A DNA stretch of 64,000 bases, taken from NCBI GenBank assembly GCA_000146045.2, contig BK006944.2:512001-576000 (forward strand), read 5' to 3'. This DNA comes from TPA_inf: Saccharomyces. Lineage: Eukaryota. Under the pieces are notes generated by a model. The model was not told the origin of the DNA, made no database searches, and saw nothing but the letters and a program-made list of their open reading frames with translations. Made by a program: the position numbers and the translations under genes. Shown here in pieces: positions 1-64,000 of the stretch (position 1 is its first letter; each line of letters starts with the position of its first letter).

Positions 1-1159
1 AATCACGCCAGGCTGCGTATACTTCATCGGTTCTGAATTTCTGCGTAACAACAGTTTCAGAAAAGTCCTTCACGATCCCACCCATTCTATACTCTAGTAG
101 TCCTGCTTGGGCAATCATAACTCCGTTATCGATACAAAACCTATTATCTGTAGCATGTACTTGCCCATTGGCCCTGTCTTTACACATTTGCGCCATCATT
201 TCTTGTAATCGCACGTTACAACCAACACCGCCTACGATCAAAACTTGATTGGAGTTAACGTGAGCCATAGCTCTTTCTGTTATTTCAACTAGCATGGCGA
301 ATAGGTTCTCTTGCAGAGAGTAGCAAAGATCCTCTACAGTGACTTTTTGCTCGCCCGTTGTCTTGTCGAATAGGATCTTATTTTTCTTATTGCCCTTAAA
401 TAGATCCTTGGCAAGTAAATCGATGGAAGCCAATATACCACTCATCGAAAGATCCATCCCCTTTACTGTATAGGGAAGTTCTACCAAGTTTTCTTTGTGA
501 GGGGCTTTTTTAGCTAACTGCTCGATGTTGTAGCCAGGCGAGGGCTCATTAGGTATCTTCAGAGTTCTTGCAAATCTATCAAGACAATTACCGATAGCAA
601 TATCAAGCGTTTCACCAAAGATACGGTACCTTTTTTCCGAGTATGCAATAACTTGTGTATTTCCACCACTTACATACAGTACCACAGGATTTTGAGCTTT
701 AGTGATTTCTCTCCCCATTTCGATGTGACCAATGCAGTGGTTTACTCCCACCAGTGGCACGTCCCACAGTAAGGAGCACGTTCTGGCGGCGATGACAACT
801 GAATGCAGAGGGGCCCCCATGCCGGGACCTTTGGTAAAGCAAATTACATCAATGTCTAGTGTCGGGCTTTTGATGTCAGCTTCGGCCAGTGCTTGTTTTA
901 TGAGTCTTATGCACCAATTTCTGTGATGCCTTGCCGTGTCTCGAGGCAAAAATCCCTCCCCAGGAGGTGTGACATATGTGTCTCTAATATTAGAAAGCAT
1001 CTCAGCTTCGCAATCATAAGATAGATCGCTGTTGGCATGTTTAGGCAGAAGCGGATGCTTAACTATACCAACGCCCAGTTTATTTGCAGAACCTTCAAGT
1101 CCAAGCGCAATGTAGTAGTCCCTGCCATTTTTGGGTGGGATAGTGTTCAAGTTGACCAT
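1..1159 (-). CDS. KAE1: Kae1/OSGEP-family tRNA t6A synthase (KEOPS subunit); 386 codons at 2..1159, stop codon falls just outside the window
   Basis: The minus-strand translation from the ATG at 1157-1159 reads [41 protein letters not shown]... and continues ...[16 protein letters not shown] to the window edge. An in-frame ATG-ATG further upstream at 1257-1262 would add 35 residues, but the conserved Kae1 N-terminus starts at MVNL. Confidence 0.85.
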
Positions 1160-1320
1160 TTTGCTCCCGACTGCATTAGGGAACGCTTGGGAATTCCCTT
1201 CACGTAAAAGATAAATATATGCATCGTTGCACGAAGTAAAAATGGTTACTCTCGAACTCATCATAATGAAAGAATTCAGTTTTTCCGTATAAAGCGATAT
1301 TACAGGAGGAATAAAAAGCA

Positions 1321-1331
1321 AAATAAAAAAT
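1321..1331 (-). terminator. Pol III terminator (oligo-T on the tRNA strand) just 3' of tRNA-Asp
   Basis: Plus strand aaataaaaaat is a run of six or more T on the minus strand, directly after the tRNA 3' end. Confidence 0.6.
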
Positions 1332-1403
1332 CTCCGCGACGGGGAATTGAACCCCGATCTGGCACGCGACAAGCGCCCATTCTGACCATTAAACTATCAC
1401 GGA
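1332..1403 (-). tRNA. tD(GUC): tRNA-Asp (anticodon GUC), 72 nt, no intron
   Basis: The reverse complement reads TCCGTGATAGTTTAATGGTCAGAATGGGCGCTTGTCGCGTGCCAGATCGGGGTTCAATTCCCCGTCGCGGAG. That is the canonical yeast tRNA-Asp, with a CTTGTCGCG anticodon loop and a GGTTCAATTCC T-arm. Confidence 0.95.
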
Positions 1404-1531
1404 ACGTTATTTGTTGGATTTTTTCTCTTAGTTTTAAATATTTATATTTCGTCGAATTGGTACCTCTACAGCTCAGAAGCAGATGTCTTCAAGTTTTTTT
1501 ATTGTGTCTAAATAAGAATCAACCATTATCT

Positions 1532-1849
1532 TGACAAATGGGTGAATTTTAAGATAATTGTTGGGATGCCATTGATGATAAAGACTATAATATACATACA
1601 CAGAATATACTAGAAATTGTACTCGAGCACATAGGAATCCTCAAAATGGAATCGATATTTCTACATAATAATACTACGATTATTTTCTGCTTTCGTTTTA
1701 TATGTTTCATTATCCTATTATATTATCAATCCTTGCATTTCAGCTTTCATTAGATTGATGACTATTTTTCAACCTTATGTCCTCTTCTTACACCGCATAT
1801 GATAGTATACTAGCAATATGAATATTACTAAACAGATGATATTTCAACA
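1532..1849 (-). mobile_element. Solo Ty1/Ty2-type delta LTR, diverged, complement orientation, about 130 bp upstream of tRNA-Asp
   Basis: Plus strand TGACAAATGGGTGAATTTTAAGATAATTGTTGGGAT...TCCTCAAAATGGAATC...ATATTACTAAACAGATGATATTTCAACA is the reverse complement of a delta (TGTTGG...TCTCA). Both termini are mutated (TGACA instead of TGAGA, TTCAACA instead of TTCCAACA). By eye it is roughly 80% identical to the second delta at 5453-5784. No flanking 5-bp direct repeat is visible. Confidence 0.8.
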
Positions 1850-2513
1850 TCATGTTTTGCTTAGTAGACTCTTGCGGGCGTTCCATCCGTGTGAAATACA
1901 TCATTTACACCTCGCTCTGGGTCAAGTAATCAAAAAATACCTCGTCGAATATCTTCGACAAATCTGTCGCTTGGTTTATGTTTGACCTGATGTATATAAA
2001 ATCATCACTACCCAATTTAGAGAACACATTGCGTTGCCCGGCCGGCAAAAAATCCTGGGCCAAAAGTTAAAAGAAACTTTCTCATACTCACTCTGAAGTT
2101 GTACTATTACGAAGCACTAAAGCATTGATAGATAAATCAACACAGAACATACATGATTAAATTAGACACAGCTCTCTGTATTTTTTACTGTTTGAACTAA
2201 GGTTCTAATACTTACACATTCTTTTCAACCCATCAGATGGTGTCTTGCCCCTGCTTACGTAACCTACAACAATAGATTAGACACACCAGTGCCAAGGACA
2301 ATATGTTGCGTTCTGACTAGTCGAAGTATCATTACGCTGTGCAGATCGACCTGACACCAGACACAAAGGAGAATAGGGGCAGCATGAGTTCCGTCGGCGA
2401 CTCATTCCGACCTTCCACAGGTCCGTTGATTACTTTTTCACTGATCCGGTGGAATCTATGGTTGTTTTTTTCATCATGATATCTGTTTTAGGACTTTTTT
2501 TTTCAGCCGATCG

Positions 2514-2826
2514 CTTATCTGCTCACTAGAATCGTAATCAGTGATATTTTTATTAATAATTATTATTTATTTTTTTTTATACCATTTCCTTTTGATAAGG
2601 GGTCGTTGGTGCCGTGCCGCTATCAGGCAGCCTCACTAATCTACCCATTGACCTCATGCAGCAAAGTCACATCGCCCATATCTCTCGAGTGCGATAACGG
2701 GGAACTTGATTTGGTAACTGATAAGATTGTTAAATGTCAGTTTGGATGCTTTTTCTTACGTCCGATTAGCTTATCTTCTGGAGCAACCGGCCATTTACCT
2801 CCTCATAGTAAATTAAACATGATAAG
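2514..2826. promoter_or_regulatory. Cluster of five GATAAG motifs (GATA-factor / nitrogen-catabolite-repression UAS type) 240-550 bp upstream of GAP1
   Basis: GATAAG or its complement CTTATC occurs at 2514-2519 (-), 2594-2599 (+), 2720-2725 (+), 2770-2775 (-) and 2821-2826 (+). GAP1 is the classic Gln3/Gat1 target. Confidence 0.6.
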
Positions 2827-3062
2827 CGCATAGTTGGGGCAACACACCTTTCTTCCGGAATTCGCTCTGGATGAGACATATAAAGATGAAGGTGAAGTCC
2901 ACTTAAATGAATGTCAATGAGACGATGTTTTTTCTCCTAGATTGATTTTTGAATTCCTTGTATACAAAGTCTTGTTTTCTTATTGTCCTCAACAAAACAA
3001 AAGTAGAAAAGAACAGACCAAGGACAGCAACATTTATAAGAAACAAAAAAAAGAAATAAAAA

Positions 3063-4871
3063 ATGAGTAATACTTCTTCGTACGAGAAGAATAATCCAGA
3101 TAATCTGAAACACAATGGTATTACCATAGATTCTGAGTTTCTAACTCAGGAGCCAATAACCATTCCCTCAAATGGCTCCGCTGTTTCTATTGACGAAACA
3201 GGTTCAGGGTCCAAATGGCAAGACTTTAAAGATTCTTTCAAAAGGGTAAAACCTATTGAAGTTGATCCTAATCTTTCAGAAGCTGAAAAAGTGGCTATCA
3301 TCACTGCCCAAACTCCATTGAAGCACCACTTGAAGAATAGACATTTGCAAATGATTGCCATCGGTGGTGCCATCGGTACTGGTCTGCTGGTTGGGTCAGG
3401 TACTGCACTAAGAACAGGTGGTCCCGCTTCGCTACTGATTGGATGGGGGTCTACAGGTACCATGATTTACGCTATGGTTATGGCTCTGGGTGAGTTGGCT
3501 GTTATCTTCCCTATTTCGGGTGGGTTCACCACGTACGCTACCAGATTTATTGATGAGTCCTTTGGTTACGCTAATAATTTCAATTATATGTTACAATGGT
3601 TGGTTGTGCTACCATTGGAAATTGTCTCTGCATCTATTACTGTAAATTTCTGGGGTACAGATCCAAAGTATAGAGATGGGTTTGTTGCGTTGTTTTGGCT
3701 TGCAATTGTTATCATCAATATGTTTGGTGTCAAAGGTTATGGTGAAGCAGAATTCGTCTTTTCATTTATCAAGGTCATCACTGTTGTTGGGTTCATCATC
3801 TTAGGTATCATTCTAAACTGTGGTGGTGGTCCAACAGGTGGTTACATTGGGGGCAAGTACTGGCATGATCCTGGTGCCTTTGCTGGTGACACTCCAGGTG
3901 CTAAATTCAAAGGTGTTTGTTCTGTCTTCGTCACCGCTGCCTTTTCTTTTGCCGGTTCAGAATTGGTTGGTCTTGCTGCCAGTGAATCCGTAGAGCCTAG
4001 AAAGTCCGTTCCTAAGGCTGCTAAACAAGTTTTCTGGAGAATCACCCTATTTTATATTCTGTCGCTATTAATGATTGGTCTTTTAGTCCCATACAACGAT
4101 AAAAGTTTGATTGGTGCCTCCTCTGTGGATGCTGCTGCTTCACCCTTCGTCATTGCCATTAAGACTCACGGTATCAAGGGTTTGCCAAGTGTTGTCAACG
4201 TCGTTATCTTGATTGCCGTGTTATCTGTCGGTAACTCTGCCATTTATGCATGTTCCAGAACAATGGTTGCCCTAGCTGAACAGAGATTTCTGCCAGAAAT
4301 CTTTTCCTACGTTGACCGTAAGGGTAGACCATTGGTGGGAATTGCTGTCACATCTGCATTCGGTCTTATTGCGTTTGTTGCCGCCTCCAAAAAGGAAGGT
4401 GAAGTTTTCAACTGGTTACTAGCCTTGTCTGGGTTGTCATCTCTATTCACATGGGGTGGTATCTGTATTTGTCACATTCGTTTCAGAAAGGCATTGGCCG
4501 CCCAAGGAAGAGGCTTGGATGAATTGTCTTTCAAGTCTCCTACCGGTGTTTGGGGTTCCTACTGGGGGTTATTTATGGTTATTATTATGTTCATTGCCCA
4601 ATTCTACGTTGCTGTATTCCCCGTGGGAGATTCTCCAAGTGCGGAAGGTTTCTTCGAAGCTTATCTATCCTTCCCACTTGTTATGGTTATGTACATCGGA
4701 CACAAGATCTATAAGAGGAATTGGAAGCTTTTCATCCCAGCAGAAAAGATGGACATTGATACGGGTAGAAGAGAAGTCGATTTAGATTTGTTGAAACAAG
4801 AAATTGCAGAAGAAAAGGCAATTATGGCCACAAAGCCAAGATGGTATAGAATCTGGAATTTCTGGTGTTAA
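3063..4871 (+). CDS. GAP1: General amino acid permease, 602 aa (APC superfamily, 12 predicted TM)
   Basis: ATG at 3063. The ORF reads MSNTSSYEKNNPDNLKHNGITIDSEF...KPRWYRIWNFWC and is 602 aa with the expected amino acid permease hydrophobic core. Confidence 0.97.
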   Translation: MSNTSSYEKNNPDNLKHNGITIDSEFLTQEPITIPSNGSAVSIDETGSGSKWQDFKDSFKRVKPIEVDPNLSEAEKVAIITAQTPLKHHLKNRHLQMIAIGGAIGTGLLVGSGTALRTGGPASLLIGWGSTGTMIYAMVMALGELAVIFPISGGFTTYATRFIDESFGYANNFNYMLQWLVVLPLEIVSASITVNFWGTDPKYRDGFVALFWLAIVIINMFGVKGYGEAEFVFSFIKVITVVGFIILGIILNCGGGPTGGYIGGKYWHDPGAFAGDTPGAKFKGVCSVFVTAAFSFAGSELVGLAASESVEPRKSVPKAAKQVFWRITLFYILSLLMIGLLVPYNDKSLIGASSVDAAASPFVIAIKTHGIKGLPSVVNVVILIAVLSVGNSAIYACSRTMVALAEQRFLPEIFSYVDRKGRPLVGIAVTSAFGLIAFVAASKKEGEVFNWLLALSGLSSLFTWGGICICHIRFRKALAAQGRGLDELSFKSPTGVWGSYWGLFMVIIMFIAQFYVAVFPVGDSPSAEGFFEAYLSFPLVMVMYIGHKIYKRNWKLFIPAEKMDIDTGRREVDLDLLKQEIAEEKAIMATKPRWYRIWNFWC

Positions 4872-5064
4872 TGAATCGAACAACGACAAAAAAAGACTTT
4901 ATTTTTTAGATAATCATAATAAATATATTTATTTTCTCGTCATTAATCTAAAGAAAAAAGGGAAATGTTTATAGTCAAAAATTGTATATTTCCGTGCACT
5001 AATAAGATAAATTATACTATGAAAGAAAGTAAGGTATTTCTATTTTTTTACTTTTTGTTATTTT

Positions 5065-5075
5065 ATTTATGTTTT
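5065..5075 (+). other. Perfect 11/11 match to the ARS consensus sequence (WTTTAYRTTTW), a candidate replication origin core in the GAP1 3' flank
   Basis: ATTTATGTTTT at 5065-5075 sits in an AT-rich stretch between the GAP1 stop and the downstream delta. An ARS has been reported inside the LTR-flanked GAP1 segment. Confidence 0.4.
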
Positions 5076-5452
5076 TCTAGGAAATGTAAAAATAAATCTT
5101 TTAGTAGACAGCGAGATGAAAACTAATCTGTGTGAGCTTCAATCAATCAATATGATTTCCCCGCATTTTGTTTGATATTTTAATTGATTCCGATTAAATC
5201 CGCTGGTAGCAGTTTTGTTTCAAACTAATTCAGCCTCCTTACTCCCCATTTCCTTATTGAACTTTGGGGATTCGGAGTTCCTTTTTTTTTCCGCCACTCC
5301 GATAACTAAACTTTGCAGTTTCACTGCTTGTTAAACATTTTCCTACTATAAATGACATTTAAAACGTAATTGAGACAAAAAAAGTTAAATCGTTATTAAC
5401 TTTCACTGCGGCTCCGCTCTTTTCCTCATAAGGAAATCCCCTCTTATGATCT

Positions 5453-5784
5453 TGAGAAATGGGGGAATGTTGAGATAATTGTTGGGATTCCATTGTTGAT
5501 AAAGGCTATAATATTAGGTATACAGAATATACTAGAAGTTCTCCTCAAGGATATAGGAATCCTCAAAATGGAATCTATATTTCTACATACTAATATTACG
5601 ATTATTCCTCATTCCGTTTTATATGTTTCATTATCCTATTACATTATCAATCCTTGCACTTCAGCTTCCTCTAACTTCGATGACAGCTTCTCATAACTTA
5701 TGTCATCATCTTAACACCGTATATGATAATATATTGATAATATAACTATTAGTTGATAGACGATAGTGGATTTTTATTCCAACA
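5453..5784 (-). mobile_element. Solo Ty1 delta LTR (332 bp), complement orientation, with a perfect 5-bp target-site duplication
   Basis: Plus strand TGAGAAATGGGGGAATGTTGAGATAATTGTTGGGATTCCATTGTTGATAAAGGCTATAATATTAGGTATACAGAATATACTAGAAGTTCTCCTCAAGGATATAGGAATCCTCAAAATGGAATCTATATTTCTACATACTAATATTACGATTATTCCTCATTCC...TTTTTATTCCAACA is a full-length reverse-complemented delta. It is flanked by GATCT at 5448-5452 and again at 5785-5789. Confidence 0.9.
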
Positions 5785-5848
5785 GATCTTGATATAAGCC
5801 CTGTCATTGATTGCAAATGCACAAATTCCGGAGATTGAACAGCCAACA
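5785..5848 (-). mobile_element. Possible LTR-terminus fragment abutting the delta
   Basis: The reverse complement of 5785-5848 begins TGTTGGCTGTTCAATCTCCGGAATTTGTGC, an LTR-like TGTTGG start. I cannot assign it to a Ty family from memory. Confidence 0.2.
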
Positions 5849-5987
5849 CAAAGATAGTATTTGGGACTTAGCGGGTTGAGAACGGTAATTATATCATGAA
5901 TACTCCACTCCAAGCTTGTTTGATACATCACATTCTTGTAAAAATATATGATCCAATTCCTAGGACATCAGAAAATATATCTACTAT

Positions 5988-6060
5988 GGGCGTGTGGCGT
6001 AGTCGGTAGCGCGCTCCCTTAGCATGGGAGAGGTCTCCGGTTCGATTCCGGACTCGTCCA
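5988..6060 (+). tRNA. tA(AGC): tRNA-Ala (anticodon AGC), 73 nt
   Basis: GGGCGTGTGGCGTAGTCGGTAGCGCGCTCCCTTAGCATGGGAGAGGTCTCCGGTTCGATTCCGGACTCGTCCA has a G3:U70 acceptor pair, a TTAGCAT anticodon loop and a GGTTCGATTCC T-arm. Confidence 0.95.
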
Positions 6061-6085
6061 TTTTAAAATTTCTTTTTTTTTTTTT
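6061..6085 (+). terminator. Pol III terminator (TTTT, then a T13 run) immediately 3' of tRNA-Ala
   Basis: ttttaaaatttcttttttttttttt begins at 6061. Confidence 0.6.
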
Positions 6086-6566
6086 CTCTTTCCGTATGTA
6101 AGCTTTTTTCCTTTTTTTTTTTTTTTTTTTTTTTTTTTTCTTCACTACTTTTCAATGAAACTCTCTTCAAAAGACAGCATGCAGTAAAAGCGCCGATATG
6201 AGTGACGACGATTATATGAACAGCGATGACGACAACGACGCCGAAAAAAGATACGTAAGGCCAATTTTCGTCAGAAAGCGCAGGAGAGAAGAAGACTACG
6301 TTGCAACTAGCAAAGACAACATCCACCACCACCCATGCGATTGGTCCGCGAAACCATCGCAACGTCAAAACGAAAATGAGCAAAAAAGCACCATACGGCT
6401 TGTACCAGTGGCGATGAATACGCCGAAGTGTCAAGAGAAAAAAAAGAAAAGAAAGGGCGTTGGTACAACTAGTCATGAGGCTACGCTTTTCGAGTACGGT
6501 GAAAGCATAGCAGGCTACAAGTGTGTTACAACCGAGAGCGAAAGAGACCGCTTGAAACGAAGTCAT
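6063..6566 (-). CDS. YKR040C: Dubious ORF (167 aa) antisense to YKR041W, unlikely to be a real protein
   Basis: Its sequence is dominated by the poly-T tract (KKKKKKKKKKK) and the antisense of the YKR041W N-terminus. Confidence 0.15.
   Translation of the reverse strand: MTSFQAVSFALGCNTLVACYAFTVLEKRSLMTSCTNALSFLFFLLTLRRIHRHWYKPYGAFLLIFVLTLRWFRGPIAWVVVDVVFASCNVVFFSPALSDENWPYVSFFGVVVVIAVHIIVVTHIGAFTACCLLKRVSLKSSEEKKKKKKKKKEKSLHTEREKKKKKF
6112..6139. repeat. Homopolymer T28
   Basis: A 28-nt uninterrupted T run. It is read as poly-Lys in the dubious antisense ORF. Confidence 0.95.
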
Positions 6567-6950
6567 GAAAGCGAAAGCAGCAGTGAAAGCGAGGTAGACG
6601 TTTTCGCCTTTGACCAGGCAAAAGGTATCAGCTCTAAGGTTGAAGCCGAAGAACGCTACGCGCGGGCCGTTCGACAGTATTGGCGCATGACCAAAGACGA
6701 GCCGGCTACCTTACCACTGCCAGGCACACCTACCCTAGCGGCTGTGAGTTTAGATATGATTGATGACAAAAGCGTAGAACAATTTTACACAATGAGCAGT
6801 GCCTTGATGGATGCAAACAGACTAGACTTGATTCGCCGCGATAGAATCCGGTGGCACCCGGACAAACATCGTTATCATAAGTCCAAAGTCACAAAACTGT
6901 TTCAGGCCATTAACGGCCTGTGGGAGCAAGAAAAGACCGAGAAAAGGTAA
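6198..6950 (+). CDS. YKR041W: Uncharacterised 250-aa acidic/basic low-complexity protein
   Basis: ATG at 6198. The ORF reads MSDDDYMNSDDDNDAEKRYVRPIFVRKRRREEDY... and is 250 aa. Confidence 0.8.
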   Translation: MSDDDYMNSDDDNDAEKRYVRPIFVRKRRREEDYVATSKDNIHHHPCDWSAKPSQRQNENEQKSTIRLVPVAMNTPKCQEKKKKRKGVGTTSHEATLFEYGESIAGYKCVTTESERDRLKRSHESESSSESEVDVFAFDQAKGISSKVEAEERYARAVRQYWRMTKDEPATLPLPGTPTLAAVSLDMIDDKSVEQFYTMSSALMDANRLDLIRRDRIRWHPDKHRYHKSKVTKLFQAINGLWEQEKTEKR

Positions 6951-7250
6951 TGAAAAAGTGGAACTAGACCCCACGTCAGCGGGCCTAGGCCCTTCAATGT
7001 GTTAGAATACACAGCGTGCCTAGTTCCTGGTGCCTGGATCTCGAGGCCGCGGCACTGGAAAAGCCCTTTCTTTTCCAGATCGGGAAACCTAATGAGTCCA
7101 TAAAAAGAAATGTAGAGGTGGTGTTGACGTTTTGCCGCTTTTGGGCAAGTAGGTCTTTCTGCACGGCCCGGCCCGGGTCGTGCGGAAAAAGAAAAAAGCA
7201 GACAAAACAAAATTTTTCCTTTTTTTCGCCTTTGTTTCTCCTGATTCGGG

Positions 7251-7258
7251 TATATAAG
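7251..7258 (+). promoter_or_regulatory. Candidate TATA box (TATATAAG) about 270 bp upstream of the UTH1 ATG
   Basis: gggtatataagtg at 7248-7260. Confidence 0.35.
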
Positions 7259-7526
7259 TGAATACCATCTAATGTGTTTCCTTCTCGAGACCTCGGCGTC
7301 TCCCAGATCAAAGCTCAGCAAAGATTTTAAACCGCAATTTACGCTCCTTTCATCGGTAACTAAGAAGAAAAAAAAAAAAGTACGACCACACAATTTCCAG
7401 TGTATTCATTCCTTAAACTTCGTTTATTTTTTATTCATTCATTCATTTTTATTTGAATATAACCAACTACTAGTCCTTCCTTTAAACAAAAATTTACCCT
7501 CCCTTAATTTTTCAAGAAATTCCAGT

Positions 7527-8624
7527 ATGAAATTATCCGCTCTATTAGCTTTATCAGCCTCCACCGCCGTCTTGGCCGCTCCAGCTGTCCACCATAGTGA
7601 CAACCACCACCACAACGACAAGCGTGCCGTTGTCACCGTTACTCAGTACGTCAACGCAGACGGCGCTGTTGTTATTCCAGCTGCCACCACCGCTACCTCG
7701 GCGGCTGCTGATGGAAAGGTCGAGTCTGTTGCTGCTGCCACCACTACTTTGTCCTCGACTGCCGCCGCCGCTACTACCTCTGCCGCCGCCTCTTCTTCCT
7801 CCTCTTCCTCTTCCTCCTCTTCCTCTTCTTCCTCTGTTGGTTCTGGAGATTTTGAAGATGGTACCATTTCCTGTTCTGATTTCCCATCCGGACAAGGTGC
7901 TGTCTCCTTGGACTGGTTAGGTCTAGGCGGCTGGGCTTCCATCATGGACATGAACGGTAACACCGCCACCTCTTGTCAAGACGGATACTACTGTTCTTAC
8001 GCTTGTTCTCCAGGTTACGCTAAGACCCAATGGCCTTCTGAACAACCTTCCGATGGTAGATCCGTTGGTGGTTTATACTGTAAGAACGGTAAATTATACC
8101 GTTCCAACACCGACACTAACAGTTTGTGTGTAGAAGGTCAAGGCTCTGCTCAAGCTGTTAACAAGGTCTCCGGCTCCATTGCTATCTGTGGTACCGATTA
8201 TCCAGGTTCTGAAAACATGGTCGTTCCTACCGTAGTTGGCGCTGGTTCCTCCCAACCAATCAACGTCATCAAGGAGGACTCCTACTATCAATGGCAAGGT
8301 AAGAAGACCTCTGCCCAATACTACGTTAACAACGCTGGTGTCTCTGTGGAAGATGGTTGTATCTGGGGTACTGAGGGTTCCGGTGTCGGTAACTGGGCCC
8401 CAGTTGTCTTGGGTGCTGGTTACACTGATGGTATCACTTACTTGTCCATCATTCCAAACCCAAACAACAAAGAAGCACCAAACTTTAACATCAAGATCGT
8501 TGCCACCGATGGCTCTACCGTCAATGGTGCTTGCTCTTACGAAAATGGTGTCTACTCTGGCTCTGGCTCTGACGGTTGTACTGTTTCAGTTACTTCTGGT
8601 TCTGCTAACTTTGTCTTCTACTAG
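7527..8624 (+). CDS. UTH1: SUN-family cell-wall / mitochondrial outer-membrane protein, 365 aa, with signal peptide and Ser-rich linker
   Basis: ATG at 7527. The ORF reads [38 protein letters not shown]... and has the C-terminal SUN domain (CSYACSPGY...[18 protein letters not shown]). The ORF-track start at 7272 uses an upstream in-frame start that is not the conserved N-terminus. Confidence 0.93.
7788..7836 (+). repeat. (TCC/TCT)n serine-codon trinucleotide repeat, 17 consecutive Ser
   Basis: tcttcttcctcctcttcctcttcctcctcttcctcttcttcctct. Three overlapping shadow ORFs in the track are out-of-frame readings of this repeat. Confidence 0.9.
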
Positions 8625-8896
8625 GCCTTTTTTCCTTGAATATTGCAAATAAGCTTTTGCTAGTACTTTTTTTACTCCGTTCATTTTATGGTTTATTTTT
8701 CAATTAGTTCGTTTTTCCACAATACAAAAAAACACAGTCCTTTGTACTATCCCTTTTATTTCATTATTTTTTCTTTTTTAAGATACCACTAGATATTATC
8801 ATATATAGCATATTATATAACATAAAAAGTCAAGAAAAAAAATGTTTTTATCACTTTCTATAACTGCATATCTTTTTTTGCATTTCGAATGATTGC

Positions 8897-9712
8897 TTAC
8901 ACATCGCCATGCTGGGATTCCTCCTCTGGTGGTGAGACAAATGGACCTGCTAATTCCAATGCAGGTTCGTCAATGTTGTGGTGAGCGTATGACAAAACAC
9001 CAATCCCACCGGCGTCCAGTAAGAAACATGGATTGTCTACCAAATGTCTGTAAGATTCCAATTTCACATATGGAACTGTGTCGTCATCATAAGATTTGAC
9101 ATTTTGAATTTCTTCAATCGTCTCACACTTCTTTTGCACACCCAGTCCAAACCAAATAGCAGCAAAATAACGCAATGCATGTCCGTGCGCAAAGACCATG
9201 ATGTCTGATGCTCTGCCCTCACTCTGGTGCTTGCGGTGCAAGTTCTGGATTCTGGCAATAGCGCGGGAAAGTCTCAACCCAATTTGCTGAGTAGTCTCAC
9301 CGTTCTCACACCCATCTCTCCAGATATTCCATGGCCTCTCCTTGTCCAAACCGCGTGACTTTCTCAATTCAATGATTTCTCGAGTCAGCATTCCCTCGTA
9401 GTCACCGTACTCCCACTCTCGCAAGTCGTCGTCTACCACCACACGGATCTTAGCTCTTTGCTCGTCGCTTAATGGTTTCAAAACCAAATCCACAGTTTGC
9501 CTGGCACGCAAACGTGGAGAGGTGAAGATATAAGTGATGTTGTCTGGATTCAAAAACTGATTATTGCGGAAAACACTCTCACCGGTCCTCAACATTTGGC
9601 CCTCACCGTAGGGCGTTAACGGTAGATCTGTCAAACCAGTATACTGGCCTGACTTGGACCATTCAGTTTGACCGTGTCTGACAATGATACATCTGGGGGT
9701 TAGCGAAGGCAT
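8897..9712 (-). CDS. SHB17: Sedoheptulose-1,7-bisphosphatase (histidine-phosphatase / PGM superfamily), 271 aa
   Basis: ATG (plus-strand cat at 9710-9712) gives MPSLTPRCIIVRHGQTEWSKSGQYTGLTDLPLTPYGEGQ, with the RHG catalytic motif. The four extra ORF-track residues (MQAT) start from a TTG, and a TAA stop lies immediately upstream of it. Confidence 0.93.
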   Translation of the reverse strand: MPSLTPRCIIVRHGQTEWSKSGQYTGLTDLPLTPYGEGQMLRTGESVFRNNQFLNPDNITYIFTSPRLRARQTVDLVLKPLSDEQRAKIRVVVDDDLREWEYGDYEGMLTREIIELRKSRGLDKERPWNIWRDGCENGETTQQIGLRLSRAIARIQNLHRKHQSEGRASDIMVFAHGHALRYFAAIWFGLGVQKKCETIEEIQNVKSYDDDTVPYVKLESYRHLVDNPCFLLDAGGIGVLSYAHHNIDEPALELAGPFVSPPEEESQHGDV

Positions 9713-10014
9713 TGTTGCTTGCAATTAAGTGTAGGTGTTTCCCTATCCACTTAGCTATGAACAAAATGTGCTTATCTGAGCTAATATTTTTTCATTTTTG
9801 TCCTATAAATAATAATGGAAAAAAAAAACTCATCGCGTGGTTGAACAGAAAAAAAACAATAAGAGTGAGTAAGCAGTGAAAAATGTAAGATTTACGCTTT
9901 ATATAAGCAGATTTTGGTTTCCTTTATATATTTTTGCATTTGTCTATCCTTAACATTGGATAGCAATTTGGCGGTGGGTAGTTTATAACGTGTGTGCTCT
10001 CTCTTTAAGTAACG

Positions 10015-11346
10015 ATGTCAAGAGATGTAAGGGCAGAGAAACTAGCCATATCACTATTGATTTTATCATTGTTTCTAATATTCCAATTAGTGGCTGAGAT
10101 TTATCTCAATAATGGTGATCAGTACCATACAGAGACTAGCCCCTTTACAAGAGGAAGATCACATGTAACGCGTGTGCCCAACCATGATGCTAGTTTATCT
10201 ATACCGTTTTTGGACAAGATCAACCAGTTTTGGCATGTAGGCGGTGCCACGCAAATTAGGAATATTCAGTCGATCAAATTGACTCAGGACCGTGATCAAG
10301 ATAAACATGGATTAGTATTGTCCAATGGAATTGGCGACAACACCATCAATGACTTTGAGATTGTTTTCACTTTCAGAATTTCTCACGACCCCACTACACA
10401 ACTCACTGGTGATGGAATGTGTTTTGCCATTACGCCCGAAAATGGGTTTCTCACACAGAATTTACAGTCGTCGTATGCGAAAAAGCAATACATGATGAAT
10501 TCTCAGGGCGTCATAGCCGATAATACAGATCTGATGGGCTTCCCGAAAAATCTGCCTGGCCTATTTATTGTCTTGGATACGTATCGCAACCAAGGCCACG
10601 ACCATAAGGAGGTACCCTTTATGGATGTGTTTATAAATGTGGCCCCAGAAAGCGATTGGTACGATATAAATAGTGATGGTGAACTCAGTACATCGCTGCG
10701 GCTTAATTCAAGAGGCCACATAAAACTCAAGAAAAATGCCCTGTGGAATCGAGTCACGAAACTAAGAATAATATATTTGGAAAGTATAAGCTTCCTGAAG
10801 ATCGACGTGCAGTACGCAAAAGAGGGAAACTACTGGATTGAGTTATTTCAAACAACCGAAAATCTGTACTTGCCGAAAAACATGCACACGGGGCAAAGAT
10901 ACATTGGCTGTAGCGCATTAAATGGCCAATTAACGGAGACAGTGGAGCTGCTGGACGTATCCACTAGCGAATTCCATTGGAACGACATGGATGCGTCCAT
11001 TGAGGACACCTATGATTACGCAAAGGAAGCTGAGCTATTCCTGGAGCAGGAATTTGGCGAGGTCCTTGACAGGGAACCCGATGAGTTCACCAAATGGAAA
11101 ATGATCAAAGCTCAACCAAACATCAAGACTGGGTCACAGTCAGCTGAACAGAAAACTTCAAACAATCCTCACTCTCGGTTGTTCAAGGTCGTGCTGACCA
11201 TATGGCATTATAGCGAGATTTTGCTATTGATCATGGGCATTTATCTTTTTTCTGCTTGCATAAGAGTTTTCCAAAGAAGGTTCAAAAAAATTAGATCCAG
11301 AAGAAAAAGGGCAGGCTCGCATTCTGTGGGGCTATTGCCCATGTAG
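10015..11346 (+). CDS. UIP5: Type-I membrane protein with a legume-lectin-like luminal domain and C-terminal TM plus a basic tail, 443 aa
   Basis: ATG at 10015. The ORF reads MSRDVRAEKLAISLLILSLFLIFQ..., has a C-terminal hydrophobic segment LLLIMGIYLFSACI followed by RRFKKIRSRRKR, and is 443 aa. Confidence 0.88.
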   Translation: MSRDVRAEKLAISLLILSLFLIFQLVAEIYLNNGDQYHTETSPFTRGRSHVTRVPNHDASLSIPFLDKINQFWHVGGATQIRNIQSIKLTQDRDQDKHGLVLSNGIGDNTINDFEIVFTFRISHDPTTQLTGDGMCFAITPENGFLTQNLQSSYAKKQYMMNSQGVIADNTDLMGFPKNLPGLFIVLDTYRNQGHDHKEVPFMDVFINVAPESDWYDINSDGELSTSLRLNSRGHIKLKKNALWNRVTKLRIIYLESISFLKIDVQYAKEGNYWIELFQTTENLYLPKNMHTGQRYIGCSALNGQLTETVELLDVSTSEFHWNDMDASIEDTYDYAKEAELFLEQEFGEVLDREPDEFTKWKMIKAQPNIKTGSQSAEQKTSNNPHSRLFKVVLTIWHYSEILLLIMGIYLFSACIRVFQRRFKKIRSRRKRAGSHSVGLLPM

Positions 11347-11417
11347 CATTGCATAGGCACGCACATACATACATACACAAATAATACAATATAGGACGTT
11401 CATCTTAGGTAGCCAAT

Positions 11418-11969
11418 TCACGGTCTTCTTGTGGTAGTGTTACTTGCGTTCGACGGCGGGAGGGTTCTTGATCGATCCAATATACTCTGTGGTGGGATGG
11501 CCAGAACGCTAGAATTCGTCTCAAACGTCCTGTTAGAGAATATTGTGGGCCTCGTAGACTGTATTGAATGAATGTCCGAGAAAGTAGACGACTTCACTGA
11601 CGAGGAACAAAACGATACTAGCGGAATAACACTTGCGTTGTCGTTTTGTTGTTGCTGCTGTTGCTGCTGCTGCTGTCTTACTTTGCCTGTTGGTGGTTCA
11701 TCCCATGCCACTCGACGGTCTCCTTCGTCATCGGATTCGCTCGAATGCAACGAATTTCGATCAACCAATGGTCGCAACGACGAACTGATGGTTGTTCCAT
11801 CCGGATCCAACTCAGCACGCTTAACTCTTGTGGGGCCAGCCCTAGTGCCGCGTCTTGGTTTACTGCTCGAGACCGATGCGTTAGTTGTGGTAGTGGTGTT
11901 TATTATTTTTTTAACCCACACTGAAAGTTTGTTTCTTCTTCCCTGGGATGTATGATGACTGTTTGACAT
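11418..11969 (-). CDS. YKR045C: Uncharacterised Ser/Thr/Gln-rich protein, 183 aa
   Basis: Starts MSNSHHTSQGRRNKLSVWVKK... from the ATG at 11967-11969. An in-frame ATG 8 codons upstream at 11991-11993 is an alternative start. Contains a Q10 tract. Confidence 0.65.
   Translation of the reverse strand: MSNSHHTSQGRRNKLSVWVKKIINTTTTTNASVSSSKPRRGTRAGPTRVKRAELDPDGTTISSSLRPLVDRNSLHSSESDDEGDRRVAWDEPPTGKVRQQQQQQQQQQNDNASVIPLVSFCSSSVKSSTFSDIHSIQSTRPTIFSNRTFETNSSVLAIPPQSILDRSRTLPPSNASNTTTRRP
11646..11675 (-). repeat. CAG/CAA polyglutamine-coding repeat (10 codons)
   Basis: Plus strand ttgttgttgctgctgttgctgctgctgctg. On the plus strand it reads as poly-Cys/Leu in spurious ORFs. Confidence 0.9.
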
Positions 11970-12035
11970 GCTAGGACTTTCCCTTGGCACCATGTATATT
12001 CACTTTTATTGTCTCTTGATCGAGCTATAACCAAA

Positions 12036-12058
12036 TTTTTTTTTTTTTTTTTTTTTTT
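12036..12058. repeat. Homopolymer T23 in the YKR045C promoter / PET10 3' region
   Basis: 23 consecutive T. Confidence 0.9.
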
Positions 12059-12222
12059 CGTTTTTATAATTTTTTCTTTGGTATTCAATTGTATATAGTG
12101 CTCAAACAGCAACGTACATAATAGCTAGCAAACAATAGATGAAATAATAGAATAATAACAAATAACTATATAAGAGTGGCAGGAAAAAAAATCAGGCGCA
12201 CGATTAGCGCAAAACCAAATTA

Positions 12223-13074
12223 CTAATTGGTCGACACAGCCGCGGGCTTAGAATTGGTTTGGTCTTCTCTTGAGGCCTTTAGCTTCTCAATGGTGGCATT
12301 GCCCAAGTCCAACCCGGTGGATACAATGGCTTTAGGGACGCTTTCAGATTTACTTAGATTGTTTTCATAGACAGTGGTGAAGCGTTGGTAGGTTTCGTTA
12401 AGCTTAGTCTTTGTTGGGTCGATGTACACAGACTGCAACTTGTCAGTTGTGGGCTTCACTATGGCGTCGTACTTTTCTTTAGCCAGGTCCTTGGTTGGGT
12501 CGATATAGTTCGACTTGACCTTGGACTGGATCTCCTGCGACATACCTCTGGTCGTTGAAGACAACTCTGCCACGTGGGGCAAAGAAGAAGCATCAGTGAC
12601 CTTGTTCTCCTCACCGGAAGAGCCGATCTCCTTCGATGCGGTAGAACCTTGCAAGTGCAATGGCTTGATCAGGAACTCCCTCAACAGAGTATTAGAAATG
12701 TTGGCGACGTAGTCGACGAAGAACCACACCAGCCAGATCCCTGGCGTGTTGGAATGTGATTTCCAATTGTACAGCAAGCCGTCGACACCCTCCTTGAACA
12801 CCAAGAGGTTAACTAACTCGTCCAACTTGAAGGCCCCTTCCTTCCCAGCAGCAACAACTTGCTTCACCAGACGAGGAGAGCTGGACGATTCGGAAACCCA
12901 CTGGTTCACAGATCCCAAAACAACGAGGTTGAAGGAAATCAATCTCTCCACAGGTGGCAGAGATTCCGCATATTTAATAAACTTGGATAAAGCTGGGTAT
13001 CTTTGCAGATGCGACCAGGTTGCTTGTGGCAATTCCACAGATGGTTTAGAAGAAGAAATAGATGATTCAGACAT
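12223..13074 (-). CDS. PET10: Lipid-droplet perilipin-like protein, 283 aa
   Basis: ATG (cat at 13072-13074) gives [45 protein letters not shown]... TAG stop at 12223-12225. Confidence 0.9.
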
Positions 13075-13256
13075 AATTACGCTACGGTTCTGGAGAGTGA
13101 GTGATGGTTAATGATTACCGATACATTCCGTTATCTTTCCTTTTATAACCCTTGCTGCTATATTATTAAATCCGAAAGAATACGATCATCCCCCACGGCG
13201 GAGAAAATCTAGGCTATTATTATCATTATTATTATTATTATTGTCGTCTTAGTTAC

Positions 13257-13562
13257 ATGCGCTTTAACATATATTTCAGCTTACACACTTACATGTATAT
13301 ACATATATATATCTATATATGTATGTATACATATGTATATAAATATATGAATACGGTTATGACCACTCTTGCGAAGTGCGTTGGGATTATGACTGCTTGC
13401 ATTCAGGAGCCTGTTCCGGCCTGCCAGCAAAATCGTCTTGCTCTTCGGCAGATTCCCCGTCGTCATCCTCCAAGCCGTGATCATCATCTTCTTCTTCGTC
13501 TTCGTCCTCGTCCGCTTCTTCTTCGTCCTCCTCGAACTCGAATTCCAAGGCTGCGCCGGTAA
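13257..13562 (+). CDS. YKR047W: Dubious 101-aa ORF antisense to the NAP1 3' end, low complexity (Pro/Arg/Leu repeats), unlikely to be real
   Basis: It is the antisense reading of the NAP1 acidic tail, which makes an open frame by composition. Confidence 0.12.
   Translation: MRFNIYFSLHTYMYIHIYIYICMYTYVYKYMNTVMTTLAKCVGIMTACIQEPVPACQQNRLALRQIPRRHPPSRDHHLLLRLRPRPLLLRPPRTRIPRLRR
13291..13350. repeat. TA/TG-rich microsatellite-like tract (tatatacatatatatatctatatatgtatgtatacatatgtatataaatatatg)
   Basis: Imperfect (TA)n and (TATG) units in the NAP1 3' flank. Confidence 0.7.
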
Positions 13563-14640
13563 ACCAGTCCACGGCTCTAGGAATTAGCTTGTCCTTAAGT
13601 TGTTCCCCGATGGAGTAGTCTAAAGCTAGACGTTCCTCGAGGTCTTCCTCCAACTCCTCGTCTTGGTCTTCGTTTTGGATCTTGGGAGGGTCGAAGAAGT
13701 TGAAAAAGGATTCTATGGGAGTGATCTTCTCGATGGTCCTCACCTGCTTGGTGGTCTTGTTTCTCTGCTTGCGCATTTCTAGGTCCACAGTGACGTTGTG
13801 GGCGTTGTCCTTCCAACTGATCTCGCAGCCTTCTGCGTGGTCGTAGATAAAGTCCCCGGAGTAACCGAGCTCCTTCTGGTAGAAGTAGGTCTTGCACAGA
13901 ATGTCGTTGGTGAAGAATGGGTTGGCGGAAGAATCAAATCTGAACAACAGCTTGAAACCGGGTCTACCATCCGTCAAGTATTCCAGACCAATATCTTGCA
14001 GGTACTCCAGAACTTCCGCATCGCGGTCAGTGATCGTGTCGCAAACGATGGGCAAGTTCTCTAATGCGGTTAGCCAGAATGAGGGAATTCCCTTCACCTG
14101 TTCCTCCTCGGAATCATTTTGGGCCTTCTCTTCTTCGTCCACCAACAACTCCGTCTCATTGAGTGACTCCACAATCTCTTGGCCCTTTGCGATCTGTTCC
14201 GGCTTGGGTTGCTCTTGTCCTGAAATGATCCTGGACCGCTGCTCCCAAATGGGCTTGTACTTCTGCAGAAACTTGTTCTCTAGCTCAAACATCTCCACCT
14301 GAAATTCCTTTTCAACTTCGAATAGCTCGCTTTGTAAAGTCTTCAAGCTCAGCAGCTTTTCCTTAACGTTCTTGGGAAGACCCCCCACATACCCGCTGTC
14401 CTGGCCCACCAGCGAGCCAAGTCTGTCCTGGATGGACTGTAACAACAGGGGTTGGTTAGCCAAGATGTCCTCCTCGTTGATGGTGCCGATCTTGTCATCC
14501 TGCTCCTGTGCCTGGGCCCTAACTGGGTTGCCGTTTTTCAAATAGCTCGGATTCAGAACCGATGCTGGGGTATTGTGAGGCGTAGGGGCGTTGTCGATTT
14601 GCATCGACGACTTGGGTTTCGTTCTGATAGGGTCTGACAT
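13387..14640 (-). CDS. NAP1: Nucleosome assembly protein 1 (NAP family histone chaperone), 417 aa, with an acidic C-terminal tail
   Basis: ATG (cat at 14638-14640) gives MSDPIRTKPKSSMQIDNAPTPHNTPASVLNPSYLKNGNPVRAQAQEQDDK... The C-terminus is EFEFEEDEEEADEDEDEEEDDDHGLEDDDGESAEEQDD. Confidence 0.95.
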   Translation of the reverse strand: MSDPIRTKPKSSMQIDNAPTPHNTPASVLNPSYLKNGNPVRAQAQEQDDKIGTINEEDILANQPLLLQSIQDRLGSLVGQDSGYVGGLPKNVKEKLLSLKTLQSELFEVEKEFQVEMFELENKFLQKYKPIWEQRSRIISGQEQPKPEQIAKGQEIVESLNETELLVDEEEKAQNDSEEEQVKGIPSFWLTALENLPIVCDTITDRDAEVLEYLQDIGLEYLTDGRPGFKLLFRFDSSANPFFTNDILCKTYFYQKELGYSGDFIYDHAEGCEISWKDNAHNVTVDLEMRKQRNKTTKQVRTIEKITPIESFFNFFDPPKIQNEDQDEELEEDLEERLALDYSIGEQLKDKLIPRAVDWFTGAALEFEFEEDEEEADEDEDEEEDDDHGLEDDDGESAEEQDDFAGRPEQAPECKQS

Positions 14641-14829
14641 GATCTTGCGCTTTGCTCTTGGTCCCACTGGGCTCACTAAATCCTCCTAATCTACCATCAA
14701 ACTGCCATTTTTGATCCCAAACGCTGCTATTTAAAAGGAAAAATTTTCCCAATTACGCGGGTAATACAAAAAAGATATAGCCCATTGTTATAAAAATATG
14801 TATGTGTTCAATATAGTGGTATATAGGTG

Positions 14830-15231
14830 TTATTTGCGCTGAATGATGTACTTGTCAATGTCTGCGGGCTCATTTCCCACCAACTTGTTTTCCCAGTCGA
14901 CCCAAAGCGCCTCCTTTGGATTCCAAAGTCCCCTCTGGACACACTTCTGCAGGTCCATCCCGAACGTCGGGTCTGTGTGCTTGTATTTGAGCACTGAATC
15001 CAGCTTTGGAATCTGCCTTTGCAACGAAACTGGGCCTTGCGGGCACGAAGTTCTCATGTATTGCAGCTGGTCCCACGTGGGAAAGCGGTTGGCGATTTCC
15101 ACGTCGAATCGATGAGAGACGTCTCCCTTCAGCAACTGCAGGCATTTCTGCGACTTGATATTGGACGCGATGTCATTGGTAAACAACGAGATGGTACGTG
15201 GCTGTCTCTGCAATGTTTTCCAAAACGACAT
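14830..15231 (-). CDS. FMP46: Small mitochondrial thioredoxin-fold (DUF1687) protein, 133 aa
   Basis: ATG (cat at 15229-15231) gives MSFWKTLQRQPRTISLFTNDIASNIKSQKCLQLLKGD... Confidence 0.88.
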   Translation of the reverse strand: MSFWKTLQRQPRTISLFTNDIASNIKSQKCLQLLKGDVSHRFDVEIANRFPTWDQLQYMRTSCPQGPVSLQRQIPKLDSVLKYKHTDPTFGMDLQKCVQRGLWNPKEALWVDWENKLVGNEPADIDKYIIQRK

Positions 15232-15814
15232 TTATTGCGTTTGCGTTTGCGATCTCCCGGTCTGTTATTTTCATTTGCACTTTTCTTAACGTTCTCTTTT
15301 GGTTTTATATGCCCCTTTCCAAGCTGGGTGGATACCCCGTCCATTGAGTGCCCGTGCCCAATCAAGCTAAAGCCAGACTAAAAAGAGGAAGAGTTCAAGA
15401 ACCATCAATGCCTCCAGCACAATTTCACAACAGCTTGACACTTTGGCAACGGTTATATCAGAGCATAGCGACGGGATTAGAGAGATGCAAGACGACGGAA
15501 GAAAGAAGGGAGTGCCCGGCATGCGCTGAAAGCGCCCTGTAGTACAAGCGTACCGCCGTTGAATAGGCCATGGTACATCACACGATGATTGATAATTTGA
15601 TGCAAGCTGCCATGCTCAGATGGTTGTTTCCCGTTTCTCTCTTTCACTTTTGATCTCCTGCGAAGAATAGGATGAGATGTGAATTTTCGTTTCTAATCCC
15701 CTCGGCCGTGCGGCTGAAAAAGAGAAATGATATTGGAATAACTAGGTTTCAGATGATGAGAAAAGAGGCTATTTTGTACTATTCACCGACGATAAGAGGC
15801 TGTAAGAACCACTC

Positions 15815-18484
15815 ATGCCAACAGCTAAGAGGACGTCATCCAGGGCTTCGTTGGCACTGCCCTTCCAGTTACGGTTGGTGCACAAGAAATCATGGGGCCA
15901 TCGGCTAAGAGACTTCATTTCCGGGTTCTTAAAATCATGCAGACCCATTGCTAAATACGTTTTCCCCAACTTCATCGTGGTGCACTATATCTACCTGATC
16001 ACGCTGTCGATTATCGGGTCCATTCTGTTATATCCGTGCAAGAACACGGCGTTCATCGATGTGCTATTTCTGGCTGCTGGAGCGTCTACACAGGGCGGGC
16101 TGGCCACCAAGAGCACTAACGATTTCAACCTGTACCAGCAGATAGTGGTGTACGTCATTACATTGCTGTCCACGCCTATACTTATTCATGGGTTTTTGGC
16201 CTTTGTCAGGCTGTATTGGTTTGAAAGGTACTTCGACAACATTAGGGATATCTCCAAACAGAATTTTAAACTAAGAAGGACCATGACGTTGCAACAAAGG
16301 GAACTATCGGGCAGCAGTGGCAATGCCGCTCGAAGTAGGAGTTTCAAGGACAACCTGTTCCGTGGGAAGTTTGTTTCCAGAGAAGACCCACGACAATCCG
16401 CTTCAGATGTGCCGATGGACTCTCCTGACACGTCCGCATTGTCCTCAATCTCACCGTTGAATGTTTCCTCCTCTAAGGAGGAATCCAGTGACACGCAAAG
16501 CTCGCCTCCAAACTTCTCAAGTAAGCGCCAACCCTCAGACGTTGACCCAAGAGACATTTACAAATCGATAATGATGCTACAAAAACAACAAGAGAAGAGC
16601 AACGCAAACTCCACGGATTCTTTTTCGAGCGAGACCAATGGACCCGCTTTCATTGTGCAGGAACGTCATGAGAGAAGAGCCCCCCACTGCTCACTGAAAC
16701 GCCATTCTGTCCTGCCATCTTCTCAGGAATTGAACAAGCTAGCCCAGACGAAAAGTTTCCAGAAATTGCTTGGCTTGCGGAGAGATGAAGGTGACCATGA
16801 CTACTTTGACGGTGCTCCTCACAAATATATGGTCACCAAGAAGAAAAAAATATCTAGAACGCAATCATGTAACATCCCAACGTATACTGCTTCACCGAGT
16901 CCTAAAACCTCAGGCCAAGTAGTTGAAAATCATAGAAACTTGGCCAAGTCGGCGCCTTCATCTTTTGTTGATGAGGAGATGAGCTTTTCACCGCAAGAGT
17001 CTTTGAATTTACAGTTCCAAGCGCACCCGCCCAAACCAAAACGACGTGAAGGTGATATAGGCCACCCCTTCACCAGAACAATGAGCACCAACTATCTATC
17101 GTGGCAGCCAACCTTTGGCAGAAACTCCGTCTTCATTGGACTCACAAAGCAACAAAAGGAGGAACTCGGCGGTGTCGAATATCGTGCTTTGAGATTGCTG
17201 TGCTGCATTCTCATGGTATACTACATCGGATTCAACATTTTGGCGTTTGTGACCATCGTTCCATGGGCCTGTACGAGGCACCACTACTCAGAGATTATTA
17301 GACGAAATGGAGTTTCTCCAACCTGGTGGGGGTTTTTCACTGCAATGAGTGCATTCAGCAACTTGGGTCTGTCTTTGACCGCTGATTCAATGGTTTCCTT
17401 TGATACTGCGCCGTATCCGCTGATTTTCATGATGTTCTTCATCATCATAGGCAATACAGGCTTCCCAATTATGTTACGATTTATCATTTGGATCATGTTC
17501 AAGACCTCGAGAGACCTATCTCAGTTTAAGGAAAGTCTTGGGTTTCTCTTGGATCATCCGCGCAGGTGTTTTACGTTGCTGTTCCCCAGCGGCCCCACAT
17601 GGTGGCTGTTTACAACTTTAGTCGTCTTAAACGCTACGGATTGGATTCTTTTCATAATTCTGGATTTCAACTCCGCTGTAGTAAGGCAGGTTGCTAAAGG
17701 TTATCGAGCTCTCATGGGCCTCTTCCAGTCTGTATGCACAAGAACTGCTGGATTCAACGTTGTTGACTTAAGTAAATTACACCCGTCCATTCAGGTGTCT
17801 TATATGCTAATGATGTACGTTTCGGTCCTGCCGCTGGCGATTTCCATTAGAAGAACGAATGTTTATGAGGAGCAATCGTTGGGACTATACGATAGTGGAC
17901 AAGATGACGAAAATATCACCCACGAAGACGATATAAAGGAAACAGACCATGATGGCGAATCCGAAGAGCGAGACACTGTATCTACAAAGTCCAAGCCGAA
18001 GAAACAGTCCCCAAAATCGTTTGTTGGTGCTCATTTGAGGAGGCAACTCTCTTTTGATTTATGGTACCTATTCCTTGGATTATTTATAATATGCATATGC
18101 GAGGGCAGAAAAATCGAAGACGTTAATAAACCTGATTTCAATGTCTTTGCTATATTGTTTGAAGTTGTTAGCGCTTATGGTACAGTGGGTTTGTCATTGG
18201 GTTACCCAAACACCAACACATCACTATCTGCCCAGTTCACCGTATTATCGAAGCTAGTCATAATTGCCATGCTAATAAGAGGAAGAAATAGAGGTTTACC
18301 ATACACTTTGGATCGTGCCATCATGCTGCCAAGTGACAAACTGGAACAAATTGATCGTTTACAAGATATGAAAGCTAAGGGTAAGTTGTTAGCCAAAGTT
18401 GGTGAGGATCCAATGACTACTTACGTCAAAAAGAGATCCCACAAACTGAAAAAAATAGCAACAAAGTTTTGGGGGAAGCATTAA
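15815..18484 (+). CDS. TRK2: Trk/HKT-family K+ transporter, 889 aa
   Basis: ATG at 15815. The ORF reads MPTAKRTSSRASLALPFQLRLVHKKSWGHRLRDFISGF..., has multiple M-P-M pore repeats (for example GFNVVDLSKL) and is 889 aa. Confidence 0.94.
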   Translation: MPTAKRTSSRASLALPFQLRLVHKKSWGHRLRDFISGFLKSCRPIAKYVFPNFIVVHYIYLITLSIIGSILLYPCKNTAFIDVLFLAAGASTQGGLATKSTNDFNLYQQIVVYVITLLSTPILIHGFLAFVRLYWFERYFDNIRDISKQNFKLRRTMTLQQRELSGSSGNAARSRSFKDNLFRGKFVSREDPRQSASDVPMDSPDTSALSSISPLNVSSSKEESSDTQSSPPNFSSKRQPSDVDPRDIYKSIMMLQKQQEKSNANSTDSFSSETNGPAFIVQERHERRAPHCSLKRHSVLPSSQELNKLAQTKSFQKLLGLRRDEGDHDYFDGAPHKYMVTKKKKISRTQSCNIPTYTASPSPKTSGQVVENHRNLAKSAPSSFVDEEMSFSPQESLNLQFQAHPPKPKRREGDIGHPFTRTMSTNYLSWQPTFGRNSVFIGLTKQQKEELGGVEYRALRLLCCILMVYYIGFNILAFVTIVPWACTRHHYSEIIRRNGVSPTWWGFFTAMSAFSNLGLSLTADSMVSFDTAPYPLIFMMFFIIIGNTGFPIMLRFIIWIMFKTSRDLSQFKESLGFLLDHPRRCFTLLFPSGPTWWLFTTLVVLNATDWILFIILDFNSAVVRQVAKGYRALMGLFQSVCTRTAGFNVVDLSKLHPSIQVSYMLMMYVSVLPLAISIRRTNVYEEQSLGLYDSGQDDENITHEDDIKETDHDGESEERDTVSTKSKPKKQSPKSFVGAHLRRQLSFDLWYLFLGLFIICICEGRKIEDVNKPDFNVFAILFEVVSAYGTVGLSLGYPNTNTSLSAQFTVLSKLVIIAMLIRGRNRGLPYTLDRAIMLPSDKLEQIDRLQDMKAKGKLLAKVGEDPMTTYVKKRSHKLKKIATKFWGKH

Positions 18485-18806
18485 AATCAAGTTTACCCCT
18501 CTTTACCTACATAAGAGCCAACGTAATTTTCTCTCAGTATTATATGTATTATCTCCGAAGTTTATTATTCTTTAACGAAATATAAAAGAAAAATAAGAAA
18601 GATTAAGACCCTAAAAGGTGTACCACTACGATTCAACAAGCACAACGAATCCTATCCGTAATATACTTTTGATTTCTGACTATTCTAGAAAAATTTTAGT
18701 TCATTTTTTTTCCCTCTTTTTACTTATTGTATTTTTCACAATTGAATTGCATTTTGTCCCCTACGAAAAAAGGCAGAAAACGAGATCTAAACCACTTTCA
18801 GATCAG

Positions 18807-18826
18807 AATAATAATAATAATAATAA
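18807..18826. repeat. (AAT)6-7 microsatellite in the TRK2 - YKR051W intergenic region
   Basis: aataataataataataataa. Confidence 0.9.
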
Positions 18827-18945
18827 CCAACCAAAGCCATCAACAGGTCCACTAGAAGCATCTGCCAAGTTACGACCTAAGCAAAGGTTTGAGTGAAAAG
18901 TGAATTGCGACAGTACAATCACAAAAGTATAGAAACATAATTGTT

Positions 18946-20202
18946 ATGGAAAACAAACTACTTTGTTGGTGGTTGTACTGGCCATGCGTGTATTCATCTA
19001 TTATAGCTACCATAATATCTTTTTACACCATAACTAGACACTTATTAAATTACCGTAAACCATATGAACAAAGACTATCCATACGGATACTATTGCTCGT
19101 GCCCATTTTTAGTGTGTCATGCGCAAGTGGCATAATTAAGCCTGAAGCAGCTCAATTTTATGTCGATCCTATCAGAGAATTTTATGAAGCATTCGTTATT
19201 TACACTTTTTTCACATTTTTAACACTACTACTAGGAGGCGAGAGGAACATCATTACTGTTTTAAGCTTAAATCACGCCCCCACAAGACATCCGATACCGC
19301 TAATAGGTAAAATTTGCAAACCGATAGACTTATCTGATCCTTTTGATTTTCTTTTTGTCAAAAAAGGCATATTACAGTATGTTTGGTTCAAACCATTTTA
19401 TTGTTTTGGTACATTGATATGCAGTGCATGGAAGCTACCCAAATTCGAAATATTTTTGAACGTTTTTTATAATATTTCAGTGACTTGGTCACTGTATAGT
19501 TTAGCACTATTTTGGAAGTGTCTCTATCCGGAATTAACTCCTTATAAACCATGGTTGAAATTTTTATGTGTCAAATTGATTATTTTTGCCTCTTATTGGC
19601 AGAGCATCATAATCCAGGGTCTAGTGGTTACTGGAAAGTTGGGTACGGGAAACCAAGATCGAACCTCTGGATATGTGTACAAGAATGGGCTCCTGTGTAT
19701 AGAGATGGTGCCTTTCGCCATCTTGCATGCAGTAGCTTTCCCTTGGAACAAATACACAGCATTTAGCATACCTTATGGGGCCAGGATGAAATTCATTTAC
19801 GCTTTGAAAGATTTTCTTGGTTGCGGTGATCTAATATGGGATTTTAAACAGACTTTGTTTGCTGGTCCCTTGTACTATAATTATAGGAACTTCGATCCTG
19901 AAGCCATGGATCTATTAAGCACTAGACAACAATCCGGTGCGACTATGGAAAGACTAAAGCATGGGCTAAGATTTACTGATAATGGAAGAAATAGTTATTG
20001 GGTGGCATATGGGAGTATAGATAACAACCTTGTTCCGGAATCAATAGAGGAATCATGGGAAGATGATATTGCTGGTCAGAGAACTTTTCCTGAGGATCCA
20101 AATTATCCGGTTGTTCACGACTACACGATGGGCCATCGATATAGTAGATCAATGAATGATTTAAGAAGAGATGTTCAAAGTAGGTCATCAATGGCTTGTT
20201 AA
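18946..20202 (+). CDS. YKR051W: TMEM184/DUF300-family multi-pass membrane protein, 418 aa
   Basis: ATG at 18946. The ORF reads MENKLLCWWLYWPCVYSSIIATIISFYTITRHLLNYRKPYEQRLSIRILLLVPIF... with seven predicted TM segments. Confidence 0.85.
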   Translation: MENKLLCWWLYWPCVYSSIIATIISFYTITRHLLNYRKPYEQRLSIRILLLVPIFSVSCASGIIKPEAAQFYVDPIREFYEAFVIYTFFTFLTLLLGGERNIITVLSLNHAPTRHPIPLIGKICKPIDLSDPFDFLFVKKGILQYVWFKPFYCFGTLICSAWKLPKFEIFLNVFYNISVTWSLYSLALFWKCLYPELTPYKPWLKFLCVKLIIFASYWQSIIIQGLVVTGKLGTGNQDRTSGYVYKNGLLCIEMVPFAILHAVAFPWNKYTAFSIPYGARMKFIYALKDFLGCGDLIWDFKQTLFAGPLYYNYRNFDPEAMDLLSTRQQSGATMERLKHGLRFTDNGRNSYWVAYGSIDNNLVPESIEESWEDDIAGQRTFPEDPNYPVVHDYTMGHRYSRSMNDLRRDVQSRSSMAC

Positions 20203-20549
20203 ATGAGTCGTTAAATGTACGTATATACATAGTTACTGCGCTTTCGGTTATATACAAAATAAAACAACATCTACAAGCAATGCTTTTTTTTCAATTATTG
20301 TAACTTGGATGCTTATTCTAATAAAATGAAATAAATGCTACTGTAATTTTTTGCCGGAGGATTGGCTATATATGCAGAGTGGGAGTTGGACGATATCACC
20401 ATTATTATTATTTTTCTATTATTACCATTGGACTTGTCTTTTGCAGCAACAAAAGTGGCAGCAGCAGCAACAGCACCACCACCAATGCATTTTGGCCTTG
20501 CCTTTTATAAGTTGTCAAAAAAAGTTGACCTCGAAAAGGGGAAAAAACA

Positions 20550-21464
20550 TCAATTTTTCATTAAAAAATGCTTAGCACATTCATATGCAGTCCAAGAAAT
20601 GGCAGTGGCTGGTATATTAGCCACTATCCTTGGTTTCAAACCTCGCCAAAACCCCTTCCAACCATGAACCTCCAGTATGGCTCTTGAGGCTCTACCAAAA
20701 GTGTTCGCATCCTTCATTATTTCGATGGAGACAGTTTCGCTGCCTCTAACCTGTAATACAGTCTTTATGCAATCCAACGGTGTAGTTAACGCAGCACATG
20801 TTGCACCACTTATCCCACCGCAAAGACAATGAATCAATGGATTGTAGGAATTTTGTGGGTTGAAGAATTTGCTGGCAGATTCATATATCATGAAATTGAA
20901 CGCTGCAAATGGGATATTCATGGCCAATGTTGTGGGATAGGAGTAGTAAAATGCTGCAAAGCCTTCATTTTGATATATTTGCTTAGTAACATTCCAAACT
21001 CTTAGATTAGTATCCAATTGTAGTCTTTGTTTAACGGTGTCAAAGGGGTTCATCAATGCATCCGCAGCAATGGTAGCAATGGTACCACTCAGTGCGGTCT
21101 TCATTGGTTGATGAGTTTGCATATCTTCAGGGCTTATCAGGCGAGCTTTGCAAAACTCGTATGTACCAAAATATACTGCATGCGCAGGCCCTGCCCCCAG
21201 TATTACCGATTGAACACCCTTCCATAAAGCCATCGAACCTTCCATTGTAGATATTTTGGATATCTGAGATATCATCCCTGTAGAGGCAGCTTTATTCAAT
21301 CCTGCAGCCTGCACTCGGGTTTTCAGAGCATCTATTGGAAACATCAAAGAATGCTCCATTATACCTGCAAATGCTCCTGCCAGTAACTGGGAATGTAGCG
21401 GAGCATGTGATGGAAGAGCTTCGTAGTCGATTTCCTCAGCTATTGACAGTTCTGAAGTATTCAT
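20550..21464 (-). CDS. MRS4: Mitochondrial carrier family iron transporter (mitoferrin), 304 aa
   Basis: ATG (cat at 21462-21464) gives MNTSELSIAEEIDYEALPSHAPLHSQLLAGAFAGIMEHSLMFPIDALKTRVQ..., with three mitochondrial-carrier repeats (PIDALKTR, PFDTVKQR, PLDCIKT). Confidence 0.93.
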   Translation of the reverse strand: MNTSELSIAEEIDYEALPSHAPLHSQLLAGAFAGIMEHSLMFPIDALKTRVQAAGLNKAASTGMISQISKISTMEGSMALWKGVQSVILGAGPAHAVYFGTYEFCKARLISPEDMQTHQPMKTALSGTIATIAADALMNPFDTVKQRLQLDTNLRVWNVTKQIYQNEGFAAFYYSYPTTLAMNIPFAAFNFMIYESASKFFNPQNSYNPLIHCLCGGISGATCAALTTPLDCIKTVLQVRGSETVSIEIMKDANTFGRASRAILEVHGWKGFWRGLKPRIVANIPATAISWTAYECAKHFLMKN

Positions 21465-22066
21465 AATATTAACTGATATTTCGGTTGAGTTTTTTACTTC
21501 TTCACTTTGTACTTCTCACGAAAGTCTTCGTCAATAAACCTCTGATAAAGTGAAAATTCTATGAGATTCCAATAAAACCTCCAAATATCTTTATATACAG
21601 CTTACTACTTAGATAAGATGACGTTCGCCAATGGTAGGCAAAAGATAGCAGGGTGTTCTTGCCTTTCAGTCTTCGCCATGCTCTCATTCAAGAAAGGGTG
21701 CCAAAATACCGAAAAGAGACACGATCGGGGGTGTCAAAGTAGCGATTCCTGTGGGTTAAAAGAGGGTGAACCACGGCAAACATGCATGTGTAAAACCCAA
21801 AACGCCGATCTAGGGCCTGCGACGCATGGTACGAACATCCTGAAGGTATATAAAAGAGCTAAAGTCTTGACTCATGCCTGAAATCTTGATTTTTCATTGT
21901 TATATCCTCTCTATACATTAGTAAGCACCATAGATGGGCTGGCTATCAAAAGCGAGAAAAAAAAAATGCTGAATTCCAAATATGTACTCATCGGGGTGAA
22001 TTTCAATGATGTGTTATGTAGATACAATATATATGTATAAGTCACTAAATGCATACATACGAGAGT

Positions 22067-23281
22067 CTACCTTAAGTTTGTCCAAGTGAAAAAAACTGGG
22101 CATAGCAAAAAGACGGTTGTAGGTATACCTGCGTATATGAGAAACCTTCCGACGATTTCCACTTTGGAAACACCGCTGTACAATAAACACTCTTCTTCTT
22201 CACTTGTCTCGTTATGGAAATGAACCTTTTCGCTTCTATCATCGTGAAATCTGAGTAGTTTAATTAACAGCGTGTAGACAGCTGTCTTGCTAATGACGTC
22301 TTTCCAAACAATCACAGAAGCGACACCTACCAGAGGCCTCAAGAACACCTTAGAACCACATGATGCGTACCTACTACATACAAGGTTCCATCCGTATCTT
22401 TCGGTTAACCAGTCGCTGCAATCCAGCCCACTGACTACGCCAATGAACGCTACGCTATCTTCGAAACAAGGACATTCATCAATGGGCCTGACGTGGTTAA
22501 ACAGAATAAACAAGCCCCATGCTACACTCAAAAGGGGAAACCAGAGATGTTCACCAATCTGGAAATTTCGTAAAGCATGCACCACCCAGATTCTTATAAA
22601 AAAACAGATAGCTCCAACTGCGGCGCCGCTAAATAAATCCAGCATACCATGCATACCGCAGTAAACTCTACCAAAAACCAGGGTTAAGTAGTAAAATATC
22701 ACCAGACTCAGTAAAAGAAGCTTTGTTGGCCATACCAGTGTGTCAGATAAACATATTCTCCAAAAGAATAATAGACTTACCGCAGTAGCGTTAGCAGAAT
22801 GTGAACTGGGTGCACCATATTCTTTCGTAGTGTATTCACTTAGTGTGATTCTGTCAACTGGCGGTGATTTTGGCCTTGGTAGGCACCAATAATCCTTTAA
22901 GTAGCCACTCAAATAAATTGAATAACCAAGAACGTAGATCATGTCCCGTGTTAAATCGCGGTATCCAAGCCACACAGGCATGGGAAGCACGATAACATAA
23001 AACATGTGGGAACCCATAAGCGAAGTGTATTTGAAATAAACGTCTCTAAAAGGCGTTCTGTGCTTTTTTTGTAAAGAATGTACGAAATCTGATTGGTTGT
23101 CTGTGAATCTAGTTAGATACTGCCTTGTTTGAAACCTTAGCCACGACATCTGGCTCTCAAAATGCTCCGCTGGATGATTACCGGGATCTGCCAATAGGTG
23201 TTTGCCGCCGGAAGGAGCCATCTGAACCTTAATGGTGTCCTCGGTAACACCCAATTCAGTAACCGTCTGAATAATGGTCAT
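22067..23281 (-). CDS. YSR3: Dihydrosphingosine-1-phosphate phosphatase (PAP2 lipid phosphatase family), 404 aa
   Basis: ATG (cat at 23279-23281) gives MTIIQTVTELGVTEDTIKVQMAPSGGKHLLADPGNHPAEHFES... with PAP2 motifs (KDYWCLPRP, PSSHSANA). Confidence 0.9.
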   Translation of the reverse strand: MTIIQTVTELGVTEDTIKVQMAPSGGKHLLADPGNHPAEHFESQMSWLRFQTRQYLTRFTDNQSDFVHSLQKKHRTPFRDVYFKYTSLMGSHMFYVIVLPMPVWLGYRDLTRDMIYVLGYSIYLSGYLKDYWCLPRPKSPPVDRITLSEYTTKEYGAPSSHSANATAVSLLFFWRICLSDTLVWPTKLLLLSLVIFYYLTLVFGRVYCGMHGMLDLFSGAAVGAICFFIRIWVVHALRNFQIGEHLWFPLLSVAWGLFILFNHVRPIDECPCFEDSVAFIGVVSGLDCSDWLTERYGWNLVCSRYASCGSKVFLRPLVGVASVIVWKDVISKTAVYTLLIKLLRFHDDRSEKVHFHNETSEEEECLLYSGVSKVEIVGRFLIYAGIPTTVFLLCPVFFTWTNLR

Positions 23282-23646
23282 AATTAAATTCTTTTACAGG
23301 CTTGCTATTTTGTATATTTTTTTGAAGACTACCACTGCCTAACTTCTTTTTGTCATGTTATCAATTCAACTAGATGTTGAGAAGGAAGCCAAGGCAAGGC
23401 TGATAAAAACTAAGAAAATAAGGAAAAATCATTATGTTATATAACATGAATTCTAGACGTACGTGCTCGTAGTTAGGAAGTATCTAAATAAGAGTCCCCA
23501 CGTTACTTTAATTAGAAGCACGCCATCTTCCTACAACCGATTTTTTTGGATTGTAGATATCAGAGTCTCATCAAACAAGAGGAACCCAGAATAGGCACGT
23601 CCACTGAGAAAACCGCGGACAAGCAAGACACGCGTACCTGAAAAGG

Positions 23647-26600
23647 CTACATTTCTTGAAGAAGTTGTTCAGTTGAGCTAGCCACCTCTTTAGCCTGAAG
23701 ACGTTCGTAATTCAAAATAGATTCCCTTGGCAATTGAAGCCATGAACTGAGTGAATCTGCAGGCTCAATCGTATTAGACAGTATGGCAGTAAGCCTTGCC
23801 CGTTCCTCTTCTTCACTTTGTTGAAGAAGAGGCTGTGGGATTCGTACCCCAGGAACGATCTGCAAATTGTCCGAGCCGCAGAATACGTGCGCACAAAGTT
23901 TAGCGACCACTTCAAGGTCTTTCTCTTCATCGATCTTTCCTCCGTATACGATCGTAGCTATGTGATCTCGCACTTGTGCCCAAGGAATGTTGTTGGTAGA
24001 ATTGGTGGCTAATACATTCTCTAAATACACTGAGGCAAATTGAAAGTCGCAATCATTAAAGTAATACTTCTTGGAAAACCCATGAGGAACCAATCGGGTC
24101 CTGGCAGTGATCAAGGCATGAAACCATGACAATAGGAAGGTACAATACACGCTCCATACTCCTGAAATTTTACCAGTGAAAAATTGAGAACCCCATAGAT
24201 CTTTGACGGTATCTAGTATACCTGGGATATCCTCATACACAAATCTATCAGTTCTTTGTAGCAATGGGGCAGGTAGTTTATCACCAGTCAAATGGCATGT
24301 CATGAACATTTTGAATTTCTCATGTTCTTCTGCCGCCTTTGTCTCCTCAACATGCTTGTGCAGATACGTTTTCACCCATGATAGCGACATTTGTATGTTT
24401 TGTAATAATATCCAACCACCTTCTATCTTAGATTTTGATATTTCCTCTTGAGCATAGTTTAGATTTTCTATAGACCCTAGCGGGATGATTTTTAACGATT
24501 CCTTCGAGGCTTTCGCCAATTCGATTAATTTGAATGTGCCATCAACATCTCGCTCGCTTGCCATTGTAAAATAGTTGTTCTCGGAATTGGCTACCACATC
24601 CGCGATATTCCACTCATCAACAAAAAACTCATTTTTGAACCAGTTCAACGCAGATATATACGATTTGGTTGTAACATAGTCCCATAAGTACCGCAAATCA
24701 TTATTTGTATCTACGGTTAGTTTTGGTACGCCATCGCTACTTTCAGAGAGAACTCCAATCATAGTTAGAACTGCCTCTTTATATTGTTCACTTTCAATGT
24801 CGAATTTATACAAACAAAACATCGTCATAGCCATAATCATTTTAAATTTTTTGTCAAGAGCGGTGGAGAATTGACAATATACTTCTTGATATAATAGCCA
24901 AAGAATTTCATCTACCCGTGTCCTAGCTGCTCTTGTTTCCCTAGATTTCTTAATGAAGACACGTTTGAAACATGATAGAAATTGTCCTATAGAAATGCCG
25001 TAAAACCAATGAAACTGACCAAACTTCTCCAACATAGAGAATATTTTGACACTATGCTTACCGATAATAGAATACTCTTCTACCAGATTATCAAACTGTG
25101 GGAAAAACTCTTCAGATTCACTTAGCTTTTTTTCAATGTTCATGGCCTCTTTCTTCAGGTTGTTCAAAGTCACCATCAGTTCATCATTTTCCAACATATT
25201 CCCCTGTGAGTTATTTAGTTCCTCCAAAAGTCGCTTTTCTAGATTCTTCAGTTTCAACTTGTATTCGGTATTCAATTTTATCAAATCTTCCCTTTTCCTT
25301 TGCATTTCTGCATTCTCTTCTGTCAAAGTGATGTCAAAAATTCGTGTCTCAATACTTTCCTTATTCGTGACAAAATGAACTAACCTTACCCTAGATCTGA
25401 GGAATATTGGAATATCTCCACTGGGATCGCAAGAGTGAATGAATAATTTAAAATCGCCTGAAACATCTACTTCATGATCACCAATCTCCACCGTGACTCT
25501 GTTTCCGGCATGATTGAACTCTCTGGAGATTAGTCTTGATATAATTGGATCAAAGAATTCTCCATCCTGAATTATAACTACACTTCCGAATCTAATTGCA
25601 TTTTCTAATCTTTTAACAAAACCTTCTTCAAGAAAACTGAGAAGTACAGTTTTATTACCATAATAATTCGAGATAACTGTTATCATGTGGGAGCTTGGAT
25701 CCAAAAGAAAAGGAACAGCGTCTTGTGAATTCATGACTATGCTCATATTTTCCAAAAAGTAATCGTTCTTATCCAAGCCACATTCAAGCCACTTCATTTT
25801 TTCATCTAGTGTTACCAAATAATCGATGAAACGATAATTTACATCATATTTAACAGCAAATTTGCCTAGTAGGCGCTTTAAAATGACTAACATGTCAGCT
25901 CTTTCCCTTTCATTCAAATGACCAAAGTATGTTTCATATATGGATGAAATTATGCAATTTCCAATCAGCTCTTGGCTCGTCTTACTAAATTGCTTTGTAG
26001 TGTTCAGCCACCTTTCTTTTTCGAAGGTTAAACTCTTAACTAAAGATATAGACCTATCAAGATTAGCCTGCACGTTACTCATTTCTGTCTTGATGGCCTC
26101 AACATCCCTAATCAACAAACTATATTTTCGCTTTGAAACTTCAATACTTGCTTCTAAATCCTGTGTCATTTCTTCAGCGGCAAGTAAATTGGCCTTCGTC
26201 TTCAATGATTCGAACTCTATTCTTTTCATTTCTTGTCTCAGCGGATCTACGTTTTCTAAAACTTTACTGAAGTTTATTTGGGCATTGACCCACTGATATA
26301 GCGGCCCACACGCTTTGCTGGCCCTGTTAATTGTCTCATAAGTAAAATTAGGATCTGACAAAAATTCTTCCTCCATATATTTTCGAATTTGGGGCTTCAT
26401 ATGTAAGGTGGTATCATAATGTACTATATTATGAATAAAGTCATCTTTTCTAATAAATTGTTGGATATCTCTCCAGTTGGAAAATTGGTAGCCCAAGATG
26501 GCGCAAACAGCCTCCATAACAATTTTCACACCAGAGGGGGGGTTGACCATTGATCTGATTTCTGTCAACTGTTGCTTTTTTATGTTCTTTACACCCCGTT

Positions 26601-29600
26601 GTGCCTCTAAAATGGTAGGTTCGATATCTTGAATACTTTTCATGACGACCTCCTTTCTTTTTCTTATATCTTCTTCTTGTACTTTCAATATCTTTTTGAT
26701 TTCCTCTGTAGCCTCCTGCTTTCTTTCCGACTCGTTTTGCTCCATAAGCATTTTATCCAATGTACTCCGGGCTTCCTTTTCTTTCTCAGTAAGTTCCGTA
26801 CTCTTCTTTGACAAAGTTTTGTTTAGTTCGTTAACCTTCAAGACAGACTCGTTTAGTTTTTCGAGACCTACATTAACAAATCTTTGATTTTCCTGTAAAT
26901 CTTGATATTTCGCCGTAACAAGCTTCACTAAGGCACGTAAACCATCAATAAAATACCCAGGTGACCTTGGATTTACCCCAACCTTCATTTTTTGGTAAAA
27001 ATTTCTATCAAAATGTATCAGAATATTAACCACAGCATCTCTTATAGTTTGGATTGGCTCCGTAAATACCAACTCTTTATTGACCTCTGGAACTATAAAA
27101 TCGGTAAATTCCATAGGGATCACGTCCACCATATTGTTGGCCACTTGGGACATTGTTTTCGTATCCCAATCACCCATCCAATTAATTATGCAACGATTGA
27201 AAAGGGCTGGAGAACTTATCATTGCTGAGGACTTATTGTTTGTAGGATCGCAGATCGTGAAGACAACATGAAGGTTTTTGGCAATTTCTCCAACAAACCA
27301 GTCATACAGTTCTTGTTCTGTATCCAATAAAAGACCTAAAGACCTGGTTTTATTTCGCAAGTTATTCAAGAGCTTATCATACTCCTCTCCTTGAAACAAA
27401 TCTGGTATATCAGCGTTGGCAAGTAATGTATTCATTCTCTCCAAAAAAGCCGTCTCTAAAATGTTGGATTCATCAATGATTAAACAAGTACGAGATTCTT
27501 TAAGTGAACAGTCTGAAATAGCTTTTTTCAAAATCATATCAAAGTCGCTAAGATTGGAATGACGGTGGATCTTGGGTTGAACAATCTTCAAACCGTTCAA
27601 CCACGCGACAAACCTAGTTAAAATAGTTTTACCTGTTCTGCTTGCACCAATTAGCATCATGTGACCTTGAACTTGTTTTAACGCACGATCAATACGCAAA
27701 ATATGGTCAACCATAGACTCGTGTATAACCATTGGCACTTCCAGCTCCTCATCACAGAATGTTTTAAATCTTTCCTCTATAAAGTTTACAAGATCTGTTT
27801 TGTTGACCTCTTTGAAATCAAGGCTCAACAAGCCCGAAAAGAGAAGTGAAGTTGAGCTTATATTACCCAAATCCTGATTAGGTAAATATTTATCGACTGT
27901 CTCATAAAGAAGTTGTTCAAAACTGTTTTTTTCTTTTACACCAACCAGCCTATCTGCAAATATTCTCCAAGCTTCGTAAGCCCATAACCGTATTAGTGAT
28001 CTTAGTGTTTGCCTTGGACCAGTGTTAATTGCAGTGTAGACACCCCTAACCAAACGTGTTAATTCTCTTGGTGAAAAAAGATAGTGTGATTGAAGCCCAG
28101 TACTGTATCTTGCTTTACATTCGTTATATAAATGAACGGAAGCGCGGGCGAAGGGCTCTGTGTATGATCTGAACTCAGGGACTAGCTTGAAAATGGCTTT
28201 GTAATAAATTTCATAAATTTGAGAAAGAGATTTTCCGCTGGGATAACCTAGGTAAAGAATAGCAGCATGTCGTGTAAATCTTTCTGACATAGGAATTCTA
28301 CCTGGGTCGGTTGGAGGATTGCAGGCACCAACAATATGTATCCTCTCTATTGTCACCCACTTATTTTCTGGCGTTTTCCAAAATCCTTGCTTTTCCATCA
28401 ACTGCCTTAAGAATAAGACGACATTTTGAGAACCATACTTGTCGAGTTTTGGTAAATTAATCTCGTCACAAAATAATACCAAATTTTTTATATCCGATTT
28501 TGGTAACAAAGTAAGGCCTTTTGATGTAGTTACGTAGTTTGTATGCCTATGCAAGGCTGACAAAATATGTTCTGTGGTCGTGTCTTTCGAAAAATTTATT
28601 CCAACAACATCATAGAGCGAAGAGTTCCGGAGTGCATTATTCATAATCATTGTTTTACCAGATCCAGGTGGCCCACAAAGGATAATACCCCTTTTTGAAT
28701 TGAGCAAGTCATAAAAAATTTTCTCATGCTTAATCGTATCAATTGTAGGAATAACAATGTCAGGCCTCATGACCTCATGTGCTTCTAAAGAAACAGAGGG
28801 AATTTCGGAACAAAAGGAACTAAAACTCAACTTATCGTTCGCAATAACTATGGTAGAATAATCTGATAGTTCTTGGCTGTCATGTCCAAAATAAGTGTTT
28901 ATAGTTTGTATAAAAGCTCTTTGTGATTCACCAGTTGAATCACCAGCTAGTGCATATAGTAGGGATCTCTTAATCAATAAAGTAATCACATCTTTCAAAC
29001 TTTTATCGTCCAAGTTTTGAAACCACTGCCTATAACTCGATATTAAATGAACAGCCAACTGCACCGCGGTTTCTAACTTATTAAAGGTTCGAACCCCGAG
29101 AATGTGAACTAAATCATTTGAACACGTAAAAATATTGGTTAAAGAGGCCATATCAAAAGAATCAGATATAAGGTCCTTCAACTTATCTAATTCAAACATG
29201 GATAGTTTATTATCAAGCGCTTCATAACTTTTATTCAGTAGGTGGTCAATCTTGGAGGATATTGAACACACATCCGTAGAAAACCACAGCAAACCACATC
29301 TTGTTATAGTAGCAGGTGTAGTATGGTCAAGGTTATCCGTTTCAAATAAAATGCGAAAGTTCGGCGGAATAGGAAGTCTTTCACCGTTTGGAAGCGTTAA
29401 AATTTTATTATCATCAAGAACAGAATTCATGGCTTCCACATATTCTGGGTCTAAATCACTATCAAATACTACCCAAATTCTCGAATTCTTAAAAGTTCCT
29501 GTGATATCATCGTTAACCCTTCTTAGAATCGAAGTAAAAAGCCCATCTCTCCACTCTAGCGTTGCTTTAAGCATACTTCCATACAAGGATTCTTTTGTAA

Positions 29601-32600
29601 GAACTTTTGTATCAATAACATAGACGACGTTAGCGTGACCATCAAAAATGGCCATGGCATCAATAACAGTTTTCCACGTTGCCGTTTTACCACAGCCTGC
29701 CTTACCTACCAGTATCAAAGCCTGTTGTGTTTTTTGCATGTAATAAAACTGCATACATTTCTTGAGAAATTCCTCAGACATTGAAAAGCCACTCCTTTGA
29801 CCAGCGTCCTTTAAACATTGAACAATAGCCTTCGAATTTAGCGGCGTTCCAGCAGAATCAAATATTTTCGATAATTCGTCTTTGAATACCAATTCATCGG
29901 TGTCACCGAGCGATGGTAAAATCACTCTTTTCAAACTTTCGACTACCGTTTTTTCCCCTTCACCAAATTCACTAATCAAAGGGCTGCAATTTCTTAATAC
30001 ACCTTTTAGCGTTCTCAAACCAAAATGATAATGGTTCATTGAACTGCATTTTGAAGACAACAGTTCTAAAAAATGAACAATTTTCGAAGCTAAAGACTTA
30101 GAATCTTCGAACCCCATAATTTGTAATATCATCTCTGCAATAGTACCACTTTGCGGAGATTTCATAGAGAATTCTCGAAAACTCTTCTTCAAATTTTCCG
30201 GTAACTCTGACCTTCCATTATACCCAGGATTCAAAGTAATAAACACTGCAGTGTGAGGGCTCAATGGAGTTTCTTCTTCTAAAAGTGTAATATGGGACTT
30301 ACCAACCTGGAGGCCATTTTGTATTTGTTGGATATTGGCAGACACCGCACTCAAAACTTTCTCATCGAGCCTATTGAATTCATCGAAGCATCCCCATGCG
30401 CCAATCTGTGTGATACCTACTAGAAGCCTGGAAAGAACCTGATAATCGAAGGAATCATCACAATTAAAAACTACAACCACGCGACCGAGATTTTGACCAA
30501 ATGCTTTCACAGTTTCTGTTTTACCTGTGCCCGCAGGACCGAAGAAGCACCCACCATATTTTTGATGCAGAGAATCTGTGAGTGTCGCAAACCCAATAAG
30601 AAGCAACGGTGTATATATTAATCTTTCTGGGATGCCAATATACTCAAATTTATATTGCAAGAGGTAGCCACTCTGAGAAATAAAAACGGAGTTGAGATCA
30701 TCTAAAGTGTCATTCTTTTGATAAAACTTTTGAACTTTCGCCCATAGTAGTCGAGCTTCTTCCTTAGTGGAACAATTTTTAAGCTGTCCAATAACGTTAT
30801 TAAAATGCAAATACTCAACCAGTAGGGCCTCTATTTTTTTCTTCACGTTATCGGAAGATTTATTCAACTTATCCAGCAGTCCCTTAATCTTCATATCAAC
30901 TTCTTTCCAGTACTTTGAAAATTGATTAGTTTGAAGGCATTTTTCAACGAGCTCCGTCCACATAACTTGAGCTGAGAGAAGAATGGCTTGAAAGATATAT
31001 TTAGATACAACTACTTCAATGTCCGTTCCATCTTTCAGTTGGCCCAAACAGTCTCTAAATTGAGTGAAGACGCTTAGCTTAATTTCTGTGTCTAAAATGT
31101 TTAACCACTCTTGAGCTTGAATCGAGTCCTTCAGCTCGATTTTTTCATTCAAATTTAGGACTTCACCTTCCACTGACCGCACACCGGTTATGAAATCTTC
31201 GAGGAATATTATAGACTCAATGCTTCCGAACATTTTCTTCATAAACTTTGAAACTTGGTCGTGGTGTTTTCCAGATCCTATGATTTTTAAAAGATCATCG
31301 TTGCCTAAAAAGTAAAACCTTGGGAATTGTCTTCTTTGTCTCTCTAAAAATGTCGATAGTGACGATTTTATCATCTTTAAAGAATCTATCGTTAACTTCA
31401 GAGTTGTGTCGAAATTTGGAATATGTATTACTTCGATTGTTGTGTCGAGTTGAAACGCTCTTGTGGTTATCATTTTATACTCACTGGTTAAGCTTTTAAA
31501 TTTCGAAGTTTCGAGCGGTAAGAAGTTTTGAATGTCCAAGTTTTCACCAAGGATTCCATACAAGTCCAACCAGTAAAACTGTACTTCAACCCAATTTACC
31601 TGAATTTCAGATAATTTTGTCAGTTTAGATTCCAAATCCAAACAGTCTTGTTCAAAAATCTTGTAATAATTCGAAGCTTTCATAGAAACTAGCTCCTCTA
31701 GATCCTCTTTACAGGCTTGCTCCAGTACATCCCATTCCCTCACAAGCTTGAGTCCACTGGAGTGCTCTATGACTTCATATTGAGCTTCCTTCCAAAATTT
31801 TTTGATTCTGTTCAGAGACTTTTCTATAACAAATTCCTTTTGGGCTCTTTCTATAATCTTTGTAAGTAGTATTTCATTTAAAGTTAAATTGAGGACCATG
31901 ACATCTTTAAGAGAAAACTCCAATTTATCCAGTAGATTTTTTTGTATCTGTCTTTTACCAATATCGCGGAATATCATGTTCCAATGTCGTGGCTTTAAAG
32001 CACCATCCTTTAACTCCACCAAGATTTTATTTACAGAGGTAAGCATGTTAACCTGTGAAAATAGCGATTTATACATCTCAAATTGTTTGACAGCTCTCGG
32101 CAGTTCATCCGCCCTCCGAAGAAAGTTTGCCAAATCCGATTGAAGTAGCAATACATCTACTCTACACCACGGCGTTTCGAAAGTTCTTTGAACATCTTCC
32201 CAAAGGTTTTTAATGCTCCTCCAAACTAGGTCATACGTTTTGACCTCTTCAACCACGTGTGTTAGCTGGTCATTCAAAACAACGGGGATCAGTAACATTT
32301 TTGCAGCGGCTGCGACAGAGTGCATCTTTTTCTTCAATTTAGTAATTGATTCATTGAAAAACTCTAGGATTTTAAGTGCTTCAGGTGGAGTTAATGTTGG
32401 AGATATTGGTTTTCTGACTGACCAACTTTCGTTCAAAGATTGTGAGAGATTATTGATATTTTCAACGCCTTCTTCTAGACTTTTTGCTATAACAACGCGA
32501 TGTTTTTGCAACTCTTGTTCAACATAGCTCAAACTTTGCCTCAACGAACTAAAATCGTTATCGAGCTGGTCTATATAGACAAAATGCGATGGAAACCTCA

Positions 32601-35600
32601 CCTTCAGCTTTGTAAGCGCCCTCATAACAGACCCAAGCAGCTTGATTTGGATATCTCGTTCAGTGAGATGCCTTTTATTTACATTGACAGCCTCAATGAT
32701 CACTGTTATATTCTTTAAAGAGGTAAAATTTATATCCATATCCTCGACAGCTTCTCTGTCCCTGTTCATATCTTCATGCAATTTTCTAGCATCGCGTTCA
32801 TATATTGTTAAGAGATGCTTGCTGACATATAAGATCCAAGAATCCATTTTCGAACGGATATGACGTTGCGCATCTTCTGTATGAAGCACTAAGTTCTTTG
32901 AAAAGTTATTTCGGCTTATAATTAGATCGAATTTTGACTGAGAATCAAGAAGGCCTTTTAAAATTCCAAAGCATCTTTGTGTACTGTTATCGACTACTTC
33001 TAAAAACGCTTCCTCTGTAATTTGCCAGAGAAATTCCATCTTTTGCCATTCTTTGACGTAAGAATTTATCTTACAATGTAAATTTTGAACCTGTTCTATA
33101 CAATTTTGTATATCATCTTTTAGTTTGATGACTAGCGAATTAAAAGTCAGGGTAGTGGAAAGAGGATGATCAGGGTCATGCAAAAAATTAATTAAAACAA
33201 CTTTGTTTAAAAGAGCCTCAATATCCTTCAGTAAAGAACGTTTCATAGCAGCTAACGATGGAGATGATGTTATTCTACCTTCATTGAAACTGAGTTTCAA
33301 TACATGCTTTGGGAAATGCATTTTTTTCAAATTTAAGCGTACTTTCTCCAAGATTATGCTGATAATTAAGTTATTAAACGTGGAAATATGGTCACTAACA
33401 TTAGTAAGACCCTTGGTAAAAAGATTTTCAAAAATAGCTTGAATATTGCTTATTATTTCCTCCACTTCGTGCAGATCATCAGCAGTACCGTCAAAAGATT
33501 TCAGGCCAGAAAATTCCTTGGCAAACTGAGGCTCGGAGTTTTTCAATATTTGATAATCAGAAAGAATTCCATCAATTGACTTTTCCAATCTTGCTAGGCT
33601 GTGTACCGAACAGGACATTTCGGAACTTTCCTCTTGTAAAGATTCCCACGGCGTTATCAGAATTTGTTGTAATAGTAGCCATACAGTTTGCACGTTTCTC
33701 TTCAGAAAGATGTTCGTGTAAAATGTATAGGAAAGTGATTTACTAAGTGAAAAAAAAGTTTGAATTAGTTCAACCAAGTTTATTGCCCTCGGATACAAAT
33801 ACATGTAAGTTCTCGCAATACGTACTATGTGGCTAGGCACTTGAAAAGCCATATAGGTTAAACTCCTTAATTCCGAGTAAGCAGCAGCTAAGGCAAAATC
33901 GAAGTTGACTTTTAGTTCATAATCATCCTCATTATTTCTTATAAGCTTTAAAATAGGTGTCGTCAAAAGATTTGCTGTTGCTTTTTCAGGAAAATTCCCC
34001 AACCAGTGAAGGAACACATCGTGAGGATTTGTTTCCTTACGTAGTTGTACTATCGAAGTTGATATCGAACGCCCTTCAAGTGTGTCATTCCAATTAGAAC
34101 CAAAAAGTGCTTCGAGATACTGCACTATATTGTCAATACGGGATTGTACATTCAGAAAGTAGGAAATTCTTGCAGATATGGGAGGAATGTTATTTAAAGC
34201 TTCCACGTGCAGAATTTTAGGCAAGAGCTCTAAACCAGTCTCCAGTTGCCGTATATCTTTTTTTATTTCAAGTAGCAGTATCTGTTGATTCTCTAGTACT
34301 TTTACTTTTATCCTAGGACAAAGTTCCATTAATGGCTTGAATTTTACTAGATAACTTAATTTTTCGGTTGGACAGTGATCAGAGTCCATAAAACTTGCCA
34401 ACGTATTTTGTAACTTCTTTTCCAAATCGAGCATGTTTTTACTGAATTCACTTTCGGCTTGCTCCAATTTCAATCGAAAATTCACGGAAATATCATGGAT
34501 CTGCTCAAATGGATGATACAATCTCTGTATTTCTTCGTGATAAGTAGAAGGGGATATACTCTTAATGGTTTCTGCCAATGAAAAAAATCGCTTGCGTGTG
34601 CTTAAAATTTCATCCAAAGTAGCCTTTACGGATGCACTTGTAAATGTTAGCTTTTGTATAAGTAGCTCCTGTGGTGCTCTTTTCCTAAGATCCTCTCTTA
34701 TTAAAAGATTGACATCCTGGACAATATCATCCCATTCTTCTATCATGCCTGCTGATTTTTCATATAAACCCAAAAAAGAACCATACTCTAGCTGAAATAA
34801 ATCTGAAAGATTACTTAGAATTGCATCCATGACTTCTTGTGAAATTTTGTCCATCAGCACAACAAATCTTTGAACTGGATAACCTGAATATCTGAACTTC
34901 TTCAAAGAAGATGCTAAAACAGGAAATAGTTCCTGCAAGTCCTCAAGATTGCTTGCCTGGCGAACCTCATCGATAGGGATTGACGATAGAAATTGGTTAT
35001 ATTTATCCGCTAGCTTAAATTTATCTGAAAGTGAACCTTCATTCAATAAATTTGTTAAATTATGAAATCTCTTTGCGTTTGTTAGAACGGATAGACACAC
35101 CTGAAATTCTTGGCTTTGTGTTTGTTCAATTAACGACTTCAGTACTTCGTAGAAATTCGACCAAAACTCAACTTCGTCTAAAAAAGAACCATTTTTTATA
35201 TCTCTGTCAATGGCTAATGTTTGTTTAAGAACCAAAAACCATTTGTTTGCAATGCTTTGTAAAATGTTCAAAAATCTCATACTTTCCAAATCATTACTAG
35301 GAAGGTAGTTTGCATAATCATGTGAAGTAGCCCCTTTTGATACAGCCAATTTGATAATGCTAGGGACCATCGCTAAAAGATCTGGCGTTTCAATTGAGGT
35401 ATGTAACTGTTGAAATTGTTTAGAAATGTCGTCAAGTTTCCTCCTCGTTTTATCTATAGTTTCGACAGAATATGTCTTTGTATCTGATTTTATCAATTGG
35501 CCAAACACAGACGATACGCCATGTGTGATAATTGAGGCCAGGTTCCCCGCATTTACTGGACCAGGTAAGTATATGGCACTTATTTGTGTTGCAATCGGTT

Positions 35601-35925
35601 CTGCATCCACAATAACACTTCTAGATTTAATAATTAATAGAGTAGAATACTTTTTATTCGCCAAGTTGGCATCATATATAGCCTCTTCACCAATGTCTAT
35701 TGTAACTATTGTTCTATCCAGCTCTTCAAAAAGGAAGACAAACAACGTGTCGAACTCTCTCCCATCCAATAATCCCAAAAAAAATTGAAACCGTTCAAGG
35801 TATTGACAATGTAGATAATCAATGAATGCTTGCTCATTCTCTTTGGGAGAATTCTTTATACCCGTTACAGTAGCTGCAACAAATTCTATCAGCTCATTAG
35901 CAAGTCTTGCCTCATTCTTGCACAT
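23647..35925 (-). CDS. DYN1: Cytoplasmic dynein heavy chain, 4092 aa, one uninterrupted ORF
   Basis: ATG (cat at 35923-35925) gives MCKNEARLANELIEF... Four AAA+ P-loops are visible in the translation: FFGPAGTGKTETVKAF (AAA1; plus coordinates 30517-30540 encode GPAGTGKT), LVGKAGCGKTATWK (AAA2), LCGPPGSGKTMIMN (AAA3) and LIGASRTGKTILTR (AAA4). A coiled-coil stalk lies between AAA4 and AAA5. Confidence 0.97.
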   Translation of the reverse strand: MCKNEARLANELIEFVAATVTGIKNSPKENEQAFIDYLHCQYLERFQFFLGLLDGREFDTLFVFLFEELDRTIVTIDIGEEAIYDANLANKKYSTLLIIKSRSVIVDAEPIATQISAIYLPGPVNAGNLASIITHGVSSVFGQLIKSDTKTYSVETIDKTRRKLDDISKQFQQLHTSIETPDLLAMVPSIIKLAVSKGATSHDYANYLPSNDLESMRFLNILQSIANKWFLVLKQTLAIDRDIKNGSFLDEVEFWSNFYEVLKSLIEQTQSQEFQVCLSVLTNAKRFHNLTNLLNEGSLSDKFKLADKYNQFLSSIPIDEVRQASNLEDLQELFPVLASSLKKFRYSGYPVQRFVVLMDKISQEVMDAILSNLSDLFQLEYGSFLGLYEKSAGMIEEWDDIVQDVNLLIREDLRKRAPQELLIQKLTFTSASVKATLDEILSTRKRFFSLAETIKSISPSTYHEEIQRLYHPFEQIHDISVNFRLKLEQAESEFSKNMLDLEKKLQNTLASFMDSDHCPTEKLSYLVKFKPLMELCPRIKVKVLENQQILLLEIKKDIRQLETGLELLPKILHVEALNNIPPISARISYFLNVQSRIDNIVQYLEALFGSNWNDTLEGRSISTSIVQLRKETNPHDVFLHWLGNFPEKATANLLTTPILKLIRNNEDDYELKVNFDFALAAAYSELRSLTYMAFQVPSHIVRIARTYMYLYPRAINLVELIQTFFSLSKSLSYTFYTNIFLKRNVQTVWLLLQQILITPWESLQEESSEMSCSVHSLARLEKSIDGILSDYQILKNSEPQFAKEFSGLKSFDGTADDLHEVEEIISNIQAIFENLFTKGLTNVSDHISTFNNLIISIILEKVRLNLKKMHFPKHVLKLSFNEGRITSSPSLAAMKRSLLKDIEALLNKVVLINFLHDPDHPLSTTLTFNSLVIKLKDDIQNCIEQVQNLHCKINSYVKEWQKMEFLWQITEEAFLEVVDNSTQRCFGILKGLLDSQSKFDLIISRNNFSKNLVLHTEDAQRHIRSKMDSWILYVSKHLLTIYERDARKLHEDMNRDREAVEDMDINFTSLKNITVIIEAVNVNKRHLTERDIQIKLLGSVMRALTKLKVRFPSHFVYIDQLDNDFSSLRQSLSYVEQELQKHRVVIAKSLEEGVENINNLSQSLNESWSVRKPISPTLTPPEALKILEFFNESITKLKKKMHSVAAAAKMLLIPVVLNDQLTHVVEEVKTYDLVWRSIKNLWEDVQRTFETPWCRVDVLLLQSDLANFLRRADELPRAVKQFEMYKSLFSQVNMLTSVNKILVELKDGALKPRHWNMIFRDIGKRQIQKNLLDKLEFSLKDVMVLNLTLNEILLTKIIERAQKEFVIEKSLNRIKKFWKEAQYEVIEHSSGLKLVREWDVLEQACKEDLEELVSMKASNYYKIFEQDCLDLESKLTKLSEIQVNWVEVQFYWLDLYGILGENLDIQNFLPLETSKFKSLTSEYKMITTRAFQLDTTIEVIHIPNFDTTLKLTIDSLKMIKSSLSTFLERQRRQFPRFYFLGNDDLLKIIGSGKHHDQVSKFMKKMFGSIESIIFLEDFITGVRSVEGEVLNLNEKIELKDSIQAQEWLNILDTEIKLSVFTQFRDCLGQLKDGTDIEVVVSKYIFQAILLSAQVMWTELVEKCLQTNQFSKYWKEVDMKIKGLLDKLNKSSDNVKKKIEALLVEYLHFNNVIGQLKNCSTKEEARLLWAKVQKFYQKNDTLDDLNSVFISQSGYLLQYKFEYIGIPERLIYTPLLLIGFATLTDSLHQKYGGCFFGPAGTGKTETVKAFGQNLGRVVVVFNCDDSFDYQVLSRLLVGITQIGAWGCFDEFNRLDEKVLSAVSANIQQIQNGLQVGKSHITLLEEETPLSPHTAVFITLNPGYNGRSELPENLKKSFREFSMKSPQSGTIAEMILQIMGFEDSKSLASKIVHFLELLSSKCSSMNHYHFGLRTLKGVLRNCSPLISEFGEGEKTVVESLKRVILPSLGDTDELVFKDELSKIFDSAGTPLNSKAIVQCLKDAGQRSGFSMSEEFLKKCMQFYYMQKTQQALILVGKAGCGKTATWKTVIDAMAIFDGHANVVYVIDTKVLTKESLYGSMLKATLEWRDGLFTSILRRVNDDITGTFKNSRIWVVFDSDLDPEYVEAMNSVLDDNKILTLPNGERLPIPPNFRILFETDNLDHTTPATITRCGLLWFSTDVCSISSKIDHLLNKSYEALDNKLSMFELDKLKDLISDSFDMASLTNIFTCSNDLVHILGVRTFNKLETAVQLAVHLISSYRQWFQNLDDKSLKDVITLLIKRSLLYALAGDSTGESQRAFIQTINTYFGHDSQELSDYSTIVIANDKLSFSSFCSEIPSVSLEAHEVMRPDIVIPTIDTIKHEKIFYDLLNSKRGIILCGPPGSGKTMIMNNALRNSSLYDVVGINFSKDTTTEHILSALHRHTNYVTTSKGLTLLPKSDIKNLVLFCDEINLPKLDKYGSQNVVLFLRQLMEKQGFWKTPENKWVTIERIHIVGACNPPTDPGRIPMSERFTRHAAILYLGYPSGKSLSQIYEIYYKAIFKLVPEFRSYTEPFARASVHLYNECKARYSTGLQSHYLFSPRELTRLVRGVYTAINTGPRQTLRSLIRLWAYEAWRIFADRLVGVKEKNSFEQLLYETVDKYLPNQDLGNISSTSLLFSGLLSLDFKEVNKTDLVNFIEERFKTFCDEELEVPMVIHESMVDHILRIDRALKQVQGHMMLIGASRTGKTILTRFVAWLNGLKIVQPKIHRHSNLSDFDMILKKAISDCSLKESRTCLIIDESNILETAFLERMNTLLANADIPDLFQGEEYDKLLNNLRNKTRSLGLLLDTEQELYDWFVGEIAKNLHVVFTICDPTNNKSSAMISSPALFNRCIINWMGDWDTKTMSQVANNMVDVIPMEFTDFIVPEVNKELVFTEPIQTIRDAVVNILIHFDRNFYQKMKVGVNPRSPGYFIDGLRALVKLVTAKYQDLQENQRFVNVGLEKLNESVLKVNELNKTLSKKSTELTEKEKEARSTLDKMLMEQNESERKQEATEEIKKILKVQEEDIRKRKEVVMKSIQDIEPTILEAQRGVKNIKKQQLTEIRSMVNPPSGVKIVMEAVCAILGYQFSNWRDIQQFIRKDDFIHNIVHYDTTLHMKPQIRKYMEEEFLSDPNFTYETINRASKACGPLYQWVNAQINFSKVLENVDPLRQEMKRIEFESLKTKANLLAAEEMTQDLEASIEVSKRKYSLLIRDVEAIKTEMSNVQANLDRSISLVKSLTFEKERWLNTTKQFSKTSQELIGNCIISSIYETYFGHLNERERADMLVILKRLLGKFAVKYDVNYRFIDYLVTLDEKMKWLECGLDKNDYFLENMSIVMNSQDAVPFLLDPSSHMITVISNYYGNKTVLLSFLEEGFVKRLENAIRFGSVVIIQDGEFFDPIISRLISREFNHAGNRVTVEIGDHEVDVSGDFKLFIHSCDPSGDIPIFLRSRVRLVHFVTNKESIETRIFDITLTEENAEMQRKREDLIKLNTEYKLKLKNLEKRLLEELNNSQGNMLENDELMVTLNNLKKEAMNIEKKLSESEEFFPQFDNLVEEYSIIGKHSVKIFSMLEKFGQFHWFYGISIGQFLSCFKRVFIKKSRETRAARTRVDEILWLLYQEVYCQFSTALDKKFKMIMAMTMFCLYKFDIESEQYKEAVLTMIGVLSESSDGVPKLTVDTNNDLRYLWDYVTTKSYISALNWFKNEFFVDEWNIADVVANSENNYFTMASERDVDGTFKLIELAKASKESLKIIPLGSIENLNYAQEEISKSKIEGGWILLQNIQMSLSWVKTYLHKHVEETKAAEEHEKFKMFMTCHLTGDKLPAPLLQRTDRFVYEDIPGILDTVKDLWGSQFFTGKISGVWSVYCTFLLSWFHALITARTRLVPHGFSKKYYFNDCDFQFASVYLENVLATNSTNNIPWAQVRDHIATIVYGGKIDEEKDLEVVAKLCAHVFCGSDNLQIVPGVRIPQPLLQQSEEEERARLTAILSNTIEPADSLSSWLQLPRESILNYERLQAKEVASSTEQLLQEM

Positions 35926-36215
35926 TGCCTAAAAAACGTTTTGACGTACTTTCCAATTTAAGCTCTGAACGAGTATTATTGCCCTTCTATGTTCTATGCT
36001 TTCTGTTAATTTTTATATGTAATGTTTGTTTACCTTTCATTAGCTTATTTATTAGAATCCGTACAATGCGACCTTCCGCGCATCAATTCGGGATGATCTG
36101 ATTAAGTAGTTATAGCCTTACGTTAAGACGACAAAAGACATGATAAGCATCCCTCAAAAGTTACAGCAAACTTAAGTCAAATAGGTCCAAAAATCTCCAA
36201 TAGTAACGCTTTTTC

Positions 36216-37091
36216 ATGAATACACTATTATTTAAGCGAAAAGGTGGCAATTGTGGGAACGAAAGTAACATAGTTTCGCAGGGATCGCCCTCAAGTAGCA
36301 ATCTTCCTGAATCACCTGGCACTTTAGATGAAAAGAATCTTCCCAGATTGCCTACTCCATTCGCTAGAAGCCTTTCTACCATTCCTAGTTATGAGCAGAT
36401 GAAACGTACAAACAAACTGCCAGATTATCACCTAAAGATTGTTGTTGTGGGAGATGGCGCTGTAGGGAAGACGTGCCTGCTGATATCTTATGTCCAAGGA
36501 ACATTTCCGACTGATTATATTCCTACTATTTTCGAAAATTATGTCACAAACATAGAAGGACCCAACGGTCAAATTATAGAATTGGCATTATGGGACACTG
36601 CCGGCCAAGAAGAGTATAGTAGACTTAGACCGCTTTCATATACGAATGCAGATGTGCTGATGGTGTGCTATTCTGTTGGTAGTAAGACATCGCTTAAAAA
36701 TGTGGAAGATCTCTGGTTCCCAGAGGTTAAGCATTTTTGTCCTTCCACTCCAATCATGCTAGTCGGCCTTAAATCAGATCTATATGAAGCTGATAACCTT
36801 TCAGATCTGGTGGAACCAAGTTCAGCAGAATCCTTGGCCAAGCGTCTGGGGGCATTTGCACATATTCAATGCTCAGCACGATTGAAAGAAAATATCGATG
36901 AAGTATTTGAAACTGCCATACACACGTTACTTTCCGATTCATTATATGCTCCCAGAGAGCCTACACATACAATCAAAAATCCCTTTAAAAGAAATACCAC
37001 CAGATCAGATATCGATTCTTCTACTGGAGATACCAGCGTCTCTATTTCCGGAACGAAAAGATTAAGAAAAAACAAGTGTATTATAATGTAA
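36216..37091 (+). CDS. RHO4: Rho-family small GTPase with about 70-aa N-terminal extension and C-terminal CAAX (CIIM), 291 aa
   Basis: ATG at 36216. The ORF has GDGAVGKT (G1), DTAGQE (G3) and a CIIM terminus. Confidence 0.93.
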   Translation: MNTLLFKRKGGNCGNESNIVSQGSPSSSNLPESPGTLDEKNLPRLPTPFARSLSTIPSYEQMKRTNKLPDYHLKIVVVGDGAVGKTCLLISYVQGTFPTDYIPTIFENYVTNIEGPNGQIIELALWDTAGQEEYSRLRPLSYTNADVLMVCYSVGSKTSLKNVEDLWFPEVKHFCPSTPIMLVGLKSDLYEADNLSDLVEPSSAESLAKRLGAFAHIQCSARLKENIDEVFETAIHTLLSDSLYAPREPTHTIKNPFKRNTTRSDIDSSTGDTSVSISGTKRLRKNKCIIM

Positions 37092-37447
37092 GAATAATGA
37101 TGAAGATTATTCTGTTGCCCATTCTGTACGCACTTACAACATTTGAAAAGTGGCAAGAAAAAATACACACATTTTACTATCTTCCGCTATCTTATTTATC
37201 AAGACGAAACAATTAGAACCTGATTTAATTTAACTTCCATTTTTCTGAATCTGGTGTGATATACCGCTCCAATATATTCGAATTTATCCCAATTTTATCA
37301 TAATAATTCATTTTAATTCGATGTCATAAAGTACTAATTCGATATTAATCTAGCCTAATTACATTAAATACTTAATAAAAGCTTCTGTGACATAAAAGTA
37401 CAAATCTGTCATTTTATTTTAGAGGAATAGTTTAGGACAAAGTCATT

Positions 37448-39367
37448 ATGTACGAACAGTTTGAATTTTCTTTTTTTTTCTTCGAAAATTCAGACAATAA
37501 GGTTAAATATAAAGCTCATCTCATCTCATCGATAAAACGCTGGAGTATTATCACATGCATGCGTTGCTTTTGGACCGTACAGAAGTCTATATTTAAAGCT
37601 AGGTTTTTCGCTTGCAGAAACTTTGTCAAGAAGCATAATTATAAACTAATCAGCACCATGACTGGAAGTACTGAAATGGTACCACCAACAATGAAACATA
37701 CCGTTGACAACAAAAGGCTTTCGTCTCCTTTGACAGATTCTGGTAACCGCCGGACTAAGAAGCCAAAGTTGAGAAAGTACAAGGCCAAAAAGGTTGAAAC
37801 AACTTCTCCGATGGGTGTCCTAGAATTTGAAGTGAACGATTTGTTAAAATCTCAAAATTTGTCCAGGGAGCAGGTTCTGAACGATGTTACTTCAATTCTA
37901 AATGATAAGTCCTCAACAGATGGACCTATCGTCTTACAATATCACCGAGAGGTAAAAAATGTCAAGGTCTTAGAAATTACTTCCAATGGCAACGGGTTGG
38001 CTTTGATCGATAATCCTGTTGAAACAGAAAAGAAGCAAGTTGTTATCATACCGTTTGGCCTGCCCGGTGATGTAGTTAATATCAAAGTCTTTAAGACCCA
38101 CCCTTACTATGTCGAGAGTGATTTATTAGACGTAGTGGAAAAATCTCCAATGAGAAGAGATGATTTAATTAGGGATAAATATTTCGGGAAATCTTCAGGA
38201 AGTCAATTAGAGTTCTTAACTTACGATGACCAACTAGAATTGAAAAGAAAAACAATTATGAATGCCTACAAGTTCTTCGCACCAAGGTTAGTTGCTGAAA
38301 AACTTTTACCCCCATTTGACACCACCGTAGCTTCCCCTTTACAATTTGGCTACAGGACCAAAATTACGCCTCATTTCGATATGCCAAAAAGAAAACAAAA
38401 GGAACTATCAGTAAGGCCTCCTTTAGGATTTGGTCAAAAGGGTAGACCTCAATGGAGAAAAGATACTTTGGATATCGGCGGACATGGTTCGATATTAGAT
38501 ATCGATGAATGTGTGCTTGCAACTGAAGTTCTCAACAAAGGATTGACTAATGAAAGAAGAAAGTTTGAGCAAGAGTTTAAAAACTACAAAAAAGGCGCGA
38601 CTATTTTACTGAGAGAGAATACCACTATTTTAGACCCTTCCAAACCAACTTTAGAACAGTTAACCGAAGAAGCCTCTAGGGATGAAAATGGTGATATAAG
38701 TTATGTCGAAGTCGAAGACAAAAAGAACAATGTCAGGCTGGCTAAAACTTGCGTTACCAATCCTAGACAAATTGTCACTGAATATGTTGATGGATATACT
38801 TTTAATTTTAGTGCGGGTGAGTTTTTTCAAAATAATAACTCTATCCTGCCAATAGTGACCAAGTATGTCCGTGATAACTTGCAAGCTCCCGCTAAAGGTG
38901 ATGATAATAAAACAAAGTTTCTAGTAGATGCTTATTGTGGATCAGGTCTTTTCAGTATATGCAGCTCCAAGGGCGTAGATAAAGTGATTGGTGTAGAAAT
39001 TTCCGCTGACAGTGTCTCTTTTGCAGAAAAAAATGCAAAGGCAAATGGTGTTGAAAACTGTAGATTCATCGTTGGAAAGGCTGAGAAACTCTTTGAGTCT
39101 ATTGATACTCCAAGTGAAAACACTTCCGTTATCTTGGATCCACCACGCAAGGGCTGTGACGAATTATTCCTAAAGCAATTAGCCGCATATAATCCAGCCA
39201 AGATTATTTACATATCGTGTAATGTCCATTCCCAGGCACGTGATGTCGAGTACTTCCTCAAAGAAACAGAAAACGGTTCCGCCCACCAGATTGAAAGCAT
39301 AAGAGGATTTGATTTCTTTCCACAAACGCACCACGTTGAGAGTGTGTGTATAATGAAGAGAATCTAA
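37448..39367 (+). CDS. TRM2: tRNA (m5U54) methyltransferase (TrmA/RumA family), 639 aa as annotated
   Basis: The ORF runs from the ATG at 37448. The C-terminal SAM-MTase motifs are VDAYCGSGLFS and DPPRKGC. The N-terminal 70 residues have an odd composition (see findings). Confidence 0.88.
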   Translation: MYEQFEFSFFFFENSDNKVKYKAHLISSIKRWSIITCMRCFWTVQKSIFKARFFACRNFVKKHNYKLISTMTGSTEMVPPTMKHTVDNKRLSSPLTDSGNRRTKKPKLRKYKAKKVETTSPMGVLEFEVNDLLKSQNLSREQVLNDVTSILNDKSSTDGPIVLQYHREVKNVKVLEITSNGNGLALIDNPVETEKKQVVIIPFGLPGDVVNIKVFKTHPYYVESDLLDVVEKSPMRRDDLIRDKYFGKSSGSQLEFLTYDDQLELKRKTIMNAYKFFAPRLVAEKLLPPFDTTVASPLQFGYRTKITPHFDMPKRKQKELSVRPPLGFGQKGRPQWRKDTLDIGGHGSILDIDECVLATEVLNKGLTNERRKFEQEFKNYKKGATILLRENTTILDPSKPTLEQLTEEASRDENGDISYVEVEDKKNNVRLAKTCVTNPRQIVTEYVDGYTFNFSAGEFFQNNNSILPIVTKYVRDNLQAPAKGDDNKTKFLVDAYCGSGLFSICSSKGVDKVIGVEISADSVSFAEKNAKANGVENCRFIVGKAEKLFESIDTPSENTSVILDPPRKGCDELFLKQLAAYNPAKIIYISCNVHSQARDVEYFLKETENGSAHQIESIRGFDFFPQTHHVESVCIMKRI

Positions 39368-39515
39368 TTGCACATATAAAATATCTATCACTATGTATAT
39401 CTTTCTAGAGTAAATGTCTTCCTGTACTTTTAAATCCGTACATTTTGAAAATTGAAAATGTATCTCAGATTCATTTTTCAATTCGAAATGAACGAAAATT
39501 ACACTAAAAAGGTAA

Positions 39516-39528
39516 CGTGTAGAGTGAT
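39516..39528 (+). promoter_or_regulatory. Candidate Abf1 site (CGTNNNNNRYGAY) about 130 bp upstream of RPS21A
   Basis: cgtgtagagtgat is a full match to the Abf1 consensus. Many ribosomal-protein promoters use Abf1. Confidence 0.35.
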
Positions 39529-39656
39529 ATTATGCACAACGATTTTTTGAAAATTTCATATACGTTATTCTAATGTTTAGTAGAGAGTTTAGCGGAAGAT
39601 ATAAGGTGATCAGGCGTAAATTAACCACATACAAACCATAGAAACATCATACCAAA

Positions 39657-39680
39657 ATGGAAAACGATAAGGGCCAATTA
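39657..39680 (+). CDS. RPS21A: Ribosomal protein S21 (eS21), exon 1 (8 codons: MENDKGQL)
   Basis: ATGGAAAACGATAAGGGCCAATTA is followed directly by the 5' splice site GTATGT at 39681. Confidence 0.9.
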
Positions 39681-40002
39681 GTATGTTCGAGAAATCTATA
39701 AGATTTTTTATATTTTAACGGATGAATGGAAAGTGCATGGCTGTTTAAATAAATGTAAGAAAGATATCATAATGCAAACAAAACGTAGGCATCCGCAATG
39801 TATGGAAAACATACTTATGGTTACCGATAATAAGCAACTCCGAAGGTGCCATAGACCAGCTCTGAATGCAGCCTACAAAAGTTGAGCAATTTCTGACAAA
39901 ATTCTTCGATTACTTTCTTCACATGTATTAAATCATCACTCACCACCACCAACAATGTGTTTTTTAAACTAGCATAACTAACAAAGATTTGTTTTACATC
40001 AG
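39681..40002 (+). other. RPS21A: RPS21A spliceosomal intron, 322 nt
   Basis: 5' splice site GTATGT at 39681. Branch-point-like TAACTAAC at 39975-39982. 3' splice site CATCAG at 39997-40002. Confidence 0.88.
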
Positions 40003-40242
40003 GTCGAACTTTACGTTCCAAGAAAATGTTCTGCTACCAACAGAATCATCAAGGCTGATGACCACGCATCTGTTCAAATCAACGTCGCTAAGGTTGATGA
40101 AGAAGGACGTGCTATCCCAGGTGAGTACGTTACCTACGCTTTGTCCGGTTACGTTAGATCCAGAGGTGAATCTGATGATTCTTTGAACCGTTTGGCTCAA
40201 AACGATGGTTTGTTAAAGAACGTCTGGTCTTACTCACGTTAA
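40003..40242 (+). CDS. RPS21A: Ribosomal protein S21 (eS21), exon 2; spliced product 87 aa
   Basis: Exon 2 reads [79 protein letters not shown] and stops at TAA 40240-40242. Confidence 0.92.
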
Positions 40243-40769
40243 GAGAAAAGAAAAAGAGGATTCGATTTAAGCTTCATATCGTTCAGACTAATAGGTAACT
40301 GACGATTTTTCTCTTCATTACCAACTTTTCACCATATGTTCTAATTCGTCGGATTTTCGATGAAGCGTTTTAGGTACTCTATAGGTATTTAGGTTATAAT
40401 AATATATTGTATTTTTAGACAACCGGAACCTGTTTAATTTGAAGAGTCATTGTATTCTTGGCTATTCTGTTTAAAGTTTTGCAGTGTGGAGTCCCTGAGA
40501 AACCCCCGAGCAAAAAAAAGACCCCAAAACCCCGTAAATATTACTACTCTACTTGTGTGTTATACATTTTCAGGAGTCAAAACGTACTAACAACCTTAAG
40601 CTTGCTTAAAGAGGTGCTATATATGTCGATAAGAAGCAGAGTATAAGGGTGCCTGAAAATGTTTGTTGCTTGTAAGCTATGCCTTTACTCTTGACTTACT
40701 TCAATATTGTTGGCAATTCGTGGTGGAGACTTAGTAGGGATTCTATTTTCGCGTACTAGTGTGATGGGA

Positions 40770-42620
40770 ATGTATAAGAAGCTGGCTATTGCCACATTGC
40801 TCTATTCCGCAGATTATTTACCAGGTGTGTTTGCCCTTGGTCACCAAGTGAATAAATTGTTAGAGGAAGCAGGCAAAAAAGGCGACATTGAAACATGCCT
40901 TATTGTGACGACCTCTCTATTTAATGGCACTTTAAGCGAGCTAGCCAAGAATATTTTACAATCAATATACACCAAAATTGTGTTGGTAGAGCCTTTAAAT
41001 TGCCAAGAAGAAAGCATACAGAAGAATAGTGAGAATTTAGCTCTTTTGGAAAGACCTGAATTATCCTTTGCCTTAATCAAAGCAAGACTATGGGAATTAA
41101 CTCAGTTCGAACAAGTTCTTTACTTGGATTCCGACACTTTACCTCTGAATAAAGAATTTTTAAAGTTGTTTGACATTATGTCTAAACAAACCACGTCACA
41201 AGTGGGTGCTATTGCTGATATCGGCTGGCCTGATATGTTCAATAGCGGTGTCATGATGCTAATACCGGATGCTGATACTGCATCCGTTTTACAAAATTAT
41301 ATTTTTGAAAACACTTCAATTGATGGTTCTGACCAGGGCATTTTAAACCAGTTCTTCAATCAAAATTGTTGCACTGATGAGCTAGTTAAAGACAGTTTCT
41401 CTCGAGAATGGGTACAGTTATCATTTACGTATAACGTAACTATTCCTAATTTAGGCTACCAATCTTCACCTGCTATGAATTACTTTAAACCTAGCATTAA
41501 GTTGATTCATTTCATTGGGAAACACAAGCCATGGTCATTGTGGTCCCAAAAGAATTTCATTAAAAACGAGTATCATGATCAATGGAATGAGGTATACGAG
41601 GAATTTAAGGAAGAACATCAATTAAATAACGAAGTTTCGAAGCCAAAGATTAGTGATTCCGATAAAACTGAGACTCCTGAAACGATAACCCCAGTGGATG
41701 CCCCTCCATCGAACGAACCCACTACGAATCAAGAGATCGACACAATTAGTACAGTGGAAGAAAACGTGGACAACCAGAACGCCGAGCCTGTTCCTAACTC
41801 GGATCATAGCCCTGCTCCTAACCCTGTCCCATTGGATTTTACCAAGTGGTTAACAACCTTTATTAACAAAGATCACTTGACTAATCAGCCAGTAAATGAA
41901 AGCAGAGAATATTCGAAAGAGAATGATAACAATATAATCAATAGCAGTTCAAACCGCGACCAAGAAAGTCCTCCAAATAGTACTCAGGAACTAAACAGCT
42001 CTTATAGCGTTGTGAGTACTCAAGCTGATAGCGATGAGCACCAAAATGCAGAAGAGGAGGATAGTACGACAGATAACGCTTCAAATTCTGGAGAAGAAAG
42101 CCACCTCGATGATATAAGCACGGCCGCTTCTTCCAATAACAATGTAAGTAATCAACCAGATGGCAAAAATTTTAGCAATTCTAAAGAAAATAATATCAGT
42201 GTCGAATCTAGCCCTTCAAATCCAGAACAGAAAAGGTCAACTGACAATATACAAAAACCAAGTGTTTCTACTAATGACTTACCAGACGACGTAGAACCAC
42301 ATACCTCTGTTGATGACAATATACAGTACTTAGAAAAAGACAAGGAAGGTTATGAAGAATTTCTTCCGGACGTGTACGAGTCAAATGCAATCGATAACGA
42401 AGAAGAATTTTTTGATGACGATGCAAGAGATGCTACCGAAGGAGAAACGAAGACGAGTGCAGTTGCAGATAAACAGGAGGATATGAAACTTACAGCAGAG
42501 GAAACCAACCAACCGCAACAAGAAATGCCCAACTTCAAATTTGACTGGGAGGACTCTGATTATCTATCCAAAGTAGAGAGGTGTTTCCCTGATGATATTT
42601 TTGAGTATGCAGTAGAGTAA
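40770..42620 (+). CDS. GLG1: Glycogenin (GT8 self-glucosylating glycogen initiator), 616 aa
   Basis: Starts MYKKLAIATLLYSADYLPGVFALGHQ... with GT8 DxD (YLDSDTL). A further in-frame ATG lies 2 codons upstream (MGMYKK), and the ORF-track start at 40707 is further upstream again. The acidic, Ser/Asn-rich C-terminal half is typical of Glg1. Confidence 0.85.
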   Translation: MYKKLAIATLLYSADYLPGVFALGHQVNKLLEEAGKKGDIETCLIVTTSLFNGTLSELAKNILQSIYTKIVLVEPLNCQEESIQKNSENLALLERPELSFALIKARLWELTQFEQVLYLDSDTLPLNKEFLKLFDIMSKQTTSQVGAIADIGWPDMFNSGVMMLIPDADTASVLQNYIFENTSIDGSDQGILNQFFNQNCCTDELVKDSFSREWVQLSFTYNVTIPNLGYQSSPAMNYFKPSIKLIHFIGKHKPWSLWSQKNFIKNEYHDQWNEVYEEFKEEHQLNNEVSKPKISDSDKTETPETITPVDAPPSNEPTTNQEIDTISTVEENVDNQNAEPVPNSDHSPAPNPVPLDFTKWLTTFINKDHLTNQPVNESREYSKENDNNIINSSSNRDQESPPNSTQELNSSYSVVSTQADSDEHQNAEEEDSTTDNASNSGEESHLDDISTAASSNNNVSNQPDGKNFSNSKENNISVESSPSNPEQKRSTDNIQKPSVSTNDLPDDVEPHTSVDDNIQYLEKDKEGYEEFLPDVYESNAIDNEEEFFDDDARDATEGETKTSAVADKQEDMKLTAEETNQPQQEMPNFKFDWEDSDYLSKVERCFPDDIFEYAVE

Positions 42621-42986
42621 ACTTCCACGCACATATTAGGAAAATTAAAAGACATATCTATGTAAAGACCTTTTCGACTATACAAAAATGCATAACTATT
42701 CTATATACATTCAAACTCGAAATTTACTTTAAAGGTTTATCAGCAACAACATCCGATGCTTGCTGTTTATCTTTTCTCACCTCACAACGTTTATAGTGAC
42801 TGAAAAATTTTTGCATTCTCACCTCGTCTATTGAATGATGTGCTAAGAACTTGAGCTAACATCACAGAACAAAGGTATGAATATACGCAGCCCTGACATT
42901 TGTAGATTTTTTATTTGGTCTCTAGTCTTTTCTTTTCTTATTTTATAACAAATTCGTTAAACGGCCTCCTTCTAATTATATACAAG

Positions 42987-44174
42987 ATGTCTGAAGGTAT
43001 TACTGATATTGAAGAATCCCAAATTCAAACCAACTATGACAAGGTTGTCTACAAGTTCGATGATATGGAATTGGACGAAAACTTGTTAAGAGGTGTTTTC
43101 GGTTACGGTTTCGAAGAACCATCTGCCATTCAACAACGTGCCATCATGCCTATTATTGAAGGTCACGATGTCTTGGCTCAAGCTCAATCTGGTACTGGTA
43201 AGACCGGTACCTTTTCCATTGCTGCTTTGCAAAGAATTGACACCTCTGTCAAGGCTCCTCAAGCTTTGATGTTGGCTCCAACTAGAGAATTGGCTTTGCA
43301 AATCCAAAAGGTTGTCATGGCTTTGGCTTTCCACATGGACATCAAGGTCCACGCTTGTATCGGTGGTACTTCCTTTGTTGAAGACGCTGAAGGTTTGAGA
43401 GATGCTCAAATCGTCGTTGGTACTCCAGGTCGTGTTTTTGACAACATCCAAAGACGTAGATTCAGAACTGACAAGATCAAGATGTTCATCTTAGATGAAG
43501 CTGATGAAATGTTGTCTTCTGGTTTCAAGGAACAAATCTACCAAATTTTCACCTTACTTCCACCAACCACTCAAGTTGTTCTATTGTCCGCCACCATGCC
43601 AAATGACGTCTTGGAAGTTACCACCAAATTTATGAGAAACCCAGTTAGAATTTTGGTTAAGAAGGATGAATTGACTTTGGAAGGTATCAAACAATTCTAC
43701 GTTAATGTTGAAGAAGAAGAATACAAATACGAGTGTTTGACCGATTTATACGACTCTATCTCCGTTACTCAAGCTGTCATCTTCTGTAACACCAGAAGAA
43801 AGGTCGAAGAATTGACCACTAAGTTAAGAAACGACAAATTTACCGTTTCTGCCATCTACTCTGATTTACCACAACAAGAAAGAGACACCATCATGAAGGA
43901 ATTCAGAAGTGGTTCTTCCAGAATTTTGATCTCCACTGATTTGTTGGCTAGAGGTATCGATGTCCAACAAGTTTCTTTGGTTATTAACTACGACTTACCA
44001 GCTAACAAAGAAAACTATATTCACAGAATCGGTAGAGGTGGTCGTTTCGGTAGAAAGGGTGTTGCCATCAACTTTGTTACTAACGAAGACGTTGGCGCTA
44101 TGAGAGAACTAGAAAAGTTCTACTCCACTCAAATTGAAGAATTGCCATCCGACATCGCTACTTTGTTGAACTAA
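42987..44174 (+). CDS. TIF1: Translation initiation factor eIF4A (DEAD-box helicase), 395 aa
   Basis: ATG at 42987. The ORF reads [53 protein letters not shown]... with [15 protein letters not shown] and HRIGRGGR motifs. TIF1 is preferred over the identical paralog TIF2 by synteny. Confidence 0.93.
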
Positions 44175-44517
44175 GGGAGACAAAAACTTCTTAAAAAAGT
44201 ATCTTGTGAGGCTATCTTGATAACGTAACATATATTTCTAAAAAGTTATATATGCTTTTTGTATTTAATTTGTTTTTCTTTTTACATTCCTATTATTCTT
44301 CAAAGTCCAAAAGACTCTCGGCACGAAGGTTGAAATACCCTATACTAATTGTTTGCTTTGTCTTTTTGTATATATCCGAACGTATCTATCTGAAATTTTT
44401 CAAATTTATAAAAAATAATATATATAAAAGGAAAAAAAAAAAAATCGATGCCCTACTAATAGAGATTGGAGCTGAAAAGAAAAAGTGTACATCAAACGCT
44501 ATATCTCGAGGTTTGGG

Positions 44518-45342
44518 ATGGTTGAGTCAAATGATATTATAAAAAGTGGGCTGGCAGAGAAAGCACTAAAGGCTCTAATTTTACAATGTGAAGAGAACCC
44601 ATCTTTAAAAAATGATAAGGACATACACATAATCATCAACACGGGCAAAAAAATGGGCATAAACAGGGACAACATCCCCCGTATTATTCCATTAACAAAG
44701 TACAAGCTATTTAAACCAAGGGACCTAAACATATTACTCATTACCAAGGATCCCTCTGCCTTGTATAGAGAAACTTTGACGAAAGACGAGCATACGTCGG
44801 AATTATTCAAGGAAATTATAAGTGTCAAGAACTTGAGACGTAGATTCAAAGGGAGTAAACTGACCCAACTTTATAAAGATTTTGACTTGGTCGTTGCCGA
44901 TTACAGAGTTCACCACTTACTTCCGGAGGTTCTTGGTAGCAGATTTTATCACGGTAGTAAAAAATTGCCATACATGATCCGCATGTCGAAAGAAGTAAAA
45001 TTGAAGCGTCAACAAATGGTCGAAAAATGTGACCCCATTTACGTGAGAGCACAATTGAGAAGTATATGTAAGAATACCTCATACATTCCCAATAATGACA
45101 ACTGCTTAAGCGTCAGGGTCGGTTATATTCAAAAACACTCCATACCAGAAATTTTGCAAAACATCCAAGATACAATAAACTTTCTCACTGATAAAAGTAA
45201 GAGACCGCAAGGCGGCGTCATTAAAGGAGGAATAATATCTATATTTGTCAAGACCAGTAACAGTACTAGTTTGCCTATATATCAGTTTTCAGAGGCTAGA
45301 GAAAATCAGAAAAATGAAGATCTGAGTGATATTAAATTGTAA
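44518..45342 (+). CDS. UTP30: Ribosomal L1-domain nucleolar protein (SSU processome associated), 274 aa
   Basis: ATG at 44518 gives MVESNDIIKSGLAEKALKALILQCEENPSLKND... Confidence 0.88.
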   Translation: MVESNDIIKSGLAEKALKALILQCEENPSLKNDKDIHIIINTGKKMGINRDNIPRIIPLTKYKLFKPRDLNILLITKDPSALYRETLTKDEHTSELFKEIISVKNLRRRFKGSKLTQLYKDFDLVVADYRVHHLLPEVLGSRFYHGSKKLPYMIRMSKEVKLKRQQMVEKCDPIYVRAQLRSICKNTSYIPNNDNCLSVRVGYIQKHSIPEILQNIQDTINFLTDKSKRPQGGVIKGGIISIFVKTSNSTSLPIYQFSEARENQKNEDLSDIKL

Positions 45343-45676
45343 AATTAAAGCATCATCTTTTAAATACGGTATTTAAACACTCCCAATGAAAAAGCGTGAT
45401 TTTGTCTAACTAATTATAGCATTAATAAAGTGTTTTAAACTTTAATTCCTTTCAAGAATTTGCAAGATTATAGAAATTTAGTAAGCGAAAAAAAAAAAGA
45501 AAAAAAAAAGAACAGACACCCTATAAAAATAGAATAAACATAATAAGCCACCATTTGCCTGTCTGATGATATTCTTGATTCTTTATATCTCTTCAGGTAT
45601 GTGACACCTATACATGCAACGCTTTTTTTGCGTTTTTTCTATACAATAGTTGTTTATTTAAAAGCGTAGGAGCTTC

Positions 45677-46954
45677 ATGCAAATCTGCAAGGTATTTCTT
45701 ACACAGGTTAAAAAACTACTTTTTGTTAGTCTTCTATTTTGCTTGATAGCTCAAACATGTTGGCTTGCACTTGTACCATATCAGAGACAGCTGAGCCTAG
45801 ATTCGTATTTTTTTAGAAGATCTCGAGAAGTTTCATCGAGATATGATTTTACAAGGAGGCGACATATGAATCAGACGCTGAAGCTATCTAGCAACACTTA
45901 TAATGATGAACCACTAAACAAGACCAAGGGAATAAAAAATCAAAGAGAAAATGCTACATTGTTAATGCTTGTGCGTAATTGGGAACTTTCGGGGGCACTC
46001 CGTTCCATGAGATCACTAGAAGACCGTTTCAATAAAAACTACCAGTATGACTGGACATTTCTTAATGATGTCCCATTTGATCAAGAGTTCATCGAAGCCA
46101 CCACAGCCATGGCTAGTGGTAGAACGCAATACGCTTTAATCCCTGCGGAGGACTGGAACAGGCCATCTTGGATCAACGAAACTCTATTTGAAGAGGCTTT
46201 ACAATTAATGGAGGAAAAAAATATCTTGTACGGTGGGTCAAAGTCATATAGAAATATGTGCCGATTTAATTCTGGATTTTTCTTTAGACAAAAGATATTA
46301 GATCCGTACGATTTTTATTTCAGAGTTGAGCCAGATGTAGAGTATTTTTGCGATTTTCCCTACGATCCATTCAAGGTGATGAGGCAGAACAATAAGAAAT
46401 ATGGCTTTGTGATAACTATGTATGAATACGAAGATACAATTCCGAGCCTATGGGAAGCTGTAGAAGAATATCTCGAAGAAACAGAGTCAGCAGATATTGA
46501 CATGGAAAGCAACGCTTTCGGGTTCGTATCAAATTTCGACTTCATCGGTAAATCTTTTGGTGTCATCGATAGTAACAGCGGCTATAATTTATGTCATTTT
46601 TGGACAAATTTTGAAATTGGCGATTTGAACTTTTTCAGAAGTGAGAAATACATTAGATTTTTCGAGTACTTGGATTCAAAGGGCGGTTTTTACTATGAAA
46701 GGTGGGGAGATGCACCAGTTCATTCGATTGCTGCCTCACTTCTTTTGAAAAAAGACGAAATCATCCATTTTGATGAATTAGGCTATAAGCATATGCCTTT
46801 TGGCACGTGTCCATCTGCATACTACCTGAGACTTCAACAAAGATGTCTTTGTGATAGCAATCACCCAGACAATATTGATCTCAATGTCATCAGCTGCCTG
46901 AGAAGATGGTGGAAGGACGGCAGCGGTAAATACTTCCTCAAACACGATTCATAG
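45677..46954 (+). CDS. KTR2: Golgi alpha-1,2-mannosyltransferase (GT15, KRE2/MNT1 family), type II membrane protein, 425 aa
   Basis: ATG at 45677. An N-terminal TM segment (LLFVSLLFCLIAQTCWLALV) precedes the GT15 catalytic domain (YRNMCRFNSGFFF, HFWTNFEIGDL). Confidence 0.92.
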   Translation: MQICKVFLTQVKKLLFVSLLFCLIAQTCWLALVPYQRQLSLDSYFFRRSREVSSRYDFTRRRHMNQTLKLSSNTYNDEPLNKTKGIKNQRENATLLMLVRNWELSGALRSMRSLEDRFNKNYQYDWTFLNDVPFDQEFIEATTAMASGRTQYALIPAEDWNRPSWINETLFEEALQLMEEKNILYGGSKSYRNMCRFNSGFFFRQKILDPYDFYFRVEPDVEYFCDFPYDPFKVMRQNNKKYGFVITMYEYEDTIPSLWEAVEEYLEETESADIDMESNAFGFVSNFDFIGKSFGVIDSNSGYNLCHFWTNFEIGDLNFFRSEKYIRFFEYLDSKGGFYYERWGDAPVHSIAASLLLKKDEIIHFDELGYKHMPFGTCPSAYYLRLQQRCLCDSNHPDNIDLNVISCLRRWWKDGSGKYFLKHDS

Positions 46955-47665
46955 CGAGAAAAGCGTGTATCCGCATACTATAAATACGTATATATAACAA
47001 AGTAACCATCAAGAAAGATGTTCCATACCTCAGGTCATCACCATTTCATGGGTCGCTTAACCGAAAATATCAGAAGCAACCTCTAACGGCGATGGTTTTA
47101 AAGATGGATTACCTCAGCACCAACAGTTACACTATTCGGAACCGAAGATTTATCTACGATACTCATTATCCTTTCTCTATCTCACCCTGAAATAATTTAT
47201 TAAAAATAAACTATGCCAAAGAAGAGAAAAGAGAAAAATTTAAAAAAAACGAGAGCCATTGCAACAGTTTTGGAAGTAAGAATAGGTTGAAAATTAGTCA
47301 AAAAGACAAATCCGGCTCCTATAAACCATCAAACAATAGGCTCCCTAAAGCATCACAAATTGTTATGCTTTCTTTTAAGAGAAATGTTTTTTAAAGCATC
47401 AAAGGTCCAGGGCAAGAAAAATTCTTTCTGGTAGCAAATGCTATAGTTCACGGCTTTTATAGTCAAAATGTTATATGCGAGAAGAAAAAGAAAAGCGCGA
47501 GCTTACTTCGGGTAAGAAGTTCACTTACGAATCAGGGCAAAAGAGCTAATAAGAAGTGAACTAGTTACATAACCGTGTGCTCTGTAGAACACGAGAAAGC
47601 TGTTACACAGAACTGTTTTATACCAAGTAGTTCGTTCGATTTGGAAAAGAGAGTAGTCTTTTGCG

Positions 47666-48652
47666 ATGAGTAAAAACAGGGACCCTCTACTGGCTAATTT
47701 GAACGCTTTCAAAAGCAAAGTGAAGTCTGCCCCGGTGATCGCACCCGCTAAAGTTGGACAGAAGAAGACCAATGACACAGTGATTACTATAGATGGAAAC
47801 ACTAGGAAGAGGACGGCCTCCGAACGTGCGCAAGAAAACACTTTGAACTCTGCGAAAAATCCTGTGTTAGTGGATATCAAGAAAGAAGCTGGGAGCAATA
47901 GCTCTAATGCTATTTCATTAGATGACGACGATGACGACGAAGATTTTGGTAGCTCTCCTTCAAAAAAAGTAAGGCCTGGCTCTATTGCTGCAGCCGCTTT
48001 ACAAGCAAATCAAACAGATATTTCCAAGAGTCACGATTCTTCAAAGTTGCTTTGGGCGACTGAATACATTCAAAAGAAAGGTAAGCCCGTTTTGGTGAAT
48101 GAGTTATTGGACTACTTGTCAATGAAAAAAGATGACAAGGTTATTGAGCTTTTAAAAAAATTAGATAGAATAGAGTTTGACCCCAAGAAGGGGACTTTCA
48201 AATACCTTTCCACCTACGATGTCCATTCCCCTTCGGAACTGCTGAAGTTGTTACGTTCACAAGTAACATTCAAAGGTATTTCCTGCAAAGACTTGAAAGA
48301 CGGTTGGCCACAATGCGATGAAACGATTAACCAACTGGAGGAAGACAGCAAAATTTTGGTGTTAAGAACTAAAAAGGATAAAACTCCAAGATACGTTTGG
48401 TATAACAGCGGTGGTAACTTGAAATGTATTGACGAGGAGTTTGTTAAAATGTGGGAAAATGTGCAATTACCGCAATTTGCAGAATTGCCAAGAAAGCTGC
48501 AAGATTTAGGTCTAAAGCCTGCTAGTGTCGATCCTGCTACTATCAAAAGACAAACAAAGAGAGTTGAAGTTAAAAAGAAGAGACAAAGAAAGGGTAAGAT
48601 TACTAACACTCATATGACCGGTATCTTGAAAGATTATTCCCATAGAGTATGA
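47666..48652 (+). CDS. TFA2: TFIIE small (beta) subunit, 328 aa
   Basis: ATG at 47666 gives MSKNRDPLLANLNAFKSKVKSAPVIAPAKVGQKK... A winged-helix region and a basic C-terminus are present. Confidence 0.92.
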   Translation: MSKNRDPLLANLNAFKSKVKSAPVIAPAKVGQKKTNDTVITIDGNTRKRTASERAQENTLNSAKNPVLVDIKKEAGSNSSNAISLDDDDDDEDFGSSPSKKVRPGSIAAAALQANQTDISKSHDSSKLLWATEYIQKKGKPVLVNELLDYLSMKKDDKVIELLKKLDRIEFDPKKGTFKYLSTYDVHSPSELLKLLRSQVTFKGISCKDLKDGWPQCDETINQLEEDSKILVLRTKKDKTPRYVWYNSGGNLKCIDEEFVKMWENVQLPQFAELPRKLQDLGLKPASVDPATIKRQTKRVEVKKKRQRKGKITNTHMTGILKDYSHRV

Positions 48653-48788
48653 GGTTGTTTTGATTAAATCATTTTCGTTTGCATATTAGGTTAAAGAGAC
48701 TGTGATTATATATACATGCACGTTAGGGTGCAGCATACAACTCAGCTTTATAGTCTACAACGTATTTATAACGAGCATTGGAAACAGG

Positions 48789-50297
48789 TTACAGGACACC
48801 AAAGGGTTTGGGTTTCCAATTTTGAACCCTTGACCAATTTTTTACTGGTGTAGCTCTGTTCTCCTCTTGTTTATTTTTTTTACCTACTGTTCCGAAACTG
48901 CTCATTCTCTGTTTCAAAGACGCCAAATCGCCTAGTATATCATTGGTATCAGCCTTTAATGCCGGACTCACTTCCTTCTTCAATGGAACGGAATCTTTTT
49001 CCGCAGGAATAAAATCATACAGCTTTATTTCACCTTCATTAAACCTTAATGATAAATTGTCTATGTTTTCCTTCAGTTTTGCCTCGATTTCCACTGTGCT
49101 ATCAATTTGTTTTCTCCGTTTTTTGTTTCTCCATGAGTTACCAGTAATTTTTTCAGTCTCTAGTTTGGCCAGCATAGATTGGCAAAAATACAATATCAAG
49201 TATGACGCATTTTCATCAATAAGTTTCTCCCAATTTTGCCATTTATTTTTAAAATTTTTATTGTTAAGGTTATTTATAATAACATCTAACAGCCTTTTTT
49301 GTAGTTCTTTCCAGGCATTGAATTTCCTTTTTAAAATTGTCGTTATATTACTATCATCTTGTTGGGTTCTGTAATTCCTAGCTACCCACTCAATGACCTT
49401 CCAATCAAAATTGTTCAAATTAAGCATTAAAACTTTGAGTAAAAGTGGGTCATAATTGTTAAAAAATTTCTCAAGAACCACATTGTGATAAATGGATAAT
49501 TTCCAAAGTTCTTGCCATTGACGCAAATTTTCCCTGATCATAGTTTCTGATGAACTTGCGTGTGAACTTTTCCTCTTTTCGGCATCATAGTTCACCAAAT
49601 TATCCCCAGAAAAGTTACTACTTGTAATTAAACTATCGTTTGCATTCTCCCACACCCATTTGTATTCCAGAAACTCGTTTCTAAGTCGCTTCCATTTATC
49701 AAGTGTTTTAGTTAATGACTCCATATATTTCTCCAGTTTATCATTTCTTCTGTATCCGTAACCGGTATCATCATCATCGTCATCATCATCCCTGTCATCT
49801 TCTAATTCCTCATCGTTCCAGTAGTGATCATATAGCCAAGATAACGCTTCATTGGCGGCCCAACGAAGCATTTCTAATCCAGGTAAATCTCTCTCATGTG
49901 TACCCCAGTGTCTCAAATCAACAAACCAGGACGGCAGTCCAATTTTAGCAGCTAATGTGTGTAAGGGAATAGCGAACTGAGATTGTTGCGTTGGATCCAA
50001 TAAGCCATTGACAAACCGAATCAAAGCCATTACATACGATAACCGGATAGGAATAGAATCCTGATGTACTCCTAAACACGCTTCCTTTTCGTCTAGCAAT
50101 ACCGCACATGTTATTTGTGCTGTAGAGTCCACCACGTGAGGTAAATATTGGGAACCCTTTAGTCGGTAGCTCTGTACTCTTTGCACTGCACGCTGTCGCT
50201 TATCTTCAATGGTTCCTTTGCTTTTCGGGTAAAACCAAAGTTTCAGCTCCTCTAGTTCAGCAAAATCCCTCCATGGAACGATTCGTGGTGGTATCAT
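48789..50297 (-). CDS. LAS1: Las1 endoribonuclease for ITS2 pre-rRNA processing, 502 aa
   Basis: ATG (cat at 50295-50297) gives MIPPRIVPWRDFAELEELKLWFYPKSKGTIEDKRQRAVQRVQSYRLKGSQYLPHVVDSTAQ... with an acidic D-run and a C-terminal HEPN-like region. Confidence 0.92.
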   Translation of the reverse strand: MIPPRIVPWRDFAELEELKLWFYPKSKGTIEDKRQRAVQRVQSYRLKGSQYLPHVVDSTAQITCAVLLDEKEACLGVHQDSIPIRLSYVMALIRFVNGLLDPTQQSQFAIPLHTLAAKIGLPSWFVDLRHWGTHERDLPGLEMLRWAANEALSWLYDHYWNDEELEDDRDDDDDDDDTGYGYRRNDKLEKYMESLTKTLDKWKRLRNEFLEYKWVWENANDSLITSSNFSGDNLVNYDAEKRKSSHASSSETMIRENLRQWQELWKLSIYHNVVLEKFFNNYDPLLLKVLMLNLNNFDWKVIEWVARNYRTQQDDSNITTILKRKFNAWKELQKRLLDVIINNLNNKNFKNKWQNWEKLIDENASYLILYFCQSMLAKLETEKITGNSWRNKKRRKQIDSTVEIEAKLKENIDNLSLRFNEGEIKLYDFIPAEKDSVPLKKEVSPALKADTNDILGDLASLKQRMSSFGTVGKKNKQEENRATPVKNWSRVQNWKPKPFGVL

Positions 50298-50546
50298 TAG
50301 ATTGCCCTTTTTTCATTGCTTTCTAGAAATGACTTTTGTTTAAGCTAATTTAGGCATTCTTAGGTATTTTTTTCACTCTTTCTGCGACTGCGATGAGCTT
50401 ATTAATCTTTCACATTCGGGTAATTTTTTGCATAACAATAAGTCATGAATTTATTGTTGCGATTTTGCAGTGTTATGAGTCTATGAAGAGAAGAAAGAAA
50501 CTAGAAACCAATTGATACCAGACTTTAGTTGACAACTGATCTCATA

Positions 50547-53138
50547 ATGGGATATGACTCCCAAGTTAGGACAAAAAAACGACATCGAATTACTGTAGTA
50601 TGCACAAATTGCAAAAAAAGGAAAAGTAAGTGCGATCGAACGAAACCATGTGGAACATGTGTACGACTGGGAGATGTGGACAGCTGTGTCTATCTCACCG
50701 ATAGCTCTGGACAACCTGAAAGCAGTCCTTCATTGAATGATGCTGACCCTCTGAGGAAACAATCAACTCCTGCGGAACGAATAAGTCCAGGTTTCATTAA
50801 GAAAAGAAGATCGTCACAGACAAGACAAGACGAAGATCACTGGCAAAGAGTACGAGAACTTGAAAATCAATCATCACTTTATTATCTACCAATTCATGAA
50901 GAAACTCCATTTTTTATTGACCTCATCCCTAATGGGTTTTATTTAGAGACCAAAAGGTCTGCTGATAATTTATTTGGTCTGTTCACGGATAGAGCAATTG
51001 AAAATCGCGACCCCTATCTCCAAGCAATGGTAACATTTAGAAGTATCGCAATCAAAAAAATGATGGATAAATTGGGAAGCAACGGCAATAATGTGAAAAA
51101 TGGAAGCTTGCCTAAATCTTTCGAAGCTTTATCCACTTTCGATGCTGATGACGAACGCCACATTAGCGATGATGTTGTTGGTAAGGGCAATAACTTCCGC
51201 ATGCATCAGACTATTCACAAATCATTGTTTAACAAATTCGCTCAATACAGAGAAAATAATGCTAAAAAATTCAGCTCAGAAACTATATTAGCAAAGGATT
51301 ATTTGCCTCCTTTAAAAATACTTGAAAGTGAGGTTTTAGCACTTTTTGAAGAAAAAATTTACAATATGATACCGATTTTCGATATGAAAGTTTTGCGTCA
51401 TGAAATAACGATATTTTATCAAAATATAGTCGAGAAAGGGAATCCAATTTCTATAAAACACTACGATCATATGGTTTTCTGCATAATCTTGTTGATTATT
51501 AAAATATGCCGACTTTCTGTCCAGTTTTCGAAGCTAACTCCATATATATACCCGGTTCTTCAAGAAATTGATACCTCTAAGTTTTTGGCTCTTGTTAAAC
51601 ACTATTTGTTCGAGACGAAGGTCCTCAGAAAATGTAATTTATTACAGTTGCAATGTCTCATATTACTAAGGTTCTTGCACTGGTGTGCCCCTGAAGATGG
51701 CGATGGACCCGAAACTCAATATTGTCAAATCTTAATGGGGACAATAATATCATCATGTAAAGAAATGGGCATTAACTGGTATTGCTTCTCTCATCCAGAA
51801 AAATATTCATTTAAAATAAACCGACATACGAGGCCTTCATACGATATAATGAAACCTAGCGATTACATTTCAGTTTTCAGAAAGATATGGAGTTATGTTT
51901 TATTTTGGGACAGGAAGATGTGTTTTATTAGCGGTGAAGAATGTCAAATTGGGAAAACCTTGCAGTGCCATTTCAAAGAAGAAGCAGATACACCCACATG
52001 GTATATACGAATGTTAACCCTGGATAACTTGATGAAAAAGATAAACGATACGTTGAACGATGATCCAGGAAAGGTAGATTTGAACTTGTTGCACCGACTA
52101 ATAAATGATTTAAAAAGAAACTTTCATATTTTAAAAAGCCTGTCGAAAAACGAAAAAGAAACAATGCGTCATTTTGATTTCGAAATGGAATGGATAATAG
52201 ATTTATTCTCACTAAGTTTGCTGCACGGAGAAATGATCTTTTATGAATATGACTGCAATATTACAAAATTTTATAAGAGTTTCCAAGATTTGTGGGATAT
52301 GGTCATTCATATCTCAGAGAAGTGCTACAATTACTTTTTTAACAGTGATGCCTTAGAGGTGGATTCATTGACAAAGTTTTATACCAATAGAATCGTGGAA
52401 ATTGTCGCAAACAAAGTTTTGGTCATTGTTCCGGCATTCATTCTCAGAGGAGACCGCTTCAAAACAATTCAGTACGCCGACAAGAAGAAAATGATAGAAT
52501 TTCTTTACGGGGTCTCGTCTGTGTATTTTAACGAATTTGGCTTTGAGTACTATCGTTGTTTTAGAAAAATGTTCACCGCTAAAATTGCCTACAAGATCTT
52601 GAATCGCTCATGTGAAAAAGATGCATGGAGAATTATTTTAAAATTTTTGCTGAATGAATTGAAACTAGAAGATAACGGTGATAGTTATATAGATTACAAC
52701 GATATGAGATTAAATGACATCTGTCCAATAATACTAGAATTTCAGGAGACAGTACAAAAATATGATGGGTATAGGCCAGATATTCTAAGTATATGGAACA
52801 ATGAGTTTTATCCCATAGGTAAATACAACGATGATATGACAGGATTTAAGTTTCAAATGCGCATAAAGGAAATGCAAGAATTCTTGGATATGGAGAAATA
52901 TTCCGACAGGTTTAATATTTTTTCATCCTTTTATGATCACGCCAGTTCACAATTAGCTAAACATACTGAAGTTGATACCAACATAAGCATTACGAATGAA
53001 CAAGTAGCTGAAATTCCGCAAAAAGAACTACTACAACAACCTTTAGCACCCGCTTTGCCTGTTAATGATTTAATTGTCTCAGAGTTTGACGTGATTGAAG
53101 ATATTTTTGATCCTGTGGATTTCGTATCATTTTTTTAA
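50547..53138 (+). CDS. OAF3: Zn2Cys6 binuclear-cluster transcription factor, 863 aa
   Basis: ATG at 50547 gives MGYDSQVRTKKRHRITVVCTNCKKRKSKCDRTKPCGTCVRLGDVDSC (Zn2Cys6 CX2CX6CX5-6CX2CX6-8C). The six extra ORF-track residues come from an upstream start. Confidence 0.9.
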   Translation: MGYDSQVRTKKRHRITVVCTNCKKRKSKCDRTKPCGTCVRLGDVDSCVYLTDSSGQPESSPSLNDADPLRKQSTPAERISPGFIKKRRSSQTRQDEDHWQRVRELENQSSLYYLPIHEETPFFIDLIPNGFYLETKRSADNLFGLFTDRAIENRDPYLQAMVTFRSIAIKKMMDKLGSNGNNVKNGSLPKSFEALSTFDADDERHISDDVVGKGNNFRMHQTIHKSLFNKFAQYRENNAKKFSSETILAKDYLPPLKILESEVLALFEEKIYNMIPIFDMKVLRHEITIFYQNIVEKGNPISIKHYDHMVFCIILLIIKICRLSVQFSKLTPYIYPVLQEIDTSKFLALVKHYLFETKVLRKCNLLQLQCLILLRFLHWCAPEDGDGPETQYCQILMGTIISSCKEMGINWYCFSHPEKYSFKINRHTRPSYDIMKPSDYISVFRKIWSYVLFWDRKMCFISGEECQIGKTLQCHFKEEADTPTWYIRMLTLDNLMKKINDTLNDDPGKVDLNLLHRLINDLKRNFHILKSLSKNEKETMRHFDFEMEWIIDLFSLSLLHGEMIFYEYDCNITKFYKSFQDLWDMVIHISEKCYNYFFNSDALEVDSLTKFYTNRIVEIVANKVLVIVPAFILRGDRFKTIQYADKKKMIEFLYGVSSVYFNEFGFEYYRCFRKMFTAKIAYKILNRSCEKDAWRIILKFLLNELKLEDNGDSYIDYNDMRLNDICPIILEFQETVQKYDGYRPDILSIWNNEFYPIGKYNDDMTGFKFQMRIKEMQEFLDMEKYSDRFNIFSSFYDHASSQLAKHTEVDTNISITNEQVAEIPQKELLQQPLAPALPVNDLIVSEFDVIEDIFDPVDFVSFF

Positions 53139-53298
53139 AGTCAGAGATAAAAGAGACGTATAGGACATATACAATATTCATACCTTTCACTTCCTCCCTA
53201 TTTCATTCGAATTATTTAGTAGCGTTATATATCGCACTACTTTATTCATATATGTATATATACAGAGTCTGAGAAGAAGGAAAAGATCACACGTTCAA

Positions 53299-53892
53299 TC
53301 ACAAAAATTCTTTGGCTTTCTTTGCGTAAGCGTGACAATCTCTTAACCATTGCTTATATTCCTTTAAGGAACCTATCTTTTCACCGTAATAATCTGGAAC
53401 AGGATTACTGAAACTTTGAGAAGAGGCATCGACCCTGTTATTGATGATATGTTTTAGAAACTCTTTATTTTTGTTGTTGAACTGTGCCAATTGTTGGTTA
53501 TGGGAAAGTTTGAAAACTTGCGAACCAACTATCGGACCCAACAAGTAGCCTAGTGCACCAGAGGCTATTATCCCAGCTGAAATTACAGTTAATGGGTCGA
53601 ATCCGAATAGCATTTGAGTCGGGTCTATTTCCATTGTGGAAAGGTAAGCCCATGAAACGTTACAGCCCAAAAGAGCAGTAAACAGCGAAGAACCAACATT
53701 GATTCTACGCTGCTGTTTCCTCAATTTGAAAAAATCAGACCATGTCAAGATACTGGAGTCTTGAAGGGATGCGGGCTGAGAATATGATCTTAAGGGTAAG
53801 GTTGTAGCAGTCGAGCGCAATGCCGCAGCGGTGACAGAAGGTTGACTAGCGAACAGTCTTTGCGATGACAATCTAATGGCACTGGTAAACAT
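53299..53892 (-). CDS. PAM17: Mitochondrial presequence-translocase-associated motor subunit Pam17, 197 aa
   Basis: ATG (cat at 53890-53892) gives MFTSAIRLSSQRLFASQPSVTAAALRSTATTLPLRSYS... with two TM segments. Confidence 0.92.
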   Translation of the reverse strand: MFTSAIRLSSQRLFASQPSVTAAALRSTATTLPLRSYSQPASLQDSSILTWSDFFKLRKQQRRINVGSSLFTALLGCNVSWAYLSTMEIDPTQMLFGFDPLTVISAGIIASGALGYLLGPIVGSQVFKLSHNQQLAQFNNKNKEFLKHIINNRVDASSQSFSNPVPDYYGEKIGSLKEYKQWLRDCHAYAKKAKEFL

Positions 53893-54112
53893 TTTGAAGA
53901 GGCGGACAATGTTTTCTGAATGTTTTTAACACTTCTTTGAACATAGTTTCCCTTATGATATACCATTGTATGGCTTTCCATTTTTCATAGACGTACCGTA
54001 CAAACGTATTAGATGATATTCAGAAAAAAGCATAAGCCTAAATAATAATAAATATAATAAATAGATAAATAATACGAAATATAACCAATAAATAATATCT
54101 TTCCTCAGTGAC

Positions 54113-55243
<1,131 letters not shown>

Positions 55244-55327
55244 TCATGTTCTTGAGTTAGCGAGCGTGTACAATAGTCTCTGCTTAAGTACTTTTCGCTC
55301 CAGGGTCCTTTCCTAAATTGGTAACAG

Positions 55328-55341
55328 CCGGCTTGGGCCGG
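55328..55341. promoter_or_regulatory. GC-rich palindrome CCGGCTTGGGCCGG containing a CGG-N6-CCG inverted triplet (Zn-cluster-factor-type site) in the CCP1/GPT2 divergent promoter
   Basis: ccggcttgggccgg. CGG/CCG half-sites separated by 6 nt. This is unusual GC content for a yeast intergenic region. Confidence 0.3.
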
Positions 55342-55917
55342 CCCCTGGATGCCAAGAGAGTCATATTACTCAGTACTCAGGACCAAATAACTCATCGCTG
55401 TCGTTGGTAAAGAAAACTACAAATCTGGGCCTGACCATGGTTTACGAAATTCCTGACAAAGCAGGATATTCTTTGGCTTTGGAATTTCCATTGGCGAGAT
55501 CTAGCTGCGGGAGAAATCATCCCGACATTATGTAAGCTACATAGGTCGCTGAAGTGTAGTCGCCACACGGCAGCGCTAAATGATAACTAGTAATTGGTGT
55601 GGAGCGACCACATTTTCGCATCGATCCAAGCTCGTCTTTTGGCTTTCTTGGCTATTCTTACTAGTTATATTGAATTATTACAGCTCTTGCTGGAACACCA
55701 GTAACCCGCCGTTGCTCCGCATTTTCGAAGTAAATGGCTCACTTTGATTGTAAGGTTGAGAGGAGTAATAAAGAGGGGAGAGAAAAGAGGAGAGACCCTG
55801 AAGAAGTGGCAGCTTGAGTATAAGATAGTGTCTTTTCGTGCTTCGTCGCTAGAGCAAAATTCTACTTTCACATCTAATAAAGCCGATTAATCGATCAGTT
55901 ATTGCTCCCTTTCCTTT

Positions 55918-58149
55918 ATGTCTGCTCCCGCTGCCGATCATAACGCTGCCAAACCTATTCCTCATGTACCTCAAGCGTCCCGACGGTACAAAAATTCATA
56001 CAATGGATTCGTATACAATATACATACATGGCTGTATGATGTGTCTGTATTTCTGTTTAATATTTTGTTCACTATTTTCTTCAGAGAAATTAAGGTACGT
56101 GGTGCATATAACGTTCCCGAAGTTGGGGTGCCAACCATCCTTGTGTGTGCCCCTCATGCAAATCAGTTCATCGACCCGGCTTTGGTAATGTCGCAAACCC
56201 GTTTGCTGAAGACATCAGCGGGAAAGTCCCGATCCAGAATGCCTTGTTTTGTTACTGCTGAGTCGAGTTTTAAGAAAAGATTTATCTCTTTCTTTGGTCA
56301 CGCAATGGGCGGTATTCCCGTGCCTAGAATTCAGGACAACTTGAAGCCAGTGGATGAGAATCTTGAGATTTACGCTCCGGACTTGAAGAACCACCCGGAA
56401 ATCATCAAGGGCCGCTCCAAGAACCCACAGACTACACCAGTGAACTTTACGAAAAGGTTTTCTGCCAAGTCCTTGCTTGGATTGCCCGACTACTTAAGTA
56501 ATGCTCAAATCAAGGAAATCCCGGATGATGAAACGATAATCTTGTCCTCTCCATTCAGAACATCGAAATCAAAAGTGGTGGAGCTCTTGACTAATGGTAC
56601 TAATTTTAAATATGCAGAGAAAATCGACAATACGGAAACTTTCCAGAGTGTTTTTGATCACTTGCATACGAAGGGCTGTGTAGGTATTTTCCCCGAGGGT
56701 GGTTCTCATGACCGTCCTTCGTTACTACCCATCAAGGCAGGTGTTGCCATTATGGCTCTGGGCGCAGTAGCCGCTGATCCTACCATGAAAGTTGCTGTTG
56801 TACCCTGTGGTTTGCATTATTTCCACAGAAATAAATTCAGATCTAGAGCTGTTTTAGAATACGGCGAACCTATAGTGGTGGATGGGAAATATGGCGAAAT
56901 GTATAAGGACTCCCCACGTGAGACCGTTTCCAAACTACTAAAAAAGATCACCAATTCTTTGTTTTCTGTTACCGAAAATGCTCCAGATTACGATACTTTG
57001 ATGGTCATTCAGGCTGCCAGAAGACTATATCAACCGGTAAAAGTCAGGCTACCTTTGCCTGCCATTGTAGAAATCAACAGAAGGTTACTTTTCGGTTATT
57101 CCAAGTTTAAAGATGATCCAAGAATTATTCACTTAAAAAAACTGGTATATGACTACAACAGGAAATTAGATTCAGTGGGTTTAAAAGACCATCAGGTGAT
57201 GCAATTAAAAACTACCAAATTAGAAGCATTGAGGTGCTTTGTAACTTTGATCGTTCGATTGATTAAATTTTCTGTCTTTGCTATACTATCGTTACCGGGT
57301 TCTATTCTCTTCACTCCAATTTTCATTATTTGTCGCGTATACTCAGAAAAGAAGGCCAAAGAGGGTTTAAAGAAATCATTGGTTAAAATTAAGGGTACCG
57401 ATTTGTTGGCCACATGGAAACTTATCGTGGCGTTAATATTGGCACCAATTTTATACGTTACTTACTCGATCTTGTTGATTATTTTGGCAAGAAAACAACA
57501 CTATTGTCGCATCTGGGTTCCTTCCAATAACGCATTCATACAATTTGTCTATTTTTATGCGTTATTGGTTTTCACCACGTATTCCTCTTTAAAGACCGGT
57601 GAAATCGGTGTTGACCTTTTCAAATCTTTAAGACCACTTTTTGTTTCTATTGTTTACCCCGGTAAGAAGATCGAAGAAATCCAAACAACAAGAAAGAATT
57701 TAAGTCTAGAGTTGACTGCTGTTTGTAACGATTTAGGACCTTTGGTTTTCCCTGATTACGATAAATTAGCGACTGAGATATTCTCTAAGAGAGACGGTTA
57801 TGATGTCTCTTCTGATGCAGAGTCTTCTATAAGTCGTATGAGTGTACAATCTAGAAGCCGCTCTTCTTCTATACATTCTATTGGCTCGCTAGCTTCTAAC
57901 GCCCTATCAAGAGTGAATTCAAGAGGCTCGTTGACCGATATTCCAATTTTTTCTGATGCAAAGCAAGGTCAATGGAAAAGTGAAGGTGAAACTAGTGAGG
58001 ATGAGGATGAATTTGATGAGAAAAATCCTGCCATAGTACAAACCGCACGAAGTTCTGATCTAAATAAGGAAAACAGTCGCAACACAAATATATCTTCGAA
58101 GATTGCTTCGCTGGTAAGACAGAAAAGAGAACACGAAAAGAAAGAATGA
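55918..58149 (+). CDS. GPT2: Glycerol-3-phosphate / DHAP sn-1 acyltransferase, 743 aa
   Basis: ATG at 55918. The ORF has the acyltransferase motif I (APHANQFIDP) and motif III (IFPEGGSHDR), plus a Ser-rich C-terminal regulatory tail. Confidence 0.93.
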   Translation: MSAPAADHNAAKPIPHVPQASRRYKNSYNGFVYNIHTWLYDVSVFLFNILFTIFFREIKVRGAYNVPEVGVPTILVCAPHANQFIDPALVMSQTRLLKTSAGKSRSRMPCFVTAESSFKKRFISFFGHAMGGIPVPRIQDNLKPVDENLEIYAPDLKNHPEIIKGRSKNPQTTPVNFTKRFSAKSLLGLPDYLSNAQIKEIPDDETIILSSPFRTSKSKVVELLTNGTNFKYAEKIDNTETFQSVFDHLHTKGCVGIFPEGGSHDRPSLLPIKAGVAIMALGAVAADPTMKVAVVPCGLHYFHRNKFRSRAVLEYGEPIVVDGKYGEMYKDSPRETVSKLLKKITNSLFSVTENAPDYDTLMVIQAARRLYQPVKVRLPLPAIVEINRRLLFGYSKFKDDPRIIHLKKLVYDYNRKLDSVGLKDHQVMQLKTTKLEALRCFVTLIVRLIKFSVFAILSLPGSILFTPIFIICRVYSEKKAKEGLKKSLVKIKGTDLLATWKLIVALILAPILYVTYSILLIILARKQHYCRIWVPSNNAFIQFVYFYALLVFTTYSSLKTGEIGVDLFKSLRPLFVSIVYPGKKIEEIQTTRKNLSLELTAVCNDLGPLVFPDYDKLATEIFSKRDGYDVSSDAESSISRMSVQSRSRSSSIHSIGSLASNALSRVNSRGSLTDIPIFSDAKQGQWKSEGETSEDEDEFDEKNPAIVQTARSSDLNKENSRNTNISSKIASLVRQKREHEKKE

Positions 58150-58327
58150 TCAAAAAATAGAAAAATAAAAAAAAAAGCATTTGACAATGTTTGTAAATAA
58201 TATAATATGAAAGTAACTACTGAACAAAAACATTAAGGATAACATTTCTACGTAGGAAAATAATGTATACCTAAATAACGACACCAATAATAACAAAAAT
58301 CACGAAAAAAAAAAGCTTACATGTCCA

Positions 58328-58909
58328 CTAATCTTCGCCGATCGGTATTTCGTCTTTTAAAATTCTATTTAACTTAACCTTGATCTCCGTCTGAGAGTCT
58401 CCTCTCAAGATATCCGACACAAACCAGACATCACAATCCAGCTGCACCATTTCAAGTGACCCTTTCAAAACACCACACAATATATTGGAATACCAGAGCG
58501 ATTTCATAGCGTCCATGGGTAACTCCACAAAGTCAGCCAATGGGTTTTCATCCAAAATCAATGAAAAAGTATCCTTGTTATGCGACCAGTTCGTTATGTT
58601 GGGTGTGATGTTTAAAAATATTTTGAATGCACACTTACTTAGTACTTCGCTTGTCTTCACTAAATTCTCACAGCGTGGCAATGCCGTTCTAGCCAAGAAA
58701 TCCTCAATAAGTCTACACCCAATATTATATCCCATGCTATACAAATGATCATTCACTTTGTTAAAGTCCCGTTCATAATCTTGGCACAATTGTGCCACTA
58801 TGGACCCATATGTTAGCGTAAATAATTCTGTATTAATTTTTTCTGTTTTATTTTTCCAGATCTCTTCTCCCATGGCCTTCAAAGACCTCGATTGCGTGGT
58901 AGAAACCAT
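58328..58909 (-). CDS. BET3: TRAPP complex core subunit Bet3, 193 aa
   Basis: ATG (cat at 58907-58909) gives MVSTTQSRSLKAMGEEIWKNKTEKINTELFTLTYGSIVAQLCQDYE... The eight extra ORF-track residues come from an upstream start. Confidence 0.9.
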   Translation of the reverse strand: MVSTTQSRSLKAMGEEIWKNKTEKINTELFTLTYGSIVAQLCQDYERDFNKVNDHLYSMGYNIGCRLIEDFLARTALPRCENLVKTSEVLSKCAFKIFLNITPNITNWSHNKDTFSLILDENPLADFVELPMDAMKSLWYSNILCGVLKGSLEMVQLDCDVWFVSDILRGDSQTEIKVKLNRILKDEIPIGED

Positions 58910-59611
58910 TTTTGACCCAGTTTTGGTTATCAATGAACACTTGAAGCTTTACTCTGCATTCCCATCTCTATAGCTATGGGTAATCACAGCTACGATCACT
59001 TACTCTGTTATTATTATATTAAGTTCAATGTTGGCCAAACCGGGTAACATGTAACACTTTCAGGTTGGCCTTACCTTTGGCTTGGAGTTTCGCAAGTTTT
59101 CAAATTTTTGGCTCCTGCTGTCAAGGTGCATAGAATAGCGCTTATTTATCTATTTATATCCAAGATGTACAATCCTCGTTCTCTGAGTCCAACATATTTG
59201 CTCGCAACTGTAGAAATCACAACTACAGCAACAGTAAAGATATCATTTTCTATTTTCGTTATTGGTTTCTCGACCTTTTTATATACGATACGTCAAACTT
59301 GAATCATTTTATACGTTTTTCTCTTTCTAGAAATGCCATTATGCACGTGACATTACAAATTGTGGTGAAAAAAGGCTCTCATAATAAACTGTGAACGGAC
59401 TCATAATGAAATTTGCTTCACTATGTGAATCATCGCTAATAAACTCGCTACAAAAGTCGAGTATGCTTAAGTCAAAAAAATGATATATATATATAATTTA
59501 CTTATGTGTTTCTGCAAAGTTGTAGGCTTCATTTAGAATTGCTCAGATATTCCATCCCAATTAAAAAAAGCACGGATAGAGTGATAAATAAACTAAGAAA
59601 ATTTCAAAAGA

Positions 59612-61393
59612 ATGGTACGAGACTTAGTGACATTGCCTTCATCACTGCCCTTGATTACTGCTGGTTTTGCTACTGATCAGGTTCATTTGCTTATTGGTAC
59701 AGGGTCCACGGACTCAGTAAGCGTTTGTAAGAATAGAATCCACTCCATTTTGAATGCTGGTGGTAATCCCATAGTAGTGAATCCCTCGTCACCAAGCCAT
59801 ACTAAACAATTACAATTGGAATTTGGTAAGTTTGCAAAGTTCGAAATAGTAGAAAGGGAGTTTAGGTTATCTGATTTAACTACTTTGGGGAGAGTTCTGG
59901 TATGCAAGGTAGTGGATAGAGTATTCGTAGATCTACCCATAACACAAAGTCGCCTATGCGAGGAGATCTTTTGGCAATGCCAAAAACTGAGAATTCCCAT
60001 AAATACATTCCACAAACCAGAGTTTTCTACCTTCAATATGATTCCTACGTGGGTCGACCCAAAAGGAAGTGGTTTACAAATCTCAGTTACTACGAATGGG
60101 AATGGATACATCTTGGCAAACAGGATAAAAAGAGATATAATATCACACTTACCTCCAAACATATCTGAGGTGGTGATAAACATGGGGTATTTGAAAGACC
60201 GTATTATAAACGAAGACCATAAGGCCTTGTTAGAGGAAAAGTACTACCAGACTGACATGTCATTACCTGGATTTGGCTACGGCTTAGATGAGGACGGTTG
60301 GGAGAGCCATAAGTTTAATAAGCTAATTCGTGAATTTGAAATGACCAGTAGAGAACAGAGACTTAAGAGAACCAGATGGTTATCTCAGATAATGGAGTAT
60401 TACCCGATGAACAAGCTGAGTGACATCAAGTTGGAAGATTTCGAGACTTCATCTTCTCCAAATAAAAAGACAAAGCAGGAAACTGTCACAGAGGGTGTAG
60501 TACCTCCTACCGATGAAAATATTGAAAACGGTACAAAACAACTACAATTATCGGAAGTGAAAAAAGAGGAGGGACCTAAAAAACTAGGGAAGATTTCTTT
60601 AGTCGGAAGTGGTCCAGGCTCGGTATCTATGCTAACGATAGGTGCATTACAAGAAATAAAGTCTGCAGATATAATACTGGCAGATAAACTGGTACCGCAA
60701 GCCATTTTAGATTTAATACCTCCAAAAACTGAAACCTTCATAGCCAAAAAATTTCCCGGTAATGCAGAACGAGCACAACAGGAATTACTAGCTAAAGGTT
60801 TAGAATCGTTGGATAATGGATTGAAAGTAGTCCGTTTGAAGCAAGGTGATCCGTATATTTTTGGCCGTGGTGGCGAGGAATTTAATTTCTTCAAAGATCA
60901 CGGATATATTCCTGTGGTTTTACCGGGCATAAGCTCATCCCTAGCTTGTACTGTATTGGCTCAGATACCCGCTACTCAACGTGATATAGCAGACCAAGTG
61001 CTCATATGTACTGGGACTGGGAGAAAGGGCGCTCTGCCTATAATTCCTGAATTTGTTGAAAGCAGAACCACCGTCTTTCTAATGGCACTGCATCGCGCCA
61101 ACGTTCTGATCACGGGATTATTGAAGCATGGCTGGGATGGTGATGTCCCCGCTGCAATTGTCGAGAGAGGATCGTGCCCTGACCAGCGTGTTACTAGAAC
61201 TCTTCTTAAATGGGTACCAGAAGTCGTGGAGGAGATTGGTTCAAGGCCCCCCGGTGTCTTGGTTGTAGGCAAGGCTGTGAATGCATTGGTTGAAAAAGAT
61301 CTGATAAATTTTGACGAATCAAGAAAATTTGTCATTGATGAAGGTTTTAGAGAATTTGAGGTTGATGTAGATAGTCTATTTAAGTTATACTAA
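59612..61393 (+). CDS. MET1: Uroporphyrinogen-III C-methyltransferase for siroheme synthesis, 593 aa
   Basis: ATG at 59612. The C-terminal SUMT domain (LVGSGPGSVSMLTIGALQEIKSADIILADKLV, GDPYIFGRGGEE) sits on a long yeast-specific N-terminal extension. Confidence 0.92.
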   Translation: MVRDLVTLPSSLPLITAGFATDQVHLLIGTGSTDSVSVCKNRIHSILNAGGNPIVVNPSSPSHTKQLQLEFGKFAKFEIVEREFRLSDLTTLGRVLVCKVVDRVFVDLPITQSRLCEEIFWQCQKLRIPINTFHKPEFSTFNMIPTWVDPKGSGLQISVTTNGNGYILANRIKRDIISHLPPNISEVVINMGYLKDRIINEDHKALLEEKYYQTDMSLPGFGYGLDEDGWESHKFNKLIREFEMTSREQRLKRTRWLSQIMEYYPMNKLSDIKLEDFETSSSPNKKTKQETVTEGVVPPTDENIENGTKQLQLSEVKKEEGPKKLGKISLVGSGPGSVSMLTIGALQEIKSADIILADKLVPQAILDLIPPKTETFIAKKFPGNAERAQQELLAKGLESLDNGLKVVRLKQGDPYIFGRGGEEFNFFKDHGYIPVVLPGISSSLACTVLAQIPATQRDIADQVLICTGTGRKGALPIIPEFVESRTTVFLMALHRANVLITGLLKHGWDGDVPAAIVERGSCPDQRVTRTLLKWVPEVVEEIGSRPPGVLVVGKAVNALVEKDLINFDESRKFVIDEGFREFEVDVDSLFKLY

Positions 61394-61573
61394 TATGTAT
61401 ATAAAGACAAGATATCATTCAAACGCTGACGTTAAAGTTTTAAGGTTAATCGTGTATGCATTATGTTCTAGATTCATCAACACTGGATATTGAGCAAAAA
61501 GGACGTATCCGAGGCCCGAAAAGGTCCTTCAACCAAGTCGTCAAAATATTGGCAAGCCAAAAGAGCAGCGAGA

Positions 61574-62632
61574 ATGATTGGCAAACGGTTTTTCCAAACA
61601 ACAAGTAAAAAGATTGCTTTTGCATTCGATATTGATGGTGTGTTGTTCAGGGGCAAAAAGCCAATTGCTGGTGCCAGCGACGCATTGAAGCTGTTGAACC
61701 GAAATAAAATTCCATATATTTTACTCACTAATGGTGGAGGGTTCTCTGAAAGGGCACGGACAGAGTTTATCTCGAGTAAATTGGACGTTGATGTATCACC
61801 CTTGCAAATTATTCAAAGTCATACTCCTTACAAGTCCCTTGTTAACAAATATTCAAGGATCTTGGCCGTTGGTACACCTTCCGTGAGAGGCGTTGCAGAA
61901 GGCTACGGATTTCAAGATGTTGTTCACCAAACGGATATTGTAAGATACAATAGGGACATTGCACCATTTAGTGGGCTATCTGATGAACAAGTGATGGAGT
62001 ACTCAAGGGATATTCCAGATTTAACCACTAAGAAATTCGATGCCGTCTTGGTATTTAACGATCCTCATGATTGGGCTGCCGATATACAAATCATCTCAGA
62101 TGCAATCAACAGCGAAAATGGGATGTTAAATACCTTGAGAAACGAAAAGAGTGGCAAACCTTCCATCCCCATTTACTTTTCGAACCAGGATTTACTGTGG
62201 GCCAATCCTTATAAATTGAATAGATTTGGACAAGGTGCCTTCCGCTTACTAGTTAGAAGGCTTTATCTCGAGTTAAATGGTGAACCCTTGCAAGATTATA
62301 CTTTGGGTAAGCCTACAAAGTTGACTTATGATTTCGCTCATCATGTTCTCATTGATTGGGAAAAAAGACTAAGCGGGAAAATAGGCCAATCTGTGAAGCA
62401 AAAACTGCCACTCTTAGGCACGAAACCTTCAACTTCTCCATTCCATGCGGTTTTTATGGTAGGTGATAATCCTGCAAGTGACATCATTGGAGCTCAAAAT
62501 TACGGTTGGAACAGTTGTTTGGTGAAGACAGGTGTGTATAACGAAGGTGATGACTTAAAGGAATGTAAGCCTACCTTGATCGTGAATGATGTATTTGATG
62601 CGGTTACTAAAACGTTAGAAAAGTACGCATGA
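61574..62632 (+). CDS. YKR070W: HAD-superfamily (CECR5-like) hydrolase, 352 aa
   Basis: Starts MIGKRFFQTTSKKIAFAFDIDGVLFRGKKPI (HAD motif I DxDGV); GDNPASD (motif IV). The ORF-track start at 61490 is a further upstream in-frame ATG. The 352-aa form is chosen from memory of the annotation. Confidence 0.75.
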   Translation: MIGKRFFQTTSKKIAFAFDIDGVLFRGKKPIAGASDALKLLNRNKIPYILLTNGGGFSERARTEFISSKLDVDVSPLQIIQSHTPYKSLVNKYSRILAVGTPSVRGVAEGYGFQDVVHQTDIVRYNRDIAPFSGLSDEQVMEYSRDIPDLTTKKFDAVLVFNDPHDWAADIQIISDAINSENGMLNTLRNEKSGKPSIPIYFSNQDLLWANPYKLNRFGQGAFRLLVRRLYLELNGEPLQDYTLGKPTKLTYDFAHHVLIDWEKRLSGKIGQSVKQKLPLLGTKPSTSPFHAVFMVGDNPASDIIGAQNYGWNSCLVKTGVYNEGDDLKECKPTLIVNDVFDAVTKTLEKYA

Positions 62633-62933
62633 AAGACTACTATGGAATATCTTTTCCTGCCTTTGAGCTGTACTGTTATGATAGATTTATTAATAGCTTA
62701 AACGCTTTTACAAAATATATGCAATATACATAACGGGTTAAATAATGGGTTGGGAAATTGGTAATCACGGTATAATGAGTACCTGTTTTCTTCTATTTAA
62801 AAAAATAAAAACTACCAACTCTTTTTGGTAAAATTAGTAACCTACCAAAGTCAATCGATCAATGCATCTAAAAAAATTCACCTTCACCAAAGTAGACCAA
62901 TTGACGTCATTTACTGAAACGAATGTGCAGGGT

Positions 62934-63980
62934 TTACAAGTCATCTGAAATGCTGTCCAAATTGATAGGTTGACCAGGCTTGAAAGCAGGAAGACCCAAG
63001 TAGGGACAACCACTACATCTAAAGGCATCCCCTAGAGAACAAGAACCACAGCCGCCAACTTTCTTCCCATCGATAGTGAAATCAATCTCGGTCAACTCGT
63101 CTTCTGTAAATTTGACAACTTTATCTTGTTGAGATCTTATATCGTTTATTTCATTTTCTTCCTGTTCTTTCATACCACAGGTGCAATCTTTACAAGCCTT
63201 CTTCTTCTTAGTTTTGGATTTACCGCATGTAATCATAGTAATCATTGACTTACCAGAACCATCCTCGTCGATTAATTCTTCTTCTTCAATGGAATCATCG
63301 CTGGTATCCACTTGATCAAAATATTGGGCTTTGGAAGAGTCACTAGAGAAATCATCATCATCGCTATCCTCAATCAGGTCGTCTACGACTCGGTAGACTT
63401 TTGGTTCAGTGGTCATTTTGAAACTAGGTGGTTTGAAGCTGTCTGTTTCCTTAACTATAGGTTGCCTACTGTGATCTGCTTTTTTGAATGAGGGTAAATT
63501 AGAGGTTGAAGAACTAGCTTTTTTAAAAGTTGGTAGCTTACTACCACTCTGTAGCTTAGTATTGTTCGTTTTCTTTTTTTTCAGTGGTATAGAAACAGTT
63601 TGGTTTAGTTTAGAGGAATCCATTTTAATCCAGCAATAATCTGGTTCGTTAATTATTTCAAACCCATTGATTAATGCATCTACTTTATAAATATCACTTA
63701 AACCAATTAGTGAGCCGTTTGGTTTCAATGAGTCAGCTAAGACAGAAATTAACTTTTTCGGAAACTTAATATCAGTCTGGGCTTCTGGCGTCAAATAGTG
63801 TACTGTTTCATATTTTGCGTTTTCCAAAGTTATGGACCCATCATTTAGTTTATTGATTAAAAACTGGTCCACGAACTTGACTTTCTTTGATGCAGCTTGA
63901 GCCTTAGTGTTCTCTACTAGCTCTGGCGTTGTAGTCACCGCCGGATGTATTAAAAGTAAACCAGTTTTGTATTGTGACAT
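62934..63980 (-). CDS. DRE2: Anamorsin / CIAPIN1-family Fe-S cluster assembly protein, 348 aa
   Basis: ATG (cat at 63978-63980) gives [24 protein letters not shown]... with C-terminal CIAPIN1 motifs (CKDCTCG and [23 protein letters not shown]). Confidence 0.92.
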
Positions 63981-64000
63981 CGATACCTTCACTTACAGTG

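Follow-up and report, generated by a model that had tools for sequence, protein, structure and literature searches.

Intrachromatid recombination between direct repeats is the common source of the circular DNAs derived from Ty elements and their LTRs (PMC4751563; PMC5173269) and of rDNA circles, which persist only when they carry an origin. The GAP1 locus of Saccharomyces cerevisiae resembles these systems in mechanism, although its repeats are two diverged solo LTRs that stem from separate insertions and flank a single selectable gene, rather than the LTR pair of one Ty element or the units of a tandem array. A second related process, origin-dependent inverted-repeat amplification (ODIRA), likewise requires that the segment to be amplified contain an origin, and it acts at this locus via ARS1116 (PMC11790251; PMC6298651). 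Unlike recombination between the LTRs, it uses short inverted repeats and replication template switching and is independent of the deltas; its products are inverted triplications whose breakpoints lie beyond the LTRs. The closest engineered counterpart is the GAP1 locus of synXI, in which the same unit of promoter, GAP1 and ARS1116 is bounded by recombination sites and can be released as circles or expanded on demand (PMC10667340). There, however, Cre drives recombination at loxPsym sites of 34 bp, and the locus has been stripped of its tRNA genes and LTRs.

The window analyzed here is a 64-kb stretch of DNA in which the proteins Gap1p, Kae1p and YKR041W are identical, by protein sequence comparison, to those of S. 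cerevisiae S288C. Adding 512,000 to a window position gives the S288C-type chromosome XI coordinate; positions 1332–6060 correspond in this way to chrXI:513332-518060, the published GAP1 locus (PMC11790251, Figure 4 legend). Compared with the described YKRCdelta11-GAP1-ARS1116-YKRCdelta12 arrangement, from which the GAP1circle and gap1 deletion alleles derive (PMC3656021; PMC6298651; PMC10667340; PMC11790251), the proteins, coordinates, LTR identity, orientation, ARS and tRNA genes are the same, and we found no difference. Its elements have established names (YKRCdelta11, YKRCdelta12 and ARS1116), and we met no evidence against the identification. We are almost certain that 1332–6060 is the S288C-type GAP1 locus, with an architecture that arose by accident of Ty targeting and that recombines by the published mechanism.

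Since the cassette has already been published as a standard example, we make no claim of discovery. It serves as a standard model of the way in which repeats combined with an origin influence adaptive copy-number change and the formation of extrachromosomal circular DNA, and oncogene amplification offers parallels. As the result of a scan, it serves as a positive control: an experimentally validated recombination cassette was recovered from raw sequence by a reader, and the coordinates of that sequence-only reading all hold on re-examination. Our additions are small: a footprint that points to 5065–5075 as the ORC site, an ancestral tRNA frame, and a candidate natural recombinant.

Two diverged direct repeats around GAP1

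The left solo delta LTR, YKRCdelta11 (1532–1849, minus strand, 318 bp), was delimited by alignment and BLAST and is named in earlier work (PMC11790251; PMC10667340; PMC3656021); the right one, YKRCdelta12 (5453–5784, minus strand, 332 bp), was delimited in the same way. Read on the plus strand, the left LTR runs from TGAC to CAACA and the right from TGAG to CAACA, which gives TG…CA ends on both strands. The sequence-only reading had placed the two in the same orientation on either side of GAP1, and the pair indeed aligns as three collinear direct blocks (D1–D3) with a spacing of 3921–3922 bp. The opposite orientation is ruled out, as the reverse-complement control alignment reached 54% identity versus 80% for the direct one. 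The estimate of about 80% identity was also accurate: 267 of 333 columns are identical in the global alignment (80.2%, or 84.2% over ungapped columns), and BLAST of the left against the right LTR gave 82.5% over 314 columns (E = 6e-84). BLAST detected no further delta copies in the 64-kb window that could serve as alternative partners, and deltas of other strains match at 84–96% when copies at the GAP1 locus are compared.

Aligning the deltas to locate their longest identical stretch, a check that had been proposed with the initial reading, yielded a block of 27 bp (1694–1720 in the left LTR, 5615–5641 in the right), followed by one of 23 bp (1631–1653 in the left LTR, with its partner at 5553) and by three 16-bp blocks. 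The 27-bp block is likely to be the preferred crossover zone.

The two LTRs differ in how well their insertion history is preserved. The right LTR is flanked by a perfect 5-bp target-site duplication, GATCT (5448–5452 and 5785–5789), and empty-site alleles carry a single GATCT. No target-site duplication is present in the flanks of the left LTR (TATCT versus TCATG), which therefore has a less simple history; its flanks may have decayed over a long time, or two different Ty elements may have recombined there earlier. Compared with YKRCdelta12, the left LTR is missing internal segments, and it is therefore probably the more ancient, decayed one of the two.

Between them the LTRs bracket 3603 bp (1850–5452), in agreement with the 3.6 kb first reported, and both GAP1 and the ARS-consensus match lie within this interval. 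GAP1 (YKR039W; 3063–4871, plus strand) encodes the general amino-acid permease of 602 amino acids; the ORF matches the Pfam AA_permease family (PF00324) with E = 1.5e-170, and its product is letter for letter the amino acid permease GAP1 of S. cerevisiae S288C. In the upstream region and promoter (1850–3062, plus strand), a motif scan identified a cluster of GATAA/TTATC sites within 2515–2827 (at 2515, 2594, 2693, 2720, 2771 and 2821), which we take to be the nitrogen-regulated UAS of GAP1.

ARS1116 and the consensus match at 5065–5075

ARS1116 sits between GAP1 and delta12 (PMC11790251, Figure 1 legend; PMC10667340), in the 3′ intergenic region of GAP1 (4872–5452), where the A+T content is 70% overall and 79% across 5000–5130. 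It is a catalogued origin that is bound by ORC, with both Orc1 and Orc2 enriched (PMC7332104). The perfect ARS-consensus match that the sequence-only reading had noted, ATTTATGTTTT, is present at 5065–5075 on the plus strand (pattern WTTTAYRTTTW), but as a lone motif it is no better than chance: the 64-kb window contains two perfect matches where 2.96 are expected, and the probability of at least one in the 581-bp intergenic region is ~0.11.

These figures are what would be expected if the match were a chance occurrence in AT-rich sequence and ORC used another functional site within 4872–5452. Six 10/11 matches close by could fit such an explanation, as could the entry for ARS1116 in PMC3772097, which classes the origin as “chromatin-dependent” and gives its ACS status as “not tested.” We nevertheless consider a chance match unlikely, given how the motif behaves across species. 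In S. cerevisiae, S. uvarum and S. eubayanus alike, the 3′ intergenic region contains a single perfect match, on the same strand and at +194, +172 and +164 nt from the stop codon, respectively; under a null that considers composition only, a match at the homologous position has P ~0.003–0.004 in each of the latter two species. In the cross-species comparison, the spacer aligns poorly outside a few conserved blocks, one of which holds the match, and the 45-bp context of the match is invariant across all S. cerevisiae haplotypes examined, divergent ones included. Neighboring 10/11 matches begin at 5036 and 5046 on the plus strand and occupy 5081–5091 and 5087–5097 in inverted orientation, and flanking inverted near-matches are predicted for paired ORC sites. 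Thus, judged by its conservation, 5065–5075 is the probable ORC site of ARS1116. As an 11-bp match is insufficient, the ARS call is founded on the ORC-bound, catalogued ARS1116 (PMC7332104) together with cross-species conservation.

An ancestral tRNA frame and polymorphic LTRs

The 64-kb window contains only two tRNA genes, one beyond each LTR. tRNA-Asp(GTC), by position tD(GUC)K, occupies 1332–1403 on the minus strand (ARAGORN, 1331–1404; Rfam RF00005, 56.3 bits), and tRNA-Ala(AGC), by position tA(AGC)K2, occupies 5988–6060 on the plus strand (ARAGORN; Rfam, 59.5 bits). The genes point apart, such that the upstream sides of both face GAP1, and each LTR lies upstream of its own tRNA gene, at 128 bp from tRNA-Asp and 203 bp from tRNA-Ala; the initial reading had given about 130 and 200 bp.

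The order tRNA-Asp, GAP1, tRNA-Ala is the same in S. uvarum and S. eubayanus. tRNA-Asp is 100% identical at the syntenic position in both species and tRNA-Ala is kept, whereas comparison of the syntenic locus revealed no direct delta pair around GAP1 in either. The tRNA-GAP1-tRNA frame is ancestral and the LTRs are lineage specific and polymorphic among strains, evidence that places their arrival recently. It is established that Ty1 favors positions upstream of genes transcribed by Pol III (PMC11790251). This targeting would account for an LTR on the GAP1-facing side of each tRNA gene, and we infer that the LTRs are owed to the tRNA genes. The cassette is likely to have been assembled as follows. 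Two tRNA genes pointing in divergent directions would have flanked GAP1 before the Saccharomyces species split, and Ty1-type elements would have inserted just upstream of each. Both insertions would later have collapsed to the solo LTRs YKRCdelta11 and YKRCdelta12, in the same orientation by chance, enclosing a 3.6-kb segment with the GAP1 promoter, GAP1 and ARS1116.

Variation among S. cerevisiae assemblies is most evident on the right. A delta upstream of tRNA-Ala occurs at three sites, with target-site duplications GATCT, GATTG and CACTG, and a fourth position, lying 85 bp past the empty S288C site, survives only as a 151-bp delta fragment at the junction of the GAP1 duplication in L010/L019 and shows no target-site duplication. 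The site of the S288C right LTR is empty in three haplotypes; in L004/L015 and L008/L017, where it is empty, a nearby delta has the same orientation. Insertions in the opposite orientation occur at the GAP1 locus in L003/L014, and an LTR of S. eubayanus is also in the opposite orientation. An apparent absence of the right LTR from two further assemblies (L001 and L007) was rejected, as stretches of N interrupt the LTR in both. One surveyed locus (L005) has synXI-like properties, with loxPsym in place of the LTRs.

Could the LTR pair and the ARS instead be a selected “hub-switch,” a bet-hedging device that selection keeps because stochastic, reversible deletion and circle formation are of use when nitrogen fluctuates? 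This has been proposed, and the genotypes concerned have opposite fitness effects across nitrogen sources (PMC3656021). The direct-repeat layout also recurs in the L004/L015 and L008/L017 haplotypes despite the empty S288C site, and evolving strains from which the LTRs had been removed regain it through new Ty insertions upstream of tRNA genes, which rebuild the recombination substrates (PMC11790251). Ty1 targeting to Pol III genes, however, predicts recurrent insertion without selection. S. uvarum and S. eubayanus lack the direct pair, even though they have kept the tRNA frame and the ACS, and the right LTR varies between strains in both presence and position. The L003/L014 and S. eubayanus LTRs are in the opposite orientation, and the S288C pair is decaying, with 82% identity and a left copy that is truncated and has no target-site duplication. 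We therefore regard a selected switch as very unlikely; we see the cassette, most plausibly, as something that Ty targeting produced by accident rather than as a purpose-built switch.

Recombination and copy-number change

The sequence-only reading proposed that recombination between the LTRs deletes GAP1 or releases it as a self-replicating circle, and that both outcomes had been reported here. This is the published account of the locus and is supported. As summarized in PMC3656021, Gresham et al. (2010) attributed 90% of gap1 deletions to recombination between YKRCdelta11 and YKRCdelta12 and described a self-replicating GAP1 circle as the product. Another description gives the LTRs 82% identity, places them “in tandem orientation” and locates ARS1116 in the interval that they enclose (PMC11790251). 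In the published mechanism, intrachromatid homologous recombination between the ~82%-identical LTRs releases a circle of ~3.9 kb carrying one hybrid LTR, GAP1 and the ARS, and since it carries an ARS, such a circle can replicate on its own; the chromosome left after the pop-out has a gap1 deletion, and the other hybrid LTR, the reciprocal one, stays with it. When sister chromatids instead exchange unequally at these LTRs, the result is a tandem duplication, and tandem GAP1 duplication via delta11 and delta12 has been published. Hybrid delta11/delta12 junctions were recovered together with tandem duplications in one study (PMC6298651), and hybrid LTR junctions are also among the experimental junctions of another (PMC11790251). 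Growth on ammonium, urea or allantoin favors the deletion, and glutamine limitation favors extra copies of GAP1.

A candidate natural recombinant is present in one public wild-strain assembly (L010/L019; strain CNT, GCA_030035955.1, for L019), which contains a tandem duplication of GAP1 joined by a hybrid delta, with apparent 1-bp indels in copy 1; the assembly is “collapsed” and the strain heterozygous. In the LTR at the junction, the switch to delta11-type sequence occurs at the 27-bp identity block. The two copies differ in haplotype, with promoters 96.5% and 99.7% identical to that of the window, and the right-hand end of the duplication has no LTR. A simple unequal sister exchange is not favored as the source, since the copies belong to different haplotypes and the right end is without an LTR. 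Exchange between homologues, re-integration of a circle, or an assembly artefact are possible sources. If the duplication is real and same-orientation pairs are over-represented, switching would not be confined to chemostats. We think it rather improbable, however, that LTR-mediated copy-number switching of GAP1 operates and may be favored in nature, with populations carrying its products and rebuilding the cassette.

How much do the LTRs contribute to amplification? Evolution experiments have already been run with strains that lack the LTRs, the ARS or both (PMC11790251). It is quite conceivable, although we lean against it, that the LTRs are largely bystanders and that copy-number change at GAP1 is mainly origin driven, via ODIRA near ARS1116 and distal repeats. 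ODIRA accounted for 22 of 37 amplification clones in the wild type and 42 of 52 in the LTR-deleted strain. The rate of CNV formation, 4.5e-5 in the wild type, fell further upon loss of the ARS (2.4e-6) than upon loss of the LTRs (1e-5). Moreover, GAP1 CNVs arose in all strains, amplification persisting in the absence of the LTRs (PMC11790251), and no GAP1 circles were recovered under selection in later evolution experiments (PMC6298651). On the other side, nonallelic homologous recombination (NAHR) between the LTRs produced 11 of the 37 wild-type clones and every one of the focal amplifications, and deleting the LTRs lowered the formation rate ~4.5-fold (PMC11790251). The LTR-mediated share of deletions (90%) and the candidate natural duplication with its hybrid LTR likewise argue for a direct role of the LTRs. 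In the published data, ODIRA is the commonest route of amplification and LTR recombination a minority one. The cassette is only one of several routes to a changed GAP1 copy number, with ODIRA via ARS1116 the more frequent one for amplification. How this balance falls bears on the weight of the LTRs in amplification and not on the identity of the cassette.

Elements of the GAP1 locus

The sequence-only reading had placed GAP1 in a ready-made excision cassette, bounded by two solo delta LTRs and two tRNA genes, and all of its elements were re-derived at the same coordinates by reading positions 1-7500 and with annotation and alignment tools. The 602-codon ORF at 3063-4871 (Pfam AA_permease, E = 1.5e-170) encodes a protein identified by exact-sequence look-up as amino acid permease GAP1 of Saccharomyces cerevisiae S288C. 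ARAGORN and Rfam both place tRNA-Asp(GTC) at 1332-1403 (- strand) and tRNA-Ala(AGC) at 5988-6060 (+ strand), and the 64 kb window contains no others. Exact-sequence look-up also identified the neighboring Kae1p gene (2-1159, - strand; NP_012964.2) and YKR041W (6198-6947; NP_012967.1). Since the GAP1 locus described in eLife in 2025, chrXI:513332-518060 (PMC11790251), equals 1332-6060 plus 512,000, the window begins at about chrXI 512,001. The LTRs are known as YKRCdelta11 and YKRCdelta12 and the origin as ARS1116 (PMC11790251; PMC10667340; PMC3656021). A 36-T run (94% pure) occupies 6104-6139, ~45 bp downstream of tRNA-Ala and before YKR041W. Elsewhere in the window, snR42, an H/ACA snoRNA, gives a full-length Rfam match at 47016-47366 (- strand; 383.8 bits).

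YKRCdelta11 (1532-1849, complement, 318 bp) and YKRCdelta12 (5453-5784, complement, 332 bp) do share one orientation, as had been claimed: a repeat finder returned three collinear direct-repeat blocks between 1525-1746 and 5446-5667, at a spacing of 3921-3922, and a reverse-complement control reached only 54% identity, versus 80.2%. Both copies begin TGA and finish AACA on the plus strand and are thus TG...CA elements on the complement strand. The proposed identity of ~80% agrees with global alignment (267 of 333 columns, 80.2%; 84.2% of ungapped columns) and with BLAST (82.5% across 314 columns, E = 6e-84), which found no third delta copy in the window. Each LTR lies on the upstream side of its tRNA gene, at 128 bp on the left and 203 bp on the right (~130 and ~200 bp in the earlier reading), and the segment between the LTRs, put at 3.6 kb, measures 3603 bp; the circle from a single crossover would measure ~3.92-3.94 kb. 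YKRCdelta11 is without a target-site duplication (TATCT at 1527-1531 versus TCATG at 1850-1854) and, compared with YKRCdelta12, is missing ~14 bp close to one of its ends. Either the insertion is old, or this LTR is what remained after two different Ty elements recombined.

LTR recombination and GAP1 amplification

The longest tract of identity between the two LTRs is 27 bp (1694-1720 / 5615-5641), followed by a 23-bp tract (1631-1653 / 5553-5575) and three 16-bp tracts. With ~18% divergence and such short tracts, exchange should drop strongly in yeast mitotic recombination, the expected cause being mismatch-repair-dependent heteroduplex rejection. The nearest measured figure on the contribution of the LTRs is a copy-number variant (CNV) rate that is 4.5-fold lower once they are removed (PMC11790251).

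That LTR-LTR recombination yields a GAP1 deletion or a self-replicating circle is established, as both products have been published (PMC3656021). That paper, by authors of the original study, ascribes 90% of gap1 deletions, which are advantageous on ammonium, allantoin and urea, to recombination between the two LTRs, and reports the circle from glutamine limitation. The GAP1 circle has been termed the canonical functional eccDNA of yeast (PMC10667340). A further study, in which no selected GAP1 circles were found, obtained tandem duplications and an LTR-bounded deletion with hybrid delta11/delta12 junctions (PMC6298651). Strains were constructed without the LTRs, without the ARS or without both; CNVs formed at a rate of 4.5e-5 in wild type but at only 1e-5 with the LTRs deleted and 2.4e-6 with the ARS deleted, and the LTRs were described as tandemly oriented, with 82% identity (PMC11790251). 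Wild-type amplifications arose by origin-dependent inverted-repeat amplification (ODIRA) in 22/37 cases and by nonallelic homologous recombination (NAHR) between the LTRs in 11/37, and when local elements were removed, fresh Ty insertions upstream of tRNA genes rebuilt recombination substrates (PMC11790251). The excision cassette is an apt description for deletions but overstates the role of the LTRs in amplification, because ODIRA through ARS1116 predominates. Our analysis supports the earlier interpretation as correct and entirely known already; as the cassette has been thoroughly characterized, including by experiment, it is of low interest as a discovery.

The ARS consensus within ARS1116

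The claimed perfect match to the ARS consensus (ACS; WTTTAYRTTTW) is present at 5065-5075. The window contains two perfect matches, versus 2.96 expected, and the probability of at least one in the 581-bp GAP1 3′ spacer is ~0.11 under a first-order Markov null; by itself, the motif carries no weight as evidence. The other match lies at 39706-39716 (+ strand; TTTTATATTTT). ARS1116 is a real, ORC-bound origin (PMC7332104), classed as "chromatin-dependent" by Hoggard et al., who list its ACS as "not tested" (PMC3772097); we found no publication that maps its essential ACS.

The corresponding loci in S. uvarum and S. eubayanus were located by synteny, via their Kae1 proteins, and the GAP1 3′ spacers were aligned. 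In all three species the spacer contains a single perfect ACS, always on the same strand, 194 (S. cerevisiae), 172 (S. uvarum) and 164 nt (S. eubayanus) downstream of the stop codon; TTTTATTTATGTTTTT is common to S. cerevisiae and S. uvarum within a spacer that aligns poorly elsewhere. The chance of a same-strand match within 30 nt is ~0.003-0.004 per species, S. uvarum and S. eubayanus being sisters and thus non-independent. The S. cerevisiae ACS lies within a cluster of 10/11 matches (two same-strand, two inverted, in 62 bp), and its 45-bp context does not vary in any strain haplotype examined. Together, position and conservation suggest that 5065-5075 is probably the ORC site of ARS1116. 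The longest conserved block of the spacer is GCCACTCCGATAACTA at 5293-5308, which is invariant in the three species and includes a GATAA motif.

Variation and origin of the LTR layout

Among 20 loci from public S. cerevisiae assemblies, each encoding identical Gap1p, the majority have the S288C arrangement. Two apparent right-LTR exceptions (L001 and L007) were rejected, as they contain runs of N. One locus carries an extra inverted delta (L003:2452-2789 = L014:8452-8789; duplication ATGTT) 7 bp past the right end of YKRCdelta11; it is 96% identical to YKRCdelta12 and would pair with each of the two resident LTRs as an inverted repeat. Another has a ~370 bp TG...CA element nested in YKRCdelta11 (L004:2186-2556 = L015:8186-8556; 5-bp duplication GACTA), which is not delta-like and, judging by size, may be another Ty-family solo LTR. 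Here the right delta (within L004:6390-6750) has a separate duplication, GATTG, and is shifted 24 bp toward tRNA-Ala from the S288C site, which is empty. The S288C site is also empty in L008/L017, where a different delta in the same orientation (within L008:6255-6600; duplication CACTG) lies 126 bp further left, and in L010/L019 (L010:6380-6590). The delta upstream of tRNA-Ala is thus polymorphic, its S288C site (5448-5789) being empty in three haplotypes; a fourth insertion point, 85 bp right of that site, occurs only in the L010/L019 junction. L005 (GCA_032463425.1, CP135974.1, 659.5 kb) is without tRNA genes and LTRs, and its GAP1 is synonymously recoded (DNA 96.8% identical, protein identical) with ~34-37 bp inserted after the stop codon, the appearance expected of synXI, in which loxPsym sites replace the LTRs (PMC10667340).

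L010/L019 also contains a tandem GAP1-ARS duplication (L019:5847-12660; GCA_030035955.1, CANCFI010000012.1). tRNA-Asp and delta11 are followed by copy 1 (promoter, GAP1 and ARS region), native sequence running 85 bp beyond the empty delta12 site, a 151-bp opposite-orientation delta fragment, a full-length hybrid delta, copy 2 (same parts), an empty delta12 site and tRNA-Ala. The initial ~160 bp of the hybrid are foreign-type and the remainder, from the CGTTTTATATGTTTCATTATCCTATTA block on, is delta11-type; this switch point is the 27-bp identity tract. A hybrid of this kind would be expected from NAHR between delta11 and a delta on the right-hand side. The two GAP1 copies belong to different haplotypes; the strain is heterozygous and its assembly collapsed, with gene names that point to the "CNT collapsed" assembly. 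The duplication may reflect true exchange between homologues, re-integration of a circle or an artefact of assembly. Three 1-bp indels break the copy 1 reading frame. The one whose surroundings were inspected, at ORF position 224, is a missing A in a five-A run, and the indels are possibly sequencing errors.

In S. uvarum and S. eubayanus, tRNA-Asp, GAP1 and tRNA-Ala keep their order and orientation, and both tRNA genes are 100% identical. Neither flank of GAP1 carries a delta in S. uvarum, and S. eubayanus has a single delta-like LTR, on the right and in opposite orientation. As the outgroups keep the tRNA frame without the LTR pair, the frame is ancestral and the pair specific to the S. cerevisiae lineage. 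The layout may be a selected switch, but insertions that recur independently on the upstream side of one Pol III gene, and in either orientation, match the prediction of Ty1 targeting and favor an accidental by-product.
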